Origin: Ophelia neglecta
Lineage: Eukaryota
DNA: 64,000 nt
Assembly (NCBI GenBank): GCA_965285935.1
Contig: OZ260664.1
Location: 93,806,001 to 93,870,000, forward strand
Reading direction: 5' to 3'
Shown here in pieces: positions 1 through 64,000 of the stretch (position 1 is its first letter; every line of letters begins with the position of its first letter). Under the pieces are notes generated by a model. The model was given only the letters and a program-made list of their open reading frames with translations. It did no database searches and had not been told where the DNA came from. Position numbers and translations under genes: made by a program.

Positions 1-1226
1 CTTATTTTATCCGCAAAATGCGGATATTATGGAATCAGTAGCACCGCCGCCGCCGCATATTTTAGTCTTTAATGCGATAACTCAAAAACCATTACGTTCA
101 TCTTTTTCAAATTTGACACAGCCATAACCTTATTGAGAGGAGGAACTGATTAGATTCTGGTGAAATTCCAATAATTATTAATTAGTTAAAACAATTAATT
201 TATTACGTCAGAAACACATTTTCTGCAATTTCACAAAAAATAATTGATACATCTTTTTCAAATTTGACACAGCCATAGAACTTATTGAGAGCAAGAACTG
301 GATTTATTCTGGTGAATTTCGAATAATTATTAATTAGTTAATACAATTAATTTATTATGTCAAAAACACATTTTCTATCACATATTCGAAAGTATAGATG
401 ATATTGGCTCGAAGTTTTGTGTCATGATTCATATAATAACTATATACAATCTGTGTAATAAGTTAACTAGTTAACTTTATTAATGACCTGAAAAAAAATT
501 AGTAAAGGTCGTTTTGCATTATTATTGAGGACATGTGGAACCTACTAATAAGTTAACTAGGTAACTTTATTAATGACCTGAAACAAAATTAGTTAAGGGT
601 ATTTTGCATTATTATTGAGGTCATATGGAACCAACTTTATTAATGACCTGCATTATTATTGAGGTCATATAGAACCTACTACAATCTGTGTAATAAGTTA
701 ACTAGTACTGTGTAATAAGTTAAGTAGTTAACTTTATTAATGACCTGAAAAAATTAGTTAAGGTAGTTTTGTATTATTATTGAGGTCATATGGAGCCTAC
801 TACAATCTGTAAAATAAGCATCATTATACTATTTCATTTAGTTCATTTTCATTTAATAACTGCAGAAAAAAATAGGTAAGGTTTTTTTCTTTGAAATGGA
901 GTTTATATGGACACTTTAGTCATTTACAATTGGTTATTTTGTTAACTTTATTATTAATGATAAAAAATTAGTTAGACTTTTATTTCTTTATTAAAGAGTT
1001 ATATAGGTCAGTTTGACCATGTTATGGCCTTTGTCATGTAATTTGCATCATAATACTATTTCATTTAGTTAAATTCATTAATGGTGCAAACACTTTCTTA
1101 TCTTCTGTGCCAACATAAAACTACCATATTTACTACTCCGCCTTATACCATGTTCGCCAATCGACTATTGCACGCAATAGCGGATATAGCCATTGCTGTC
1201 GGCCCCCCGACAGCGTTGGCCTAGTT
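1..1226 (+). mobile_element. Non-autonomous Helentron/HINE-type element with internal tandem repeats
   Basis: 5' palindrome tatccgcaaaatgcggata followed by (ccg)n; matching sub-TIR gcggata at ~1180; 3' hairpin gctgtcgg-cccc-ccgacagc (1195-1214) followed by CTAGTT (1221-1226); internal ~151-bp (x2) and ~100-bp degenerate tandem units. Confidence 0.75.
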
Positions 1227-1644
1227 AAACCTAATTAGAAGTCTCTTAAATGTCCAGACACTAATGGGGAGTAAATAGGATTGTGTCATTTCCATTACCA
1301 TATTATATTGGGGGGGGGGGGAGAGGTGGGGTATTTCTGACCCTCGGGATCTGCCTTTTAATTATTTGTGAACTGGGGATTTAAGGTTTAATTTCTTGTG
1401 AATCGGGATTCGACAATTGTCCGTGATTCGGGATCAAGGATTTGAATTTACTGCAACCTGGGAATGTCCTGTTTAATTCCTGTGACTAGGGAATCACTAT
1501 TTCAATTTATCGGGAAACAGGAAATACCTTATCCTTAATGGCGTGAAAAATGCGGATTTTAAACATCCGTGATTTGGGATTTGCCCATTTTTTCAACTGG
1601 GAACTGGGACTTAACCTCCCCTCTATATTGGTAGACTATGTGTA

Positions 1645-1820
1645 CGGCGAAACCTGTGAATTAAGACCACCAACGGGACTGGAAATACTGGTCTGATAAT
1701 AGATGTGGTCTGTTTAGACAGGTTATTTAACATTGGAAGTATACAACATGGTCTCGTATTAGGGGTCTGAATAGGAAGGTGGTCTGATTATAGAGGTGGT
1801 CTTTAAGGCAGGTTTCACTG
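1645..1820. mobile_element. Tc1/mariner (pogo/Tigger-like) MITE
   Basis: TA|CGGCGAAACCTG ... CAGGTTTCACTG|TA terminal inverted repeats with TA target duplication; internal gtggtct repeats. Confidence 0.75.
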
Positions 1821-2121
1821 TACTGTTTTCCAACAGGTTGTACAAGTGCCAGCTTCAGGATGAAGATCTAATAGAGGGATAAAGATAATGCATTATTCAA
1901 CTTTCAAAATTTATCACTTTGGCAATTAAAGTTATGAACATCCATCATTGTTTTCATCAGATTTAGTGATTAAATGGATCAGCAGGTGGTACAAGTGTAT
2001 ATTTTGTTACAGCTATGCTTATAATACACATCGTGGGTAGTTGTGCCACCTGCAGTCACGTGTACATGTACATTGTAGGTGAGAAGCAAGCAGGTTTAAT
2101 GTGTTGATTTGTCTGTTTCAG

Positions 2122-2162
2122 ATGTTTGCACTCTGAGATTCTTCTACAACTTAGGCGTCCAG
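2122..2162 (+). CDS. 41-bp internal coding exon of host gene: (D)VCTLRFFYNLGVQ, OTUD4/ALG13/Otu-like motif
   Basis: Acceptor tttgtctgtttcag and donor gtgagt; phase-0 end joins the acceptor at 9778 in frame (CAG|TAC TAC CAT ATG). Confidence 0.75.
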
Positions 2163-2389
2163 GTGAGTCTCTTCTGTAGTTAGCTCTCAGTAAGGTGTCT
2201 GCATCCCTGAAGAACACATTTGGGATTCTGGTCAACTCTAAACTGTTTGATGTTTATTTTGATTCTGTCAACACAGGATTTATTCTCGACAGGAAGTGTT
2301 AACAATTATAAGATTTAGCCATAGTGGGCCACAGGAACTATCAGCAGATGATACTGTTTTACTGGGTTTTACTGTTAAATGACCTCAGA

Positions 2390-2716
2390 CGTTGGTTGGT
2401 TGTTTGGGGTTTTACGTGGCTTTTAACACTTATCTGGTCATATCACCATGGTGGCTACTTGTGACAGTAGGCTCAATATTGAGAGGGTGTATGTCCTGTT
2501 TATAGTGCTGCCTCACTGGAGTACCTGCCGTAGACACCAGACAGGGAACCCCTCCCAGTCACATTATACTGACACCGGGTTGACCAGTCCTGATACTACC
2601 CCCGAAATACCTGGCTCCTGGCAGGGGAGCTATCAGTACCTATTTTTGCGTCTTAGGTTTGACATGATCGGCATTTGAAGCCCGAGCTACCACTTACGAT
2701 GCGGACAAATGACCTC
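2390..2716 (-). mobile_element. tRNA-derived SINE (Meta/MESC-core-like)
   Basis: On the minus strand: tRNA-like head with B-box, core ggactggtcaacccggtgtcagtataatgtgactgg, and (caac)n tail; homologous to the copy at 9456-9651. Confidence 0.75.
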
Positions 2717-3617
2717 GGATGGCAAGACTTCCTTAATGACAAGTGTACAGGAAGGAAATGTTTGCATACTTTTAATTCACAGCAGTTGCAAGGATCCCAA
2801 GCCTCTCCTGTTTTGCAGTACCTTTTTTTTTTAAATAGAAGACTCACTGTTTTTCATATTTCAGGTCTAGAAAATAATGAACTTTTGTGGTAACCTTGGG
2901 TATGAGTCTTGTATTGGAATAACAAAGTTCATCTATAAGATCTTTTGAGTATAAAATCCAAATAAAATCTCAGGCCCAACCTTTTTCTTAAACTAAGGAT
3001 GCGTCTTTTATTACAGATGCTATTAGGTCATTTACGGTAACTTGGTGGCTGTGTTGGGTGGATGTCGGGATAGCATTCTTGTAAAAAAAGCTACCAACTG
3101 TCAATAATTTCAGTCGACCGACATGCTTGATTAATAAATGAAAAATATATTTAATTCTTCGGTCGCCCAGCAGTAAAGTCTGTCCCCTAGTGATTGTTGG
3201 TCCACTTTGGGGAGGGGGGCACAAACCAACTTTAAATAAGTTATTTGGTGTTTATTTTAATAACTAGTGGGGGGGGGTATGCTCCATTATGAGTTATTCA
3301 GATCCCTGTCTGCGTCAACAAAAATTGGACTAGCTATAGGTCTTTCATTTAGTTCTGTTGTGTGAAATTCACGAAAAAAACCATGATGGCTGCTCAGGTA
3401 AAAATTAATCAAAGACGCAAGCTGATTTGTGTACAGCGATTTGTTCACTTGGACACTCCTGTCAACCTGTAATGCCATGGTTACTGTGTAGAGGGCGCCA
3501 GCAGGGGCCTTATTATTGTTCAGCCCTGATACATTTGAGGCAAGTGACATGGCCACCTTATTGTATGGTTGTGTACAACTACCCGGTAGGTGGAATGATA
3601 CAGTTTGCACATACACA

Positions 3618-3937
3618 AATCAAATTTTGTGTTCTTGTTTGATTAATCTCATGTAGAAGGACATTTTTTGTCCTATGGTTGAGATGATTTTCATTATCAT
3701 CATAACCATTTATTGACATTAGCTTTACAGCTAAATACTGGTTTATTGTTTTTGTATTATTGACTATTCATATTAAATCAAATTTTGTGTTCTTGTTTGA
3801 TTTATCTCATGATGAAGGACATGTATTGTCCTATGGTTGACATGGTTTTTATTATTATTATAACCATTTATTGACATCAGCTTTACAGCAAAATACTGGT
3901 TTAATGTTTTTGTATTGTTGACTATTCATATTAAATC
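3618..3937. repeat. Tandem duplication, ~159-bp unit x2
   Basis: aatcaaattttgtgttcttgtttga...ttgactattcatattaaatc occurs twice head-to-tail. Confidence 0.85.
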
Positions 3938-4707
3938 TGATCACCCCATCATCTGATTAGGGCTTTTTTCGAAAACTTATCCTGAGAGTGGGGTGGGTGG
4001 CATGGTCATTGCCATGGTAATGTGGATGGGGCACTAATAGGTCATGGCCATAGGTGTATAGGTCCTTGGATAAAAATAAGTTTTGGGGGTTGGCACCATT
4101 GTCTTTCAAAGTAATATAACTCAATGCACAACAAAATGAAAAGCCTCATTTTTACATAACCAGGTTCTAAAGGACTCATTGTAGATCTTGAGCTGAGGAT
4201 TATCTAGTTTTAGCAGCACTTAGAGTTTTTGAAGATGTCCCACATGTACGGCTGCTATACAGAAGAATGGTCTGACTGCACCACTCATTCAGGCTAGAAT
4301 ACTTACTGCAGGGATTAAAAAAAAGCACTAAACTACCACACAGTCAAACAGTCAGATTACTTTCACCCTGAGAAGGAACTCCAATCTCCCCAAAAACCTG
4401 CTGTTTTGTTGTTCAATGGCCATTTCATTATAGATGGGTAAGAAATCACATTTTTACGAGAACCCACGCAGCAGAGATTGGGGTGGTGGAGAGGATAAGG
4501 AAGGTCAAAATGTTTAATGTTTCTGATTTTATAAGGCATTTTCATCTTTGTTGTCCAAGGCGGCCAAGGCTGGGGGGAGGCGGAAGGGGTGACATAGCAA
4601 ACGAGTAGAGTTACGGTCGGGAACCTGGAACAATGAATGTGGTTCAGGGAGTGGGGGGGGGGGGATGAATGGATGGGTGTTAGATGGATAGGGTAGGGGA
4701 GGAGGTT

Positions 4708-7700
4708 TAATAATAATAATAATAGTTATTTATTTATAAAGCGTATTATTACAGAGTTAAAAACCCTTCTCATAAACGCTGTACACAAGAAAAAGGTACC
4801 ACCATTAATACCCAAGATATTATTTAAAAACAGGTAAGTAAATGTAATTTAAAAGTAAAAGTTGACTAGATTCACAGGGTAAAATTACTGTAGGCCTGTT
4901 TAAATAAAAATGTTTTTAAGCTTTTTTTAAAAGCATTAAAAATTAAAGTATCACAGTGTAGGGAGGATGGCAAGGCATTCCAAGCACTGGCTGCAGCGAA
5001 TTTAAAAGAACGTTCACCATAAAACTTTGTTTTGACTTTGGGTATGACTAGAAGATTTGAATTGCTAGAACGCAAAGACCTCCTCGGAATGTACCTCTGA
5101 AGGAGCTCCACTATGTAAATGGGAGCCATGTCATGCAGACCCTTGTACACAAATAGGCACAGCTTAAAGGCTATCCTCTGTCTGACCGGGAGCCAGTGAA
5201 GACGGTACAGCACAGGCGTAATATGTGAGAACTTGCGATGTCTAACCACCAGCCTGGCTGCGGCATTTTGAAGGCGCTGGAGCTTGCTCAGCATCCTCTC
5301 AGGTAGCCCAGCAAGGAGAGAATTCATGCTGTCAAGCTTTGACGAGATGAATGCATGGACTAGCACCTCAGTAGAAGACTGATCAAGGTAACGTCTTATA
5401 TGTGACAGTCTCCGCAACTGTAGAAAACCAGATCTAACAATGTTATTTACATGAGTGTCCAGTGACATGGCAGAATCGAAATAGGCACCTAGGTTTCTAA
5501 CGTTATCTGCCTGGTGAGCTTGGACATCCCCAATCGTGATGGCAGAGTTTGTGGGAGCAACCTTGTTGAATTTCGATGAAAAAACCATGAACTCAGTCTT
5601 TTCATCGTTCAATTTCAGAAAGTTTTCTGCCATCCAGGAGCGAATATTCTCGATACAGCCTTCCATATCAGACATCTTAGAAGTAATTTCAGTAGGGTCA
5701 AAAACAAGGTAAAGTTGTGTATCATCAGCATATAGATGGTAGTTAATGTGATGATGGCGGATGATGTCTCCCAGGCTCGACGTATAAATTGTGAAAAGAA
5801 CTGGTCCTAGTACGGAGCCTTGGGGCACCCCGCACGTGAGAGTGGATGATTCCGATCCATTACCATCAATGCAAACTGTCTGGGATCTGCCTTTCAGATA
5901 CGAGTCAAACCATGACAAAGCAGCGCCTCTGACACCTATCCGGTCCTTGAGAGTTCCCAGCAAGCGATCATGGTCCACAGTATCGAAAGCTGCAGATAAA
6001 TCGAGCAGCACCAGTAGCACAGATTTTTTCATATCAAGGGCCAGGAGTATGTCATTTTGCACTCGGAGAAGTGCTGATTCAACACTGTGAAACTCCTTGT
6101 ATGCTGACTGGTGACACTCCTCAAGGCTGTTCTCAGTAATGTGCTCCTTGAGTCTAGATGCCACCACCCTCTCTACCAGTTTAGAAACAAAAGACAAATT
6201 CGAGACTGGCCTATAGTTCTTGAGAAAGTCCCTTGGTAAGTTAGCCTTTTTGAGAATTGGTGTAATGAGAGCCTCCTTCATGCCACTAGGCACTACGCCA
6301 CCTGCAAGTGACAGGTTCACAATACGAGTGAGTGTTGGCAGGAGCTCTTCAAGGCAGTCCTTTAACAAGTATGTTGGGATGGGATCAAGTGAGCAAGATT
6401 TTGAAGGAGAAAGCTTGATGATTTGTTTCACCTCCTCGGCTGATGCAGGTCTAAAAGCACTGAGGCATGATCCCTGGAACACAGTCTCCGTAAATCGAGA
6501 CAGGACAGTATGAGGTATTGTTTGTTCAAGGCCGTTCCTGATTTTACCGATCTTGGAAACAAAAAATTCAGCAAAGCGATCAGCCAGGTGCTTGTTAGAT
6601 GTATGGATGGGAAGTATTGACTGATTGTCTGTGTTTAGCAAACAGTTAACAACACCAAACAGTTCCTTTTGGTTTCCGTTTGAAGATATAACTTTTTCCT
6701 GGTAGTATTGTTGTTTTGCTTCGTCTATCATCCCGTCCACAGCCCGGGTCTGCTCCTTAAACAAGAGTTTATCCTCTGGTTGTTTGTTACGGCGGTAGCG
6801 ACGCTCAAGCCGTCGTCGCGACCGTCTGGCCTCCTTAATATCATCATTAAACCAGGCACTGTCTGGACGAATGATGATGGCACGTGTCTTTGATGGTGCG
6901 TGCCTGTCTAGGAGCTCCAGGAGTGAGGTATTGTAGGTGCTGACCAGGCGGACGAGGTCATTCGGGGGACTGGTGGTGAGCAGTGACTGTGATATGTCGT
7001 CACGAAAAACAGCAATGTCAAGAGAACGAAGCTTTCTGCTGGTGACAGTTTTCCGGATCTTCCCTGGCTTTTCCACAGCCAGACGGAAATGAATGGCACT
7101 GTGATCCGAAAATACTGTATCAACCACAGACAATGAACTGACCAGATCTGCTTCTGATGATGTAATAACAAGATCTAATAGATGCCCATGTTCATGGGTC
7201 ACACTTTTCACATGCTGAAGCAGGCCCGATGTTGAAAGAAGGCTGTGGAAACGCTTGGCACAACCATCCGATGCATCCTCCATGTGAAAATTTAAGTCAC
7301 CAGCAAGAATGAAATCTGAGCGAGCCAACAGAAGTTCATTATCAATGAAGTTGGTGAATTCATTGAAAAAGGTAGAGACTCTCAGGTTGTTTTTAGCAGA
7401 GGGAGGGGGCCGGTACACTACATACAATAGCAAGGTCTTTGAGCTGGACGTAAGTGAACACTTTAGAACTTCAAAAGTACTGAAGTCTTGCAAAGCTTGT
7501 TGACTCACTGCAAGGTTGTTCTTGTACAAAAAGGCAACTCCTCCATACCCTGTATCTCGTGCAGCTTGATTAAAAGTATAGCCGGGTGGGCATAGTTCAC
7601 CAATAACTGGCTGATCAGCAATACCTGGCCTCAGCCACGTCTCAGTGATGAACAATATGTCCAAGTCATGTTCAAGTACGTATTCATTCAGAGTTGTGGT

Positions 7701-8287
7701 TTTATTTTTCACAGACCTGGCATTTATTACACAACAGTGAGCCTGGGCAGATGTTAATTGACCATGGTCAATTGGTGCTCTGGGTAGTATTTTCAAGTTG
7801 TTAAAGTTTACCTGGTTCAGGTCACACCTAGCAGCCAAGCGCTGGCCAGACACAATGGTGTTAATAGTGTGATAATGTTTCTTGCCAGCTGTAGTACCTC
7901 TCCTTGTCTTACTTCGCCTGAGTAGCTCTGGAGGTATTTCAGGTAGTACTGATGTATTGTGTGCATACCCCTTGTGTGAAAGCAGTTCCTCCCTGGTGTA
8001 CTGGAGAAAGTGAGAATAACACATTGTCATAACAATGGCAATCCCAGTCAGCAGACAACTAGTAGGCATAACAATCCGAGTGTCAGGCGTATGACAACCC
8101 AGATCACGAATCAACAATTCATCCAAAAAACTATCCAAAAATCACATGAAAAAGTATAAAAAGTCAATCCTCCTGATTCTGTGGTATTCCCAAAAGTTGT
8201 GGCCAAAGAATGTCATGCAGCACCGTCATCAAAACACTTAAAATAGCAGAAAGGCACAGAGACAAGGCAGTAAGCAGCCTAAGCGCT
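4708..8287 (-). mobile_element. Full-length single-ORF L2/CR1-group LINE, intronic and antisense to the host gene
   Basis: Intact EN+RT ORF, short 5' UTR, 3' stem region and (TTA)n tail at 4708-4722. Confidence 0.9.
4872..8138 (-). CDS. APE endonuclease + reverse transcriptase (L2/CR1 group), apparently intact
   Basis: Motifs INARS, ITETW, GDLNFH, LLDL, SDH (EN); NYRPVSNL, LDLSAAFDT, GVPQGSVLGP, YADDTQ (RT); LHWLPV C-terminus typical of L2. Confidence 0.95.
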   Translation of the reverse strand: MDSFLDELLIRDLGCHTPDTRIVMPTSCLLTGIAIVMTMCYSHFLQYTREELLSHKGYAHNTSVLPEIPPELLRRSKTRRGTTAGKKHYHTINTIVSGQRLAARCDLNQVNFNNLKILPRAPIDHGQLTSAQAHCCVINARSVKNKTTTLNEYVLEHDLDILFITETWLRPGIADQPVIGELCPPGYTFNQAARDTGYGGVAFLYKNNLAVSQQALQDFSTFEVLKCSLTSSSKTLLLYVVYRPPPSAKNNLRVSTFFNEFTNFIDNELLLARSDFILAGDLNFHMEDASDGCAKRFHSLLSTSGLLQHVKSVTHEHGHLLDLVITSSEADLVSSLSVVDTVFSDHSAIHFRLAVEKPGKIRKTVTSRKLRSLDIAVFRDDISQSLLTTSPPNDLVRLVSTYNTSLLELLDRHAPSKTRAIIIRPDSAWFNDDIKEARRSRRRLERRYRRNKQPEDKLLFKEQTRAVDGMIDEAKQQYYQEKVISSNGNQKELFGVVNCLLNTDNQSILPIHTSNKHLADRFAEFFVSKIGKIRNGLEQTIPHTVLSRFTETVFQGSCLSAFRPASAEEVKQIIKLSPSKSCSLDPIPTYLLKDCLEELLPTLTRIVNLSLAGGVVPSGMKEALITPILKKANLPRDFLKNYRPVSNLSFVSKLVERVVASRLKEHITENSLEECHQSAYKEFHSVESALLRVQNDILLALDMKKSVLLVLLDLSAAFDTVDHDRLLGTLKDRIGVRGAALSWFDSYLKGRSQTVCIDGNGSESSTLTCGVPQGSVLGPVLFTIYTSSLGDIIRHHHINYHLYADDTQLYLVFDPTEITSKMSDMEGCIENIRSWMAENFLKLNDEKTEFMVFSSKFNKVAPTNSAITIGDVQAHQADNVRNLGAYFDSAMSLDTHVNNIVRSGFLQLRRLSHIRRYLDQSSTEVLVHAFISSKLDSMNSLLAGLPERMLSKLQRLQNAAARLVVRHRKFSHITPVLYRLHWLPVRQRIAFKLCLFVYKGLHDMAPIYIVELLQRYIPRRSLRSSNSNLLVIPKVKTKFYGERSFKFAAASAWNALPSSLHCDTLIFNAFKKSLKTFLFKQAYSNFTL

Positions 8288-9046
8288 AAACCCCGTGTAT
8301 CTATCTTTAGTGATTGAATGTGAGCCAAGTGAACTGGTCTTAGTATAGTATTAATGTCAAATGACAGCCATTACCACAGTTCACGCTACAGCAGGGCGGT
8401 GAGGAACATATATGTAGAATATAGGAATATATATAGTACACACATGTTACCTGTATATCAGCTGTGACATATTACACTGATATGTGCTATGAAACAGGAA
8501 AATCAAGACATCAATCTAATGACACACATAAAAAAAATTTGAATCCTGAAGAAAAAACGAAAAATGGATAGTACAGATGAGCTGGTGTTATAAACCAACG
8601 CCATATCAAGAACATCAAGATCGTAGGCCAACTTTATTGATCACACATCGGCTGATGTAACATGTATGCTGATTGGTTTATGTTTCCTGTTAAGGGGGGT
8701 CACTTGCCTTACCACATTACATTTTACCTGTTAAGGGGGTCACTTGCTGAACCACATTATTTGTTACCTGTGAGGGGGGCTCCTTGGTCAACCAATTTTA
8801 TGTTACCTGCCAGAGTGACATTATATGTTAGGAAATGTCGTCTACCTCAGTGTTTGGGCCAATATTTGGGGAGAAAGATGCTGCTTTGTGGGTTGTGTCT
8901 TTTGAGTTTTGGGCGGGCCTGGTGCAGCAAACTTTTCGTCATATTGTATTGTTGGAAATTTGGGCAGGAATTATAAATTGTGAATCTATAGAAAACATGT
9001 TTGCAGGTATATGATTAAGCAGGCTATCAATATCTCACGTACACTA

Positions 9047-9189
9047 CTGTAAAGTCAGAAACTTCGCAGGAATTAATTTCATGTCGTATACAATTTGGGA
9101 AATTAATTCCCAGCGAACACCAATGGCCCCAAAATCAGTGGAATTTTAACCAACAAGTTTTTATGCAAATTTAGGACCACATTTTACAG
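9047..9189. mobile_element. Degenerate Tc1/mariner MITE
   Basis: TA|CTGTAAA ... TTTACAG termini. Confidence 0.45.
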
Positions 9190-9455
9190 ACTTATTTGGG
9201 TATAATAAACGGTTGCCATATATTTTATTTATCCATCTGCACACACAGATAAACTACTTTCTTCATTGGTTTCACATTAGTTTCACGATTACCCTCTAAG
9301 GCCCATATCAGGTCTTTTTTTTTTGATGCCAATTCTCCTAAACTTACTCCAGAATATTCTTTACATGCTACTTTTCATGGCGGTTCTCAACAGTCTGATA
9401 TTTTAGTGAAGGAGTTAATGGATGATATTAGGCTGGCCTTCAAGGAAGAAATCCC

Positions 9456-9651
9456 CACCAACCGTGGCCGAGTGCTTAGGGTGTCCGCCTCGCAAGTGGT
9501 AGATCGGGGTTCAAATCCCGATTGCGTCAAACCCAAAACGTAAAAATAAGTACTGATAGCTCCCCTGCCAGGCGCCCGGTATTTTTAGGGGCAGCATCTG
9601 GACTGGTCAACCCACGAAAGCCATGCAAAACCCCAAAACAACAACAAAAAC
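9456..9651 (+). mobile_element. tRNA-derived SINE, internally deleted copy
   Basis: A-box tggccgagtg, B-box ggttcaaatcc, shared body gtactgatagctcccctgccagg; core truncated after ggactggtcaaccc; (aac)n tail. Confidence 0.8.
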
Positions 9652-9778
9652 ATCAAGGAAGAAATCATTATGGGTCTATGTGCTTGGTTACCTGAATTTA
9701 CCTGTACAGCTTCAGCCATGGCATCCTCTAATAAATTGATTTTAAAAAATAAGCTTCTTATTTTCTTTTTTTTTTCAG

Positions 9779-12700
9779 TACTACCATATGATGAGCATGA
9801 TGCAGTCGCCGGCCCAAGCACCACCCTTCCCTCAGCAGTACCTGAGCACCCCTCCTCCTGGCTACGGTGGCGCCGCCCTGCTCCCCCCAGAGGTCTACAT
9901 CCCCACCACCCTCGAGGAGGAATACAACGGTCAGTGCTGTCACCCTAGTAACTCTCACCCTGGTAACCGCCGGCATGGTGATGACCTAGTTAAGGATCTA
10001 GATAAGGCATGTGGGGACTTCCCTATCGATGGCTGCATGTCGGGTTACAGCGCGGACCAAGACACTGTCTGTGCTACCAAACAACCAGACACTGTTAGTG
10101 ATAATGGTGGGGACCACCAAGCTGTGGCTGCTGCAAAAACACCACCAGTGTGTGAATCAAAGGCAGGCGATGTTCTCAAAGGCGACGATACCTACTTGGC
10201 CACTCTCCTTGGGGGTGGACCAGAGGCATGCAATGTTCACAAAGATACTACTAATGATATCAGCCAGTGCTCACCCTCAGTGAGTGAATCCAAGACAGGG
10301 GATATTCTGAAAGATACTACTAATGATATCAGCCAGTGCTCACCCTCAGGGAGTGAATCCAAGACTGTTGATGTTCTGAAAGATACTAACACTGATAACA
10401 GCCGGTCAGCACCTCACCATCAAGATACAGGTGAAATGCAGAGCACGCCCTCTGGTGGTGGTGAGGGAACAGCAGATGACTCGCACAAGGGTAGTGATTT
10501 TGACTGTGATGTGGTGGGTGTGTTTGTTGAAGATCCCTGTGAGCAGTTGGAGCCTGGTAGATCTGAGGGACATGAGAGTATGGGGGTGTTTACTGGTGAT
10601 CCCTGTGAGCAGTTTGAGCCTGGTAGATCTGAGAGAGTTGAGGGTAAGGCGGGGGTGTTTTCTGAAGATCCCTGTCGGCAGCTAGACCCTGGTAGATCTG
10701 AGACTGAGAATGGGAGCGTGGGGGTGTTTGAGGGCGATGCAGGGCGGGACAGCCGCAGTCAGGACAGTGGGTGTGGGTCAGACACCGGCAGTGGGGGCAG
10801 TGACAGCCCCCTGGGGTCAGTGGATAACCTGGACCAGGCTTCACACAGGTTCCACAAGGCTTTACAACTGTCCTCTCCAGCCACTTTCCAAGCCACCCTC
10901 CCAGTTCCAGAGCCAAACAACAGGCCAGAGACTGCCCCAAGTGACCCAGAGGAGGATACAGATCTGGCCAAGCTGATAGAGATGGAAAAACCATTCTTTA
11001 AGAAATTCCCTGACACTAAACCTGGAGGAACGTCAAAGATTGTGAGGCCTATGAAGGATATACCTCCCAGGTTCAAAAAGATGTTGGAAGCTGAAGCTAT
11101 TACCCACAATGCTGTGGAAAACAAGCACCTGTATGAAGGTATCCCATTGACCAGGATGCCAAGGGAACCGAAACGCACTCATCCCAGACCAGCAGCCGAC
11201 ACACCAGTCTCAGCTCCAATCGCTGCTCCAGCCTCCGAGAGTGGTGTTCACAAATTCAACCCAAACGCCAGTGTGTTCATCCCTAGCGAGGCCCATGGAG
11301 CAAACCCTACAAACACATCAGGGACGTCTGGACAAACGGAGGGAAGTGGCTATGCCAAGCCAGACCCACTCAACATTCCACAATCTGTAACATGTAGATC
11401 GTTTTTTAATAATTTAACATGTAGTTCAGCTTCTCAGCCGACTAGTAATTCTGTTTCATTTCCTTATGTGTGTAGTGCTCTGCCAGGCTCAGTGAGAGAC
11501 TCAGGGTCACAGCAGTCTGCTGGTCCAACTATTCCCCTGCCTCCAGGTCCTCAGCAGTGTGTGGGGCCTAGCATCTCCCTGCATTCGGGTCTTCAGCTGT
11601 CTGTGGGGCCAAGCATCTCCCTGCCTTCTGGCCCTCAGCAGTCCATGGGGCCTTCTCTCTCCCTGCCTGTGAGTAATTTGGGGTCTCAGCAGTCCATGGG
11701 GCCTTCTCTCTCCCTGCCTGTGAGTAACTTGGGGTCTCAGCAGTCCATGGGGCCTTCTCTCTCCCTGCCTGTGAGTAACTTGGGGTCTCAGCAGTCCATG
11801 GGGCCTTCCCTATCCATGCAAGTTAGTCCCTCAGGACCTCAGCAGTCCAATGGGTCTTGTTTGTCAATGCCTACAGGCCCGACACAGTCTGTTGGTCCTT
11901 CTATTCCCCTGCCTTCAGGACCTCAGCACTCCAATGGGTCTTCTATCTCCCTGACTGTGAGTAACTTAGGGCCTGAGCAGTCCAGTGGGCCTTGCTTTTC
12001 ACTGCCTGGCAGTAACTTGGGGCCTCAGCAGACCAGTGGGCCTTGCTTGTCGCTGCCTGGCAGTAACTTGGGGCCTCAGCAGTCCAGTGGGCCTTGCTTG
12101 TCGCTGCCTGGCAGTAACTTGGGGCCTCAGCACTCCAATGGGTCTTCTCTTTCCCTGCCTGTGAGTAACTTGGGGCCTCAGCAGTCCAGTGGGCCTTGCT
12201 TGTCACTGCCTGGCAGTAGCTTGGGGCCTCAGCAGTTCATGGGACCCTCTTTATCCATACCTGTCAATAATGTAGGGCCACAGCAAACCATCGTGTCTTC
12301 CTCAGCCCTGCCTGTTTGTTCCAACCCTAACTGTGTCTGTATTGCTCAGCCTCTGCTTACTAGCAGTTCGATTCCCCCGGCTAACATTTGTCACCCTGTT
12401 CCCCACTCCTGTAACACAGCCCCCTGCATGCCTATGGACCAATCGCAATTAATATATACTAGTAATCCAGCCCCCTGCATGCCTATAGACCAATCACAAA
12501 CAGTGTACCCCTGTAACTCTGCTCCTTGCATCCATTCTGACCAATCACAACCAGTATACACCATTCATGTAGTCAGCCCTAGTGCTTGTAGCTTTGACAC
12601 TAGTAGAAACTCTAATGCTTCTGTTTCTCCTGTTTCTCCTGCAGGCCAGTATTCCAGCACCGCAGCTTGTCAGCAGTATAGTGTACAGTATTTACAGCCT

Positions 12701-12802
12701 CCACCACCAGGGGGAACTACCATAGTCTACACAGGCAGCCCACCACACATGGCCATTGGACAAGTGGCACCTCCTAACACTCAGTATGTCTACTCCCAGT
12801 AG
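9779..12802 (+). CDS. Large terminal coding exon of host gene; low-complexity/disordered with KDIPPRF and PAM2-like motifs (possible OTUD4/ALG13/Otu-like RNA regulator)
   Basis: Strong acceptor (t)n-cag at 9778; 1007 open codons; KDIPPRFKK at 11054-11080; HKFNPNASVFIPS at 11249-11287; followed by an AT-rich 3' UTR with AATAAA near 14127. Confidence 0.85.
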   Translation, partial: YYHMMSMMQSPAQAPPFPQQYLSTPPPGYGGAALLPPEVYIPTTLEEEYNGQCCHPSNSHPGNRRHGDDLVKDLDKACGDFPIDGCMSGYSADQDTVCATKQPDTVSDNGGDHQAVAAAKTPPVCESKAGDVLKGDDTYLATLLGGGPEACNVHKDTTNDISQCSPSVSESKTGDILKDTTNDISQCSPSGSESKTVDVLKDTNTDNSRSAPHHQDTGEMQSTPSGGGEGTADDSHKGSDFDCDVVGVFVEDPCEQLEPGRSEGHESMGVFTGDPCEQFEPGRSERVEGKAGVFSEDPCRQLDPGRSETENGSVGVFEGDAGRDSRSQDSGCGSDTGSGGSDSPLGSVDNLDQASHRFHKALQLSSPATFQATLPVPEPNNRPETAPSDPEEDTDLAKLIEMEKPFFKKFPDTKPGGTSKIVRPMKDIPPRFKKMLEAEAITHNAVENKHLYEGIPLTRMPREPKRTHPRPAADTPVSAPIAAPASESGVHKFNPNASVFIPSEAHGANPTNTSGTSGQTEGSGYAKPDPLNIPQSVTCRSFFNNLTCSSASQPTSNSVSFPYVCSALPGSVRDSGSQQSAGPTIPLPPGPQQCVGPSISLHSGLQLSVGPSISLPSGPQQSMGPSLSLPVSNLGSQQSMGPSLSLPVSNLGSQQSMGPSLSLPVSNLGSQQSMGPSLSMQVSPSGPQQSNGSCLSMPTGPTQSVGPSIPLPSGPQHSNGSSISLTVSNLGPEQSSGPCFSLPGSNLGPQQTSGPCLSLPGSNLGPQQSSGPCLSLPGSNLGPQHSNGSSLSLPVSNLGPQQSSGPCLSLPGSSLGPQQFMGPSLSIPVNNVGPQQTIVSSSALPVCSNPNCVCIAQPLLTSSSIPPANICHPVPHSCNTAPCMPMDQSQLIYTSNPAPCMPIDQSQTVYPCNSAPCIHSDQSQPVYTIHVVSPSACSFDTSRNSNASVSPVSPAGQYSSTAACQQYSVQYLQPPPPGGTTIVYTGSPPHMAIGQVAPPNTQYVYSQ
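10240..10735 (+). repeat. Coding repeats: 23-aa KDTTNDISQCSPS..ESKT (x2+) and ~22-aa GVFxEDPCEQLEPGRSE (x3+)
   Basis: Visible in both DNA and translation. Confidence 0.85.
11500..12290 (+). repeat. Coding minisatellite, mostly 54-bp/18-aa unit SNLGPQQSSGPCLSLP(G/V)
   Basis: About 15 frame-preserving units of agtaacttggggcctcagcagtcca..gggcct; some units are shorter. Confidence 0.9.
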
Positions 12803-14552
12803 TATGGTGCCTTGAAAAGCTTTCTCTTTCTTAGCAGTACTACAGGGTTGCAGAGAAACTGGCTTTTTCTAGTTCCAGTGGTACTACTCAATGTTCAGAA
12901 AAAGCATCATATGTTTAATGTGCTTTAGGGTGATGGTGCTTATAAATCCTACTACCATTTATGTAATGATATTAGTATTTGAAACCTTAATGATTGATGT
13001 TGGCTTTTGAACACAAGTGCTAATCGTTATCATAGATGTTTAAATCCTTTTCTATCATAAGTAGTGTTTATCTGTTTTCTCTGCACTTAGTAGATCTTTT
13101 ATCTGTTTTTTCCCCTATTCTAGTTTATCTGTTCCGGATTCTACCATTTGTTAATCATTTCATAGCAGAAACCCTAATATTTTTGACATGGACATATTAA
13201 ACATAGTTTTTTGTGTGTATTCAATTGTGAGTAGACTTTAGCCAATATATAACTAGTATTTAGATCAGAAAATGTACATGAACATATCAAAAAATCTAGA
13301 GGATCTCATGTATTGCATTATATAGATGATCTCTGTGTATCGCCAGTGTGACTTCTTAGCTTACATTTTGTCACTTGTTGCACCTTATTGTACAAGGGTT
13401 TTTCCATTCAAATCTTAAACAGACATGAGGGACGGGCCTGAATTTATCCCACCCATGATTATGTGACACTGTTATCCCATCCCCCTCATCAAATGTATAA
13501 GAAAATTAAGTTTAGTGTCCACCTTACACCAATAGTAAAAAAATCAGGGCCCTCCCCCTATGTTTGGAATTGCAGCACTGCCCCTTAATTAAAAATAAAT
13601 ATGCCAACCCCCCCCAAAAGTGCTGAGAAAGATTGCCCCCCCCCCCTCCCAAATGTCCACAATAAATTCTATAAAAATGCTCCCCCCCCCCCCCCCTTCT
13701 GCATCAGCTGATCTAGCTTTGCTCATCATAACCATAATCATATTGGAAAGAAATAATTCCCCCTGTAATTGTGCAGGGCTTGAACCCCTACCTATCACCT
13801 TAATTTTTAATGGAAAAGCCCTGAGCATAGCGACACATTGCACCATAAGTTAAAAGTAGCCAAGTCCTGATTCAAAAGTATTTTATTCTTTATACTAATT
13901 CTAGTGGGTAAGTCAGACAGTTTTAACATTAAAATATTGTTTATGCATTTATTGGCTGTGCAGTTTAGATATTGTAATGATTCATGTACAACTTGTGCCA
14001 TTGTCCCGTTCTATTGATACATGTATAACCAATGTCGGTGTCTGTTTCTCTTCTACATGTTTAATGTTTGCCAATGTCTGTTTCATTTTAACCATGTTGG
14101 TATTCAGATGGCAAATATCTATCTCAAATAAACTGATTTGTTTGAAAGTACCTGTTGTCACCTCCTAACCGTAAGCACTCTGTGAAATATGGTCATTTTT
14201 AACACATTCCATTATCAAGACTCAATTGCATTTGGATGGCATTCACCATCACACTTTTATTCACACGCAGAGTATTTATACATAAATATATGTAACCAAT
14301 TATACCAGGTTTTAACATATTTTATGTATTTTAAACATAGTTTAACATTTGCCCCTGTATTTCATTGCTTAACATTTACCCTGGTATTTCATTATGTCAA
14401 GACCAATATGTTAAGATGAAATCACAAGAAGCAGTGGTCCCCTGGTCTTGTCAAGGTTCCTTTTCCTAGTGATCAAAATCTCATTTTACCTTTTCCCTAA
14501 CCACGGGATTTGCCTCTAGTAGAGATGTACCAAATGTTCAATAACTATCGCC

Positions 14553-14822
14553 CATGCTCTAATAATGTTTTTTGCTGTACGTACAGCCTATGCCCCAATA
14601 CTGTATTTGCTGTAACTACAGCCTATGCCCTAGTAGTGTATTTGCTCTAAAATATGGCCTATGGCCTCATACTGTTTTTGCTGTAACTACGGCCTATGCC
14701 TTAATACTGTATTTGCTGTAACTATGGGCGTAACTATGGCCTATGCCCTAATACTGTATTTGCTGTAACTATGGCCTATTACCAAATACTGTATTTGCTG
14801 TAACTTAGGCCTATGCCCTAAA
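14553..14822. repeat. 35-bp minisatellite, ~7 copies
   Basis: Unit tatgccctaatactgtatttgctgtaactayggcc. Confidence 0.9.
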
Positions 14823-16031
14823 AAGTGCCTATGTTTTTTGTGCCAAAGTAAGCATTTAAAACAATTTTAACTATTCAGTTTAGATTATCTTAAGATGGCA
14901 TTAGAGGGATGGCATGCTTATTAGGGTAATCTGTATCTCTAATTAATTCTTTAGCACCATCAAATACAACAAAAGTGCAATTTCCCAAATATCAATTAGG
15001 AAAAAGGTTAAGGTTATCCAGCAGAAAAAGTGTGAAGAGTGCTGTAAATATGAAATTTGTTTTGCAAATGGAAATTTTCATGAATGAAAAATTCAAGCTG
15101 ATACAAATATCAACTATACAACTTTATTTCAGGCACACCTTGATTTCAGCCATTGAAAATGTTAGTTCACAGCAGTACTTTTGTTTATAACCTCAAATAG
15201 CACAGCTATAGAAAGAAAATTGGGCCATTAGGGACAGAGAATGGAATACCCAATAGGATAGTGAGGGGGACCCTGCTAACATGTACAAGCATATCATTTA
15301 AATGTATGGAATTTGTCACAAAACTCCATACTCTCCCAGCTAAACAATCACAGTGACCATGGAACTGTGGCATAGGATATAGACATTTATATTTTTACAA
15401 AAGCCCATAATTTAGGGTACTTACCAATGTGAAAGAGGGTGTGCAGCCTGTATCTGAGAACTTAATGACACATTTGATATTGAAACTATGTGAACACCTC
15501 TGGATTCTTAGACTGAATATTGTGAAATCTTTAAAATTTTGACAATATTCAAGGTACCTCATAAATATTAATCACCCCTTGTCCACATTTATTGTAAAAC
15601 CAATTATTACATCATAAGTTGTACTAGTAAAAGGCTAGGTGTAGTTGTTATAGATGATAAGCTATAGAATAAGGGTATAATCAGTTCTATAAACTGTAAT
15701 CATGCGTCTTCTCTTATCAATAAGAAATTATTAACACTGTGTGTGATTGTGAAAAATTATAATTCTACCCAGCGTTCTTTCTGCACAGCTAGCTGTGGTG
15801 GCGCTACTATAGATAGTTGTATACTCATCCCTTATTGTGTATAGTAGTAGTATAATTGTTACCTGTTGTGTTGTTATTCCTGGTTTAACTTACATGTTTT
15901 ACATTTAAGAAGTTTTGTTAATGTTGATGTTTATGTAGGTAAAGATAGATCTTTATGTATAGTATATTTATATAACTTTGAGAAATCTAAATCTTAAGAA
16001 AATATCTAAAATCTTTACAATTTGTGTTATG

Positions 16032-16228
16032 TAAGGTACTACTCTGACCAGTGATGCGTACTACTGTGCCCATTGATACTTCACACAAGTTACTACTCTG
16101 CCCTTTATAACCCTAAGGTATTACGCTGGCCAGTGATACATACTACTGTGCCCATTCATACTTCTCACAAGTTACTACTATGTCCTGTAATAATAACCTC
16201 CGGGTACTAATCTGTCCAGTGATACCTA
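16032..16228. repeat. ~85-bp tandem repeat x2.3
   Basis: ggtactactctgaccagtgat...tactactgtgcccatt..tactt..cacaagttactact repeated. Confidence 0.7.
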
Positions 16229-17359
16229 TTGTATTATTTTATGCATCACTTGTTGGAGGATGTGCGATGTGTGTTTCTAACCAAGTGATGGCTGTAGGTC
16301 ACGGCCCCCAGAGAGGAGACACACATTCCACACCTTCACAGTGGAAATAGGCCAACCGTAATCACAACTTTTTCAATCTTTGATGCACCCAGAGTGATGT
16401 GGTGGAGTAGTACTATATTAGCTAACCTAAAATATTGTCTCAGTATCCATTAGCAAACTTGTATTTAATTTTCTCCCATAAATGATACATACTAAATTCT
16501 ATGTTATTATAAAGAAATTCTTCAGAACAATATTGTTTCTCATAAAGACAATTAAATACATTATGTGCCTTGTAAACTGGATTTTTCTCAGCAATAAAAT
16601 AACCATATATTTTTATTCATAATTCTCTGTTTTTGTTTTTAAAACAATTTGACGAAACTAATTCCTTGTCTTCATGGGGCTACTGTAAAACAATTATATA
16701 TTTCATGGCATTTAACTTTTGGCATTTCATAGACAAAATGATTGCTACGCATTTACAATTGGTTTAGACAGTGTTCATAATTATTGCTCGTCGTTTAATT
16801 TTTCGATTTTGACCATCCTTGTGAAATTTGAGGAATTAAGGCTGGTGAAATACGATGGTTTTATGGTATTCCATTTACACCAGGCAGGTTGGAAGAAACA
16901 ATTATTTATGAATAAGTGATAGGGGTTAAAGTGTTCTGATTGGGGGTGGGGTTGGGGATAGGGGTGTAAAACCTGTGCCTGAGAGGGACATCAAAATACT
17001 AGTTCTTAATGTTCGTGGGGTTTAAATAAGCGGTTTGTTGCAAATATCATAGTCAATTGTTCATAGAGAGACTACATATCTCACCACAAAGTTTATAAAA
17101 CCTGGAGTTAAACTTTTTGCAAAAGCACACATTTAATTGTAAAAGTAAAAGACTAAGGTATGTGAAAAAGTTCAAAATGAATAGATAGCTGGTCCATAGA
17201 AGGAAATCCCCTCTGCTTGGTAACATACCTATATTCCGTAGGTCCTTTAGTCCAAAGGTCCCTTAGTCCGAAGAGTCAGAAGTTTCGCTAGTCCGAAGGT
17301 TCGTTTATCAGAGTATTATAAATTTTATTAAGGGAGCTAGGCCCCTATATTGAACAAGA

Positions 17360-18035
17360 TAGTAGTCTATGTGGATCGAAGTCAATTTGATCAGTCAAGC
17401 AACGCCTAGCGGCATCGCCTGGATCCCTCCGCCAAGATGTTTATTAGCGGATGAAAGATTCAGGGGAAAATTGGTCAGAAGCAGATGTAGTGCTGAAAAG
17501 ACTTTAGAGACTTCGCACGACATACAAACCTTACCTGATGAATCGTGGCAGCCATCTTGATTTTCCGATCGGTCCGAAAACAATATGAACAAAAATAAAC
17601 CGAATGTGAAATTCAACAAGCCCACTGGATTCCTTGTAAATGATTTCCTATTAGTGTTCAAGACATATTATGCGCCTATCTCACACCGTTAAGCTTCCAA
17701 AAGATTCCATGTTAATGCATTTCTAAATTATTGCCCTCGGCGGCCATCATGTTTGTCCGATCTTGCCCAAAACCTTTTCAGCACACCGCAATGTCCAATA
17801 GATGACTTCCATGTAGTTTCGGAAAAATCCTTTCATCCGTACGAGAGATTTCGCGCGACATACAAACCTTACCTGATGAATCGTAGCGGCCATCTTGTTT
17901 TTCCGATCGGTCCAAAAACAATATGAACAAAAATAAACCCAAGGTGAAATTCAAGGACAACACTAGATTCCTTGTGTATGATTTCCTATTAGGTCTAGTG
18001 TTTAAAACATTTCATATGCCTATCTCTCTCCCTTA
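17360..18035 (-). mobile_element. Truncated Helentron/HINE-like element with ~340-bp tandem units
   Basis: Repeated cgacatacaaaccttacctgatgaatcgt.gc.gccatcttg.ttttccgatcggtcc units; degenerate ACTAG and hairpin at the left end. Confidence 0.55.
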
Positions 18036-20138
18036 AGGATTGGGTTTTTTAAAGCTACCTAAGTATTTTCCTTAAGGGGACACTTAAGGGGAATGTTTCA
18101 CTGAGGTAAGTGACCACACGTAAGTGCGTTTTTTAAAATGATTTAAGGGGTCCACTTAACTGAGGGAGACTTTCCAACACTTAAGTGAGGTTGCTAGGCT
18201 ATCAGCGGCCAATAGGTGTCACTGCAGGCTATTGCAGTACTGCAAAAGTAGTATCATGCAAGTTTCACTGCGCGGAGTGCTCTGAGGCTATACTTTACTA
18301 ATACATTTGCCACTGATGGCCATTATAACATATGAATTTTTTAAGCATGTTACTTGAACTCTGATAATCTGAGGCAACCCTGACAACATACTTCGGCCAT
18401 CTGGTTTAAATCCATGTATTTGCCACACACTATTTTTACAGTTTAATAACAGTAAATAACATAGGTTGACATATTAAGGGGGTCTAATCGACTCAAATCT
18501 TCGAATTTCAAGTTAAACAATTTTTTTCAATGTATAATATTATTATGAATAAAACTGTTCAATTAAGAGGCTAAATAGACTTTTATTTATACAAATAGTG
18601 ATGGTTAAATTTTCCATTTTTGACCCCAAATATGTTAATTAATGCAATTCCAATTAAATTTGATTCCTATAAACTTTAATATAGATTTGGAAAATTGAAA
18701 CTTAATAAAAAAAAACACCTGTATTTAGACTATGGAGCTTCCTTAAAGCAATCAAGAAAAAGTAGAAACAGTCTTACATTGTAGCCCAATAATTTTTAAA
18801 AAAATCAAGTAAGAACATAAATAACAATTTTATATGTTTCATAAACCTTTTATTATTAACATATTTGACAAACATTATACATAATAATTATGGCATATGA
18901 GTATTTTACAAAACCTGCATTTACGATACATTTCCCTATTTCCAAAAGTGATTTTATAAATAAATTCAAATGAGATTCAAAGATGACACATTCATTTCTA
19001 TTATAATACAAGCACACACATTCATTGTCTCCATGATTTTACTTGCACATTTTTAGAGTCACTGCCTCATTTGACAAAGTTCATTCACTTATTGGACACA
19101 CGTACAGCAAAACCAGGCTCTCTTTGGTACTGATGAGAGGTTGGCACAAGGCTGGTGATACCATTGTAGGCAACACTCACACACAATTGCCTTAAACAGG
19201 TCCAGGTCCTACCCTGGATGCATTAAGACGCAGCGTAGCTAAGGCACTTGCAATTGCTATCCAGGCATCCTTGGTAAAGTAACGACGGACTATATTCACA
19301 TCGACAGTGGGGTCAAGCAATTGAAGTGGGAGTTTGGGGGCAAAGTTGTCTTGCGATGATGGGATAAGCGAGTCTATGTTGTCCACACCAGTGAGACACT
19401 TGATTACCATTTTGCATTGAGCAGGTTTTGATAGGTTTGAGAATGGGATTGGTCCACTAGCTTGTCTATTTCTTTTCTTGGGTATTCCTATCACTGTTGT
19501 ATCAGAGCCTTTGGGACGACCACGTTTCAGATGGAGAGAAGGCAAGCTAATTGATGACAGTGGCAGTGAGGAGGCAGGCTCTGACATGTCAACAGTGTCT
19601 AAGAGCCCAACCTCAGGGGGACCGACAGGGGCCACCTCAGTGTCTGAGTGGCCAAGCTCAGGGTGGATGGCTGGAGTTGGAATGTCCTTTGGGCATGTGT
19701 CAGGGGCAGACAGTTCTGTCAAAAAAACCAACTCTTCACATCCTAATCCATCAGAGTGAGTCCCTGCAATGTCAGGTAAGCATACAATCCTCCGGGCAGA
19801 GATGGGTGGATCAGGGATATTTTCATTTTCTTCCATTGTGACCTTTACTGGTGAAACATGGCCACCCCTCGACCAAATGTCAGCAATCTCTTTCAGGACA
19901 TCAAGATATTCCCTGAACTCTCGGGTAGGAACCTTAGCTAGTAGTTTTGCAAGGCGGTTGGTGACATGACTGGCTTCTCCAAACTTTTGTTGCTCCGACA
20001 TCACACGCTTGGTTCGTGGAGTTACTCCGAGGCTCACTATTGATGGGGGGTTTGGGGCTGATTCTGTGAAGACACAGTGGTGGGCAGAGTAGTAGGAACG
20101 TGTCCACCTGGTGGAACAAAGGGAAGGATCATATAGGT

Positions 20139-23100
20139 GTGAAAGCGCCAGTTGTGGCGGCTGTGGATGTTTGTGTCTTGGGATGTTTTTCGCTTGTTGG
20201 ATGTTTTTTTCTCCATCGGGATGTTTGTCAGTTGTATGACTAGTGAGTGAATAGAGGAGCTACTTGGTGGTGTACTTTTCTTCGTAAAAACTGCAAGGAA
20301 TTTGATAATATTCTGGAAATATTATACATCATTTGGCCCTGTCCTCTTTGTGTCAGGAGGTTGTCATGCTTGGATTGTACTTAGTGTCAATTTTAACAAT
20401 GTGTTTTGGAGCCAATATACAAACTGTGAATGCAGGCTTCCATGGCCAGACTATTAGACAAAATTGCCAATCAGGCATTATAACTGTCAGTAATCATTCA
20501 CAATACAGGGGAACCAGAGGAGGCTCATGGAGAGCCAAACACTGTATTCTAAATACAACTGGACTGTTGGATACAATCCCAACAATAATCAGCAATAGGA
20601 GGGCTGTTTCAAGGTGTGAAAGCAGCCAGTCTGGATGTAACCAAACTATCTTGGTCTCAGTTCCAATGACAAATCAGTCTAGGAATAAAACTTTGACCTG
20701 TGCTAACTCACAACAAACAGCTTCTGGGCCACTGAATGTTTGTTGCATCAATGTCAGATCTGTGAAAAACAAGACCCTTTCTGTGTCAGACTATATTACA
20801 ACAAATAGTATAGACGTACTAGCCCTTACAGAAACCTGGCTTGGCACAACTGTGGACACAGTAATTATTGGTGAGCTGGTCCCAAATGGCTATGACATTC
20901 TGCATGCTCCACGACCAGATGGAAGGATAGGAGGTGGTGTTGCACTCATTTATAAAAAAGAGATATCAATAAAATTAGTTAACTCTACTGCAGATAAAAT
21001 GTTTACACACTTTGAACATATAAATTGTGTGGTGAGCCAGAAGAACAGTCGTGTGCATCTTTGTGTCATTTATAGACCTCCACCATCAAGGGCTAATGGG
21101 CTCAAAACTTCAATATTTTTTGATGAGTGGTCATCCTTCCTTGAGCAAATTCACGAGGTTGTCCCTGACATAGTTATAATGGAGGACTTGAACTTTCATT
21201 TAAATAAAGAGAGTGATCATGACTGTAGAAGACTGCTGTCGCTACTGGACTCCCACAATTTGGTCCAACATGTCAGTAAGGCCACACACATCAAAGGGCA
21301 CGTGCTTGATGTGGTAATCACTCGTGAAGATAGTCACATTTTGGAGGCTGAACCAGTTGTGCAGAAAACATGCATAGGGACGGACAATGGTACCACACTA
21401 CTGGACCATTTTGCTGTTTTTGTTAACTTGAATATTGAAAAGCCAAGAGCAGCAAAAAAAAGTGTGTCTTATCGGAAGCTGAAATCTCTGTCAATTAGCG
21501 ATTTCAAGCAGGACATAGTAGGGTGTGAAAAACTGCAACCAGTTGGTATTTCAGTGGATGATTTGACGGAACACTACAACTCTGGGCTGCAATGTATTTT
21601 GGATAGGCATGCCCCAGTCATTGCGAAAACTTTCACAGTCAGGCCTCATAGCCCATGGTACACCGACGACTTGCGTGAAACTAAGCGTGAACGCAGGAGG
21701 GCTGAAAGAGCTTGGAGAAAGTCTGGCCTGCAGGTGCATGCTCAGATTTTCAGTGACATAAGTGCAAAAGCCAACTACCTCTTAGACAGGGCCAAGCAGG
21801 ACTATCTGCGTGACAAGGTGGATCAGGCCTCCGGCAACAGCAAGGAACTTTTTAAGGTGACAAGAGAGCTGGCGGGTGACAAGGGTGACATTATATTGCC
21901 TAGTCATAGCTCATCGGAACACCTTGCAGAAAGATTTAGTGATTTCTTTTTGACCAAGATTGTCACTATCAGAAATAAACTTGGTCACTCAAACTCCCAG
22001 AGAAATTTTTTGCCATCTGAATATGAAACTGTTTTTGATGGCTTGCCTCTGGTTTGCTTGGACCCAGCAACACCAGAGAAAATACAAAAACTAATTATGA
22101 AATCACCAAATAAAGCATGTGAGGCAGACCCTATACCCACTTGGATAGTGAAGGACTGTGTAGGAGAGCTTGCTCCAATGATCACCGAAATAATAAATAG
22201 ATCTTTGTCATCGAGTCATGTCCCAGCTTCTTTCAAAAGAGCTATAGTGCGCCCCCTCCTTAAGAAGTCTGGAATGGACAAGGAGCTACTTAAAAACTAC
22301 AGGCCAGTGTCAAATCTGCCTTTCATCTCCAAAATACTGGAGAAAGTCGTGGCGAAGCGCATAGATCACCACATCACTAGTAACTCACTGGCTGACAACT
22401 TGCAGTCAGCATACAGGAGTGGCCACTCCACAGAGACTGCTCTTCTTAGGGTGCAGGCAGACATAGCCTCGGCCCTTGACCAAGGGTCAGTAGCAGTGCT
22501 AATCATGTTGGATTTATCTGCTGCTTTTGACACTCTGGACCATAAAATAATGTTACAGAGGCTAGATAACATGTATGGCATTCGGGGTGCTGCTTTATCA
22601 TGGATAGCATCCTACCTTGAGAAGCGCAACCAGTGTGTGACTATCAATGGAACAGAATCTAGGGAGAAAAGCTTTTGTTTTGCAGTACCCCAGGGATCAG
22701 TGCTCGGTCCCAAGCTGTACACCCTTTACTGCAAACCTGTTGGTGCTATCATCAAAGACCACAACATGAACTACCATAGTTATGCAGATGATACCCAAAT
22801 CTACCTTGTCCTAAAATCCAGGTCGGAGGTTTTGAAGAGTGTTAATGAGATTGAGCAGTGTGTTGCTGAAATACAGGCATGGATGGAAGTCAACATGCTT
22901 AAACTGAACCAGGACAAGACTGAAATAATGTTCTTCTCCCCTAAACAAAACAAGATTAGGCGTTTCATGTCGGAGGATGTGTGTAAGACACTTGTTCAAG
23001 CGTTGGTGATTTCCCGGCTGGACTATGGCAATATTTTGTTGGTCGGCTTGTCAAAGTGTCTCCTCCAGCAGCTCCAAAGCGTGATGAACTTTGCTGCGCG

Positions 23101-23680
23101 TCTCATTACATTCACGCCGCGGCAGCAGCACATTACACCAGTGCTAAAACAACTTCACTGGCTACCTGTCAACAGGAGAATAGAATACAAAGTTCTCTTG
23201 ATGACATACAAAGCGCTCAATGGACTTGCCCCTCAATACATCACCGACCTTCTACAGATATACCAACCACCTCGTCTGTTAAGGTCAAGCACCAGGTCAC
23301 TGCTCACCGTTCCTCGCATGAGAACTGAAACCTACCGTCAGCGATGTTTCATGTATGCTGCACCTCACTTTTGGAATGAACTCTCGAATGGTTTAAAACA
23401 TGCAAAAACTGTGATGTCTTTTAAAAGAAGCCTGAAAACCCATCTTTTTATCAAAGAATACAATTGAAACAATTTGCATTTTAAATAACTAGATTATATT
23501 TTATACATTATACGTAAATTTTAATATTTTTAGCATGAAATTTTATACCATGGACTTACTTTTATTTAATCATGTTAATGTAACTGTAAATTGGTCATGC
23601 TTAAATGTAAAGCGCTTAGAGCTTTGTATAAGCGCTGTATAAGTACATGTATAATAATAATAATAATAATAATAATAATT
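20139..23680 (+). mobile_element. Single-ORF L2/CR1-group LINE inserted in the MULE SWIM exon
   Basis: Removing it restores the MULE reading ..HLGIE|DLYDPSL..; (TAA)n tail at 23651-23680; no TSD. Confidence 0.9.
20333..23467 (+). CDS. APE endonuclease + RT (L2/CR1 group) with in-frame post-RT deletion
   Basis: INVRS, LTETW, EDLNFH (G to E), LDH, PQGSVLGP, YADDTQ. Compared with the 4872-8138 ORF, ~55 aa are missing between FSPKQN and KIRRFM. Confidence 0.93.
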   Translation: MALSSLCQEVVMLGLYLVSILTMCFGANIQTVNAGFHGQTIRQNCQSGIITVSNHSQYRGTRGGSWRAKHCILNTTGLLDTIPTIISNRRAVSRCESSQSGCNQTILVSVPMTNQSRNKTLTCANSQQTASGPLNVCCINVRSVKNKTLSVSDYITTNSIDVLALTETWLGTTVDTVIIGELVPNGYDILHAPRPDGRIGGGVALIYKKEISIKLVNSTADKMFTHFEHINCVVSQKNSRVHLCVIYRPPPSRANGLKTSIFFDEWSSFLEQIHEVVPDIVIMEDLNFHLNKESDHDCRRLLSLLDSHNLVQHVSKATHIKGHVLDVVITREDSHILEAEPVVQKTCIGTDNGTTLLDHFAVFVNLNIEKPRAAKKSVSYRKLKSLSISDFKQDIVGCEKLQPVGISVDDLTEHYNSGLQCILDRHAPVIAKTFTVRPHSPWYTDDLRETKRERRRAERAWRKSGLQVHAQIFSDISAKANYLLDRAKQDYLRDKVDQASGNSKELFKVTRELAGDKGDIILPSHSSSEHLAERFSDFFLTKIVTIRNKLGHSNSQRNFLPSEYETVFDGLPLVCLDPATPEKIQKLIMKSPNKACEADPIPTWIVKDCVGELAPMITEIINRSLSSSHVPASFKRAIVRPLLKKSGMDKELLKNYRPVSNLPFISKILEKVVAKRIDHHITSNSLADNLQSAYRSGHSTETALLRVQADIASALDQGSVAVLIMLDLSAAFDTLDHKIMLQRLDNMYGIRGAALSWIASYLEKRNQCVTINGTESREKSFCFAVPQGSVLGPKLYTLYCKPVGAIIKDHNMNYHSYADDTQIYLVLKSRSEVLKSVNEIEQCVAEIQAWMEVNMLKLNQDKTEIMFFSPKQNKIRRFMSEDVCKTLVQALVISRLDYGNILLVGLSKCLLQQLQSVMNFAARLITFTPRQQHITPVLKQLHWLPVNRRIEYKVLLMTYKALNGLAPQYITDLLQIYQPPRLLRSSTRSLLTVPRMRTETYRQRCFMYAAPHFWNELSNGLKHAKTVMSFKRSLKTHLFIKEYN

Positions 23681-24442
23681 CTTCAATACCAAGGTGGCGA
23701 CGGAAGGCTCAAATGTGTCGACAAGGTAAATTCATCGATTTCCAAAAAGTACACTGACACATCTTGGCTGATACAATGATATGACCCTCACTGGAGTTGA
23801 AAGGAGCAGAATCCTCGGTTGTCTCCTGAAAAACAACTTTCCCTACAAGCTGCTTCTGCTTGATTAAGAAATTGAAGGCATATGCAGTCAGGAGGGAAGC
23901 ATACTGATACCCAGCTGGCCAGGTATACTGGGGCCGAAGGGGGATTTTCTGCTGCATGTTCAAGGCATGGTAATCCCTCTCTTGTCGCAGACTGTTGATG
24001 GACTGGATAAAATCATGGAAGAAAACTACCATGTCGCTGTAAAAATGGAGAAATTTGTTAGATAAAAAATTTAATATCTGAAAAAATTATGGAAAACTTT
24101 AGTTAGGTTTACACAGATAGTGTATCAAGTGTACAAGCTATCTATACTTTCACAGAAAACACTAGATGACTATACTTTCAAACCTTATATTTACTATTTT
24201 GTAATACAACAGCTTTAATATATTTGTTTTTCTGCTGCTTGCATACCTATGCTTACTAACAGTCCTCTTATATATATATATCTTTATTGACCTCCACTTT
24301 CTGGAGAGTATTAACCACATACATACATTTCCTATATACATATACATATTTACATAATTATATACAATCAACTGTACAGCGTGACACTAGGGTTTATACA
24401 TAGGTTATACAAAGGCCTAGTGATATGGTAAGCAAAATTAAA

Positions 24443-27400
24443 TCATAAAATCAAAACTGCCAGTGATTTATGTGCTTTCGGTACGTATATTCTTTTATAA
24501 TACATGCTGCGTAAAATGGTTAGTACAACAGGTATGGCATCGGCCGGGTAATTTGAGCTATCTAATATCTGAGCGCATGGGCTCGCCTGAGTCCCACATA
24601 AGACTCGTCTCAGGGAGAAAATTAGGTCCCTCTCCCCCTCAAGAGCCGGGCATCGAAGTAGAAGATGGCTGAGGTTATCTCCCTGTGCATCGCATAAGGG
24701 GCAGCGGTCCACTGCGTCGGTTATGTATTGTCCCGCATGTGAGAATAATGCCGATGTTTTGGTTAGCAATTTCATGATAATTTGACAGCTGTGTACCTCA
24801 GGCATTGTACGTGCAGACACCCACCAATCCAACAATTTATAGCCTCTCACTACAGAATTGAAATCGTCAAGAGCAGAGCAGGTGAGACGCTGAATTTCCC
24901 ACTCATTCACCATCCTATTGCAGGTTACCATCCAGGAGTGTGCTGACCAGTGAGATTTGGTCGGAACTATTCCATTCAGAAGCCACGAGTCCAAGGTTAA
25001 CTCGAGGTTGTACTTTCGGAAAGTAGCCGCCAATACTCCAATAGGGCTCTTTTTCGGAATATACTCGTAATGTCTACCCGCGGACAGGACTCTGATAGCC
25101 AGTTTTCTATAAATACTGGCAATGGGCAATGCCATGATGTTTCTGAGTAGCTGTAGTCTCTTGTGGTCAAGGTACTGCTCAATGCTGCACCATCCCAGTG
25201 AGGCCAAGACGGCGGCATTTGGTGTCTGTGGGGATAGACCTTGAATCCGTTTGGCCGCTTCTCTGTGAAAAGTCCCCAAAATTGCCGCGTGAGAGTAGTC
25301 TAGATGAAGGATTTCAATTCCATACAAATAGCTTGGAACAACAACAGTCCAATACAGATGACTCAAAGTTTTTGTGTTCAGGCTTCCATTTGTTGTCCCA
25401 ACGCCCAGAAGTGCGTTCAGTTGTTTCCTGCCTTTCGCCACGCGATCTTTGACCAACTGTTTAAGGTCGGCTTGTTTTGGTGTTAGTGGTACTCCCAAAT
25501 GGCTGGACTTCCCGACCACGGGCATTGGACCGTTGCCCAGCCTTATATTAGGGGGTTCTTTATCCAGATTCTCGCCAAATTTGATCAGCTCACACTTTTC
25601 TACATTAAAGTCCATTCTCCATTTACCACAGAAGGAGTCAGCAGTGTTACAGAGCATCTGGAGACGCGATTCGCTAACCGATACAAGAGTGATATCATCC
25701 GCAAAACCTGGGCAGGAGACGTCTATCCCGTACAGAGAGCATGACATCACAGGCCCATATGTACCATCCAGTTGGGTTAACATTTCCATCAGTTCGTTGT
25801 AGAAGAGGGTGAACAATAGCATTGACAGTTTCCCTCCCTGGTGCAGGCCTTGCCTTACATCGTACCAGTCAGACAACCTGTTTTCTATTTTGACGGCGCT
25901 CTGGAAGTCCGTGTAGCATTTCCTGAGTAACCGGAATAGCTTGCCCTTTATCCCCATGGTATAAATCTTGTAAAGCAGACCGTTGGTCCATACGGAGTCA
26001 AATGCCTTTCTGCAGTCCAATAGGGCCACATACACATTCGCACCCTTATCTACTCTCTCTTCTATTGCTTGTCTCAACAGTATTGTGGAGTATAAACTTG
26101 AACAACCTTTCTGGTGGGCACCCTGCAGAGGATGAATGATGGAATTGTCAAAAGTCCACGCTTCAAACCTAGTCAATATGACACCCTCCAGGATTTTTCT
26201 CAGAGTACTTAACAGTGTGATCTTTCTGTAGCTGTCCTTAAGGAGAGGGTCTTTTTTTCCGCCCTTGAAGAGTGGAACCTCCAGACCTCTACGGAGGTTT
26301 ACAGGTATGTATTCGTGCTCCACAATAGAATTTAACAGAAATACGAGTGTTTTGACAATTGCACGACCCCCATGTTTCACATGCTCTGAAGTGATCCTGT
26401 CATGACCGGGTGCTTTTCCTAGTTTCATCTTGTTTATGGCAAACGAGAGCTCTTCCTCATCAAAGGGTTTTCCGAGGATAGCATCGTCAGCTCTTAATGA
26501 CTCTCTATCAAAATGTTCAAGAGATTCTTCCACGCTTAGTTTGAAGTTGTTGTCATAACGCCCATCGTCTTTGGGAGTTGCCAATTTCTCAAGGTAGGTT
26601 TTCCAGTCTTATCTTACGTCACGGGCATCAGTGAGCACTTTGCCGTCGTCCGACCTAATCATATTATTTCTGCTAGAGGTTTTTATTCCTCTCCTGCGAT
26701 TGACTAATCGCCAATAGTAGTTAAGGTCCATTTCACCCGTTGTTATCATCTCGTTTTGTTCCTTTTCTTCGTCTTCGTGCTCAGCTTTCCGCCGTTCCAG
26801 TCGGTACGACCGTTTAGCGGCTTTGTACTGGATAAAGACTGGGTTGGAGGGGTCCCGTGGTTTTCCGGCCATCACCCATTTGTGGAAAGTCTCTTTTTGT
26901 GATGCCTTCACTGACGATAAGTGTTTATTCCAGTATGGCTTTAGCCATGGCTTGTAGCGCTTTGACGGGATAGCACAGTTTGCCGTTTCATTGAGAACAC
27001 GGGTGAGTTCATTTGTAAAGGACTCGATTTCGTTTGAGTCGTTCAAGTGCCTCTGCTCGATCACAAGTGAGTCCAGGTTCACAGATACCTTATCTGTATA
27101 TAGTTGCTTTATCTCTTCCTTGTTGAGCTTTTTCCAGTTTGGTATTTCCTCAATTGGCAACTCAGTACAGGCCTTTTCAGGGGATGGGAGCTCAATTTCT
27201 GTGATAATAGGGAGGTGATCAGATGTGATACATATATCATCATTTAATACTTTGCAATCTTTTACATTGTCATACAACTGTGCAGAAAATAAACAGTGGT
27301 CAATATAAGAGGTACAACCATGATACCCAATATAGGTATAATTCGGGCCATGACATTTACTAGTTATATCAACTGGTATCATTGCGTTTTCTACTATAAC

Positions 27401-27949
27401 ATTCATGAGGTAACTACCATTCTTGTTCACCTTTACACTGCCTCGAGGTCCCATGAATTCACCAAGCTGAACATTCAAGTCGCCAAGAACAATGACTGGA
27501 CCCGTTTGGTTACATCTTTTAACAGTGTCATTTAATATATCAACCACCTCTGAGAACACGGACTGTTTGCATCGATGTTAAGGTAAGTACACAGATAAAA
27601 TGCTGAGAGAGAACCATTCTGAATTAACGATCTTAATGCCACATATGCGGTCAGATGGTATATTACGCAGTTCATGAACACAGTGACCAATACTTTTAGA
27701 GTAGAGTAATGCTACTCCCCCACTGCCAATAATACGCCCATAGTTTTCTCCTTTCAATGAGCTACTAGCTCTACACACAGCATGGAAATTATCATTTACA
27801 TTAGTAAGTCTGTTAAGTTCATGGGGATATAAGAAGTGCTCACATAACGCTAAAATTTCACATGAATCTAATAAATGATTGATATACTCTTTTGACCCGG
27901 CTAAGCCTCTACAATTCCATTGTCCCAGTTTTATAGTTTTGTAATCCAT
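24443..27949 (-). pseudogene. ORF2 (APE + RT + C-terminal CCHC knuckle) broken by frameshifts
   Basis: WNCRG, LCEH, GDLN, IDH, SDH; LDCRKAFDSV, QGLHQGG, FADD; CPLC..HLLLRC. Confidence 0.9.
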
Positions 27950-27959
27950 ATCTAATATC

Positions 27960-29396
27960 TGTTAGTGTATCGTACACCTTTGTATATTGGGGGAGTATAG
28001 CCGTAGCTGTCAAGTCGGTCGTCCCTTTGATCATAACTCTCCCGTCGCTGACGCGTTTCCCACTTCCTACACGTAATATCGTCCGGCCAATTTTCGTCTC
28101 GAAGAGCGGTGTGGATTTGGGCGCTATTCGCATTCCTGATACCCCTCCTCCGATCAGCATATTGTTGCTGGATTGGAGAATCCTGGTTACCGCGCTCAGC
28201 TTCCTGGCGATTTCAGGGCTTGGGAAATTTTTCTTTGTGTTCTTCTAGACATCGACACTTCCCATGAATTTTCGTCTACTTGTGGTATTTGGGCACACGG
28301 TAGACCGGGCCATTCCATTTGTTGATCGATCGCATCCTCTTCTGTCCTGCTTTGAGTTTGGTTGCGTCCTCCTACCTTGCTGGGGTTTCCCTCTGTTGGC
28401 CCCGCAAGAACATCTCCGTACTTCTCCTGTTGGTCTGTTCCTGCCTCTGGAGATTCCTGACTGACATGGGGAATGGCTGTATCGGAGACTTGCGTTTTGC
28501 CAACATGTTCTGTCAAACTAACGTCTGTCGTGTTCGAGAGTGGTATGCCATACTTCTCCAGTTCTCCCCTTAGCTTCAGATTATCTTCTTCTAAGATTTT
28601 GACACGTTTATCTAACTTGTCAAGCTGGGCGTCATAACTTTCACGAATACTGTCTATCACTACATTCTGTTTGGTTTCTTTTTCCTTGGACAACGCGATA
28701 AACTCATTCAGCCTTATGGACAAATCCAGCAATGATTTGTCCCGGATTGCCTCTGTTGTTTTCAACTCTGCTGCGTTTCCCGAATTCTTGAACAGGTGCT
28801 TCGGAAAGTCTTTCTTCATTCCCGTAGTGAAGAGACAGAGTTCAAATATATCTTCCGACACCGTTGATAGACTTTTCTCCATCTGCTTTTTGTCCTTGCC
28901 CATCCGCCGATCCTTCAGAGTAAAGCAAATCTTGTCCAAGTTTGCATTTTGTTCAGTGGAAGAGTGCCTGAAGGTTTCCAGAGCCAAGAGTCCCAAAAAC
29001 TCCCTGGCGTGAAGAAGAGCTTCCGCTTCTATGTCATCCCGAAGCTCTTTAGTTATGTCAAACTTTCCCCTGTCTTCTATGCTACTCAGGATGTGTCTTA
29101 TAGTTCCGTCGAGTTCCTCATATTGTAGAATCTTTTGCTGCGGGGAAGCATCATCCTGAGAGATTTGCGCCTCCATGACTGTGAGAGTGTCTTTCATTGG
29201 TGAGAGTAACCTTAGGCTTATTGGTATTGTTCGCCGCCCCCTGGGATTGGAAACCGTGACATACTACTTCACGTACACAAGCGATCAGTATGCAGGCTGC
29301 CAGGAGCGTAACTCCCATGAAAGATACTACTTTCGTTCCAGTCCGACCGGTGGCATGCGCTTTCACAGTTTTAATTTTGTCGAGGTTGCACAACAC
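27960..29396 (-). pseudogene. ORF1 of the RTEX/Proto2-like LINE (coiled coil), frameshifted
   Basis: ORFs 29151-29396, 28196-29197 and 27909-28160 lie upstream of EN in the same orientation; heptad segment LDKLDKRVKILEEDNLKLRGEL. Confidence 0.7.
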
Positions 29397-32300
29397 TGGA
29401 ATTGACAGGCTTGATCATCTCACGATACAGATTTCTTTGTGGGCGATATTATATGTCTCTGGGTGATTTTAACGCAAAAAGTCTGTTTTTCAAACCTCTT
29501 TCCACGAATGATCTTGGACGTTCTTTCCGGTAGATCCAATCCTGTCACACAACACTTGAGAGTCGGCTGATACTTGTGAATATATATCGGATATCGCACT
29601 AATTTCGGAGGACCGCTATGAACACAGGTTCAGTCAGGTTCAGTCAATGCATATATAATGTTGAATCTTGAACTTGTTATTCTTTAATATTGAACTTGTT
29701 ATTCAAGCTCTCTAATCTGTTGTTGGTATGGGTTTGAAGGGTCATGTTTTCATTAGGCCCACTACCCACTGCTCACGAATATTCCACCAATGTGTCTCAA
29801 AGTATTCTGTCACCTATCAAAAAAACAACAAATGACATACACATATTATGAAATTAAGAAAAAATAGTAATTAATGGGCTAGTGAAAAAATGGCAATTAA
29901 AAAAGCTTATACAATAATGAAATTCTTATAATGGCCACATTATCAATAGGCCAATATTAATATCTATGGCATATATATATACTTACCCACACAGACTTGT
30001 ATAAACTACCTATAGAGACTGTTATGTAATTCTATGCTAAGATAAAATTAATTTTATATATTGTGTGTTTTTTATGGTGCTGTAAATAAACTTTGTCAAA
30101 GTTGAGAACTCATCAACCTTGGCCTTTTCAAGCTTACCCTCTCTTATGTTTTAAGTCCAGTGCTACGATAAATATACTTACTACACACCTTTACAATATT
30201 CAGGTCTTTTAGCTGCTGGAATAGTGAATGAACTTGGTCATCACACCGGGAATGTGCCATCTTGTTAAGGATTTCCAGAACAGTCAATTGCTGCTCTTCA
30301 ACCAAATCCATTTTAGCAGTGGTAATCTGGAAAGAACAAATGGGATTACAAAATAGGAAAATATTGCTAATGTATATAAGCCTGATCAGTCAGCGTCTAG
30401 TTATAACTAATCGGGATAATGGCACAATATATATACCATACCATATACAAAATATTACCATGTGGTAAGATCCGATATAAATCCCTGCACAAACAAGCAT
30501 CATGGAATCCATACACAAACTACAATGACATAAACAATGACAACAAATAAGGCCTGATATTCTGCAATGAATTCGTCACAATATCATATGACCAACATAC
30601 CCCACGGTTGAAAATGTTCAGGACATGGTAAAGGCAAAGAAGTGGCTTTGCGTCTGGCAAACATTGTCTGATGACTGCCCTCACAGTTGCATCCTTGTCT
30701 GTCATAAACACTCCCACTTCTATCCATTTCGGGTTCATTTCTTTAAATTTGTCCATCAAGTAGGTCAGGGTCACACTGCAGGGATATTATAAATCAATTA
30801 CAAATGAAAATTCATTATTTCTTAAAATACATTGTAACAAGAAAAAATGCTAACAATTAAGAAAAAAGGGACAAATCAGTTCCCAATATATGTTTTCAAT
30901 GGGGTGTGAGAAAGTGAGATACGTGAAAAGGTCTATGCATAAATGAAATTCTTACATGTCCTGTCTCACTGGCATCCACACACACACCACTTCACTTTGA
31001 CCATTGCCATCAACAACCAACATCACATACACTGGGATGCTCAAGTTGTTTAGCTTGTATGTGGCATCTAAGAGAAGAAGTGTGGGGAATGCATCAAACA
31101 CCTTCCTCATCTCCTCGTCCTGTTAGTAAATGGCCTGCTAGTTGCCATCCTCGTCTGCCATCACATCAACAAGAGATCCTAAAAGTGAATAAAATTAAGT
31201 TTCAACAAATTGAATAATCGATCAGGCTAAAATATTAATAAGGAAATATTAATAATTTTAAATTATTAAATATTAATAAGGAAATAATTTTTCTACTAAA
31301 TTCAATATATATTCTTCCAAAAATGATGCAAACATAATAGGCAAACATAATATGTTAAAGCATGTGTATTTACCTAATCATAATTTGTTCATGTATCAGA
31401 GTTAATTAATGGGTTTAATTTTTCCTATTTTTTACCTGGTTGTTGCTTCATAGCGCCAACCAAGTCCTCAACAGTGGACTGGCCAGGGGGTCAACGCTTC
31501 CTGTCTTGTTGTGCAGATCTTTCAGCATTACCGTTTGACCAGTGGCTTCCCTAACATGTTGTTGAATTAATACTTTGGAAGCTTTGACTGCCAACATCTT
31601 CTGAACATCTTGGTTTATGGCTCCCTCGAGCCGTCTCTGGCGAGGTAAATCCATAAAGGCTTTCTACAATGTGAAAAAAATAATCAGCAGTGTTCTGCAT
31701 AAATTATGACAGGTACAAAACTTTAGAGTGTCATTTGATATTGAGATTGGTTTATTATGAAGAACAGGGGTGAATAATAGGCATAATGAACATATCAGCA
31801 GTAGAGGGTTAAAAAATGCCATAATGATACAATTTTGAAATTTACTGGCCTGTACAAAGGCCTTTATGAATGATAATATAGTATTTTTACCTTGGATAAA
31901 GGGGGATTGTGCTGGTCACATTTATCTGCCAGATAAAGTGAGGATCCATCTGGTGTCATCTTAAATTTCATAAAGAAGGAGCATCCAGTTTTTATGGTGT
32001 TTGTCTTTGGCCTAGCACCAGTGCCTTTGGACTCATACTTTCCAGTCTTCACACATTCTCACTGAAAGGCCACATTCACAAGTTCATCATTGATCGGCCT
32101 GTTGGGAGCTTTCTTCCTATATGCTGTGACAGAAGTTGCTCTTCTCCTTACAAGTTGCACACTATGAAAGTCTTTATAAGTTTTCTGAGCAGTCTGTACT
32201 TCTTTCCAAGAGTTGAAAGGTCCATCGAGGGTATGTATTTCTGGGAATGAGAAATATCAGTATGTATATGGCCTTTTTACTGCCCACCAAATAAGAATTG

Positions 32301-33542
32301 CACTTATCCTGAGTAACATTTCCTCAGTGCCAAAGAAGTGAATTGCGTTGTAAACTATTATAATTGGCATTGGTCATATATTTGCTTCACCTACTGAATC
32401 CAAACTGATTATAATTTTTACAGCGTCACCTAAATGACGTGTTTTAAACCGTTTTAAACTATACCAATAAGCATTAGATGCTTTGATAATTGGCTTTGAT
32501 GACCCTTACGTATATTTGCTACACCGACTGTTTTCTAACTGAGCAAAAAGATTTGTCACATGTGTTATAATTTGGGAAAACAATGTACTACAATTGACAT
32601 TGAATAGCTTTGAAGTACCTTAGCTTCACCTGATGAAAAAGTAAAATTTCGCCAGTTCACAGACATGACAAACATGTATGCGCTTAATAATAATAACAAT
32701 AATAAAAGTGTAAATGACATCTAGGCGCCATAGCAGTTGGCATCAAAGACATTAAGTGTAAAGCAAATAGTAAGATACGAAGGATTTCTTACCATCCATG
32801 ATGAACACTTATCAGTTATCTGCCACTGTGACCACTGGTAACTTTCCATTTAGTAGGTGTAAAAGAATATGGGACTTCTGTGGAACTACTCAACCTTAAA
32901 AGAAGTGACTTAAAATAATTTCTCATCCTCTATCCAAGTATACTACTTGTAGATCATGCTAAATGCGAATTTTCTTTGCAACAGGAAGTTAGCCTGGGTC
33001 ACATGTATAAAAAACATTTCGACAATAATCAGTTAAAGTAGGTTGCATAATTTTTTTGTTACATTAATTCACACATTGTAAGAAATAAACGGTGAAGATA
33101 AAAATTGTTGGCAAATATTTCATTCTTTCTTTGAGCAAGCTATACTCCGCGCCGTATTTATTTGAGACCGAAGCTCGGACATACCTTTTGTCCCATTTGG
33201 CCGCCAAGAAAGCTACGGATGCCGTTCAAACTCGGCATGCGATCTTACCGATATAAATGGCAATATATTCTGCAAAAATAATATCACAGAATATATTTTC
33301 CTAGGTTCTCTCCATCTGGCCCCATTGAAAATAATAGCAGCTAATGTGAAAACCTCGGTGAAATGCTCATATCGCCGCCATGACGATGTTCCTCTATGAC
33401 GTCATCGCCCACAAAAATGGCGCCAAAAATTTGATGACATCTGCTAACATTTCAATTAGGCACAATCGCACAACAAGTAAACTTTCCGGCTTTTATTGAA
33501 TAACTGGTAGACATGCCATAGTCCCTTTCTCAACATCACAAG

Positions 33543-34860
33543 TACATTACTTTAATAAGTGCGCCAAATTTGCGACTTTTCTTCAAGAAAAGCCCAAGAA
33601 TAGCGTAAGAAAGGCTCGTTTAAGAAAGTCGACCTATCAAGGAAGGCGCGTCTTTTGGAAAGTCGCCCCTTTGGGAAAGTCGCGCTAAAGAAAAAGAGCG
33701 ATCTTTCTGGAAAGACGATCTTTTAAAAAGAGCGCACTTCTATTAAAGTCCCGTTATTGAGAAAGTCGCGCCGTTATAAACACCATAATTCTGTTAACAA
33801 CCTTCCAAAAAATATCCCTGCCAGTAATGAAAAGTACGTTATCAGTTTATGCTGCGAATGCTGTAAGCTTTCAAGCCAGAAGCATTGTTCTACGAGCTAC
33901 GTGCCTAGCATACACCGACTAGGCATTGCATGCATTCATTCATCATGCATGCAAAAGCTCCGCTGGGACTTGACATAAAAATTAGTTTATTTTTGCACAC
34001 AAAAACGTGTACAGTTGCACTGTGCTTTTGTATAATACACACTCCGGCACAAAAGAGTATGTAAAAAGAGTATTAAAAATGTAATTTAAAAAACCTCCGC
34101 GTCGGACGCCTAACCAACTGTACCACAGAGACGACACCTGCCGAGGTGCCAACTCAACGAGACAGCTTTGTTCTAAACCCCAAAATTAGCTCTCCCCCCC
34201 CCCCCCCCCAACAATGTCGCAAAAACGAAGCAAGCAGCACACATCAACAACAAGTATTCTATACAGCGTGATAGGCCTAATATGTGGGACTCACATTCGT
34301 AGGCATATGAAGCAATAATTATAGCGTACTTAGTCCCAATTGAGGTCGAACGGGCGGCATTATTTTTCTCGGGAAGGAGTCGTTCGCAAGTTACATTATC
34401 ACTAGTTTACATGGCTAGTATTCAATAGTATTCAATGCAACAGCTTAACAGTAAACTCATGAATCCATGAATCCGGCGGCCAACAAGTAGCGATAGCCGG
34501 GCTTGGAAAAATGAACCAGTTTAACCGTAGGCATCGGGTGCGTTTCACAGCATTAATGTTATACAGAAACAAAGTTGTCCGTGCAAAGACAAGCACCTTT
34601 TCCGAAAGAACATGCTTTGTCTTTGATACAATCAAGCTTTCTAAAAAAGCGCGAATTTTTAGAAAGCTCCCTTGTGATATAATCACGCCTTTTCAAAAAT
34701 CACGACTTTTAGAAAGTCGCGCCTTTACAAAAGTCGCGTTAATCTTAGAAAAGGCGCGCCGGTTTGACCTAGAAAAGCGCAGGAAAAGCCCAACAAAAGC
34801 GCCGGAAAAGCTTAAGAAAAGGTAGTCAAAACTGGCGCACTTATTAATCAAAGCACTGTG
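33543..34860. mobile_element. Non-autonomous DNA element with CACAGTG (Transib/RAG-type) terminus
   Basis: Right end ggcgcacttattaatcaaagCACTGTG; degenerate left mate tacattactttaataagtgcgcc; internal aaagtcgc repeats; no TSD seen. Confidence 0.45.
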
Positions 34861-35175
34861 GCCTATACTTGTTTCATTAGGCCCAGATGTGCCCAATGGC
34901 TTTGTGACAGGATAACTGCAATTGTTGGTGATTCAGGAGGCCGTTTTTTGTGGGAAAATGCTTGAATAATTTTATTGTTACGTGGCTATTTAGGCCGATA
35001 AACACTCGGCCAAGGCACGGATTATCACTCGGTCTTGCATGCTGTGTTCATCCAGGCGTGGTCTCCAGCGTGTGGGTCTATTGTTCACGTTGCGCAGGTG
35101 TACACTTATTGCACGCGTTAGTTGGATACCAGGATATAGCAGCGGTGGTGTGGCTGCTGTCAGCTGTAGGTCAGT

Positions 35176-36143
35176 ATGTCTGAGATTAAGGGAACCAAAC
35201 GTAAACAAGACGAATCGCCCGAGGCTGAAGGTAGGAAGGGGCCCAAGGCTCTGACTAGAGTTAGCTCCATGCCGGACCTGGCTGCCTCAAGTGCACGTTC
35301 CAGGTCAGGAAACATGTCTTTTAACGACATGCTTGTACTTACCTTTAAGAACAAGAACTTTTTGGAAGAAATATCTCCAGGGCTCATGAAAGCTCTTGGT
35401 CCTGTGATTAGTGTAACCATTAACGAAACTGTTGAAAAGTTGAGAAGTGAAATATTTGACCCATTGCTGTCATCTTGTAAACGTGAAATAAGTGAACTAA
35501 AACAAGACATTACTGGTCAAACAGAAATTATAGATAAGCAATTGCAGGACATTGTAAAACAAAATACTGAAATTCAGAGGCAGAGTGATCTCATCAAGTC
35601 TCAGAGAGAGGAAATAGATTTGAAGTCTACGGAAATAGCTTCCCAGGCAGAGGAGATTAGGCAGCTGAAGGTCGACATGGAAGGTCTTTCAGTTAAACTT
35701 GATGACCTGGGCCAGTGTGGTCGGAGAAGTTCTTTGAGATTTTTTAACATTCCCCGTCAAAAAAACGAAAATACTGATCAAAAGGTTGTTGAGATGTGAT
35801 AAGTATTTGAATCAGCAGATATCTGTGGATGACATTGAAAGATCACATACTCTTGGGGCCCTCGCGGAGAAAAAACCAAATCTTGGTGAGATTTAAAACC
35901 TACAAGCTGAAATCGCAAATCTATGCATCCAAAAAGAAGTTTAAGGGTAATGATGAAGGAATCTTCATCACGGAAGATCTAACGAAGCGTAACCACGACT
36001 TGGTTAAGAATCTGCTAGATATGAAGAAAGCTGGGAAGGTTGAGGCATTCTGGACCATCGACACGAAGATTTTTGCCAGGAAAGAGAGGGATGGACAGTC
36101 TGTGAGGATCACTAGTATGGATCAGTTAGTAGACCTTGGCTGA
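35176..36143 (+). pseudogene. CR1 ORF1 (coiled coil + L1-type RRM + C-terminal domain)
   Basis: LDDLGQCGRRSSLRFFNIP..ENTD; ILVRF; FITEDLT; FWTIDTKIFAR; broken at ~35800. Confidence 0.85.
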
Positions 36144-37489
36144 CGATTAGATTAGATTAAACGCAATATTAACGATCATTAGATTAGTGTATTGTACTCA
36201 CCAGTTCGTTATTTCAAGTAGATTGTCATTGTTATGAACCTCTGCAGTGTGCCTGTCAAGAGCATATTATAATTATGCCCTATGTATATAGTTCTATATG
36301 GTGAACCTCTTGTATTTCAGGTGTCTGAATGGCTTGTAAGTCAAGTAGTCAGATTTACTATCGTATATTATTTTGAATTATGATAAGTATGGTTAATTCT
36401 GGCAATGAGCCATTAGTTATGACTTCTTGAAGTAGAAGATATACAAGTGGTATTTGAATATATGATGTTGGGCTTTTGAAATTCTGTACTGCCTGATTAA
36501 AGTGACAATTGTATATTGATATAAATTAACTAACGTACTATCATTTGTGTCTGCCCATCTGAAGAATGACATACTCTGTGGTACTGTTATACTAGCAGGC
36601 TGACGATTCTGAGCTTCTAAAATGCTGTCCCGCCTGATTAGGGTGTCAATCGCATTCTGATGTAAATTAATTTATATAATGTTATTCGTGTCAGTCTGTC
36701 CGTCCGTCTGTCTATAGCATGGCTTGCACTGTGGTACTGTTATACTGGAATGCTGACGATATTGAGCTTTTGAATTGTTGTCCAGCCTAATAAAGATGTA
36801 AATGCTTTGTGATGCAAATTATTTAAGATAGTTGCTCGTGTTAATTGGTCAGTATGACCACCTAAAATATGACTATGCTCTTATATGTGGTATTGTGATA
36901 TCTGTGTGTAAAGGTATTGAGCTTTTTGGAATGTTATTATTGTAGTACTTATATGATACCAAACTGTATCAGTGTCGGTACATTCCTCATATATTGCTTA
37001 TTGGTCTTGTAATTGTAGTTGGTGGTTCTGGCTGCTGGTATGCAATTAACAGGACATATTTGTTTGAGATAGTTATTCACTGTGCTAAATGGTGGCAAGA
37101 CTATGGTATAAATTATGTTTATTTGTTGTGGTCTATGTACATAGGGAGCCTGTCACTCCGACTACCATTACATTATATTTTTGTCAATGTACGAATCTTT
37201 CATAGATTCATTCTTGATTTTTTTTATTTTGTATTTTTTTCGATTTGTGTTGGCGCTATATGTTGTCTGGGGAGGATGGGGGAGTAGCACCGGGTTTTAT
37301 TTATATGTGATTGCCTATTTCTTGCTCTGTGGGTGCATTAAGTATTACTTTCACTTGTACAGGGCAAGAATTGGTATGTTTAATCTGTCAGCTTGTGGAC
37401 GAACATCTTTGTGTAAGCCTACTCTGTTAGATGCTTGTATGAAAGTGTTGTCGATGGCATGGTGTAGTCTATGTAGATACAAACCTTTA

Positions 37490-40400
37490 CTTTATGTGCT
37501 GCTTGTGGCCTGGATCTTTATGGTCTTACTGTTGTGTGGGGATATAGAGTTGAACCCGGGGCCTGAAAGGCGTAAATCTTTGGGGTCTTCATCAGATTTC
37601 GATGATAGTTTATCAATAGCACATCTAAATATTAGGAGCATTAGACAGAAAAGGGAGTTTATTGAATCTACATTATTGGACTTTGACGTCCTCTGTTTCA
37701 GTGAAACGCACTTGGGTAACGACTATGATATGACTAATCTATTAATTGATGGTTTTAACTCTCCGTTATACAAACATTGAAGGGGAGGGGTGATGATTTA
37801 TGTAAGTTCTAGTCTGAGGTCTGAAGAGGTTCCCGAATTAGCACACCCTAGACTAGAAATGGTGTGGATACAGATTGTTGGTAAAGACAAAAAATACCTG
37901 GTGGGTAACGTATATAGATCTCAAATGGAGCCGGGGTCATTCTGGGATGATTTAAATGTAACTATAGAAAGAGCTTTAAGGTGGTGTGGGACCTCTACAA
38001 TAGCTATTAGACATAAAGTGGTATCATTGGAATCCTAAAGTAGCAAATAAGTAATTTATGCCATCATACATTGCGTTCATGCATCTAGTTTACATACAGC
38101 GGTTTTTTTCCCCCAAAAAATCCCAAAATGTTGACTTTATTCAACTTTTTGTGTAAAAAAAATGCAACTTTTTTCAATCGCTCTCAGAAAAAAATGGAAC
38201 ATGTTATGACAATGACAGTTGGCTAAATATGTTTATAACAGCCTATTCTAGAAGACGGTCATACAGTTTTTCTTAAATCCTATCCTAAGTTGTGTTTTTG
38301 GGGCCATGATGACCCTAGTCATCAAAAAAAGTACACATTAGTGCGTATAAATCTTTACATGCCATTTAAAAACGAATGAAAAGGTGTATCGAAATTCTGG
38401 GACGCCGTTACCTAGAACTAACTGCTGCAAACAGTTTCCACTTTACAGAATTCAATTATCTCAATATTTGACTGCAGTAGCTCGAATGAAAAATTGTGTA
38501 TCAGTTGTAATTAATTAAAATCGGCTTGGTTAGAAATCAACAAACAAGGCTCCAGAAGGTAGTTTTTCGCACCTGAACTAGACGTAGCGGCGATAAGCTT
38601 TCACGCATTTTTGGGAACCTCGAGCCAGATTATGTGACCACCAATTACACTAATTGTCATTAAAATCGCACCAATGAAAAAGTGACTTTTTGACTGATTT
38701 ATCGGTGAGCACCAATCATATTACTGTCAATCGCCCAGAAGCACGTGGTCGAGCCACGCTTATCCGAGACTTGGCTATGACGTCAGGCCTAACCTGGGCT
38801 GGATGGGCGGAGCAGAGATCACCGGCCCGGCTTATGACCACAAAAGCGGCAAAGCCCATTATTTACGGATTAAGCCACACACTCTTGATAGCTCTTGACA
38901 CGGATCTTTTACACTTTCACACTTTTATACTTATTTACAGACAAATATTACTGGATAAAATGGTTAAAACGAAGCGAGATCGCCGCACATGTATTTTATT
39001 GCGAAGCCTAGTACCATGCCCGGAGACTAGACGTCGCCTTAAATAGTTATTCAAATCCTAAAGACTTTCCCGATTGATCCCTAAATCAAGGTAAATCCCT
39101 TATCCCTGCTTTTCTCCTGTTCGTAGCGCCCTGACCTGTTGAATTTTAATGAGTATAACTCACCTTCCAAGCATATGCCAAACATACTGTCTGCTGCGCG
39201 GGAAGCAGATGCGCTGGCAAATACCAAGGACGCATATGCGGTGGTAGGCAATCGTTTAGAACTTGGACAGCTGGTAGTAAACGAGTATTTACAACTATCT
39301 GTGATTACTTTCGACCCCGCATATTATTTGTGATGTCACAAACACTATAGTATGTGTAGGTATCTCACGGCCACATGCAATTAGCGGATTCAGCGGATTC
39401 AGCGGATTCAGCGGATTATAGCGGAATGAGGGGATTCTTCAGTTTATCAATAGCACATCTAAATATTAGGAGCATTAGACAGAAAAGGGAGTTTATTGAA
39501 TCTACATTATTGGACTTTGACGTCCTCTGTTTCAGTGAAACGCACTTGGGTAACGACTATGATATGACTAATCTATTAATTGATGGTTTTGACTCTCCGT
39601 TATACAAACATTGAAGGGGAGGGGTGATGATTTATGTAAGTTCTAGTCTGAGGTCTGAAGAGGTTCCCGAATTAGCACACCCTAGACTAGAAATGGTGTG
39701 GATACAGATTGTTGGTAAAGACAAAAAATACCTGGTGGGTAACGTATATAGATCTCAAATGGAGCCGGGGTCATTCTGGGATGATTTAAATGTAACTATA
39801 GAAAGAGCTTTAAGCATTAACGAAAACATTATAATTGTAGGAGATCTTAATGAAAACCTGCTTAACTTAAATTAGCATCAGTTAAAGGATATTATTCTGA
39901 TAAATGGCTTGACAAATATAATCTGTGAACCCACCAGGGTAGTTGGTGATTCTGCAACTCTTCTAGATCCAATCACAGTGTCTGATCTAATTGATTTTAC
40001 TGTTTCTGGAGTAATTGATGTGGATGGAGAGATAGGTGACCATAAAATTACCTATATTATTATTAAATTGGGTTATTGCAGAGTTTGCTCCTTCAGTAGG
40101 AAAATTTGGTTGTACAAAAAAGCGGATTTTAATAGATTACGGGCTCTTATTCAGGATGTACCCTGGGATAATTTCTTTAATCAATCTGAAGACATAAATG
40201 AACTTGCTGTTATGTTTATAAATATAATTTTAGAATTTAGCAATATATGTATACCACACAGAAACGTAAGAATTCGCCCACATGACAAGCCATGGTATAA
40301 TAATGAAATAAGGCGAGAGAGTAGAAGGCGTGACCGCTTAAGGAAGGAAGCAAATCGTACCAAAAAGGAATCTGTAATATTGAAATATAAACAATCTAGA

Positions 40401-42540
40401 AATCGGGTAAACAACATGAAGAAGCATGCCAAAGAAACTTTCTTTACTAGTCTTGAGATTCAGAGTTTGGAAACAATGACCAAAAACAGTTCTGGAAGAC
40501 TGTGAAATACTTTTTGAAGGGCACTACTTCGTCAATGATTCCTCCTCTAGTTAAATGTAATGGGGTGGGCGGTTTAGAGTTTGCTGTCACTGACGATGAA
40601 AAAGCGAACTTGTTAAATGATTATTTTTGTAGTATTTCACAAATTGATGACTCTTCTATTGAGCTTCCTTTTTTACCTACAAGAACTGATTCCACATTTG
40701 TTATGCCAGTTATAACAACGAATGAAGTTGAAGATGTCATTAGTATTTTGAGGGCTGATAAAGCATCGGGTCCCGACCAAATTGGCCACACGTTATTGAA
40801 AGGTGTTTCTGACTGCATAGCTGTGCCATTAACTATTCTCTTCAATTTGTCTTTATCCAAACAATCTTTTCCTTCCTGCTGGAAGGAAGCAAATGTCATT
40901 CCATTATTTAAAAAAGGTGAGCGAGATGTTGAGAAAAACTATAGACCAGTTTCGCTATTAAGTTGTGTAGCTAAGTTATTTGAAAGAATTGTTTTCAAAC
41001 ATATGTATAATTATCTACATACTCATGATCTCATTTCTAAATTTCAATCTGGCTGTAGACCAGGTCATTCAACAGTGTATCAACTCATTGAAATATATGA
41101 TAAGAATATGTAGATCTTTGGATAAGCGAGAGTACTTATGTATGGTGTTCTGTGATATATCCAAAGCTTTTGACAGAGTGTGGCACAAGGGTTTATTACA
41201 CAAATGTTACTCGTATGGGTTTCGACAAGGGTTTGCCCAGTGGCTTGAAAGTTATTTATGTGATAGGAGACAGAGAGTTGTTATAAATTCGAGTATTTCT
41301 GAATTACGTCACCTTGGAGCAGGAGTTCCTCAAGGGTCAGTTTTGGGTCCACTTCTGTTCCTGATATTTATTAACGACATTGCTAATAATTTAAATTGTT
41401 CAACTAGACTTTTTGCTGATGATAGTTCTTTGTCACAGTCTTCAATCGATATTATCGCAATTGAAACTGAATTAAATGCTAACCTTGTCAAATTGGAAGC
41501 CTGGTCTAAGCAGTGGCTAGTCTCATTGAACCCAAGTAAAACCGAAGTGGTATTATTTACAAATCGTTTACTTGAAACTTCACCTAGTTTGTTTTTTCAA
41601 TCTCAAGAATTAGATTATGTAAGCCATCATAAACACCTGGGCTTAAATTTCAGTAGTGATGCAAAATGGAATTGTCATGTTAATAGTATTCTAGCCAGCA
41701 GTAAATGTTAGGAATTCTTCGAAAACTAAAATTGCATATATCCAGAAAATGTTTAGAAACTATGTACATCTCCTTTATAAGACCTAGTCTGGAAAATGCC
41801 GATATTGTATGGGATGGATGTACTGAAAATAATTGTATTCGCCTGGAAAGAGTACAGCATGAGGCGGCACGAATTGTTACAGGGTTAACGAGGAGTGTAA
41901 AACTTGATTACCTTTACAGGGAAATTGGCTGGAAATCTTTGTCCCAACGTAGAAAGGAACATAAGCTGGTAACATTTTTCAAAATTGTGCATGGCTATGC
42001 TCCAAATTATCTTTGTCTTCCGCCCACTATTGGGGAAGTCTCTAATTACAATCTGCGAAACAATGAACATTTTGTACAGCCATTTTGTCGCTTGGAAAAT
42101 TATAAAAAATCTTTCTTCCCCTCGTCAGTTACACTTTGGAACAGCCTCCCTGATAGCATTAAACAAGATAATAACATTGTGTCTTTTAAACAATATGTTC
42201 GGGGTGTTCCTACTACTGTTCCTGTTTATTATTCCTATGGTTCAAGAAAATATTCTATTATTCATGCAAGATTGAGGAACAATTTTAGCAGCTTAAATGA
42301 TGACCTATTCAATAATCATGTGTTACTTGACAGTAATTGCCACTGTGGCGAACCTGAAACTATTTCTTTCAATGTCACACCTATATTAATCAGCGGTAAG
42401 AGATGGTCGAAGCATTGCAACGTGTTAACTTACCTTTTAATCTGCAGCTCATGTTATTTGGAGATGTGTCAAATGTTATGTTAAGTTCAACATTAATAGA
42501 ACTGGTTCACCCATTTATAAAGGAATCTGGAAGGCTTGAA
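37490..42540 (+). pseudogene. CR1 ORF2 (2A-like leader, APE, RT) with stops and frameshifts
   Basis: LLLCGDIELNPGP; HLNIRS, FSETH, GDLN, LLDPI, GDH; NYRPVSLL, CDISKAFDRV, GVPQGSVLGP, FADD. Confidence 0.92.
37980..39440 (+). mobile_element. Kolobok-like DNA transposon left-end fragment
   Basis: Begins TTAA|GGTGGTGTGGGA at a TTAA in the CR1 EN, with ggtatcattggaa subterminal motif; no matching right end; (agcggattc)x4 near 39383-39418. Confidence 0.6.
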
Positions 42541-43178
42541 TGAAGGAATAAGCTTATGGTGCTTTAGCTCCCCCGTCCCCCTTAGCCAGCCAACCAAAAT
42601 AATTTATATATTATACATTCACTATGTGATGTTATAAATTGTACTGCCATGGTATAAACATGTATTACGTTTGTAAGGTAAGGCCGATTACTAAGTTGTT
42701 ATAACTTGTGGCCAAACCTACTTGCAGGTAATAAGGCAATAAAATATGTTTAAACTAATGAGGGCCGCATGACCCATGAACGTTTTTTTTACTAATAAAA
42801 TCGAAAGGACTACCTTATATCATATGCGCGGGCAGCCCGGCTTAGCGTGCGCCTGCCAAAACTCTGAGGGGACCCGCCCGGGTTTTTGAAGTCGCGGGCC
42901 CGCAGATTTACCCAACGGCCAAGTACACTTACAAACATGGTGGTTTATTTTATGATTTATGTGGTTATTCAAATTTTCATTCAATTTCACATAATGTTAT
43001 CCAGTATTTATATCCCAAATCTTTTAGCTTCTACTCATTTTACACGTGCGTAATATTTAGGGGTTAGGTATTGTCGGCATTACCTACCTGAGTCATATGC
43101 GTGACTCGCATATGTTTTCACCACGTGTTTCTATGGAAACACAAAATATCTGTCATTTTCAAAAGTTGAACAACGCTT

Positions 43179-45963
43179 ATGATCATGGCTCCCAGGAAGA
43201 ATACATCGCGTTCGTTCAGAGAGAGATACAATGCTTTAGTTAAGAATGTGATGGCGTTCTATCGGAAGGAAGCGGAGCAGGGCTTGAGTGTGTCTCTCGA
43301 TAGACCAATTGCTCGGGCCCTACACATATTGGGAATAAGTAGATCAACTCTCTACGGTATCATTAAGGAAGGCAATTCGAGTAAGTGCCCAGATGCAGTC
43401 GGTAAATATCTGGGGCCGAGTGCACAAAAGTGCTAAGTCCTCGGACTTGACTTATTCCAAGTCCTACTTAAATGATTTAAGTCCAATTGTGTGCTAGAAA
43501 GGACTTAAGTCCTAGGACTCAAATTGATGTACTTTGTTGTTATGGAAATAAAGTCTTGCAACAGAACTTGAAGTCTAAGTCTCTTTTACGTGTGCTAGAA
43601 AGTGCTTAAGTCCCAAGTAGGACTTAAACTTGTACTTAAATGAGCCAAAATCTAAGTATACTCTTGTAGGTGACTTACAATTTTAAGTCCTGCGTTCGTA
43701 CTGTCAAAATGGAAGCAATACGGCGGCTTCGCGTCCTTCGGCAACAGGTTGAGCAAGCAGAAAGGCCTCCTCGTTTGCTCAGGGACCACATCAACCCTAT
43801 CGAGGGTCTCACTGATGTGGAGGTATACCGCCGGTACAGATTTAGGCCGCAAACGATCTTGCATTTGTGCGGCATGTTGCAGGAATGGCTGGTACGGCCG
43901 ACATCAAGGAGCCGCGCCCTACCAGTCCTGTATGTAGTCTTGATTGCCATACAGTACGTAGCCAGTGGATCTTTCCAGCTGATTATAGCTGACACGGTTC
44001 GCATCCATCGGACCACTGCCTGCAGATGCATCCGGCAGTTCTGCACGGCCATGGGGCATATTGTTCCCAGCAGGCTTGTTCAATTCCCCACAGACACTGG
44101 AAGAAGGGTGAAGCAGGACTTCTATGACATTGCTGGTATGGACACAACCATTAAAGAGGACCTACCTGCCAATGCCGCCAACTTGTCAGTATCAAACGAA
44201 GAGGCGACGGTCAGTCATTTAGTGGACTTGGCAGAATTTACACCACTTGCTCGAGCATCCTCTCCGCTTAGAAGTTATCAACCCGTGCAAGTGTCGGCCA
44301 GTCAAGCAGACCTCTCATCAATACCATCTGCCCAAAGCATTCATCAGAAGAGAGGTCCTAGGCGCCTGTATGACGACTTTGACAGAGACGCCATCCGCAC
44401 AAAGGTGTATGATATGTACAGTCTGGGAACTTTTGTCACCATTGATAAGCTACAGAAGTCTTTGTGGCCCGAGGAAGATAGGTCGCCAGAGATGAATGTG
44501 CCGAGTCAGACTACTTTGAGACGAATTCTTGGGGAGCAAGGATTCGTCTTCAAGAAAAGAGGAAAGGATTTATTCATCCGAGAGAGATGGGACATCGCCG
44601 CAAAGCGACACAGGTTTGTAGGCACACTCTCAATTGGATTTTTAAACTTACTTATTTTACACGGTTTATCAGCTTAATTTAAGCCAGTAGGTTGCTCGCC
44701 TATATTTATTAATGCATGAAATTGTGTCCATTGACCAGAATTGCTAAGTATTTGTGTAATATTGTAGACTACTAATTCTTGCTAATCATGTTCTAACTTT
44801 ATAGACGATACACGAAATCCCACAACTTCCTGGAAAGTGGGCGACATTGAATCATGGTTCGAGAAACATTCCATCCCCCTCCCCGCCCCTGCCAACGGAC
44901 GCCGGGTGGTTAAGAAGGACCTCCTGATGGAAGCCAAGCGGCGTCGGATTGCTCCGAAATATGAATTCGGCGAGCTGTTGAAGGAGCTTGGTCACGAGGT
45001 TGTGAGGATCCCTCATTACCACTCGGAACTGAATGCCATCGAACTGGCTTGGGGCCAAGTCAAACGAACAGCATCTAACATCATGACCAAGTTCACGGCA
45101 ACGGAGGCGCGAACCGCTTTTGAGACTGGTCATCATAGGGTGTCTCAGATGGGTTTCTGGGCCCAAAATATAGCCCATGTGCAGAAGGTGGAAGAAGAGT
45201 AAGATATATTTCATTTCCTGCCGCAGGTCTTTCCTGCTCCACCACTACATAGAAACATACGCCTTAATTCATCTCCATGAATCGTTTTACTTAGCATTAG
45301 CCAACAGTTGTAAATTCCAGTAAATGTCGTTTTCATGTACCAGGTTTTGGAAGAAGGATAATATCGTTGCGGATACTGTCACACGGATGGTTATCGAGGT
45401 TGGCGTGTCCGACTCTGAAACCGAGAGTGATGATGATGATATAGGCGAGGAGACTGACCAAATGCAGCAACCTGACAGATGCGGTGAATGTGTCCGGCTC
45501 ATTGTGGACAGTTACGATGTAAGTTGGAAGGGGTAGAGGGCGGCGGGGGGGGGGGGGGGGTAGGGTCTTTATATGTGTGTACCATTAACTGCATATCCAG
45601 TTTTGGTATATAAAGGGTTAAGTTCTTTCATCAAAATAAACTGCTAATTTGGGTAAGGATAACATAAAATTACGAGAAGAATCTTACTATCAATAACTTT
45701 GTTTTTTTGCATAAGCACATCACATGCTCACACACCCGGTGACCCCTATATATATTTGTATTTTATAGGATTGGCTTGGATGTGACGCATGTCCTGCTGT
45801 TTACCACCAGGAATGCATTTCACCGGAGGAGTTGGCCCTTGCCCGGGAGACAGTTGCGGCCTCCACTCCATGGACCTGTGTACACTGCCGTACACCTGTG
45901 TACACTGGCGTGTACGAAAGACGGGACCAAGGCCTCTGTAAGCGTACACACGTCCTTCCTTAA
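43179..45963 (+). pseudogene. Spliced IS630/Tc1/mariner (Sailor-like) transposase with C-terminal PHD finger; catalytic D-D region missing
   Basis: Exon 1 43179-43380 (LGISRSTLYGI HTH, donor gtaagt); DDFDRDAIR..TTLRRIL..GFVFKK..ERWDI (to 44613); 44804-45198 GHEVVRIPHYHSELNAIELAWGQVK; 45344-45518; 45769-45963 DWLGCDACPAVYHQEC..WTCVHC. Confidence 0.85.
43412..44140 (+). mobile_element. Harbinger 5' end plus first transposase exon (HARBI1-like)
   Basis: Starts GGGGCCGAGTGCACAAAAG with subterminal acttaagtcc repeats; RYRF..ASGSFQ..ADTVRIHRTTACR..QFP..KQDFYDIAG|gtatg. Confidence 0.85.
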
Positions 45964-46561
45964 TCACCTCGGAGTCTTGTGCAGTTTTGGGACACTCTAC
46001 CGCTGTATATGTAAACGTCGTGGACATTTTACTCCAGCCATACGTGCACGTGTAAGCCTATTCTGTGCATGTGTTACTTCGTGGATAACAAAAACCTAAG
46101 TTTACAAAAATAGTTACACTGGTGTAATTGTTGGTATTAAAATGGCACACGTTAACTGGTTTCCTTTTTGAAATACACTACGGTATCCCTACTACAAGTT
46201 AAGCACAAGGTAACTTCTGTCTAGAGCGGCCACCTGCTTTCTCATCTTTCCTACTTGCCAAATGCGCAGTACATTGAGCAGTGACCAGATTAGACTGCTG
46301 CTTATGTTCGGGTGGCAGGCAACTTATATGTGCTGGCCAATCAGCGGTGTCCAAAAATAGACTACTTGGTTGATCGCTCGACTACAGACTTCCACATGCC
46401 TTCGATCGGGTACCCTTGGTTTCGGGAAGATTTGAGGAAAAACGACCCTTCTCGGCCGCACATACCCGGTAGGCCGGAGATTTGGAGAGCCCCCCCCCCC
46501 CCTCGGGTTAAGACCGTCCTTAGTTGCGCTATAGACCGGATCAGAGATCGCTCATTCAGTA

Positions 46562-48662
46562 GGCTGTTCTGAATCGGCAGACGCGCGAACGGCGAACGCG
46601 GACCTCCAAAATTTGTAGCATTATGGTAACGGCCTATGGTAACTGCTAACGTTACAGCGAAGCGCTCACATCCTGCACAGCTGGATAAGTCTGGAAGTTG
46701 AAATAATCACACCTTGCCTGTCAACTAATTGCAGGCCTCGAAATAATTTGTTAAAAGCTTGGCAGCATTATTTCCGTAATCGATAACTACCGGCACAACC
46801 AAAGCGGGATTACCCAAATCGGTCACGGACAAAATCGGCCATGTCGACACTATATAGATCTATATGTTTCTGTTTGCGGCAGCTAGGCCTGAGTCGGTAG
46901 TGTTTAAGGCCGGATTAAAATTTCTATCCAAAGGCGACCCACAAATGTTTAATGATTGGGGGTTACAAAATTATCAACATTAATTAACTGTATTGGGGAA
47001 AGGAAAAATGTGGCACCATCAGATATATATGAAATATGCAATCCCATAGAAGTCCAATTATTTTTAATGGGAATGGCATGCCAAGTAATGCAGCTCTACC
47101 AATCATCATTCAGGCTTTTATTAGTGATTTGATACAAGAAGGAGTTTAGGGGGAAAGTCTTCTTGACCCCCCCCCCCCCCCATCCATCAAATCACTACCC
47201 CATCCCTGCTAGTATTAGCGACTAGCCCCCCCCCCCCCTCCTTCATTAATGTGATTAATTGCCAGTCAGTGATTAATTTCGTGGCAGTCCCCACTGTCAT
47301 TACATGATAGGCCTCTTATATTATTTATCAATGCCAGGGATAACAAGTCCCCCATGTTTGAATTGTCAAAATCTAGACATTTCGATGAAGTCAAAAGCTA
47401 GAGTCTGCTACAGAATTCTAACCAAATATTAAAAGATCTATATATATATATCGTGGCCATTCGTGACCCTTTTATTGACGTGTTGACAAGACAACCATAA
47501 CTACTATTATGCTTTGTAAATAGGAAAGAAATAAATAGAAACCATTACTCGCCCCTAAACGTAGTCACCCTTTATCCAAGTCGACCTGTTTGCCGACGAA
47601 GCCCTATGCTGACTAGCGAACTCACCTTCGAGTGCCATATGTAGTCGCCCTACATATTTTATTTCTATTATCTGAGTTTAGAAAGCACTGTGACATGGGA
47701 ATGAGCAGTAATATATATATATATCTTTAGAAATTCTCGCGATATAGCTGGCGGTAAAATGACCACAGGTTAGTTTTTACGCCCTCCACGAGCAAAACAA
47801 CGTGTCCCGCCATATTTGGTGTTGAATACGTAGTGTGCACTCCACGGCTATATAGTAAACCAACCAAACACAATATATTATCAGTTACGCCATGCTTGAA
47901 CGTTGAATACGGTGTGGTACGCCAACCTAGCAATTTGTATGCCCTGAAGCCGAAGGCTGAAGGGCATACAGGTTGCTAGGTTGGCGTACCACACCGTATT
48001 CAACGTTCAAGCATGGCGTTACGGTTTTATCATATACCTAACAAGTTGACAAATTCCTTCTTTCGGACAGTAGGAAAAATGTATTGAACTACACCGACTC
48101 TTGCCTTGTGCATTCCGGAATCAGGTGATGACCTAGATCGAAAAACGAGGCTGCTATGACGTCATTTAGGGGATTCCCCTCCAACCTTTAAGGTATTCCC
48201 AACTGAGTAATACTGGATTCCGTCTGAACAATACAAGTTTATATGGTTCAGGTGACTGACCAATCAGTGACTAGGATACTTGTTAGGTATATGATAAATA
48301 TATATATATATATATATCTCTTTATTCGTACGAATGAATGTACACAAATTGGGTGCAATTAAATGGAAGGTGCAGAAAAAAAAGGGGGAAAACAGATGTG
48401 CACAAGATCACGGATGACACTGGCTATGATCATACTTTCTTCAATATCCTCGGTTTTCCATACATTACTAGAGAAACTAGTGAAAATAACCTCGAGCGAC
48501 TTGGCATCCGCACGAGTTGTGGCCCGCGCGAGTTTGCACCCGTGCGAGTTGACTGGACACCAGTCGGATCAGTCTCCTGACAGCGCCAGAGTTCATACCG
48601 TAATGCTACAAATTTTGGAGGTCCGCGTTCGCCGTTCGCGCGTCTGCCGATTCAGAATAGCC
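46562..48662. mobile_element. Non-autonomous MULE/MuDR-type element
   Basis: ~67-bp TIRs GGCTGTTCTGAATCGGCAG...CTGCCGATTCAGAATAGCC; perfect 9-bp TSD cattcagta (46553-46561 and 48663-48671). Confidence 0.9.
47725..48298. mobile_element. Crypton-like non-autonomous hairpin element inserted in (TA)n
   Basis: 59-bp-arm hairpin 47887-48019 with gaagccgaaggctga loop; second inverted repeat tttatcatatacctaacaag (48026-48045) / 48279-48298; (TA)n on both sides. Confidence 0.6.
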
Positions 48663-50069
48663 CATTCAGTAGCATTCTTAATTTCAAAGAAATAGACCCG
48701 GTTGCGAACGTCGCGAGCTGTGAAGTTCCAAGGTAGCTGGTCGACCATTTTATAACTATCCAAATACTTTTAAAGATCTGCAATATTTCGTATTAGAGCC
48801 TGAGACTTGATGTTGTTCAAGTAAACGTTTTCGCCATTCGTTGTGATTACAAGACCTATACGATGTAGGTGGGGGCAGAGGGGGGGGGGGGGGGGAGTTA
48901 AATCCCATCTTTCCAAGTTAAATTTCGCTAAATTGAAGTCCTCCTCCGCTTGTATGTATGCATCCGCTCTCGGGCCAAATTAGGAGTGCGCAGCTTGCTT
49001 GAGTAACACATATTTTAAATCATTCCTTATTCCAGGTCAAACTCATTCCTCTTGGTGAACATAGTGTTTAGCCTTACGCCTTTTTATACGGCAGGCGATG
49101 CTTTTAATAGGCAAACCTCTACAGGCCGCAAGCAAACGAACTAAAACTACCAACGGCAGCCGATTACATAAATGAGGAATAGGCCACACCATAAACGTTA
49201 AATTCCTTCAGATATCGTCGCGACGTTTCCTACAGTTTTGGCGCCATTTTTGTGGGCGATGACGTCATAGAGGAACATCGTCATGGCGGCGATATGAGCA
49301 TTTCACCGAGGTTTTCACATTAGCTGCTATTATTTTCAATGGGGCCAGATGGAGAGAACCTAGGAAAATATATTCTGTGATATTATTTTTGCTGAATATA
49401 TTGCCATTTATATCGGTAAGATCGCATGCCGAGTTTGAACGGCGTCCGCAGCTTTCTTGGCGGCCAAACGGGACAAAAGGTATGTCCGAGCTTCGGTCTC
49501 AAATAAAAAGAGTCCAAAGAGTACATCTATTATCTTATTTTTCTGGTTTTGAAACTGCAATAAAATATAGAAAAAATGTATGTATGATTTTATCCATATC
49601 TTAAATGTATAAGTCCAGTGCCAGAGTGTGCACATTTCGTACTACTTGGTGTCACATTGAAAAATCATACATCTCTGGAAATGACAGTGACTGCCTAATT
49701 TTATTTTCCTAATTTTTTCTTTTACATAATGATAGTAGCCTAACATAGGAAAGTACATGTATACAAAGAATCTAGCAGCTCGGACGCATGAGTAGTCTAG
49801 TATCTTGAATCTCGCTTAGTTCCCTTTAGACTCTGGGGCAAATAAACACCAAGAATTTAAGGCATATATACAGTATGTATAGGCTTAGATCTATATACAG
49901 TAGGTAATATCACATAAAATTTAGTACTTGTAATATTGTCACGAATGTCAGTGGGCAGACCCAATTATATATAAATTATAAATAGGCCTGAATGATAGAG
50001 TGTATTCTTATAGTCAAATTAGGGTACTGTAGTCAGTACATCATGGTATGATTCCTTTATTTCCTATAG

Positions 50070-52767
50070 TCAAACAAGAGTAGTGCGCACTGTGGAAGAA
50101 TGCAAGAAGAAAGTGGAAAACATAAAAACTCAAAGTGAGTACTATACATGTACTAACTCTTGTCTACCTGGTCCATTCTAGTACATGTATCAACTACTAT
50201 TAATCCAACTGTAGCCAATACCAAGGTGTAAATAATAGTAGTTTTTTATTATCTAGCATCTGTAATCTATAATTTTTAACATGGGTGATAAGTTGAGTGA
50301 TGTAAGGTAAGGGGAAGTACTGCAGGGATTTACAGCATGGAAGAATAAATCTTCTCAGGTTAATGTCATTTTCATTGTGGATAAATAATTAGGACATGAA
50401 TACTCATTTTAGCCAAAGCAAAAATAGATTCATCTTGGAAAACCGGTGAAGGACCAATGCTGGATTCGTTAAGTGAGAGCCAGAAATTGTGGGCATCTAA
50501 AAATACTCTTGCAGTCCACGGACTCCCTGATGGAGTTGAAACAGATTACCAGGGGGACAGCAGTCTAGGTTTCTTTTCTTATTCATAAAAAATAATTAAT
50601 TTACTACAGGAAATAAAACCAGGGTGGCCAAGCCCATTCTTGGCCATTCTTATTTTTAAATAAATTGTATCAAAGTTTAATTTAAGCAATAGACACCAAA
50701 GTCATATACATGGTTTTTTGCCTATGTGAAAGTCCAACATCAACAGGCTTTGCACTGGTATTGCCAAAAATTGGGTCCCCTGGCCCCATGGTCTAGAAAA
50801 AGTGGGGTCTCAACAATGCCGGGAAGGCATGAGCTTGTTAAGTCATACCCCAAATTATTATTTTTGCGTAAAATGAGGGCTGGACATGAAGTAAATTATC
50901 ACAGACCATGATCTCCTGATCATTGTTTGTTAGATCAGGATTTGCATTGACAGTGATAATTTACTTCAAATTTGTGCCTTTTCCTGGTGATTCTTCCTTT
51001 GTTTACCATAATCCACTGAATTTTGACTAGGAGAATTTTAGTAAATAAATTGTCGTCCAGGGTGGTACCCTTTATAGATTGCAACAGTAAATGTACTTTA
51101 TTGAAGGCATTTTTTTTTTCATTTGAAGATCTCACAGTTGAAGAGGAAACAATTTCTGAAAGTAAGGATTAAGACTTTATTACTAATGACATTTAATTAT
51201 ACAACATAGTGCTTCCCTTAAACAAGCTGTCTTCCTATTTGTTAGTGGACAATGAATTTTCTAAAACCCTTTTTCGGGTTATAGCAGCAGCATTCTGTAA
51301 ATTATTATAAATCACAACATTTTTGGTAATTTTCAAGCTGTATTTTCTATAAGTTTATGTGTATGTTGTAACACAATGTTTTTAATTTCATTACAGCCCA
51401 AAATGAATTGGATGAGTCCACCCCGGAGTCCACAAATATTTTCTCTAGAATGAAATGGCAACAAGGTATTCATGATACAGATGTGAATTTTATAAATAAA
51501 TAAATATATCATATGCTAACCAGCACCTTTGTCTGCGGTCTCATATATTTCTAGATGCCTTATTTAATTTAATTTTCATATTTATACTGAACTTATACTG
51601 ATTCATGGTTACCTTTTTCTCCAACTAGGACCTGCTGGGTCCACAGGACAGAAAAAAGGTGAATAAGGCATATTTGAATCTTTCCATCTCTTCAACCCTT
51701 CTCCATTTGAAACTGTGTAAATTGAACATGCTAATGTGGTCCCTTGGCTGACCCTAATAGACAGGTTTTACTGTAATGTCAAATCTAGCCAAGTTGCCAT
51801 TACCAAGACTTGGCCTGTTGACATCCCAAAGTTTTGCCTCAAACAAACATTGTACACCTTTATCAACATTATTATTGGACCACTTTAGTAGTAAGGCAGC
51901 AAGGTTTCTTTTTAGTCATACAGTGAAACATGATCTAGAAGGCACCTGTGTATTAAGGGCACCTGTGAATTAAGGACAATGTATTTAGTTCCCTTAGGTA
52001 TAAGATATTTGGCAAATGAAATTGAGGACACTTTCACTCTGTCCCTTGCATGCTGTGAGTGTTTTTGCTATCTGTAGAATGGCAAAATAGATTATTTATG
52101 TTGAATAAATGTTGAAATTACCCATTTAAATATTAAAAGTTTGATACAAATATTACTTTATTTTGTTTCATAGCTGGTGCAGATAATTTGGACGGGCCGA
52201 GGCCCAGCACTTCCTCCTCTTCCGTCGAGACATCTAGCTCTGCTGGTATGAACTATGATAGATTCGGTATTTTTGTATTTATGCATCAAATCTATTCCAG
52301 TCATTTATTCCAATCATGTGATAAAATTTAATGTAGCTAAACTCTTGTTAATCAGCAACAAATTAGATATTTATGGGGTATTTTTGTTCTTTAAGAGTCG
52401 GATCCTTCTTCAAAGAAAAGGACCTCACAATCTTCCCCTTCAACAAAATGTGAGTTTTTTCTGTCTCTATAAACAATATTTACTACATGTGTTACAGTTT
52501 TGGAAATTGTTGTATTTAACAGGACATATTTGGTGACTGGCTTGAAGTCATGATGTCGTAATATGACACCTGATGAACATAAATATGTGAAATATTGAAT
52601 GAACAGCTATTTGTTGTGTTTAGTTTGTCACTTTTATGTCAGTAATTAGTGTGCATATATTTGTAGATTCTCCTAAGAGGAAAAGGATCTCTGTAATTGA
52701 GGAACAACAATTGAGAACACTTAAGCAGGAGGAGAGGACTTATTTAGTAATGGAGCAGAAAGCAAAG
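50070..52767 (+). pseudogene. Harbinger Myb/SANT DNA-binding gene, exons 2-9
   Basis: Phase-consistent AG/GT exons 50070-50134 (RTVEECKKKVENIK), 50413-50568 (KTGEGP..VHGLPDGVET), 51129-51161, 51397-51465, 51629-51658, 52174-52245, 52396-52449, 52667-52767. Confidence 0.75.
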
Positions 52768-53111
52768 GTGCTGATTGCTTTAACTACATATACTTTATGT
52801 TTTATTTGCCACTGGCTTTTAAAATATCACACCAAAACCTTTTTTTAAAGGCTATTCAATCAATACAAACAAATTTCAAATTTGATGTACTAAGGGAGTT
52901 ACTATTGTCTGATGCATTGTATTCTGGTAATATTTGGTTTTCAATTCTATTTAGTCTAGTTACAGAAGCAGTTGGTATATTTTCTGCTGCCCTTTAATTT
53001 TGCATTTTTTGAGGTCTTCAATAGTTTATACCAGCTAGGCCCTTCATTTTCACAAGCCTTGATATGAATGCACACACCTAATTAGAAATTATCAATTCAT
53101 AACTATTGCAG

Positions 53112-53515
53112 GAGTACATGACGGTCTGCTCCTTGGAGACTCTGGCTACCCACTGCGTCCCAGCCTCATGACACCTTTTGTCACTCCTGCATTAAGAGAA
53201 GAGCAGCGCTACAACAGTGCATTAACCAGGGCTCGTGTGAGGGTGGAACAGACAATAGGTATCCTAACAAGACGGTTCCAATGCCTACATATAGGGCTGC
53301 GGTTCCAGCCATCAAGGTGTGCCCGTGTTGTGGTGGCATGTGCTGTGCTCCACAATATTGTAAATGCGCTGCGAGACACCTGGGAGGATGATGAATGGCA
53401 CAACGACCAGCCTGGAGAGGAAGATGACAATCGCCTTGCACATGACAATAATGAAGATAGTGTGGCTGCTTGGCAAGCAAGAAGGCAAGGCATTGTCAGG
53501 AATGTCTTTGTATAT
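53112..53515 (+). pseudogene. Harbinger transposase last exon (inverted relative to preceding exons)
   Basis: LLGDSGYPLRPSLMTP..YN..RARVRVEQTIGILTRRFQCL..ACAVLHN. Confidence 0.92.
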
Positions 53516-53547
53516 CTAATTATATCTACAAAATAATGATAGCTTAC

Positions 53548-54207
53548 CAGCTGAAAACTGCTCAGAAAGATGACAACTGCGCCATATCCGGCTGTCATGG
53601 GTTGAACCAGGCCACTTTGACACGATACTTGTGATATTAAAACAGTGGTCACAAATAATCTGTCTATAGAAGGACATCATTAACAGACCGTCAGTAATAA
53701 ATATTACTATTCCAGTATATGTAGATATACTGGTACTTTCAGTATTGTTGCACACTTTTTCTTTTCCATGATAGGTATTGAGTCGTAGAATTACTTCATC
53801 CAGTAATCTTGAATTAATTTGGTAGGGGAGGAAGGCACATGTCCCAGCCTCTAGCCTTCTTCTGAACCAGCCGATGCCTGCTGGTAGTAGGTTGGTAGTC
53901 ATGTAAGAAACCATGAATTGTGCCTCTCTGGCAAAAATGAGCATACATTACACTTATTTATTGTAGATCTAGAGCACTAAGATATTTTCTGAGAATTATG
54001 CACAAAAGATAAACACCCACTATTTTTATTAAAACATGTCCCATCCAGATGTTATTAGTATTAAACATTTAGATATAAAACATAATCAACTAACTTGAAC
54101 GTTAAGTGCATGGAACATCTTCCGGGAGACATACAGATCTTCTATGTCATGGGGTGCCTGAATCGCAATCAATGTTCCGTCAACACAGCCAAGCACGGAT
54201 GGGAAGC
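53548..54207 (-). pseudogene. Harbinger transposase catalytic exons
   Basis: 54095-54207 GFPSVLGCVDGTLIAI..SRKMFHALNVQ; 53548-53659 IICD..KWPGSTHDSRIW; canonical splice sites. Confidence 0.92.
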
Positions 54208-54258
54208 CTTTGAAAAAAGTAGAATGTCTTTGTTAATGGATAGACCTGTCACCTCCTT

Positions 54259-54890
54259 GGGCTGGTTCCTGGAAACAGGATTAAGGATTAATCGGATTAA
54301 ATAATAAGATTAAATATTTTAATCTGGATTAACTTTTTTTTGATTGCCAGAAACAGGATTAAGTCAGGTTTTGGGATTAAATTTTAATCCTACTCAAGAG
54401 TAGGATTAAAATTGCTTAATCAGGATTAAGCAACTGTTTTGTGGTTAAGTATGGCAGCCAATAGACCCCGTCAGCCTTTGAGGCATATTCGCCGAGCTTT
54501 TGCTGCCGCTGCGCATCTAAAGCACACACCAAGGGTGTTTAGAGGTTGGCAGAATCCCCTAGAAATATACACCGAAGAAGAAGTTAGAGTGAGATACCGT
54601 TTTAGGCCTGACACAATTATGTATCTTGTCGGAATGGTGGCACCATGGCTGGACAGAAACACACAGAGATCTATGTCCTGCTTCAGGTATGCATATTACT
54701 GAGACATTTTGCTACAGGATCCTTTCAAGTCGTTGTCGGGGACACCATAGGTATCCACAAGGGAACAGTCAGCAAGGTGGGTTCATCGATGCTGCTGGTA
54801 ATGAATCACCTAGCAAGGCACTTTATCCGGTTGCCAGCAGGGCAGGATATTGCCAACAACCAGATGTTCAAATTCAAGAGTTTATGTTTA
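54259..54890 (+). mobile_element. Harbinger terminus plus first transposase exon (frameshifted)
   Basis: GGGCTGGTTCCTGGAAAC with ggattaa subterminal repeats; RVFR..NPLE..RYRF..ATGSFQVVVGDTIGIHKGTVSK. Confidence 0.88.
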
Positions 54891-55384
54891 TGTAACATGA
54901 AGACTATTGATGTGAATAGATGCTTCCTTTTGCGTTTGTTTGTTTGTTTGGGGGAGGGAGGGAGTTTACTTGCAAGTATCAAGCAACAGTGAAAAATAAT
55001 TTACACGAGGCTAAAAGAATTATAAAAAAGGTTACTTTGAATTATAGTTCAGTATTTTTTTTCATATTTTTTTTTTATTGTTATTAAGCACTTTGACAAA
55101 TAGAAGATAAAAGGACACATGAACGCATTCAGATACTAGATGACTTGTACCAACATCATCTCATTTGAAACAAAAGATCAACGCTATGAATGAATGCATT
55201 CATCATGGAGATGTTACTTCTTGTTGCACATTTTACACTACTAAGATGATACCGTGGTTTGACCTTCATACATGTGAAAGTCTATCAGAAACTACAACAA
55301 AAGACCAAAAAGTACTCATACATAAATGGGTTTCGTTTACACGGTCGTGCATGGTGAACAAGATCAATAATTTATGACAACTTA

Positions 55385-55800
55385 TGAGAAATGACTATAC
55401 GAGATGGAGGCCGTGATCAATTTAAACGGGACACCTCTCAGCCAGCTTTCCAATGCGTCAGTCCGTCAGACAGGATCTGTGCAGCTTAGGAACTCCGGCC
55501 TCGCCCTGAAAGTCGGTAACACTTCCTGCGGTGCAAGCCGATGATATCGCGCTGGCGTCGCTGTCCGCGTCCGAGCTGCAGTCACGAATGACCGTAGCAG
55601 AAAAGTATGCCCGCCGGCGGAGGTTCGTGTTCAATACTTCCAAGACAAATATACTAGTGTTTAGCCCGAGTATTAGGTTACAACGCCCCAGGGAGACCAT
55701 CTCTTGGTCCTCCTGCGGGGATTCACTTCATATCTCAGCCGAGTGTATCCATGTGGGGGTTCTCCTGAACTCTATATTGGACTCCGTCGGCCGCACAACG
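55385..55800 (+). pseudogene. Non-LTR RT fragment
   Basis: VRQGS..QADDIAL..ELQ..FNTSKTNILVF. Confidence 0.75.
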
Positions 55801-56460
55801 AAATGGAGAGTACTGCCTTCTAGCAGCTGCAAGTCGCTCCAGGAACTGGTCCCATAAAGAAGAAAGGCTCAGGTCAAAGCGTACGTTGAGAGGAGGGCTC
55901 AGCTAAAGTCAAGATTCTCGATGAAAATAACCAAACAATCAAAAACCAAAACATGGGATGATATTGTCCAGAGGGTAAACATGTAAGAGTTTTGCTTGCT
56001 CTGCTGTGCTGACGAGCCGAGGCGAGTAGTGCGATGCAGTATGAAATGTCAGTAGCCATGCGGTACTGTATATGTTTGGAAGGCCAAGGCCATAGAAACT
56101 GAACAGGGAGCCTGTTGAAAAGCCAACGAAATTCATATGTCAAATTTGCCTTTGGAACTTATGTTCTTATCTATTTGCTTGTTAGATGATATTTGATAAT
56201 GATTATGCTGAGTCGTAGCTTAGTGATATAAGTTAATCTTGTGGATTAAATGGGTTGCTTGAAGCAGGATTAAGCGTGGATTTGTTAATCCGATTAGATT
56301 AAAAGTTAATCGGATTAATTCAATATTTGAGATCACTTACGAATACGGATTCTGGGGCATATCCTGTTATCAAGCTTCATACGCCTTCGAAAATATATTA
56401 TCGCACGTGATGCCAGCGTCACCTGTTTGGAATATGAGGCATCTCGTCGTCTGCAACAAA

Positions 56461-56642
56461 ATGTATGCCGCGCAGTCAAGCAGAACAGTGAGTCGCACGA
56501 AGAATTGGAGCCCAAGAGAGGTGGAATCGTTAATTAGAGGGAACGTGGAGAGGAGGGAGGACATGGAGGCGGGATTTTCCGTAAAAGTATCAAAAAAGGC
56601 AAATGCAAAAGCATGGGAAGAGGTCGCCAAGAGAGTGAACAG
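56461..56642 (+). pseudogene. Harbinger Myb/SANT gene exon 1
   Basis: RTKNWSPREVESLI..KAWEEVAKRVN|gtaag; preceded by ggattaa repeats (56230-56320). Confidence 0.8.
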
Positions 56643-57069
56643 GTAAGATTTTGCTTGTTTGGTTGTGTTGACGAGCCCTGTGCCGGCCGCACAGAAGGTG
56701 TTGATAGTAGCTGATTTGATAGTGCTATCAAAACACTATCAAACCACGCACTATCAACACCTACGAAATAGCCGCACAGAAGCTTCTGATAGCCGCTACT
56801 GTTGATAGGCCCTTGATAGGCCGTTGATAGCATTGTTCGCCTATCAAATGGGCCTTCATCTATTTTTAGAATGCGGTTTCCTTGGATACAGGTACAATTG
56901 CGTTAAGATTTTAGCAGACGACCTGTTGACAGAATTTTTGGGGTTTAGGCCTAGGCCTATCAGTGTTTTTTTTTAGTCTTGACATTTAGGCCTAAGCTAC
57001 TGTCAGAATATAGGCTATTTATTATCTGAGATTGTTCACCTATAATCCAGCTGGTAGGCCTAATTGCGT

Positions 57070-57455
57070 ACGCAAAACCTAAGAGAGCTCGTGCTCCTGA
57101 CTACTCTGAGGCAGAAATATCTGTGATACGGGGTAATTTTGTAAAGCATAACAAAGTTTTGTCATCTAAACACAGCAATGACTCTACGCAGAAAATGAAG
57201 GACAAAATATACAAGGATATAGCGGGTGAAGTAAACGCATTAGGAGTAGCCGAAAGGAGCCTGCAGAGCATCAAAGACAAGTGGCAAACATTGAAAAAGA
57301 CCGTGAAGGATAAAGTAACCTCAAATGTGCGAGAGAAGAGGAGAGAGCGCGATCAAACAGGAGGCGGAGAAAACCATACCCTTGACGACCCAGACATTGT
57401 AGTTACCCTGCGCAATGAAGAAAAGGAGATACTGCAAGTTATCCCCCCTCTGCAG
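57070..57455 (+). pseudogene. Second Harbinger-type Myb/SANT (MSANTD4/NAIF1-like) coding fragment
   Basis: RARAPDYSEAE..IAGEVNALG..RSLQSIKDKWQTLK..QTGGG. Confidence 0.8.
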
Positions 57456-59678
57456 AGTTTCAAATTCCTATTCCATCACACTAAAGGTGCTCACTATGGG
57501 CGTTCCCGGGTCTTAACAAGTCACTTAAGGTGCTCTCGGGAACCTTAAGTGACTCGATACTTTAATCATAATTGCCCCCACTCCCCCTCCCGGCGCAGTT
57601 GTGGGCAACAGGTGGACAACACCCTCAATTTAGTGTCAGTCTGATGGTTATCTAGGCAACCGTTGCTGTAAGCAGATGGAGGCTGGAACGAGGACGTCTT
57701 CCGGTAGTCATTTGCCTCTAAATGGTAAGAGGAAATATTTTTATTACCGGGTTTTATTTAAATTTAATATCGCTATTTATTTGTAATTAATCTTTTATTC
57801 AAAACTGTATTTTGTATAAAATTCATTTCCTTTGGCGTCATTCATATGAGCACGACCGAAAGCTAGACCAATGACAGAAGGACCGATGATGAGGGAGAGT
57901 TAAGATGAAATGACCATTGTAATGGTTTTCATACGAGACGACAACGACGATAAATAATGACGCTGCATGCTTGACAATAATGTTTAGATATAACTTATTG
58001 TCTGACGCATCACAATACATTCTTCTTTGTCAAATAGATGAGGAACCCCCCCCCCCCCCATCCATGATGCGATCTAGAATTTGGCAGAAAACTGAGGAAG
58101 TCACTGAGGGTAGCCCACGACGATGACACATATAGGAATCTTATAACCAGGGAAAACCAGAAGGCCACACACGTCGCTGTTCAAATAGCCACCAAGAACT
58201 CATGGACTCCTTGAAAGTCCAGCCGATAACAATGATAATGGCGAGCAGCCTGGGACCTCGACTGGAGAACCCACCACTCAAAGGAGAAAGCTTGGATGGT
58301 GCCCCAACCCTAGGAACACACAGGCAAAAGGGCAGAGCTCCCCTAAGAAAGCCAGGAATCAAAACACTGGCTTCGTCTTCACAGATGAACATAGAACCCT
58401 AGTCAACAGAGCTCTAGAAATCCTGTCCAAAGCCAATATTAATAATAATAGCACCACAAGACTGTCAATCGAAGAAGCCAATAACCTGATAATGTCAAAT
58501 ACAGATTTTGACATCACTTTATTTTCTAGACTTCCAACAGGCATTATACCTGAACTTGTACTAAATGAAGAGAGCATCGACTTGTATTCAAGGCTTTTTG
58601 TTGTCAATCTATCAAGTACAACCCTTGATGATAACACTACTTATTGATAAAGGTCTCAACTTCTGCCCTTACCCCCAGAGAAGCAGATCTCAAACAAACA
58701 GTGAAGACCTTAATGCGTATTTCCGCCGGATGAAACATTTCTGTTATGACAATAATACTTGACCAACAGATCTGAAAATTATTTCTTGTCAACATTTAAC
58801 ACGAATCGACTTGGAATCGACCCCAGACCAAGATGTAGCGTTTACTGCCTTTACAGAGGCAGTACAACGCGACATAGAATGTATATCTTCTAGAGCCCCA
58901 AAAATCCATCCATTCTAGAGCACCACGCCAGCCTAACCTGACCAATGAACAAACCAAAGATTTAGACAATCTGCTAAAGAACAACTTTTTAACTAAAAAA
59001 GGGCAGATAAGAGTGGAGCGTTTATAGTGCCGAACAAAGTAGACTATGTACATGAAGCTTACCGCTAGTTATCAGACACTAAATGGCTACTTCCTAGAAG
59101 AGATACAAAAACTGGTTGAAGAAATGTTTAACAAAGAATTCATCTCTGAACATGCGTTTAAAAGCCTAGTCCAGAGAAAATGCAAAGCCCCAACTTTTAC
59201 CTACTCCAAAAATTCATAAAAAGGGCATTCCAGGCAGACCTATACTTTTTGCAAACAACTTTTCCACTGAGAACATATCTGGAATTGTAGACTCTTACTT
59301 ATACAAGCACGTCCCAAAGTTGAAGAGCTACATTAAGGATACCACCCAATTAATTAAAATAGTCGAATCAATACCCGAACTACCAGTCGGCGTCCTATAA
59401 GTGTCCTTCGACATTGTGTTAATTTATACCAGAATGGTTCACAGGGATGGCTTAACTGCGGCCAAGGATGCTTTAATGATGCCCACTTGACTCGATTCAA
59501 TCTAGGATACCACTTCTACGATGCCTAGACAAAGTCTTTGCATTAACACTTTCAAGTTTAACGGCAAACACTTTATCCAAACCAAGGGAATCGCTATGGG
59601 AACCAGAGTTGCCCATCAAACTCTTGCCTCGTGGCAGAAAAACTTGAATTAATAATACTTATGACAGCCCCCAATAAA

Positions 59679-59849
59679 CTGGCTTTTGATTAAAATTGGA
59701 GGCTCGGAGCTACATACCCCTGATTCCCTTTCCCTAACCCTTAAATCAACCCACAGATACAACCCTTGCCTTGCCTATGATTTGTTGCTTTGTGTCACTC
59801 AGAAATACCTAAGGCCTCCGCAGAGCCTCTGCGTTTAATTAATGGCCAG
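59679..59849. mobile_element. MITE inserted in the Penelope RT
   Basis: Termini CTGGCttttgattaaa / tttaattaatgGCCAG with aaa duplicated on both sides; RT sequence resumes after it. Confidence 0.65.
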
Positions 59850-60023
59850 AAACCCCTATGTCTGGTACCGCTTCATGGACAATATTTTCAGCATATGGCT
59901 GCAACTAAAGAATTATAGTGACCCCTGTGACAAAAGGGACTGCAAGATCTGCACCTTAATTGTGATAGCCAGTTATTTCCAAAGCACGGTTACAGGAAGA
60001 ACGCCAATTGGCTTAACATAACC

Positions 60024-60356
60024 ATGGATCCAGTAGCGCTAATCCAGCACGACCACACCTATCAGGCAAAATGGAAAACTTTCACCCTTGGCACTGAGAT
60101 TAACTTACATAGCTTTTGCACTAGTGTCATTGGCAGCAAAAGTGCTACAAGTATGCACAATTCCGAAAAACACCGTTCCATCAAATGGCACTGTTGCAAT
60201 GACTGCGGCGAATGGTTCCACCGTCCTGAACACTCAGCAAACCACAAACTGACTTGGAACCACATCTGTACTTGTATCGAGGATACTACCGACGATGACA
60301 CCACGATGTCGGGCATCCGAGCAGACGAACTTATGGACACTGCAAATCGTCACTAG
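60024..60356 (+). CDS. Double C2H2 zinc-finger module carried by the Penelope-like element
   Basis: (C/H)SFC-x12-H-x4-H and CNDC-x3-F-x8-H-x5-H; the second copy at 63147-63481 has the first Cys. Confidence 0.7.
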   Translation: MDPVALIQHDHTYQAKWKTFTLGTEINLHSFCTSVIGSKSATSMHNSEKHRSIKWHCCNDCGEWFHRPEHSANHKLTWNHICTCIEDTTDDDTTMSGIRADELMDTANRH

Positions 60357-60500
60357 GCACTTTCATTCATAAAGGAAAACGGATAAAAGAAAAATACACT
60401 TACTGAAGTGTCTGGGCCGACCAGATAACCAACCACCACACTGCTGACACCTGTAGTGGACATTACTCCATATCGCCATAAAGGCGAGGGAGCGAGTGTC

Positions 60501-60555
60501 TCACTGACATTGACGAAGATTGTTTTTGCAATCGAAAGGCCTAAATCACCGGTGA
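60501..60555 (+). ncRNA. Minimal type I hammerhead ribozyme (degenerate)
   Basis: tTGACGA-a-gattg-tttttg-caatc-GAAA-ggcc-TA; palindromic GGCC tetraloop in stem III; C3 to U change and weakened stem I. Confidence 0.65.
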
Positions 60556-61252
60556 CGACCACCTGCCAGTCTATTGCCTAGTGCCGGCTTTAATACTTTG
60601 AAAATGTATATCTTAACAATGTTCATGAGAAAATTTGCAAATGCAATGTAATTGTTATACAATAAAAATGTGATTATGAAGCCATTATTATCAATGTTTG
60701 GTTAAGCTGCTTACAGCTCCTGTCCTTGTTCACTGAGTTTAACCTTGGTCTCCTCCTCTCTGCACTTTGGAATGGTTACAAAAGTGTATTGCGAATCAAG
60801 TAAACGACGGATAAAATAAAATGAAGGACATAGTGAAGAAAACCAGAAACACAAATTAGACTGAAGAATGAACATTTTAATATTCGGTAAAGACGACAGA
60901 ATCTGCAAAGCACGCAAATGACATAGAGGATATAAATAACAGGACATTGGTAGGAATCAGACGAAAAGAATACGGACGGACAAGGGTCATAAAGATAGGT
61001 ACCAAATACTGTGCAGATGGAAAAAAGTATGACGCTATGAGTATAAATGATGAAAATCCAATTTCAAATGAAGATAGTGAAGACAGGTAGCGAAAATCTG
61101 GAGCTCAAAAAGTAACTGAAACGGACGTAGAGAGCTAAAACCGGAAAGGGTTCAGAAGAGATTAATGAACAAGAATCGACACTTTTTAATCTATCGGATA
61201 CAGTTTTAACTAATGATAAAAAAATCGGTAATTGGTAAAGGGGTTAGTCTTT

Positions 61253-61942
61253 GGTCTTCTATGTTACAGCTCCTTGAACTTCTGCCAACAGACACAACCG
61301 GTTTGAGGGTCAGGTGGCCGAATGTTCATCCCAGCAGGACTGACCGGGAACGACGGAATCTCCGAGACGTGCGCCTCTTCATGGCGAGGCCAGGTGGCTG
61401 CGTTCCGCCAGTTTGACTGGTGGATACTAAATAAAGCAAGACAACTTTTTTCCACGTGGATGGCGCTTCCATTAACTAAGTTTTTTCTATTTGTTTAAAT
61501 TAAATTCCCTATTTGGCTAACGCCCTGTCCGATTCGATGCCTTAATCATAATAGCCCCCCCCCCCACGCCCGTTCGACTACACCTTTAAGCAGTTGTAGG
61601 CCACAGATTGACTGCACCCTTAATTTGGCGACAGTCAGATGGTTGTCTAGGGAACTATTGTGGTAACCAGATGAAGGCTGGAGCGAGGACAGCTTCCGGT
61701 AGTTGTCTGCCTGTAAAGGGGTGTAGGAAAGATCTCTGTGGGGTTTCATTTAATGTAGCTATCTATTTGTAAATAGTCTTCTTGTTTAAAACTGTATTTT
61801 TTATAAAATTCATTTCCTTTGGCGTCATACACGTGGGCAAAACAGAAAGGTAAACCGATGACAGACGGCCCAATGATGATGGAAATCTGGAAGATCAATA
61901 TAACTTAGTTGTAACAAGAAATGAGGAACCCCCCCCCCCCCT
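61253..61942 (+). mobile_element. Penelope-like unit B (5' region only)
   Basis: Homologous to 61972-62890 and, from 61541, to 57563-58060. Confidence 0.8.
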
Positions 61943-63146
61943 CGTCCCACAAAATTAAGTACCAGATTCGTTGTCTTCTATGTTATAGCTCCTTAGAATC
62001 CTGCCGACAGATGCGACTTGTTCAAGGGTTAGATGGCCAAAGTGCACCCCACAGAACTTACCAGGAACGCTGGCATCTCCGAGACATGCCCCTCTTGGGG
62101 GCGAGGCCAGGTGGCTGCGTTCCGCCAGTTTGACTGGTGGATACTTAATATAACAAGACAACTTTTTCCATGTGGATGGCGCTTCCTTTAACTTGGTGTT
62201 TTCTTTTTGTTCAAAGTAAATTCCCTATCTGGCTAACGCCTTGTCCCATTCGATGCCTTAATCATAATAGCCCCCCCCCCCCACTCCTCCCCACGCCCGT
62301 TCGACTACACCCTTGAGCAGTTGTAGGCCACAGGTGGACGACTCCCTTAATCTAGCGTCAGTCTGATGGTTGTCTAGGCAACCGTCGCTGTAAGCAGATG
62401 GAGGCTGGAGAGAGAACAGCTTCCGATAGTCGTCTGCCCCTAAATGGTAAGAGGAAAGATTGCCAGGGGATTGTATTTAAAATTTAATGGCGCTATTTAG
62501 ATCTATTTGTAACAAGTCTTCTTATTCAAAAGCGTATTTTGTATAAATTCATTTCCGTTGGCGTCATTCACGTGGGCAAGACGGAAAGGTAGACCGATGA
62601 CAGATGATAGTGATGATAGTTTAAAGATGAGAAAACAGTGACAATAATAATGATGATGCATTCTTGACAATAATGTCTAGATAACTGATTGTCTGATGCA
62701 TCAAGATACATATAAACAAATTGATATTTGTTGATAGAATAAAAATTACATGACCCAATCTCCACTCGATGCTGAAGAAAGAAAAGATAGAAAAGTGCAT
62801 AATACAGAACCTCAAAGGAGCTGCCATGTCCTCACTGGAAATCCGGAAAGGTCAACATAACTTTGTTGTTAGAGATGAGGAACCCCCCCCCCCCGCCCCC
62901 CAACCATGATGCGATCTGAAATTTTGCCAACCAATTGAGGAAGTTACTCAGGGCAGCCCTCGACGATGACCGAGACACATATAGGAATCTTATATCCAAG
63001 GAAGACCAGAAGGCCACACACGTCGCTGTTCAAATAGCCGGCAAGAACTCATGGACTCCTTGAAAGGCCAACTGTTAACAATGATGATGGCGCGCAGCCC
63101 GGGACCTCGACTGGGGGACCAACCACTCAAAAGAGAAAGTATAATT

Positions 63147-63481
63147 ATGGGTCCTGTAGCGCTAATCCAGCACGACAACACCCGTCAGGCCAAATGGAAA
63201 ACTTCCAGCGTTGGCACTGAGATCTACTTATGTAGCTTTTGCATTACTGTCTTATCAGCAAAAGTGCTAAAAGGAGGCACAAGTCCAAAAAACACCGTTC
63301 CATCAACTGGCCCTGTTGCAATGAGTGCGGCGAATGGTTCCACCGTCCTGAACACTTAGCAAACCACAAACTGTCTTGGAACCACATCCGTACTTGTATC
63401 AAGGGCGCTAACGACGATGACACCACAATGTCGGGCAACGAAGCAGACAAACTTCAAGCAGACACTGCAAATCGTCACTAG
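63147..63481 (+). pseudogene. Second copy of the double C2H2 module (frameshifted)
   Basis: YLCSFCITVL / KSAKRRHKSKKHRSINWPCCNECGEWFHRPEHLANHKLSWNH. Confidence 0.7.
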
Positions 63482-63679
63482 GGACTTTCATTCATAAAAG
63501 AAAAACGGATAAAAGAAAAATACACTTACTTAAGTGTCTCCGCCGACAGGATAACCAACCACCACACTGCTGACACCTGTAGTGGACATTACACCATATC
63601 GCCAGCTTACAAGTACCGCACTATAACTTGGCACACAGCCAACGAGATCAACACACGGCTACAACTTCCGTTTCGCCTA

Positions 63680-63790
63680 CCAATCACAGACACGCAAAAT
63701 CGTCAGTGTGGAGCTGGCAACTTGGCTCTATCAGGGGTCATCACGAAAAGTAAACAATGGAAACCACGTGGCCTGATGAGCCTATATAAA
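63680..63790 (+). promoter_or_regulatory. Putative Pol II promoter of the PLE (CCAAT, E-box, TATA)
   Basis: ccaatca at 63680, cacgtg at 63765, TATATAAA at 63783-63790, 27 nt upstream of hammerhead stem I. Confidence 0.5.
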
Positions 63791-63809
63791 GGCGAGGTAG
63801 CGATTGGTT

Positions 63810-63858
63810 CATTGACTCGGAAGAAGGTTGCTTACCAATCGAAATGCCTAAGTCAATG
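63810..63858 (+). ncRNA. Minimal type I hammerhead ribozyme (degenerate)
   Basis: Perfect stem I cattgact/agtcaatg; CgGAAGA-a-ggttg-cttac-caatc-GAAA-tgcc-TA. Confidence 0.68.
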
Positions 63859-64000
63859 GTGACGACCTCCTGCCAGTCTATTGCCTTAGTGCCCGTTTTT
63901 GATACTATGAAAATATATATCTTAACACTGGTCATGGGAAAATTTTCAAATGTAATGTAATTATAACACAATAAAAATGTGATAAAAAGCAATTATTATC

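What the first reader, a model, noticed from the sequence alone, without database searches (positions are those of the whole stretch)
59990..63481. Penelope-like retroelement carrying a tandem C2H2 zinc-finger module, retained in its RT-less derivative
Seen: directly after the GIY-YIG tail remnant (ACG CCA ATT GGC TTA AC.., TPIGLN with a 1-nt loss) lies a ~110-aa ORF with two canonically spaced C2H2 fingers (C-x2-C-x12-H-x4/5-H). Restoring one base fuses it in frame (GLNITMDP..). A second copy (63147-63481) survives in unit C, which has deleted the whole RT/EN region, so the fingers join the N-terminal ORF in frame. Known: PLE ORFs normally end shortly after the PxGLN motif, with a CCHH linker before GIY-YIG rather than C2H2 fingers after it. 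Inference: a PLE lineage with an added DNA-binding or targeting module, or an accessory ZnF protein. I do not know this as a described architecture.
Basis: partly seen in the sequence, partly recalled or inferred. Interest (0 to 1): 0.8.

Follow-up and report, generated by a model that had tools for sequence, protein, structure and literature searches.

The report
Penelope-like retroelement with zinc-finger ORF2
The two-zinc-finger reading frame is real and conserved, but it is a separate small second gene sitting about 160 bases after the stop of the reverse-transcriptase/endonuclease gene of a Penelope-like retroelement lineage, not a fused tail; such a second gene has not been described for this class of elements.

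Summary
The ORF at 60024-60356 (110 codons, two C2H2-spaced fingers) and its frameshifted twin at 63147-63481 exist as described. Both lie in decayed, locally duplicated copies of an endonuclease-bearing Penelope-like element (PLE).

The proposed in-frame fusion to the GIY-YIG tail is an artefact of a roughly 175-bp deletion private to the window copy. In 8 of 9 fuller genomic copies the RT-EN ORF ends with its own stop codon shortly after the GLN motif. About 165 nt of spacer follow, then an ATG in good context.

This ORF2 is under frame-specific purifying selection between subfamilies (dN/dS 0.15-0.25, p <= 3e-6; other frames 1.3-2.3). All eight zinc ligands are invariant apart from one Cys-to-His change in the window copy.

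The same layout occurs in a second, young PLE family of this genome (ORF1 54% identical, ORF2 about 30%, copies 98-99% alike, with target-site duplications). It also occurs in one distant PLE on an environmental scaffold. Seven other external PLE loci with enough downstream sequence lack it.

Best reading: a PLE sublineage encoding a small accessory nucleic-acid-binding protein. No paper in the searched library describes this, and Craig et al. 2021 describe canonical EN+ PLEs as single-ORF. I rate it a new variant of a known kind. Expression and function are untested.

The parts
58083..59669 (+). Unit A: decayed ORF1 of the PLE (5'-truncated N-terminal region through RT motifs 1-4), with many stops and frameshifts
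   Evidence: BLASTN against the fuller copies L040 and L041 gives 78-81% identity. The ORF list shows only short frames.
59847..60002 (+). Unit A: remnant of the RT motif 5 region (Y-R-F-M-D-N-I-F), joined by a roughly 620-bp deletion to the RT-EN linker with the C-x4-C-x2-C motif
   Evidence: The corresponding intact stretch is seen in L041.
60003..60021 (+). Unit A: last residues of the GIY-YIG endonuclease (P-I-G-L-N equivalent). The catalytic core (about 320 bp), the ORF1 stop and the spacer (about 175 bp) are deleted
   Evidence: Alignment of the junction in 12 copies; BLAST end points.
60024..60356 (+). ORF2 copy A: 110 codons plus stop, two C2H2-type fingers. The first Zn ligand is mutated Cys to His
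60357..60597 (+). Unit A 3' tail up to the element's 3' terminus. It has a hammerhead-like core at 60510-60543 and an internal deletion of about 180-240 bp at 60478 relative to other copies
   Evidence: Rfam did not call a hammerhead.
61254..62690 (.). Two tandem copies of a roughly 720-bp low-copy sequence. A third partial copy lies at 57551-57896. It is flanking material duplicated together with the PLE fragment, not part of the PLE
   Evidence: only 3 local copies and 3 other places on the same chromosome.
62905..63139 (+). Unit C: ORF1 N-terminal remnant with the same 5' truncation point as unit A
63147..63481 (+). ORF2 copy C: all ligands present, but a 1-nt deletion inside finger 1 (about 63253) splits it into two frames
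63482..63907 (+). Unit C 3' tail up to the 3' terminus. It keeps the segment that unit A lost. Its hammerhead-like core is degenerate

Best explanation
The window holds two dead, locally duplicated copies of an endonuclease-containing Penelope-like retroelement. Its RT-EN linker is of the Neptune/Nematis type.

Shown. In this PLE lineage the RT-GIY-YIG gene (ORF1) ends with its own stop codon. A second gene (ORF2) starts on the same strand 156-165 nt later and encodes a 110-142 aa protein with two classical C2H2 zinc fingers. ORF2 lies roughly 300-700 nt upstream of the element's 3' terminus. That terminus region carries a hammerhead-like motif. ORF2 evolves under purifying selection. It is shared by at least two diverged families in this genome and by one distant PLE elsewhere.

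Because ORF2 sits in the 3' kilobase, it is carried along in 5'-truncated copies, in the upstream partial copy (pseudo-LTR) of tandem insertions, and in internally deleted non-autonomous derivatives.

Inferred. ORF2 is an accessory protein that serves the element itself by binding nucleic acid. The likeliest partner is the element's RNA or RNA/cDNA intermediate, or AT-rich target DNA, during target-primed reverse transcription. It would be made from the downstream cistron of the unit RNA or from a subgenomic or spliced RNA.

The apparent fusion to ORF1 in the window is a copy-specific deletion.
For: - Separate ORF. Junction alignment shows ORF1 stop (TAG or TAA) in 8 of 9 copies, then about 165 nt, then ATG with A at -3 and G at +4. 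In family A, ORF2 is in a different frame from ORF1 and its frame opens only 74 nt after the stop.
- Family B. ORF1 stop at L070 1303, a further in-frame TGA at 1447, and ORF2 at 1459-1884.
- Foreign PLE L076. ORF1 stop at 1471-1473 and a two-finger ORF from about 1816.
- Selection. dN/dS 0.15-0.25 between subfamilies I, II and III, Fisher p 1e-11 to 3e-6, an excess of third-position changes, and omega 1.3-2.3 in the two other frames.
- Ligands. All eight are invariant across families A and B except one in the window copy.
- Domain calls. zf-C2H2_4 27.2 bits in L032 (cut-off 27.0). zf-C2H2 25.7 (cut-off 25.2) and zf-met 23.6 (cut-off 21.2) in L070. zf-met 25.0 in L076.
- Structure. The AF2 model shows two beta-beta-alpha units at pLDDT 65-79. 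PDB phmmer aligns both fingers in one stretch to Kruppel-type tandem fingers.
- PLE identity. GIY-YIG Pfam hit, PLE RT/EN motifs read in L041, and external relatives carrying RVT_1, HTH_animal and GIY-YIG.
- Mobility. Target-site duplications of 12-13 bp for family B. A deletion derivative with identical breakpoints at three loci. A tandem with the partial upstream copy containing ORF2.
Against: - No expression data. No RNA run for this organism was found, so transcription, translation and the route to ORF2 expression are untested.
- No copy with both ORFs fully intact was seen in the sequence I could fetch.
- Seven of eight informative external PLE loci lack ORF2, so it is dispensable for PLEs in general.
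- The tree neither supports nor rejects a single origin of the ORF2-bearing elements.
- Flanks show only mild AT-richness and no common motif. This speaks against sequence-specific targeting as the role.
- DNA binding versus RNA binding is open: family A has Kruppel-like tandem geometry, while zf-met hits and H-x5-H spacing are typical of RNA-binding fingers.
Confidence: 0.75

Rival explanations
1. The zinc fingers are a C-terminal module of the RT-EN polyprotein. They would be joined to ORF1 in intact copies directly, by read-through or frameshifting, or by removal of an intron that contains the stop and spacer.
For: In the window copy one added base would join the two frames. The spacer has polypyrimidine-AG sites shortly before the ORF2 ATG in both families. 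PLEs are known to keep introns (legend of figure 1, PMC8557442).
Against: A stop codon plus a spacer of 156 to about 340 nt is present in three lineages, with further stops between the ORFs. The frame relation is +1 in family A and 0 in family B and L076, so no single recoding rule fits. The one GT near the end of ORF1, paired with the best acceptor, does not give an in-frame join (my reading). The window junction matches a deletion relative to eight other copies.
Confidence: 0.05
2. ORF2 is a passenger. A host C2H2 gene fragment was picked up between PLE terminal sequences and is carried along without serving the element, or it serves the host.
For: PLE terminal repeats can mobilise unrelated host genes in Adineta vaga (PMC3846280). 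ORF2 is absent from most external relatives sampled.
Against: ORF2 holds the same position and orientation in families whose ORF1 is only 54% or 41% identical. Purifying selection acted during subfamily divergence, that is, along the lines of transposing master copies. No close host paralogue was found in a six-frame search of the genome; the best non-PLE matches have E around 1e-4.
Confidence: 0.1
3. The open frame is incidental. The region is conserved as a cis-acting RNA or DNA element of the 3' end (needed for recognition by the RT) and only looks like a gene.
For: The non-coding spacer and the post-ORF2 tail are 80-84% identical between subfamilies, more conserved than ORF2's synonymous sites, so cis constraints exist nearby. 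The region is retained in all truncated and deleted copies.
Against: A cis element would not give a frame-specific excess of third-position changes with omega 0.15-0.25. It would not keep eight Zn ligands across about 30% protein identity, nor a conserved start and stop.
Confidence: 0.04

Closest known systems
Canonical endonuclease-containing Penelope-like elements with a linker zinc-finger-like motif (Neptune and Nematis clades; Arkhipova 2006; Craig et al. 2021, PMC8557442)
   Same: RT with the DKG and PLE core motifs; a C-x4-C-x2-C linker; a C-terminal GIY-YIG with two Cys between GIY and YIG; ORF1 ending a few residues after the GLN motif; partial tandems (pseudo-LTRs); a hammerhead-like motif near the 3' end; 5' truncation; variable target-site duplications.
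   Different: Canonical EN+ PLEs are described as single-ORF elements. This lineage has a conserved second ORF, downstream of ORF1, for a two-finger C2H2 protein.
Accessory domains in Chlamys PLEs (PHD finger, SAP, Josephin-like; Craig et al. 2021)
   Same: PLEs that have gained extra nucleic-acid- or chromatin-related modules.
   Different: Those domains are fused into the main ORF of N-terminal-EN elements of algae and slime moulds. Here the module is a separate cistron in a C-terminal-EN animal PLE.
EN-minus PLEs with several ORFs (Athena / Terminons of bdelloid rotifers)
   Same: PLE-type RT elements with more than one ORF.
   Different: Those lack the fused EN, are telomere-associated and giant, and have an upstream ORF1 with coiled-coil. 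No C2H2 downstream ORF is reported (figure 1 legend of PMC8557442; otherwise my own knowledge).
R2 non-LTR retrotransposons (N-terminal C2H2 finger(s) plus Myb motif that bind the target DNA; my own knowledge, not tested here)
   Same: C2H2 fingers used by a target-primed retroelement.
   Different: In R2 the fingers are part of the single RT protein and confer strict site specificity. Here the protein is separate and the insertion flanks share no motif.
Separate nucleic-acid-binding accessory proteins of other transposons (LINE ORF1p with CCHC knuckles; the Myb-like second protein of Harbinger/PIF transposons, an example of which lies in this window)
   Same: A small DNA- or RNA-binding protein encoded beside the catalytic protein.
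   Different: Different fold, different position (upstream in LINEs), and unrelated element classes. This is an analogy of logic only.

Membership tests
Penelope-like element, EN+ (C-terminal GIY-YIG) | PLE-type reverse transcriptase (DKG motif, RT motifs 1-7, thumb) | tested here: met
   Motifs were read directly in L041 and L040. External relatives carry PF00078 and PF26215. Pfam RVT_1 itself did not hit the L041 pieces. The window copy keeps only decayed remnants.
Penelope-like element, EN+ (C-terminal GIY-YIG) | C-terminal GIY-YIG endonuclease with a CCHH motif (two Cys between GIY and YIG) | tested here: met
   PF01541 scores 25.7 bits against a cut-off of 22.6 in L041. The Cys pair between the two motifs is visible in L041 and L070. 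In the window only the last 5-6 residues survive.
Penelope-like element, EN+ (C-terminal GIY-YIG) | Linker C-x2-5-C-x2-C motif (Neptune/Nematis type, absent in Penelope/Poseidon) | tested here: met
   C-x4-C-x2-C is present in L041, in L070 and in the window at 59930-59960. Which of the two clades it belongs to was not resolved, because no named reference sequences were at hand.
Penelope-like element, EN+ (C-terminal GIY-YIG) | Partial tandem / pseudo-LTR organisation, 5' truncation, target-site duplication | tested here: met
   The L069+L067 tandem is flanked by a 13-bp duplication. L066 has a 12-bp duplication. L033 has an upstream partial copy. L031 and L034 are 5'-truncated.
Penelope-like element, EN+ (C-terminal GIY-YIG) | Hammerhead ribozyme in the terminal repeat | tested here: inconclusive
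   A CUGA-N-GA ... GAAA-GGCC-UC core lies 45-55 nt before the 3' end in both families. It has a palindromic AGGCCU and an extra A before helix II. Rfam found no hammerhead at E <= 1.
Penelope-like element, EN+ (C-terminal GIY-YIG) | Single ORF | tested here: not met
   A second, selected ORF follows ORF1. This is the point of difference. All catalytic hallmarks are met, so I file it as a variant PLE.
Classical C2H2 zinc finger (Pfam zf-C2H2 clan) | C-x2-4-C-x12-H-x3-5-H spacing with conserved ligands | tested here: met
   Two units are present in families A and B and in L076. Ligands are invariant in alignment A1 except one in the window copy.
Classical C2H2 zinc finger (Pfam zf-C2H2 clan) | Profile score at or above the curated cut-off | tested here: met
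   L032: zf-C2H2_4 27.2 against 27.0. L070: zf-C2H2 25.7 against 25.2 and zf-met 23.6 against 21.2. L076: zf-met 25.0 against 21.2. All are marginal. Window copy A has no hit, and the copy C fragment has E = 0.016.
Classical C2H2 zinc finger (Pfam zf-C2H2 clan) | Beta-beta-alpha fold binding zinc | tested here: inconclusive
   The AF2 model has two strand-strand-helix units at pLDDT 65-79, but overall pLDDT is 58.5. Zinc binding cannot be tested with these tools.

The most novel reading that the evidence does not exclude
An old sublineage of endonuclease-bearing Penelope-like elements, found in at least two unrelated animals, is truly bicistronic. Its ORF2 two-finger protein would be a required trans-acting retrotransposition factor, the first accessory protein known for EN+ PLEs. 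It would bind the element's 3' tail RNA or the RNA/cDNA hybrid (or AT-rich target DNA) to start target-primed reverse transcription. Non-autonomous deletion derivatives that keep ORF2 would still supply it.
Probability: 0.3. Interest if true: 0.7.

Novelty: new variant of a known kind. Interest (0 to 1): 0.55.

Why it matters
EN+ Penelope-like elements are treated as single-protein retroelements, and how they choose and prime their targets is poorly understood. A conserved, selected second gene for a small zinc-finger protein would add a component to that machinery. It would also give an experimental handle: one small protein to express and test for binding. In practice, TE annotation pipelines should stop reading such ORFs as host zinc-finger genes, and should stop ending PLE models at the ORF1 stop. 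If ORF2 proves dispensable or untranslated, this is only a lineage-specific curiosity.

Tried and rejected
- Word-indexed protein search with ORF2 of family A and of family B found no homologue. This is weak evidence, since TE ORFs are rarely called as proteins.
- The exhaustive HMMER search with the ORF2 alignment was swamped by long poly-zinc-finger proteins of 450-3000 aa with 6-31 matched stretches. It says nothing about orthologues.
- The ESM Atlas gave only generic C2H2 clusters.
- Rfam found no hammerhead in the window tail or in seven loci. The motif was then found by a pattern of my own, so its status stays open.
- The search for RNA runs found none, only three runs of unknown kind from one sample. 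I therefore did not use read laying, because contigs of DNA runs cannot show expression or splicing.
Consequently full-length family B copies and other PLE families of this genome could not be inspected. For those I used coordinates only, and I did not tabulate presence or absence of ORF2 across those families.
- Fusion by splicing: I looked for an in-frame GT...AG pair across the ORF1 stop in family A and found none (reading). This is not excluded without RNA.
- Site-specific targeting: 3' flanks of about 15 insertions share no motif. They are only about 31% GC, against 41% background.
Copies were compared one by one.
- No complex prediction was run, because I make no claim that ORF2 binds ORF1.
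Full report
WHAT IS IN THE WINDOW

The window is part of a 762-Mb eukaryotic assembly. From 58083 to 60597 lies a decayed copy (unit A) of a Penelope-like element (PLE). BLASTN against fuller genomic copies maps the following:
- 58105-59669 to the N-terminal region and RT motifs 1-4
- 59847-59904 to the RT motif-5 region
- 59905-60002 to the RT-EN linker with a C-x4-C-x2-C motif

The ORF at 60024-60356 has 110 codons. It carries two units with C2H2 spacing. A twin lies at 63147-63481 in unit C, which lacks RT and EN.

Copy A has His in place of the first Cys of finger 1. Copy C has a 1-nt deletion inside finger 1. Pfam finds nothing in copy A and only a sub-threshold match in the copy C fragment.

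Units A and C are not independent insertions. They share four things:
- the same 5' truncation point
- the same poly-C junction
- the same upstream roughly 700-bp sequence
- the same 3' flank beyond the element's terminus

The 700-bp sequence is low-copy: three local copies plus three other places on this chromosome. Unit C is therefore a local duplicate that lost its middle by deletion.

THE FUSION IS A DELETION ARTEFACT

The genome holds about 18 copies of the ZnF segment, falling into three subfamilies 75-80% identical to each other in ORF2. I fetched eleven larger loci.

In the junction alignment, eight of nine copies that reach ORF1 end it with G-L-N-D-F-A and TAG or TAA. About 165 nt of spacer follow, then A-A-C-C-ATG-G. 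The window copy lacks exactly the stretch from just after G-L-N to six bases before the ATG.

In family A, ORF2 is in the +1 frame relative to ORF1, and its frame opens only 74 nt after the ORF1 stop. No read-through or frameshift can join them.

L041 is the best-preserved copy. Its RT-EN frame has 258 + 451 codons broken by a single stop, and it has a Pfam GIY-YIG hit. Its own ORF2 has an 88-bp deletion.

ORF2 IS A REAL, SELECTED GENE

- Four family A copies have an intact 110-codon ORF2 (L032, L033, L034, L035).
- Between subfamilies, dN/dS is 0.15-0.25 (Fisher p from 1e-11 to 3e-6), with an excess of third-position changes.
- The same DNA read in the other two frames gives 1.3-2.3.
- Within subfamily I the few differences look neutral, as expected for decay after insertion.
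- The subfamily-I protein reaches the gathering score of zf-C2H2_4 with two stretches.
- A PDB sequence search aligns both fingers in a single stretch to Kruppel-type tandem fingers such as ZNF568 and PRDM9. This reflects a seven-residue inter-finger linker.
- An AF2 model built on alignment A1 shows two strand-strand-helix units at pLDDT 65-79, with disordered ends.

THE SAME LAYOUT IN OTHER PLES

A six-frame search with ORF2 found a second family in this genome, family B (loci L066-L070).
- Its ORF1 is 54% identical to family A over thumb and EN.
- ORF1 ends K-P-K-G-I-N-D-H-S plus TAG. A spacer of 156 nt with a second in-frame stop follows, then a 142-codon ORF2 beginning M-D.
- Its two fingers are 30-31% identical to family A, and all ligands align. 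It passes zf-C2H2 and zf-met.
- Family B is young. Copies are 98-99% identical. Five complete ORF2s are intact, with about ten copies in all.
- L066 has a 12-bp target-site duplication. A tandem of a 5'-truncated copy plus a deletion derivative is flanked by a 13-bp duplication. In that tandem ORF2 occurs in the upstream partial copy (the pseudo-LTR) as well as at the 3' end.

Two further decayed lineages show an EN remnant followed about 300 bp later by a ZnF remnant: C1:42.52 Mb (L062) and C1:46.89 Mb.

Outside this genome, the closest ORF1 relatives are only about 41% identical. One of them is named, from Mytilus edulis. I read the DNA downstream of ten of them.
- One of them, the environmental scaffold L076, has a two-finger ORF about 340 nt after the ORF1 stop. 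It begins M-D and is 43% identical to family A ORF2 over 49 residues, including the F-S-S-x-S-A-K-S-R-H stretch of finger 1.
- Seven loci with at least 750 nt of downstream sequence have none (L072-L075, L077, L080, L081).
- Two are too short to tell.

In a tree of the thumb-EN region, families A and B are sisters (100/99). Three of the ORF2-less loci fall in a separate well-supported clade. L076 sits in an unresolved polytomy. A single gain is therefore neither supported nor rejected.

ANATOMY OF THE UNIT

Comparison of solo ends and tandems puts the 3' terminus 45-55 nt after a conserved core of the form CUGA-N-GA, helix, GAAA-GGCC-UC. This resembles the minimal hammerheads reported for PLEs, with a palindromic AGGCCU. 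Rfam does not call it, so I treat it as hammerhead-like only.

The unit, from 5' to 3', is:
1. short leader
2. ORF1 (long N-terminal region, RT, linker, EN)
3. spacer
4. ORF2
5. 300-700 nt tail containing that motif

A derivative with one identical 2.76-kb internal deletion sits at three dispersed loci with different flanks (L032, L033, L037). It keeps an intact ORF2 in two of them. Deleted, non-autonomous copies carrying ORF2 have therefore been mobilised. Their ORF2 is young, so its intactness proves little.

HOW IT MOST LIKELY WORKS

Shown: a separate, conserved, selected ORF for a two-finger C2H2 protein inside the element.

Inferred: the protein serves the element by binding nucleic acid. 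Two lines of evidence point in different directions on the partner.
- Towards DNA: family A has Kruppel-like tandem geometry.
- Towards RNA or hybrid: the H-x5-H spacing of finger 2, and the zf-met matches in family B and L076, are typical of RNA-binding fingers.

Insertion flanks are mildly AT-rich (about 31% GC against 41%) but share no motif. Strict site-specific targeting of the R2 kind is therefore unlikely.

How the downstream cistron is expressed is unknown. Both families have a polypyrimidine-AG site 20-35 nt before the ATG. This would fit a subgenomic spliced RNA, but that is speculation. No RNA run for this organism was found.

COMPARISON WITH WHAT IS KNOWN

Craig et al. 2021 (PMC8557442) state that canonical EN+ PLEs have a single ORF. 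They describe accessory domains (PHD, SAP, Josephin-like) only as fusions in Chlamys elements, and an extra ORF1 only in EN-minus elements. Arkhipova et al. 2013 (PMC3846280) show that PLE terminal repeats can mobilise host genes. That offers a route by which a finger-coding fragment could first have been captured. No paper in the searchable library links PLEs with an encoded C2H2 protein or a second ORF. Repbase and Dfam could not be searched.

All catalytic and structural hallmarks of EN+ PLEs are met, and only 'single ORF' is not. I therefore file it as a new variant of a known kind.

LIMITS

- I built no consensus and repaired no frame. The genome tool forbids this for virus-like stretches, so copies were compared individually.
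Other PLE families of this genome were judged from coordinates only.
- Expression, translation and binding are untested.

Noticed in passing
window 53168-53536 (+), 56407-56646 (+) and 57123-57548 (+): Remnants of a Harbinger/PIF-type DNA transposon lie just upstream of the PLE. There is a DDE_Tnp_4 transposase fragment (E = 3e-11) and two Myb/SANT-like DNA-binding ORFs (Myb_DNA-bind_5, E = 2.5e-13 and 6.5e-6). This is the usual two-gene set of that superfamily.
   Followed up: partly
window 60510-60543; L070 2177-2205; L031, L033, L034, L036, L038, L039 and L041 tails: A hammerhead-like core (CUGA-N-GA, 5-bp helix, GAAA, palindromic GGCC, UC) is conserved 45-55 nt before the 3' end of both PLE families. 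It has an extra A before helix II. Rfam does not call it.
   Followed up: partly
window 61254-62690 and 57551-57896: A roughly 720-bp sequence is present as two tandem copies plus a third partial copy. Genome-wide it occurs at only three other places, all on the same chromosome. Its nature is unknown.
   Followed up: partly
L041 (G000:C8:37868300-37876300, minus strand), oriented 357-3541 and 7191-7479: The best-preserved family A copy lies inside a long array of a roughly 39-bp satellite, which continues on both sides.
   Followed up: no
L037 (G000:C7:93882400-93890500), 1867-3805: About 18 kb beyond the window end, another PLE of a different family lies just upstream of a family A deletion derivative. 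It has open frames with G-L-K-Y and linker/EN motifs. This stretch of chromosome 7 is a PLE cluster.
   Followed up: no
table, e.g. G000:C8:12036994-12052360 and C5:50089749-50125317: Other PLE families of this genome (EN 32-39% identical) form regular tandem arrays, with periods of about 3.7 kb and 7 kb and open frames up to 1197 codons. No ORF2-like match was listed next to them.
   Followed up: no
L067/L069 (G000:C1:36134238-36139348): The family B deletion derivative keeps a fully open 290-codon N-terminal ORF1 fragment as well as an intact ORF2, in a 1.9-kb tandem. The two units are identical over 1333 nt.
   Followed up: partly
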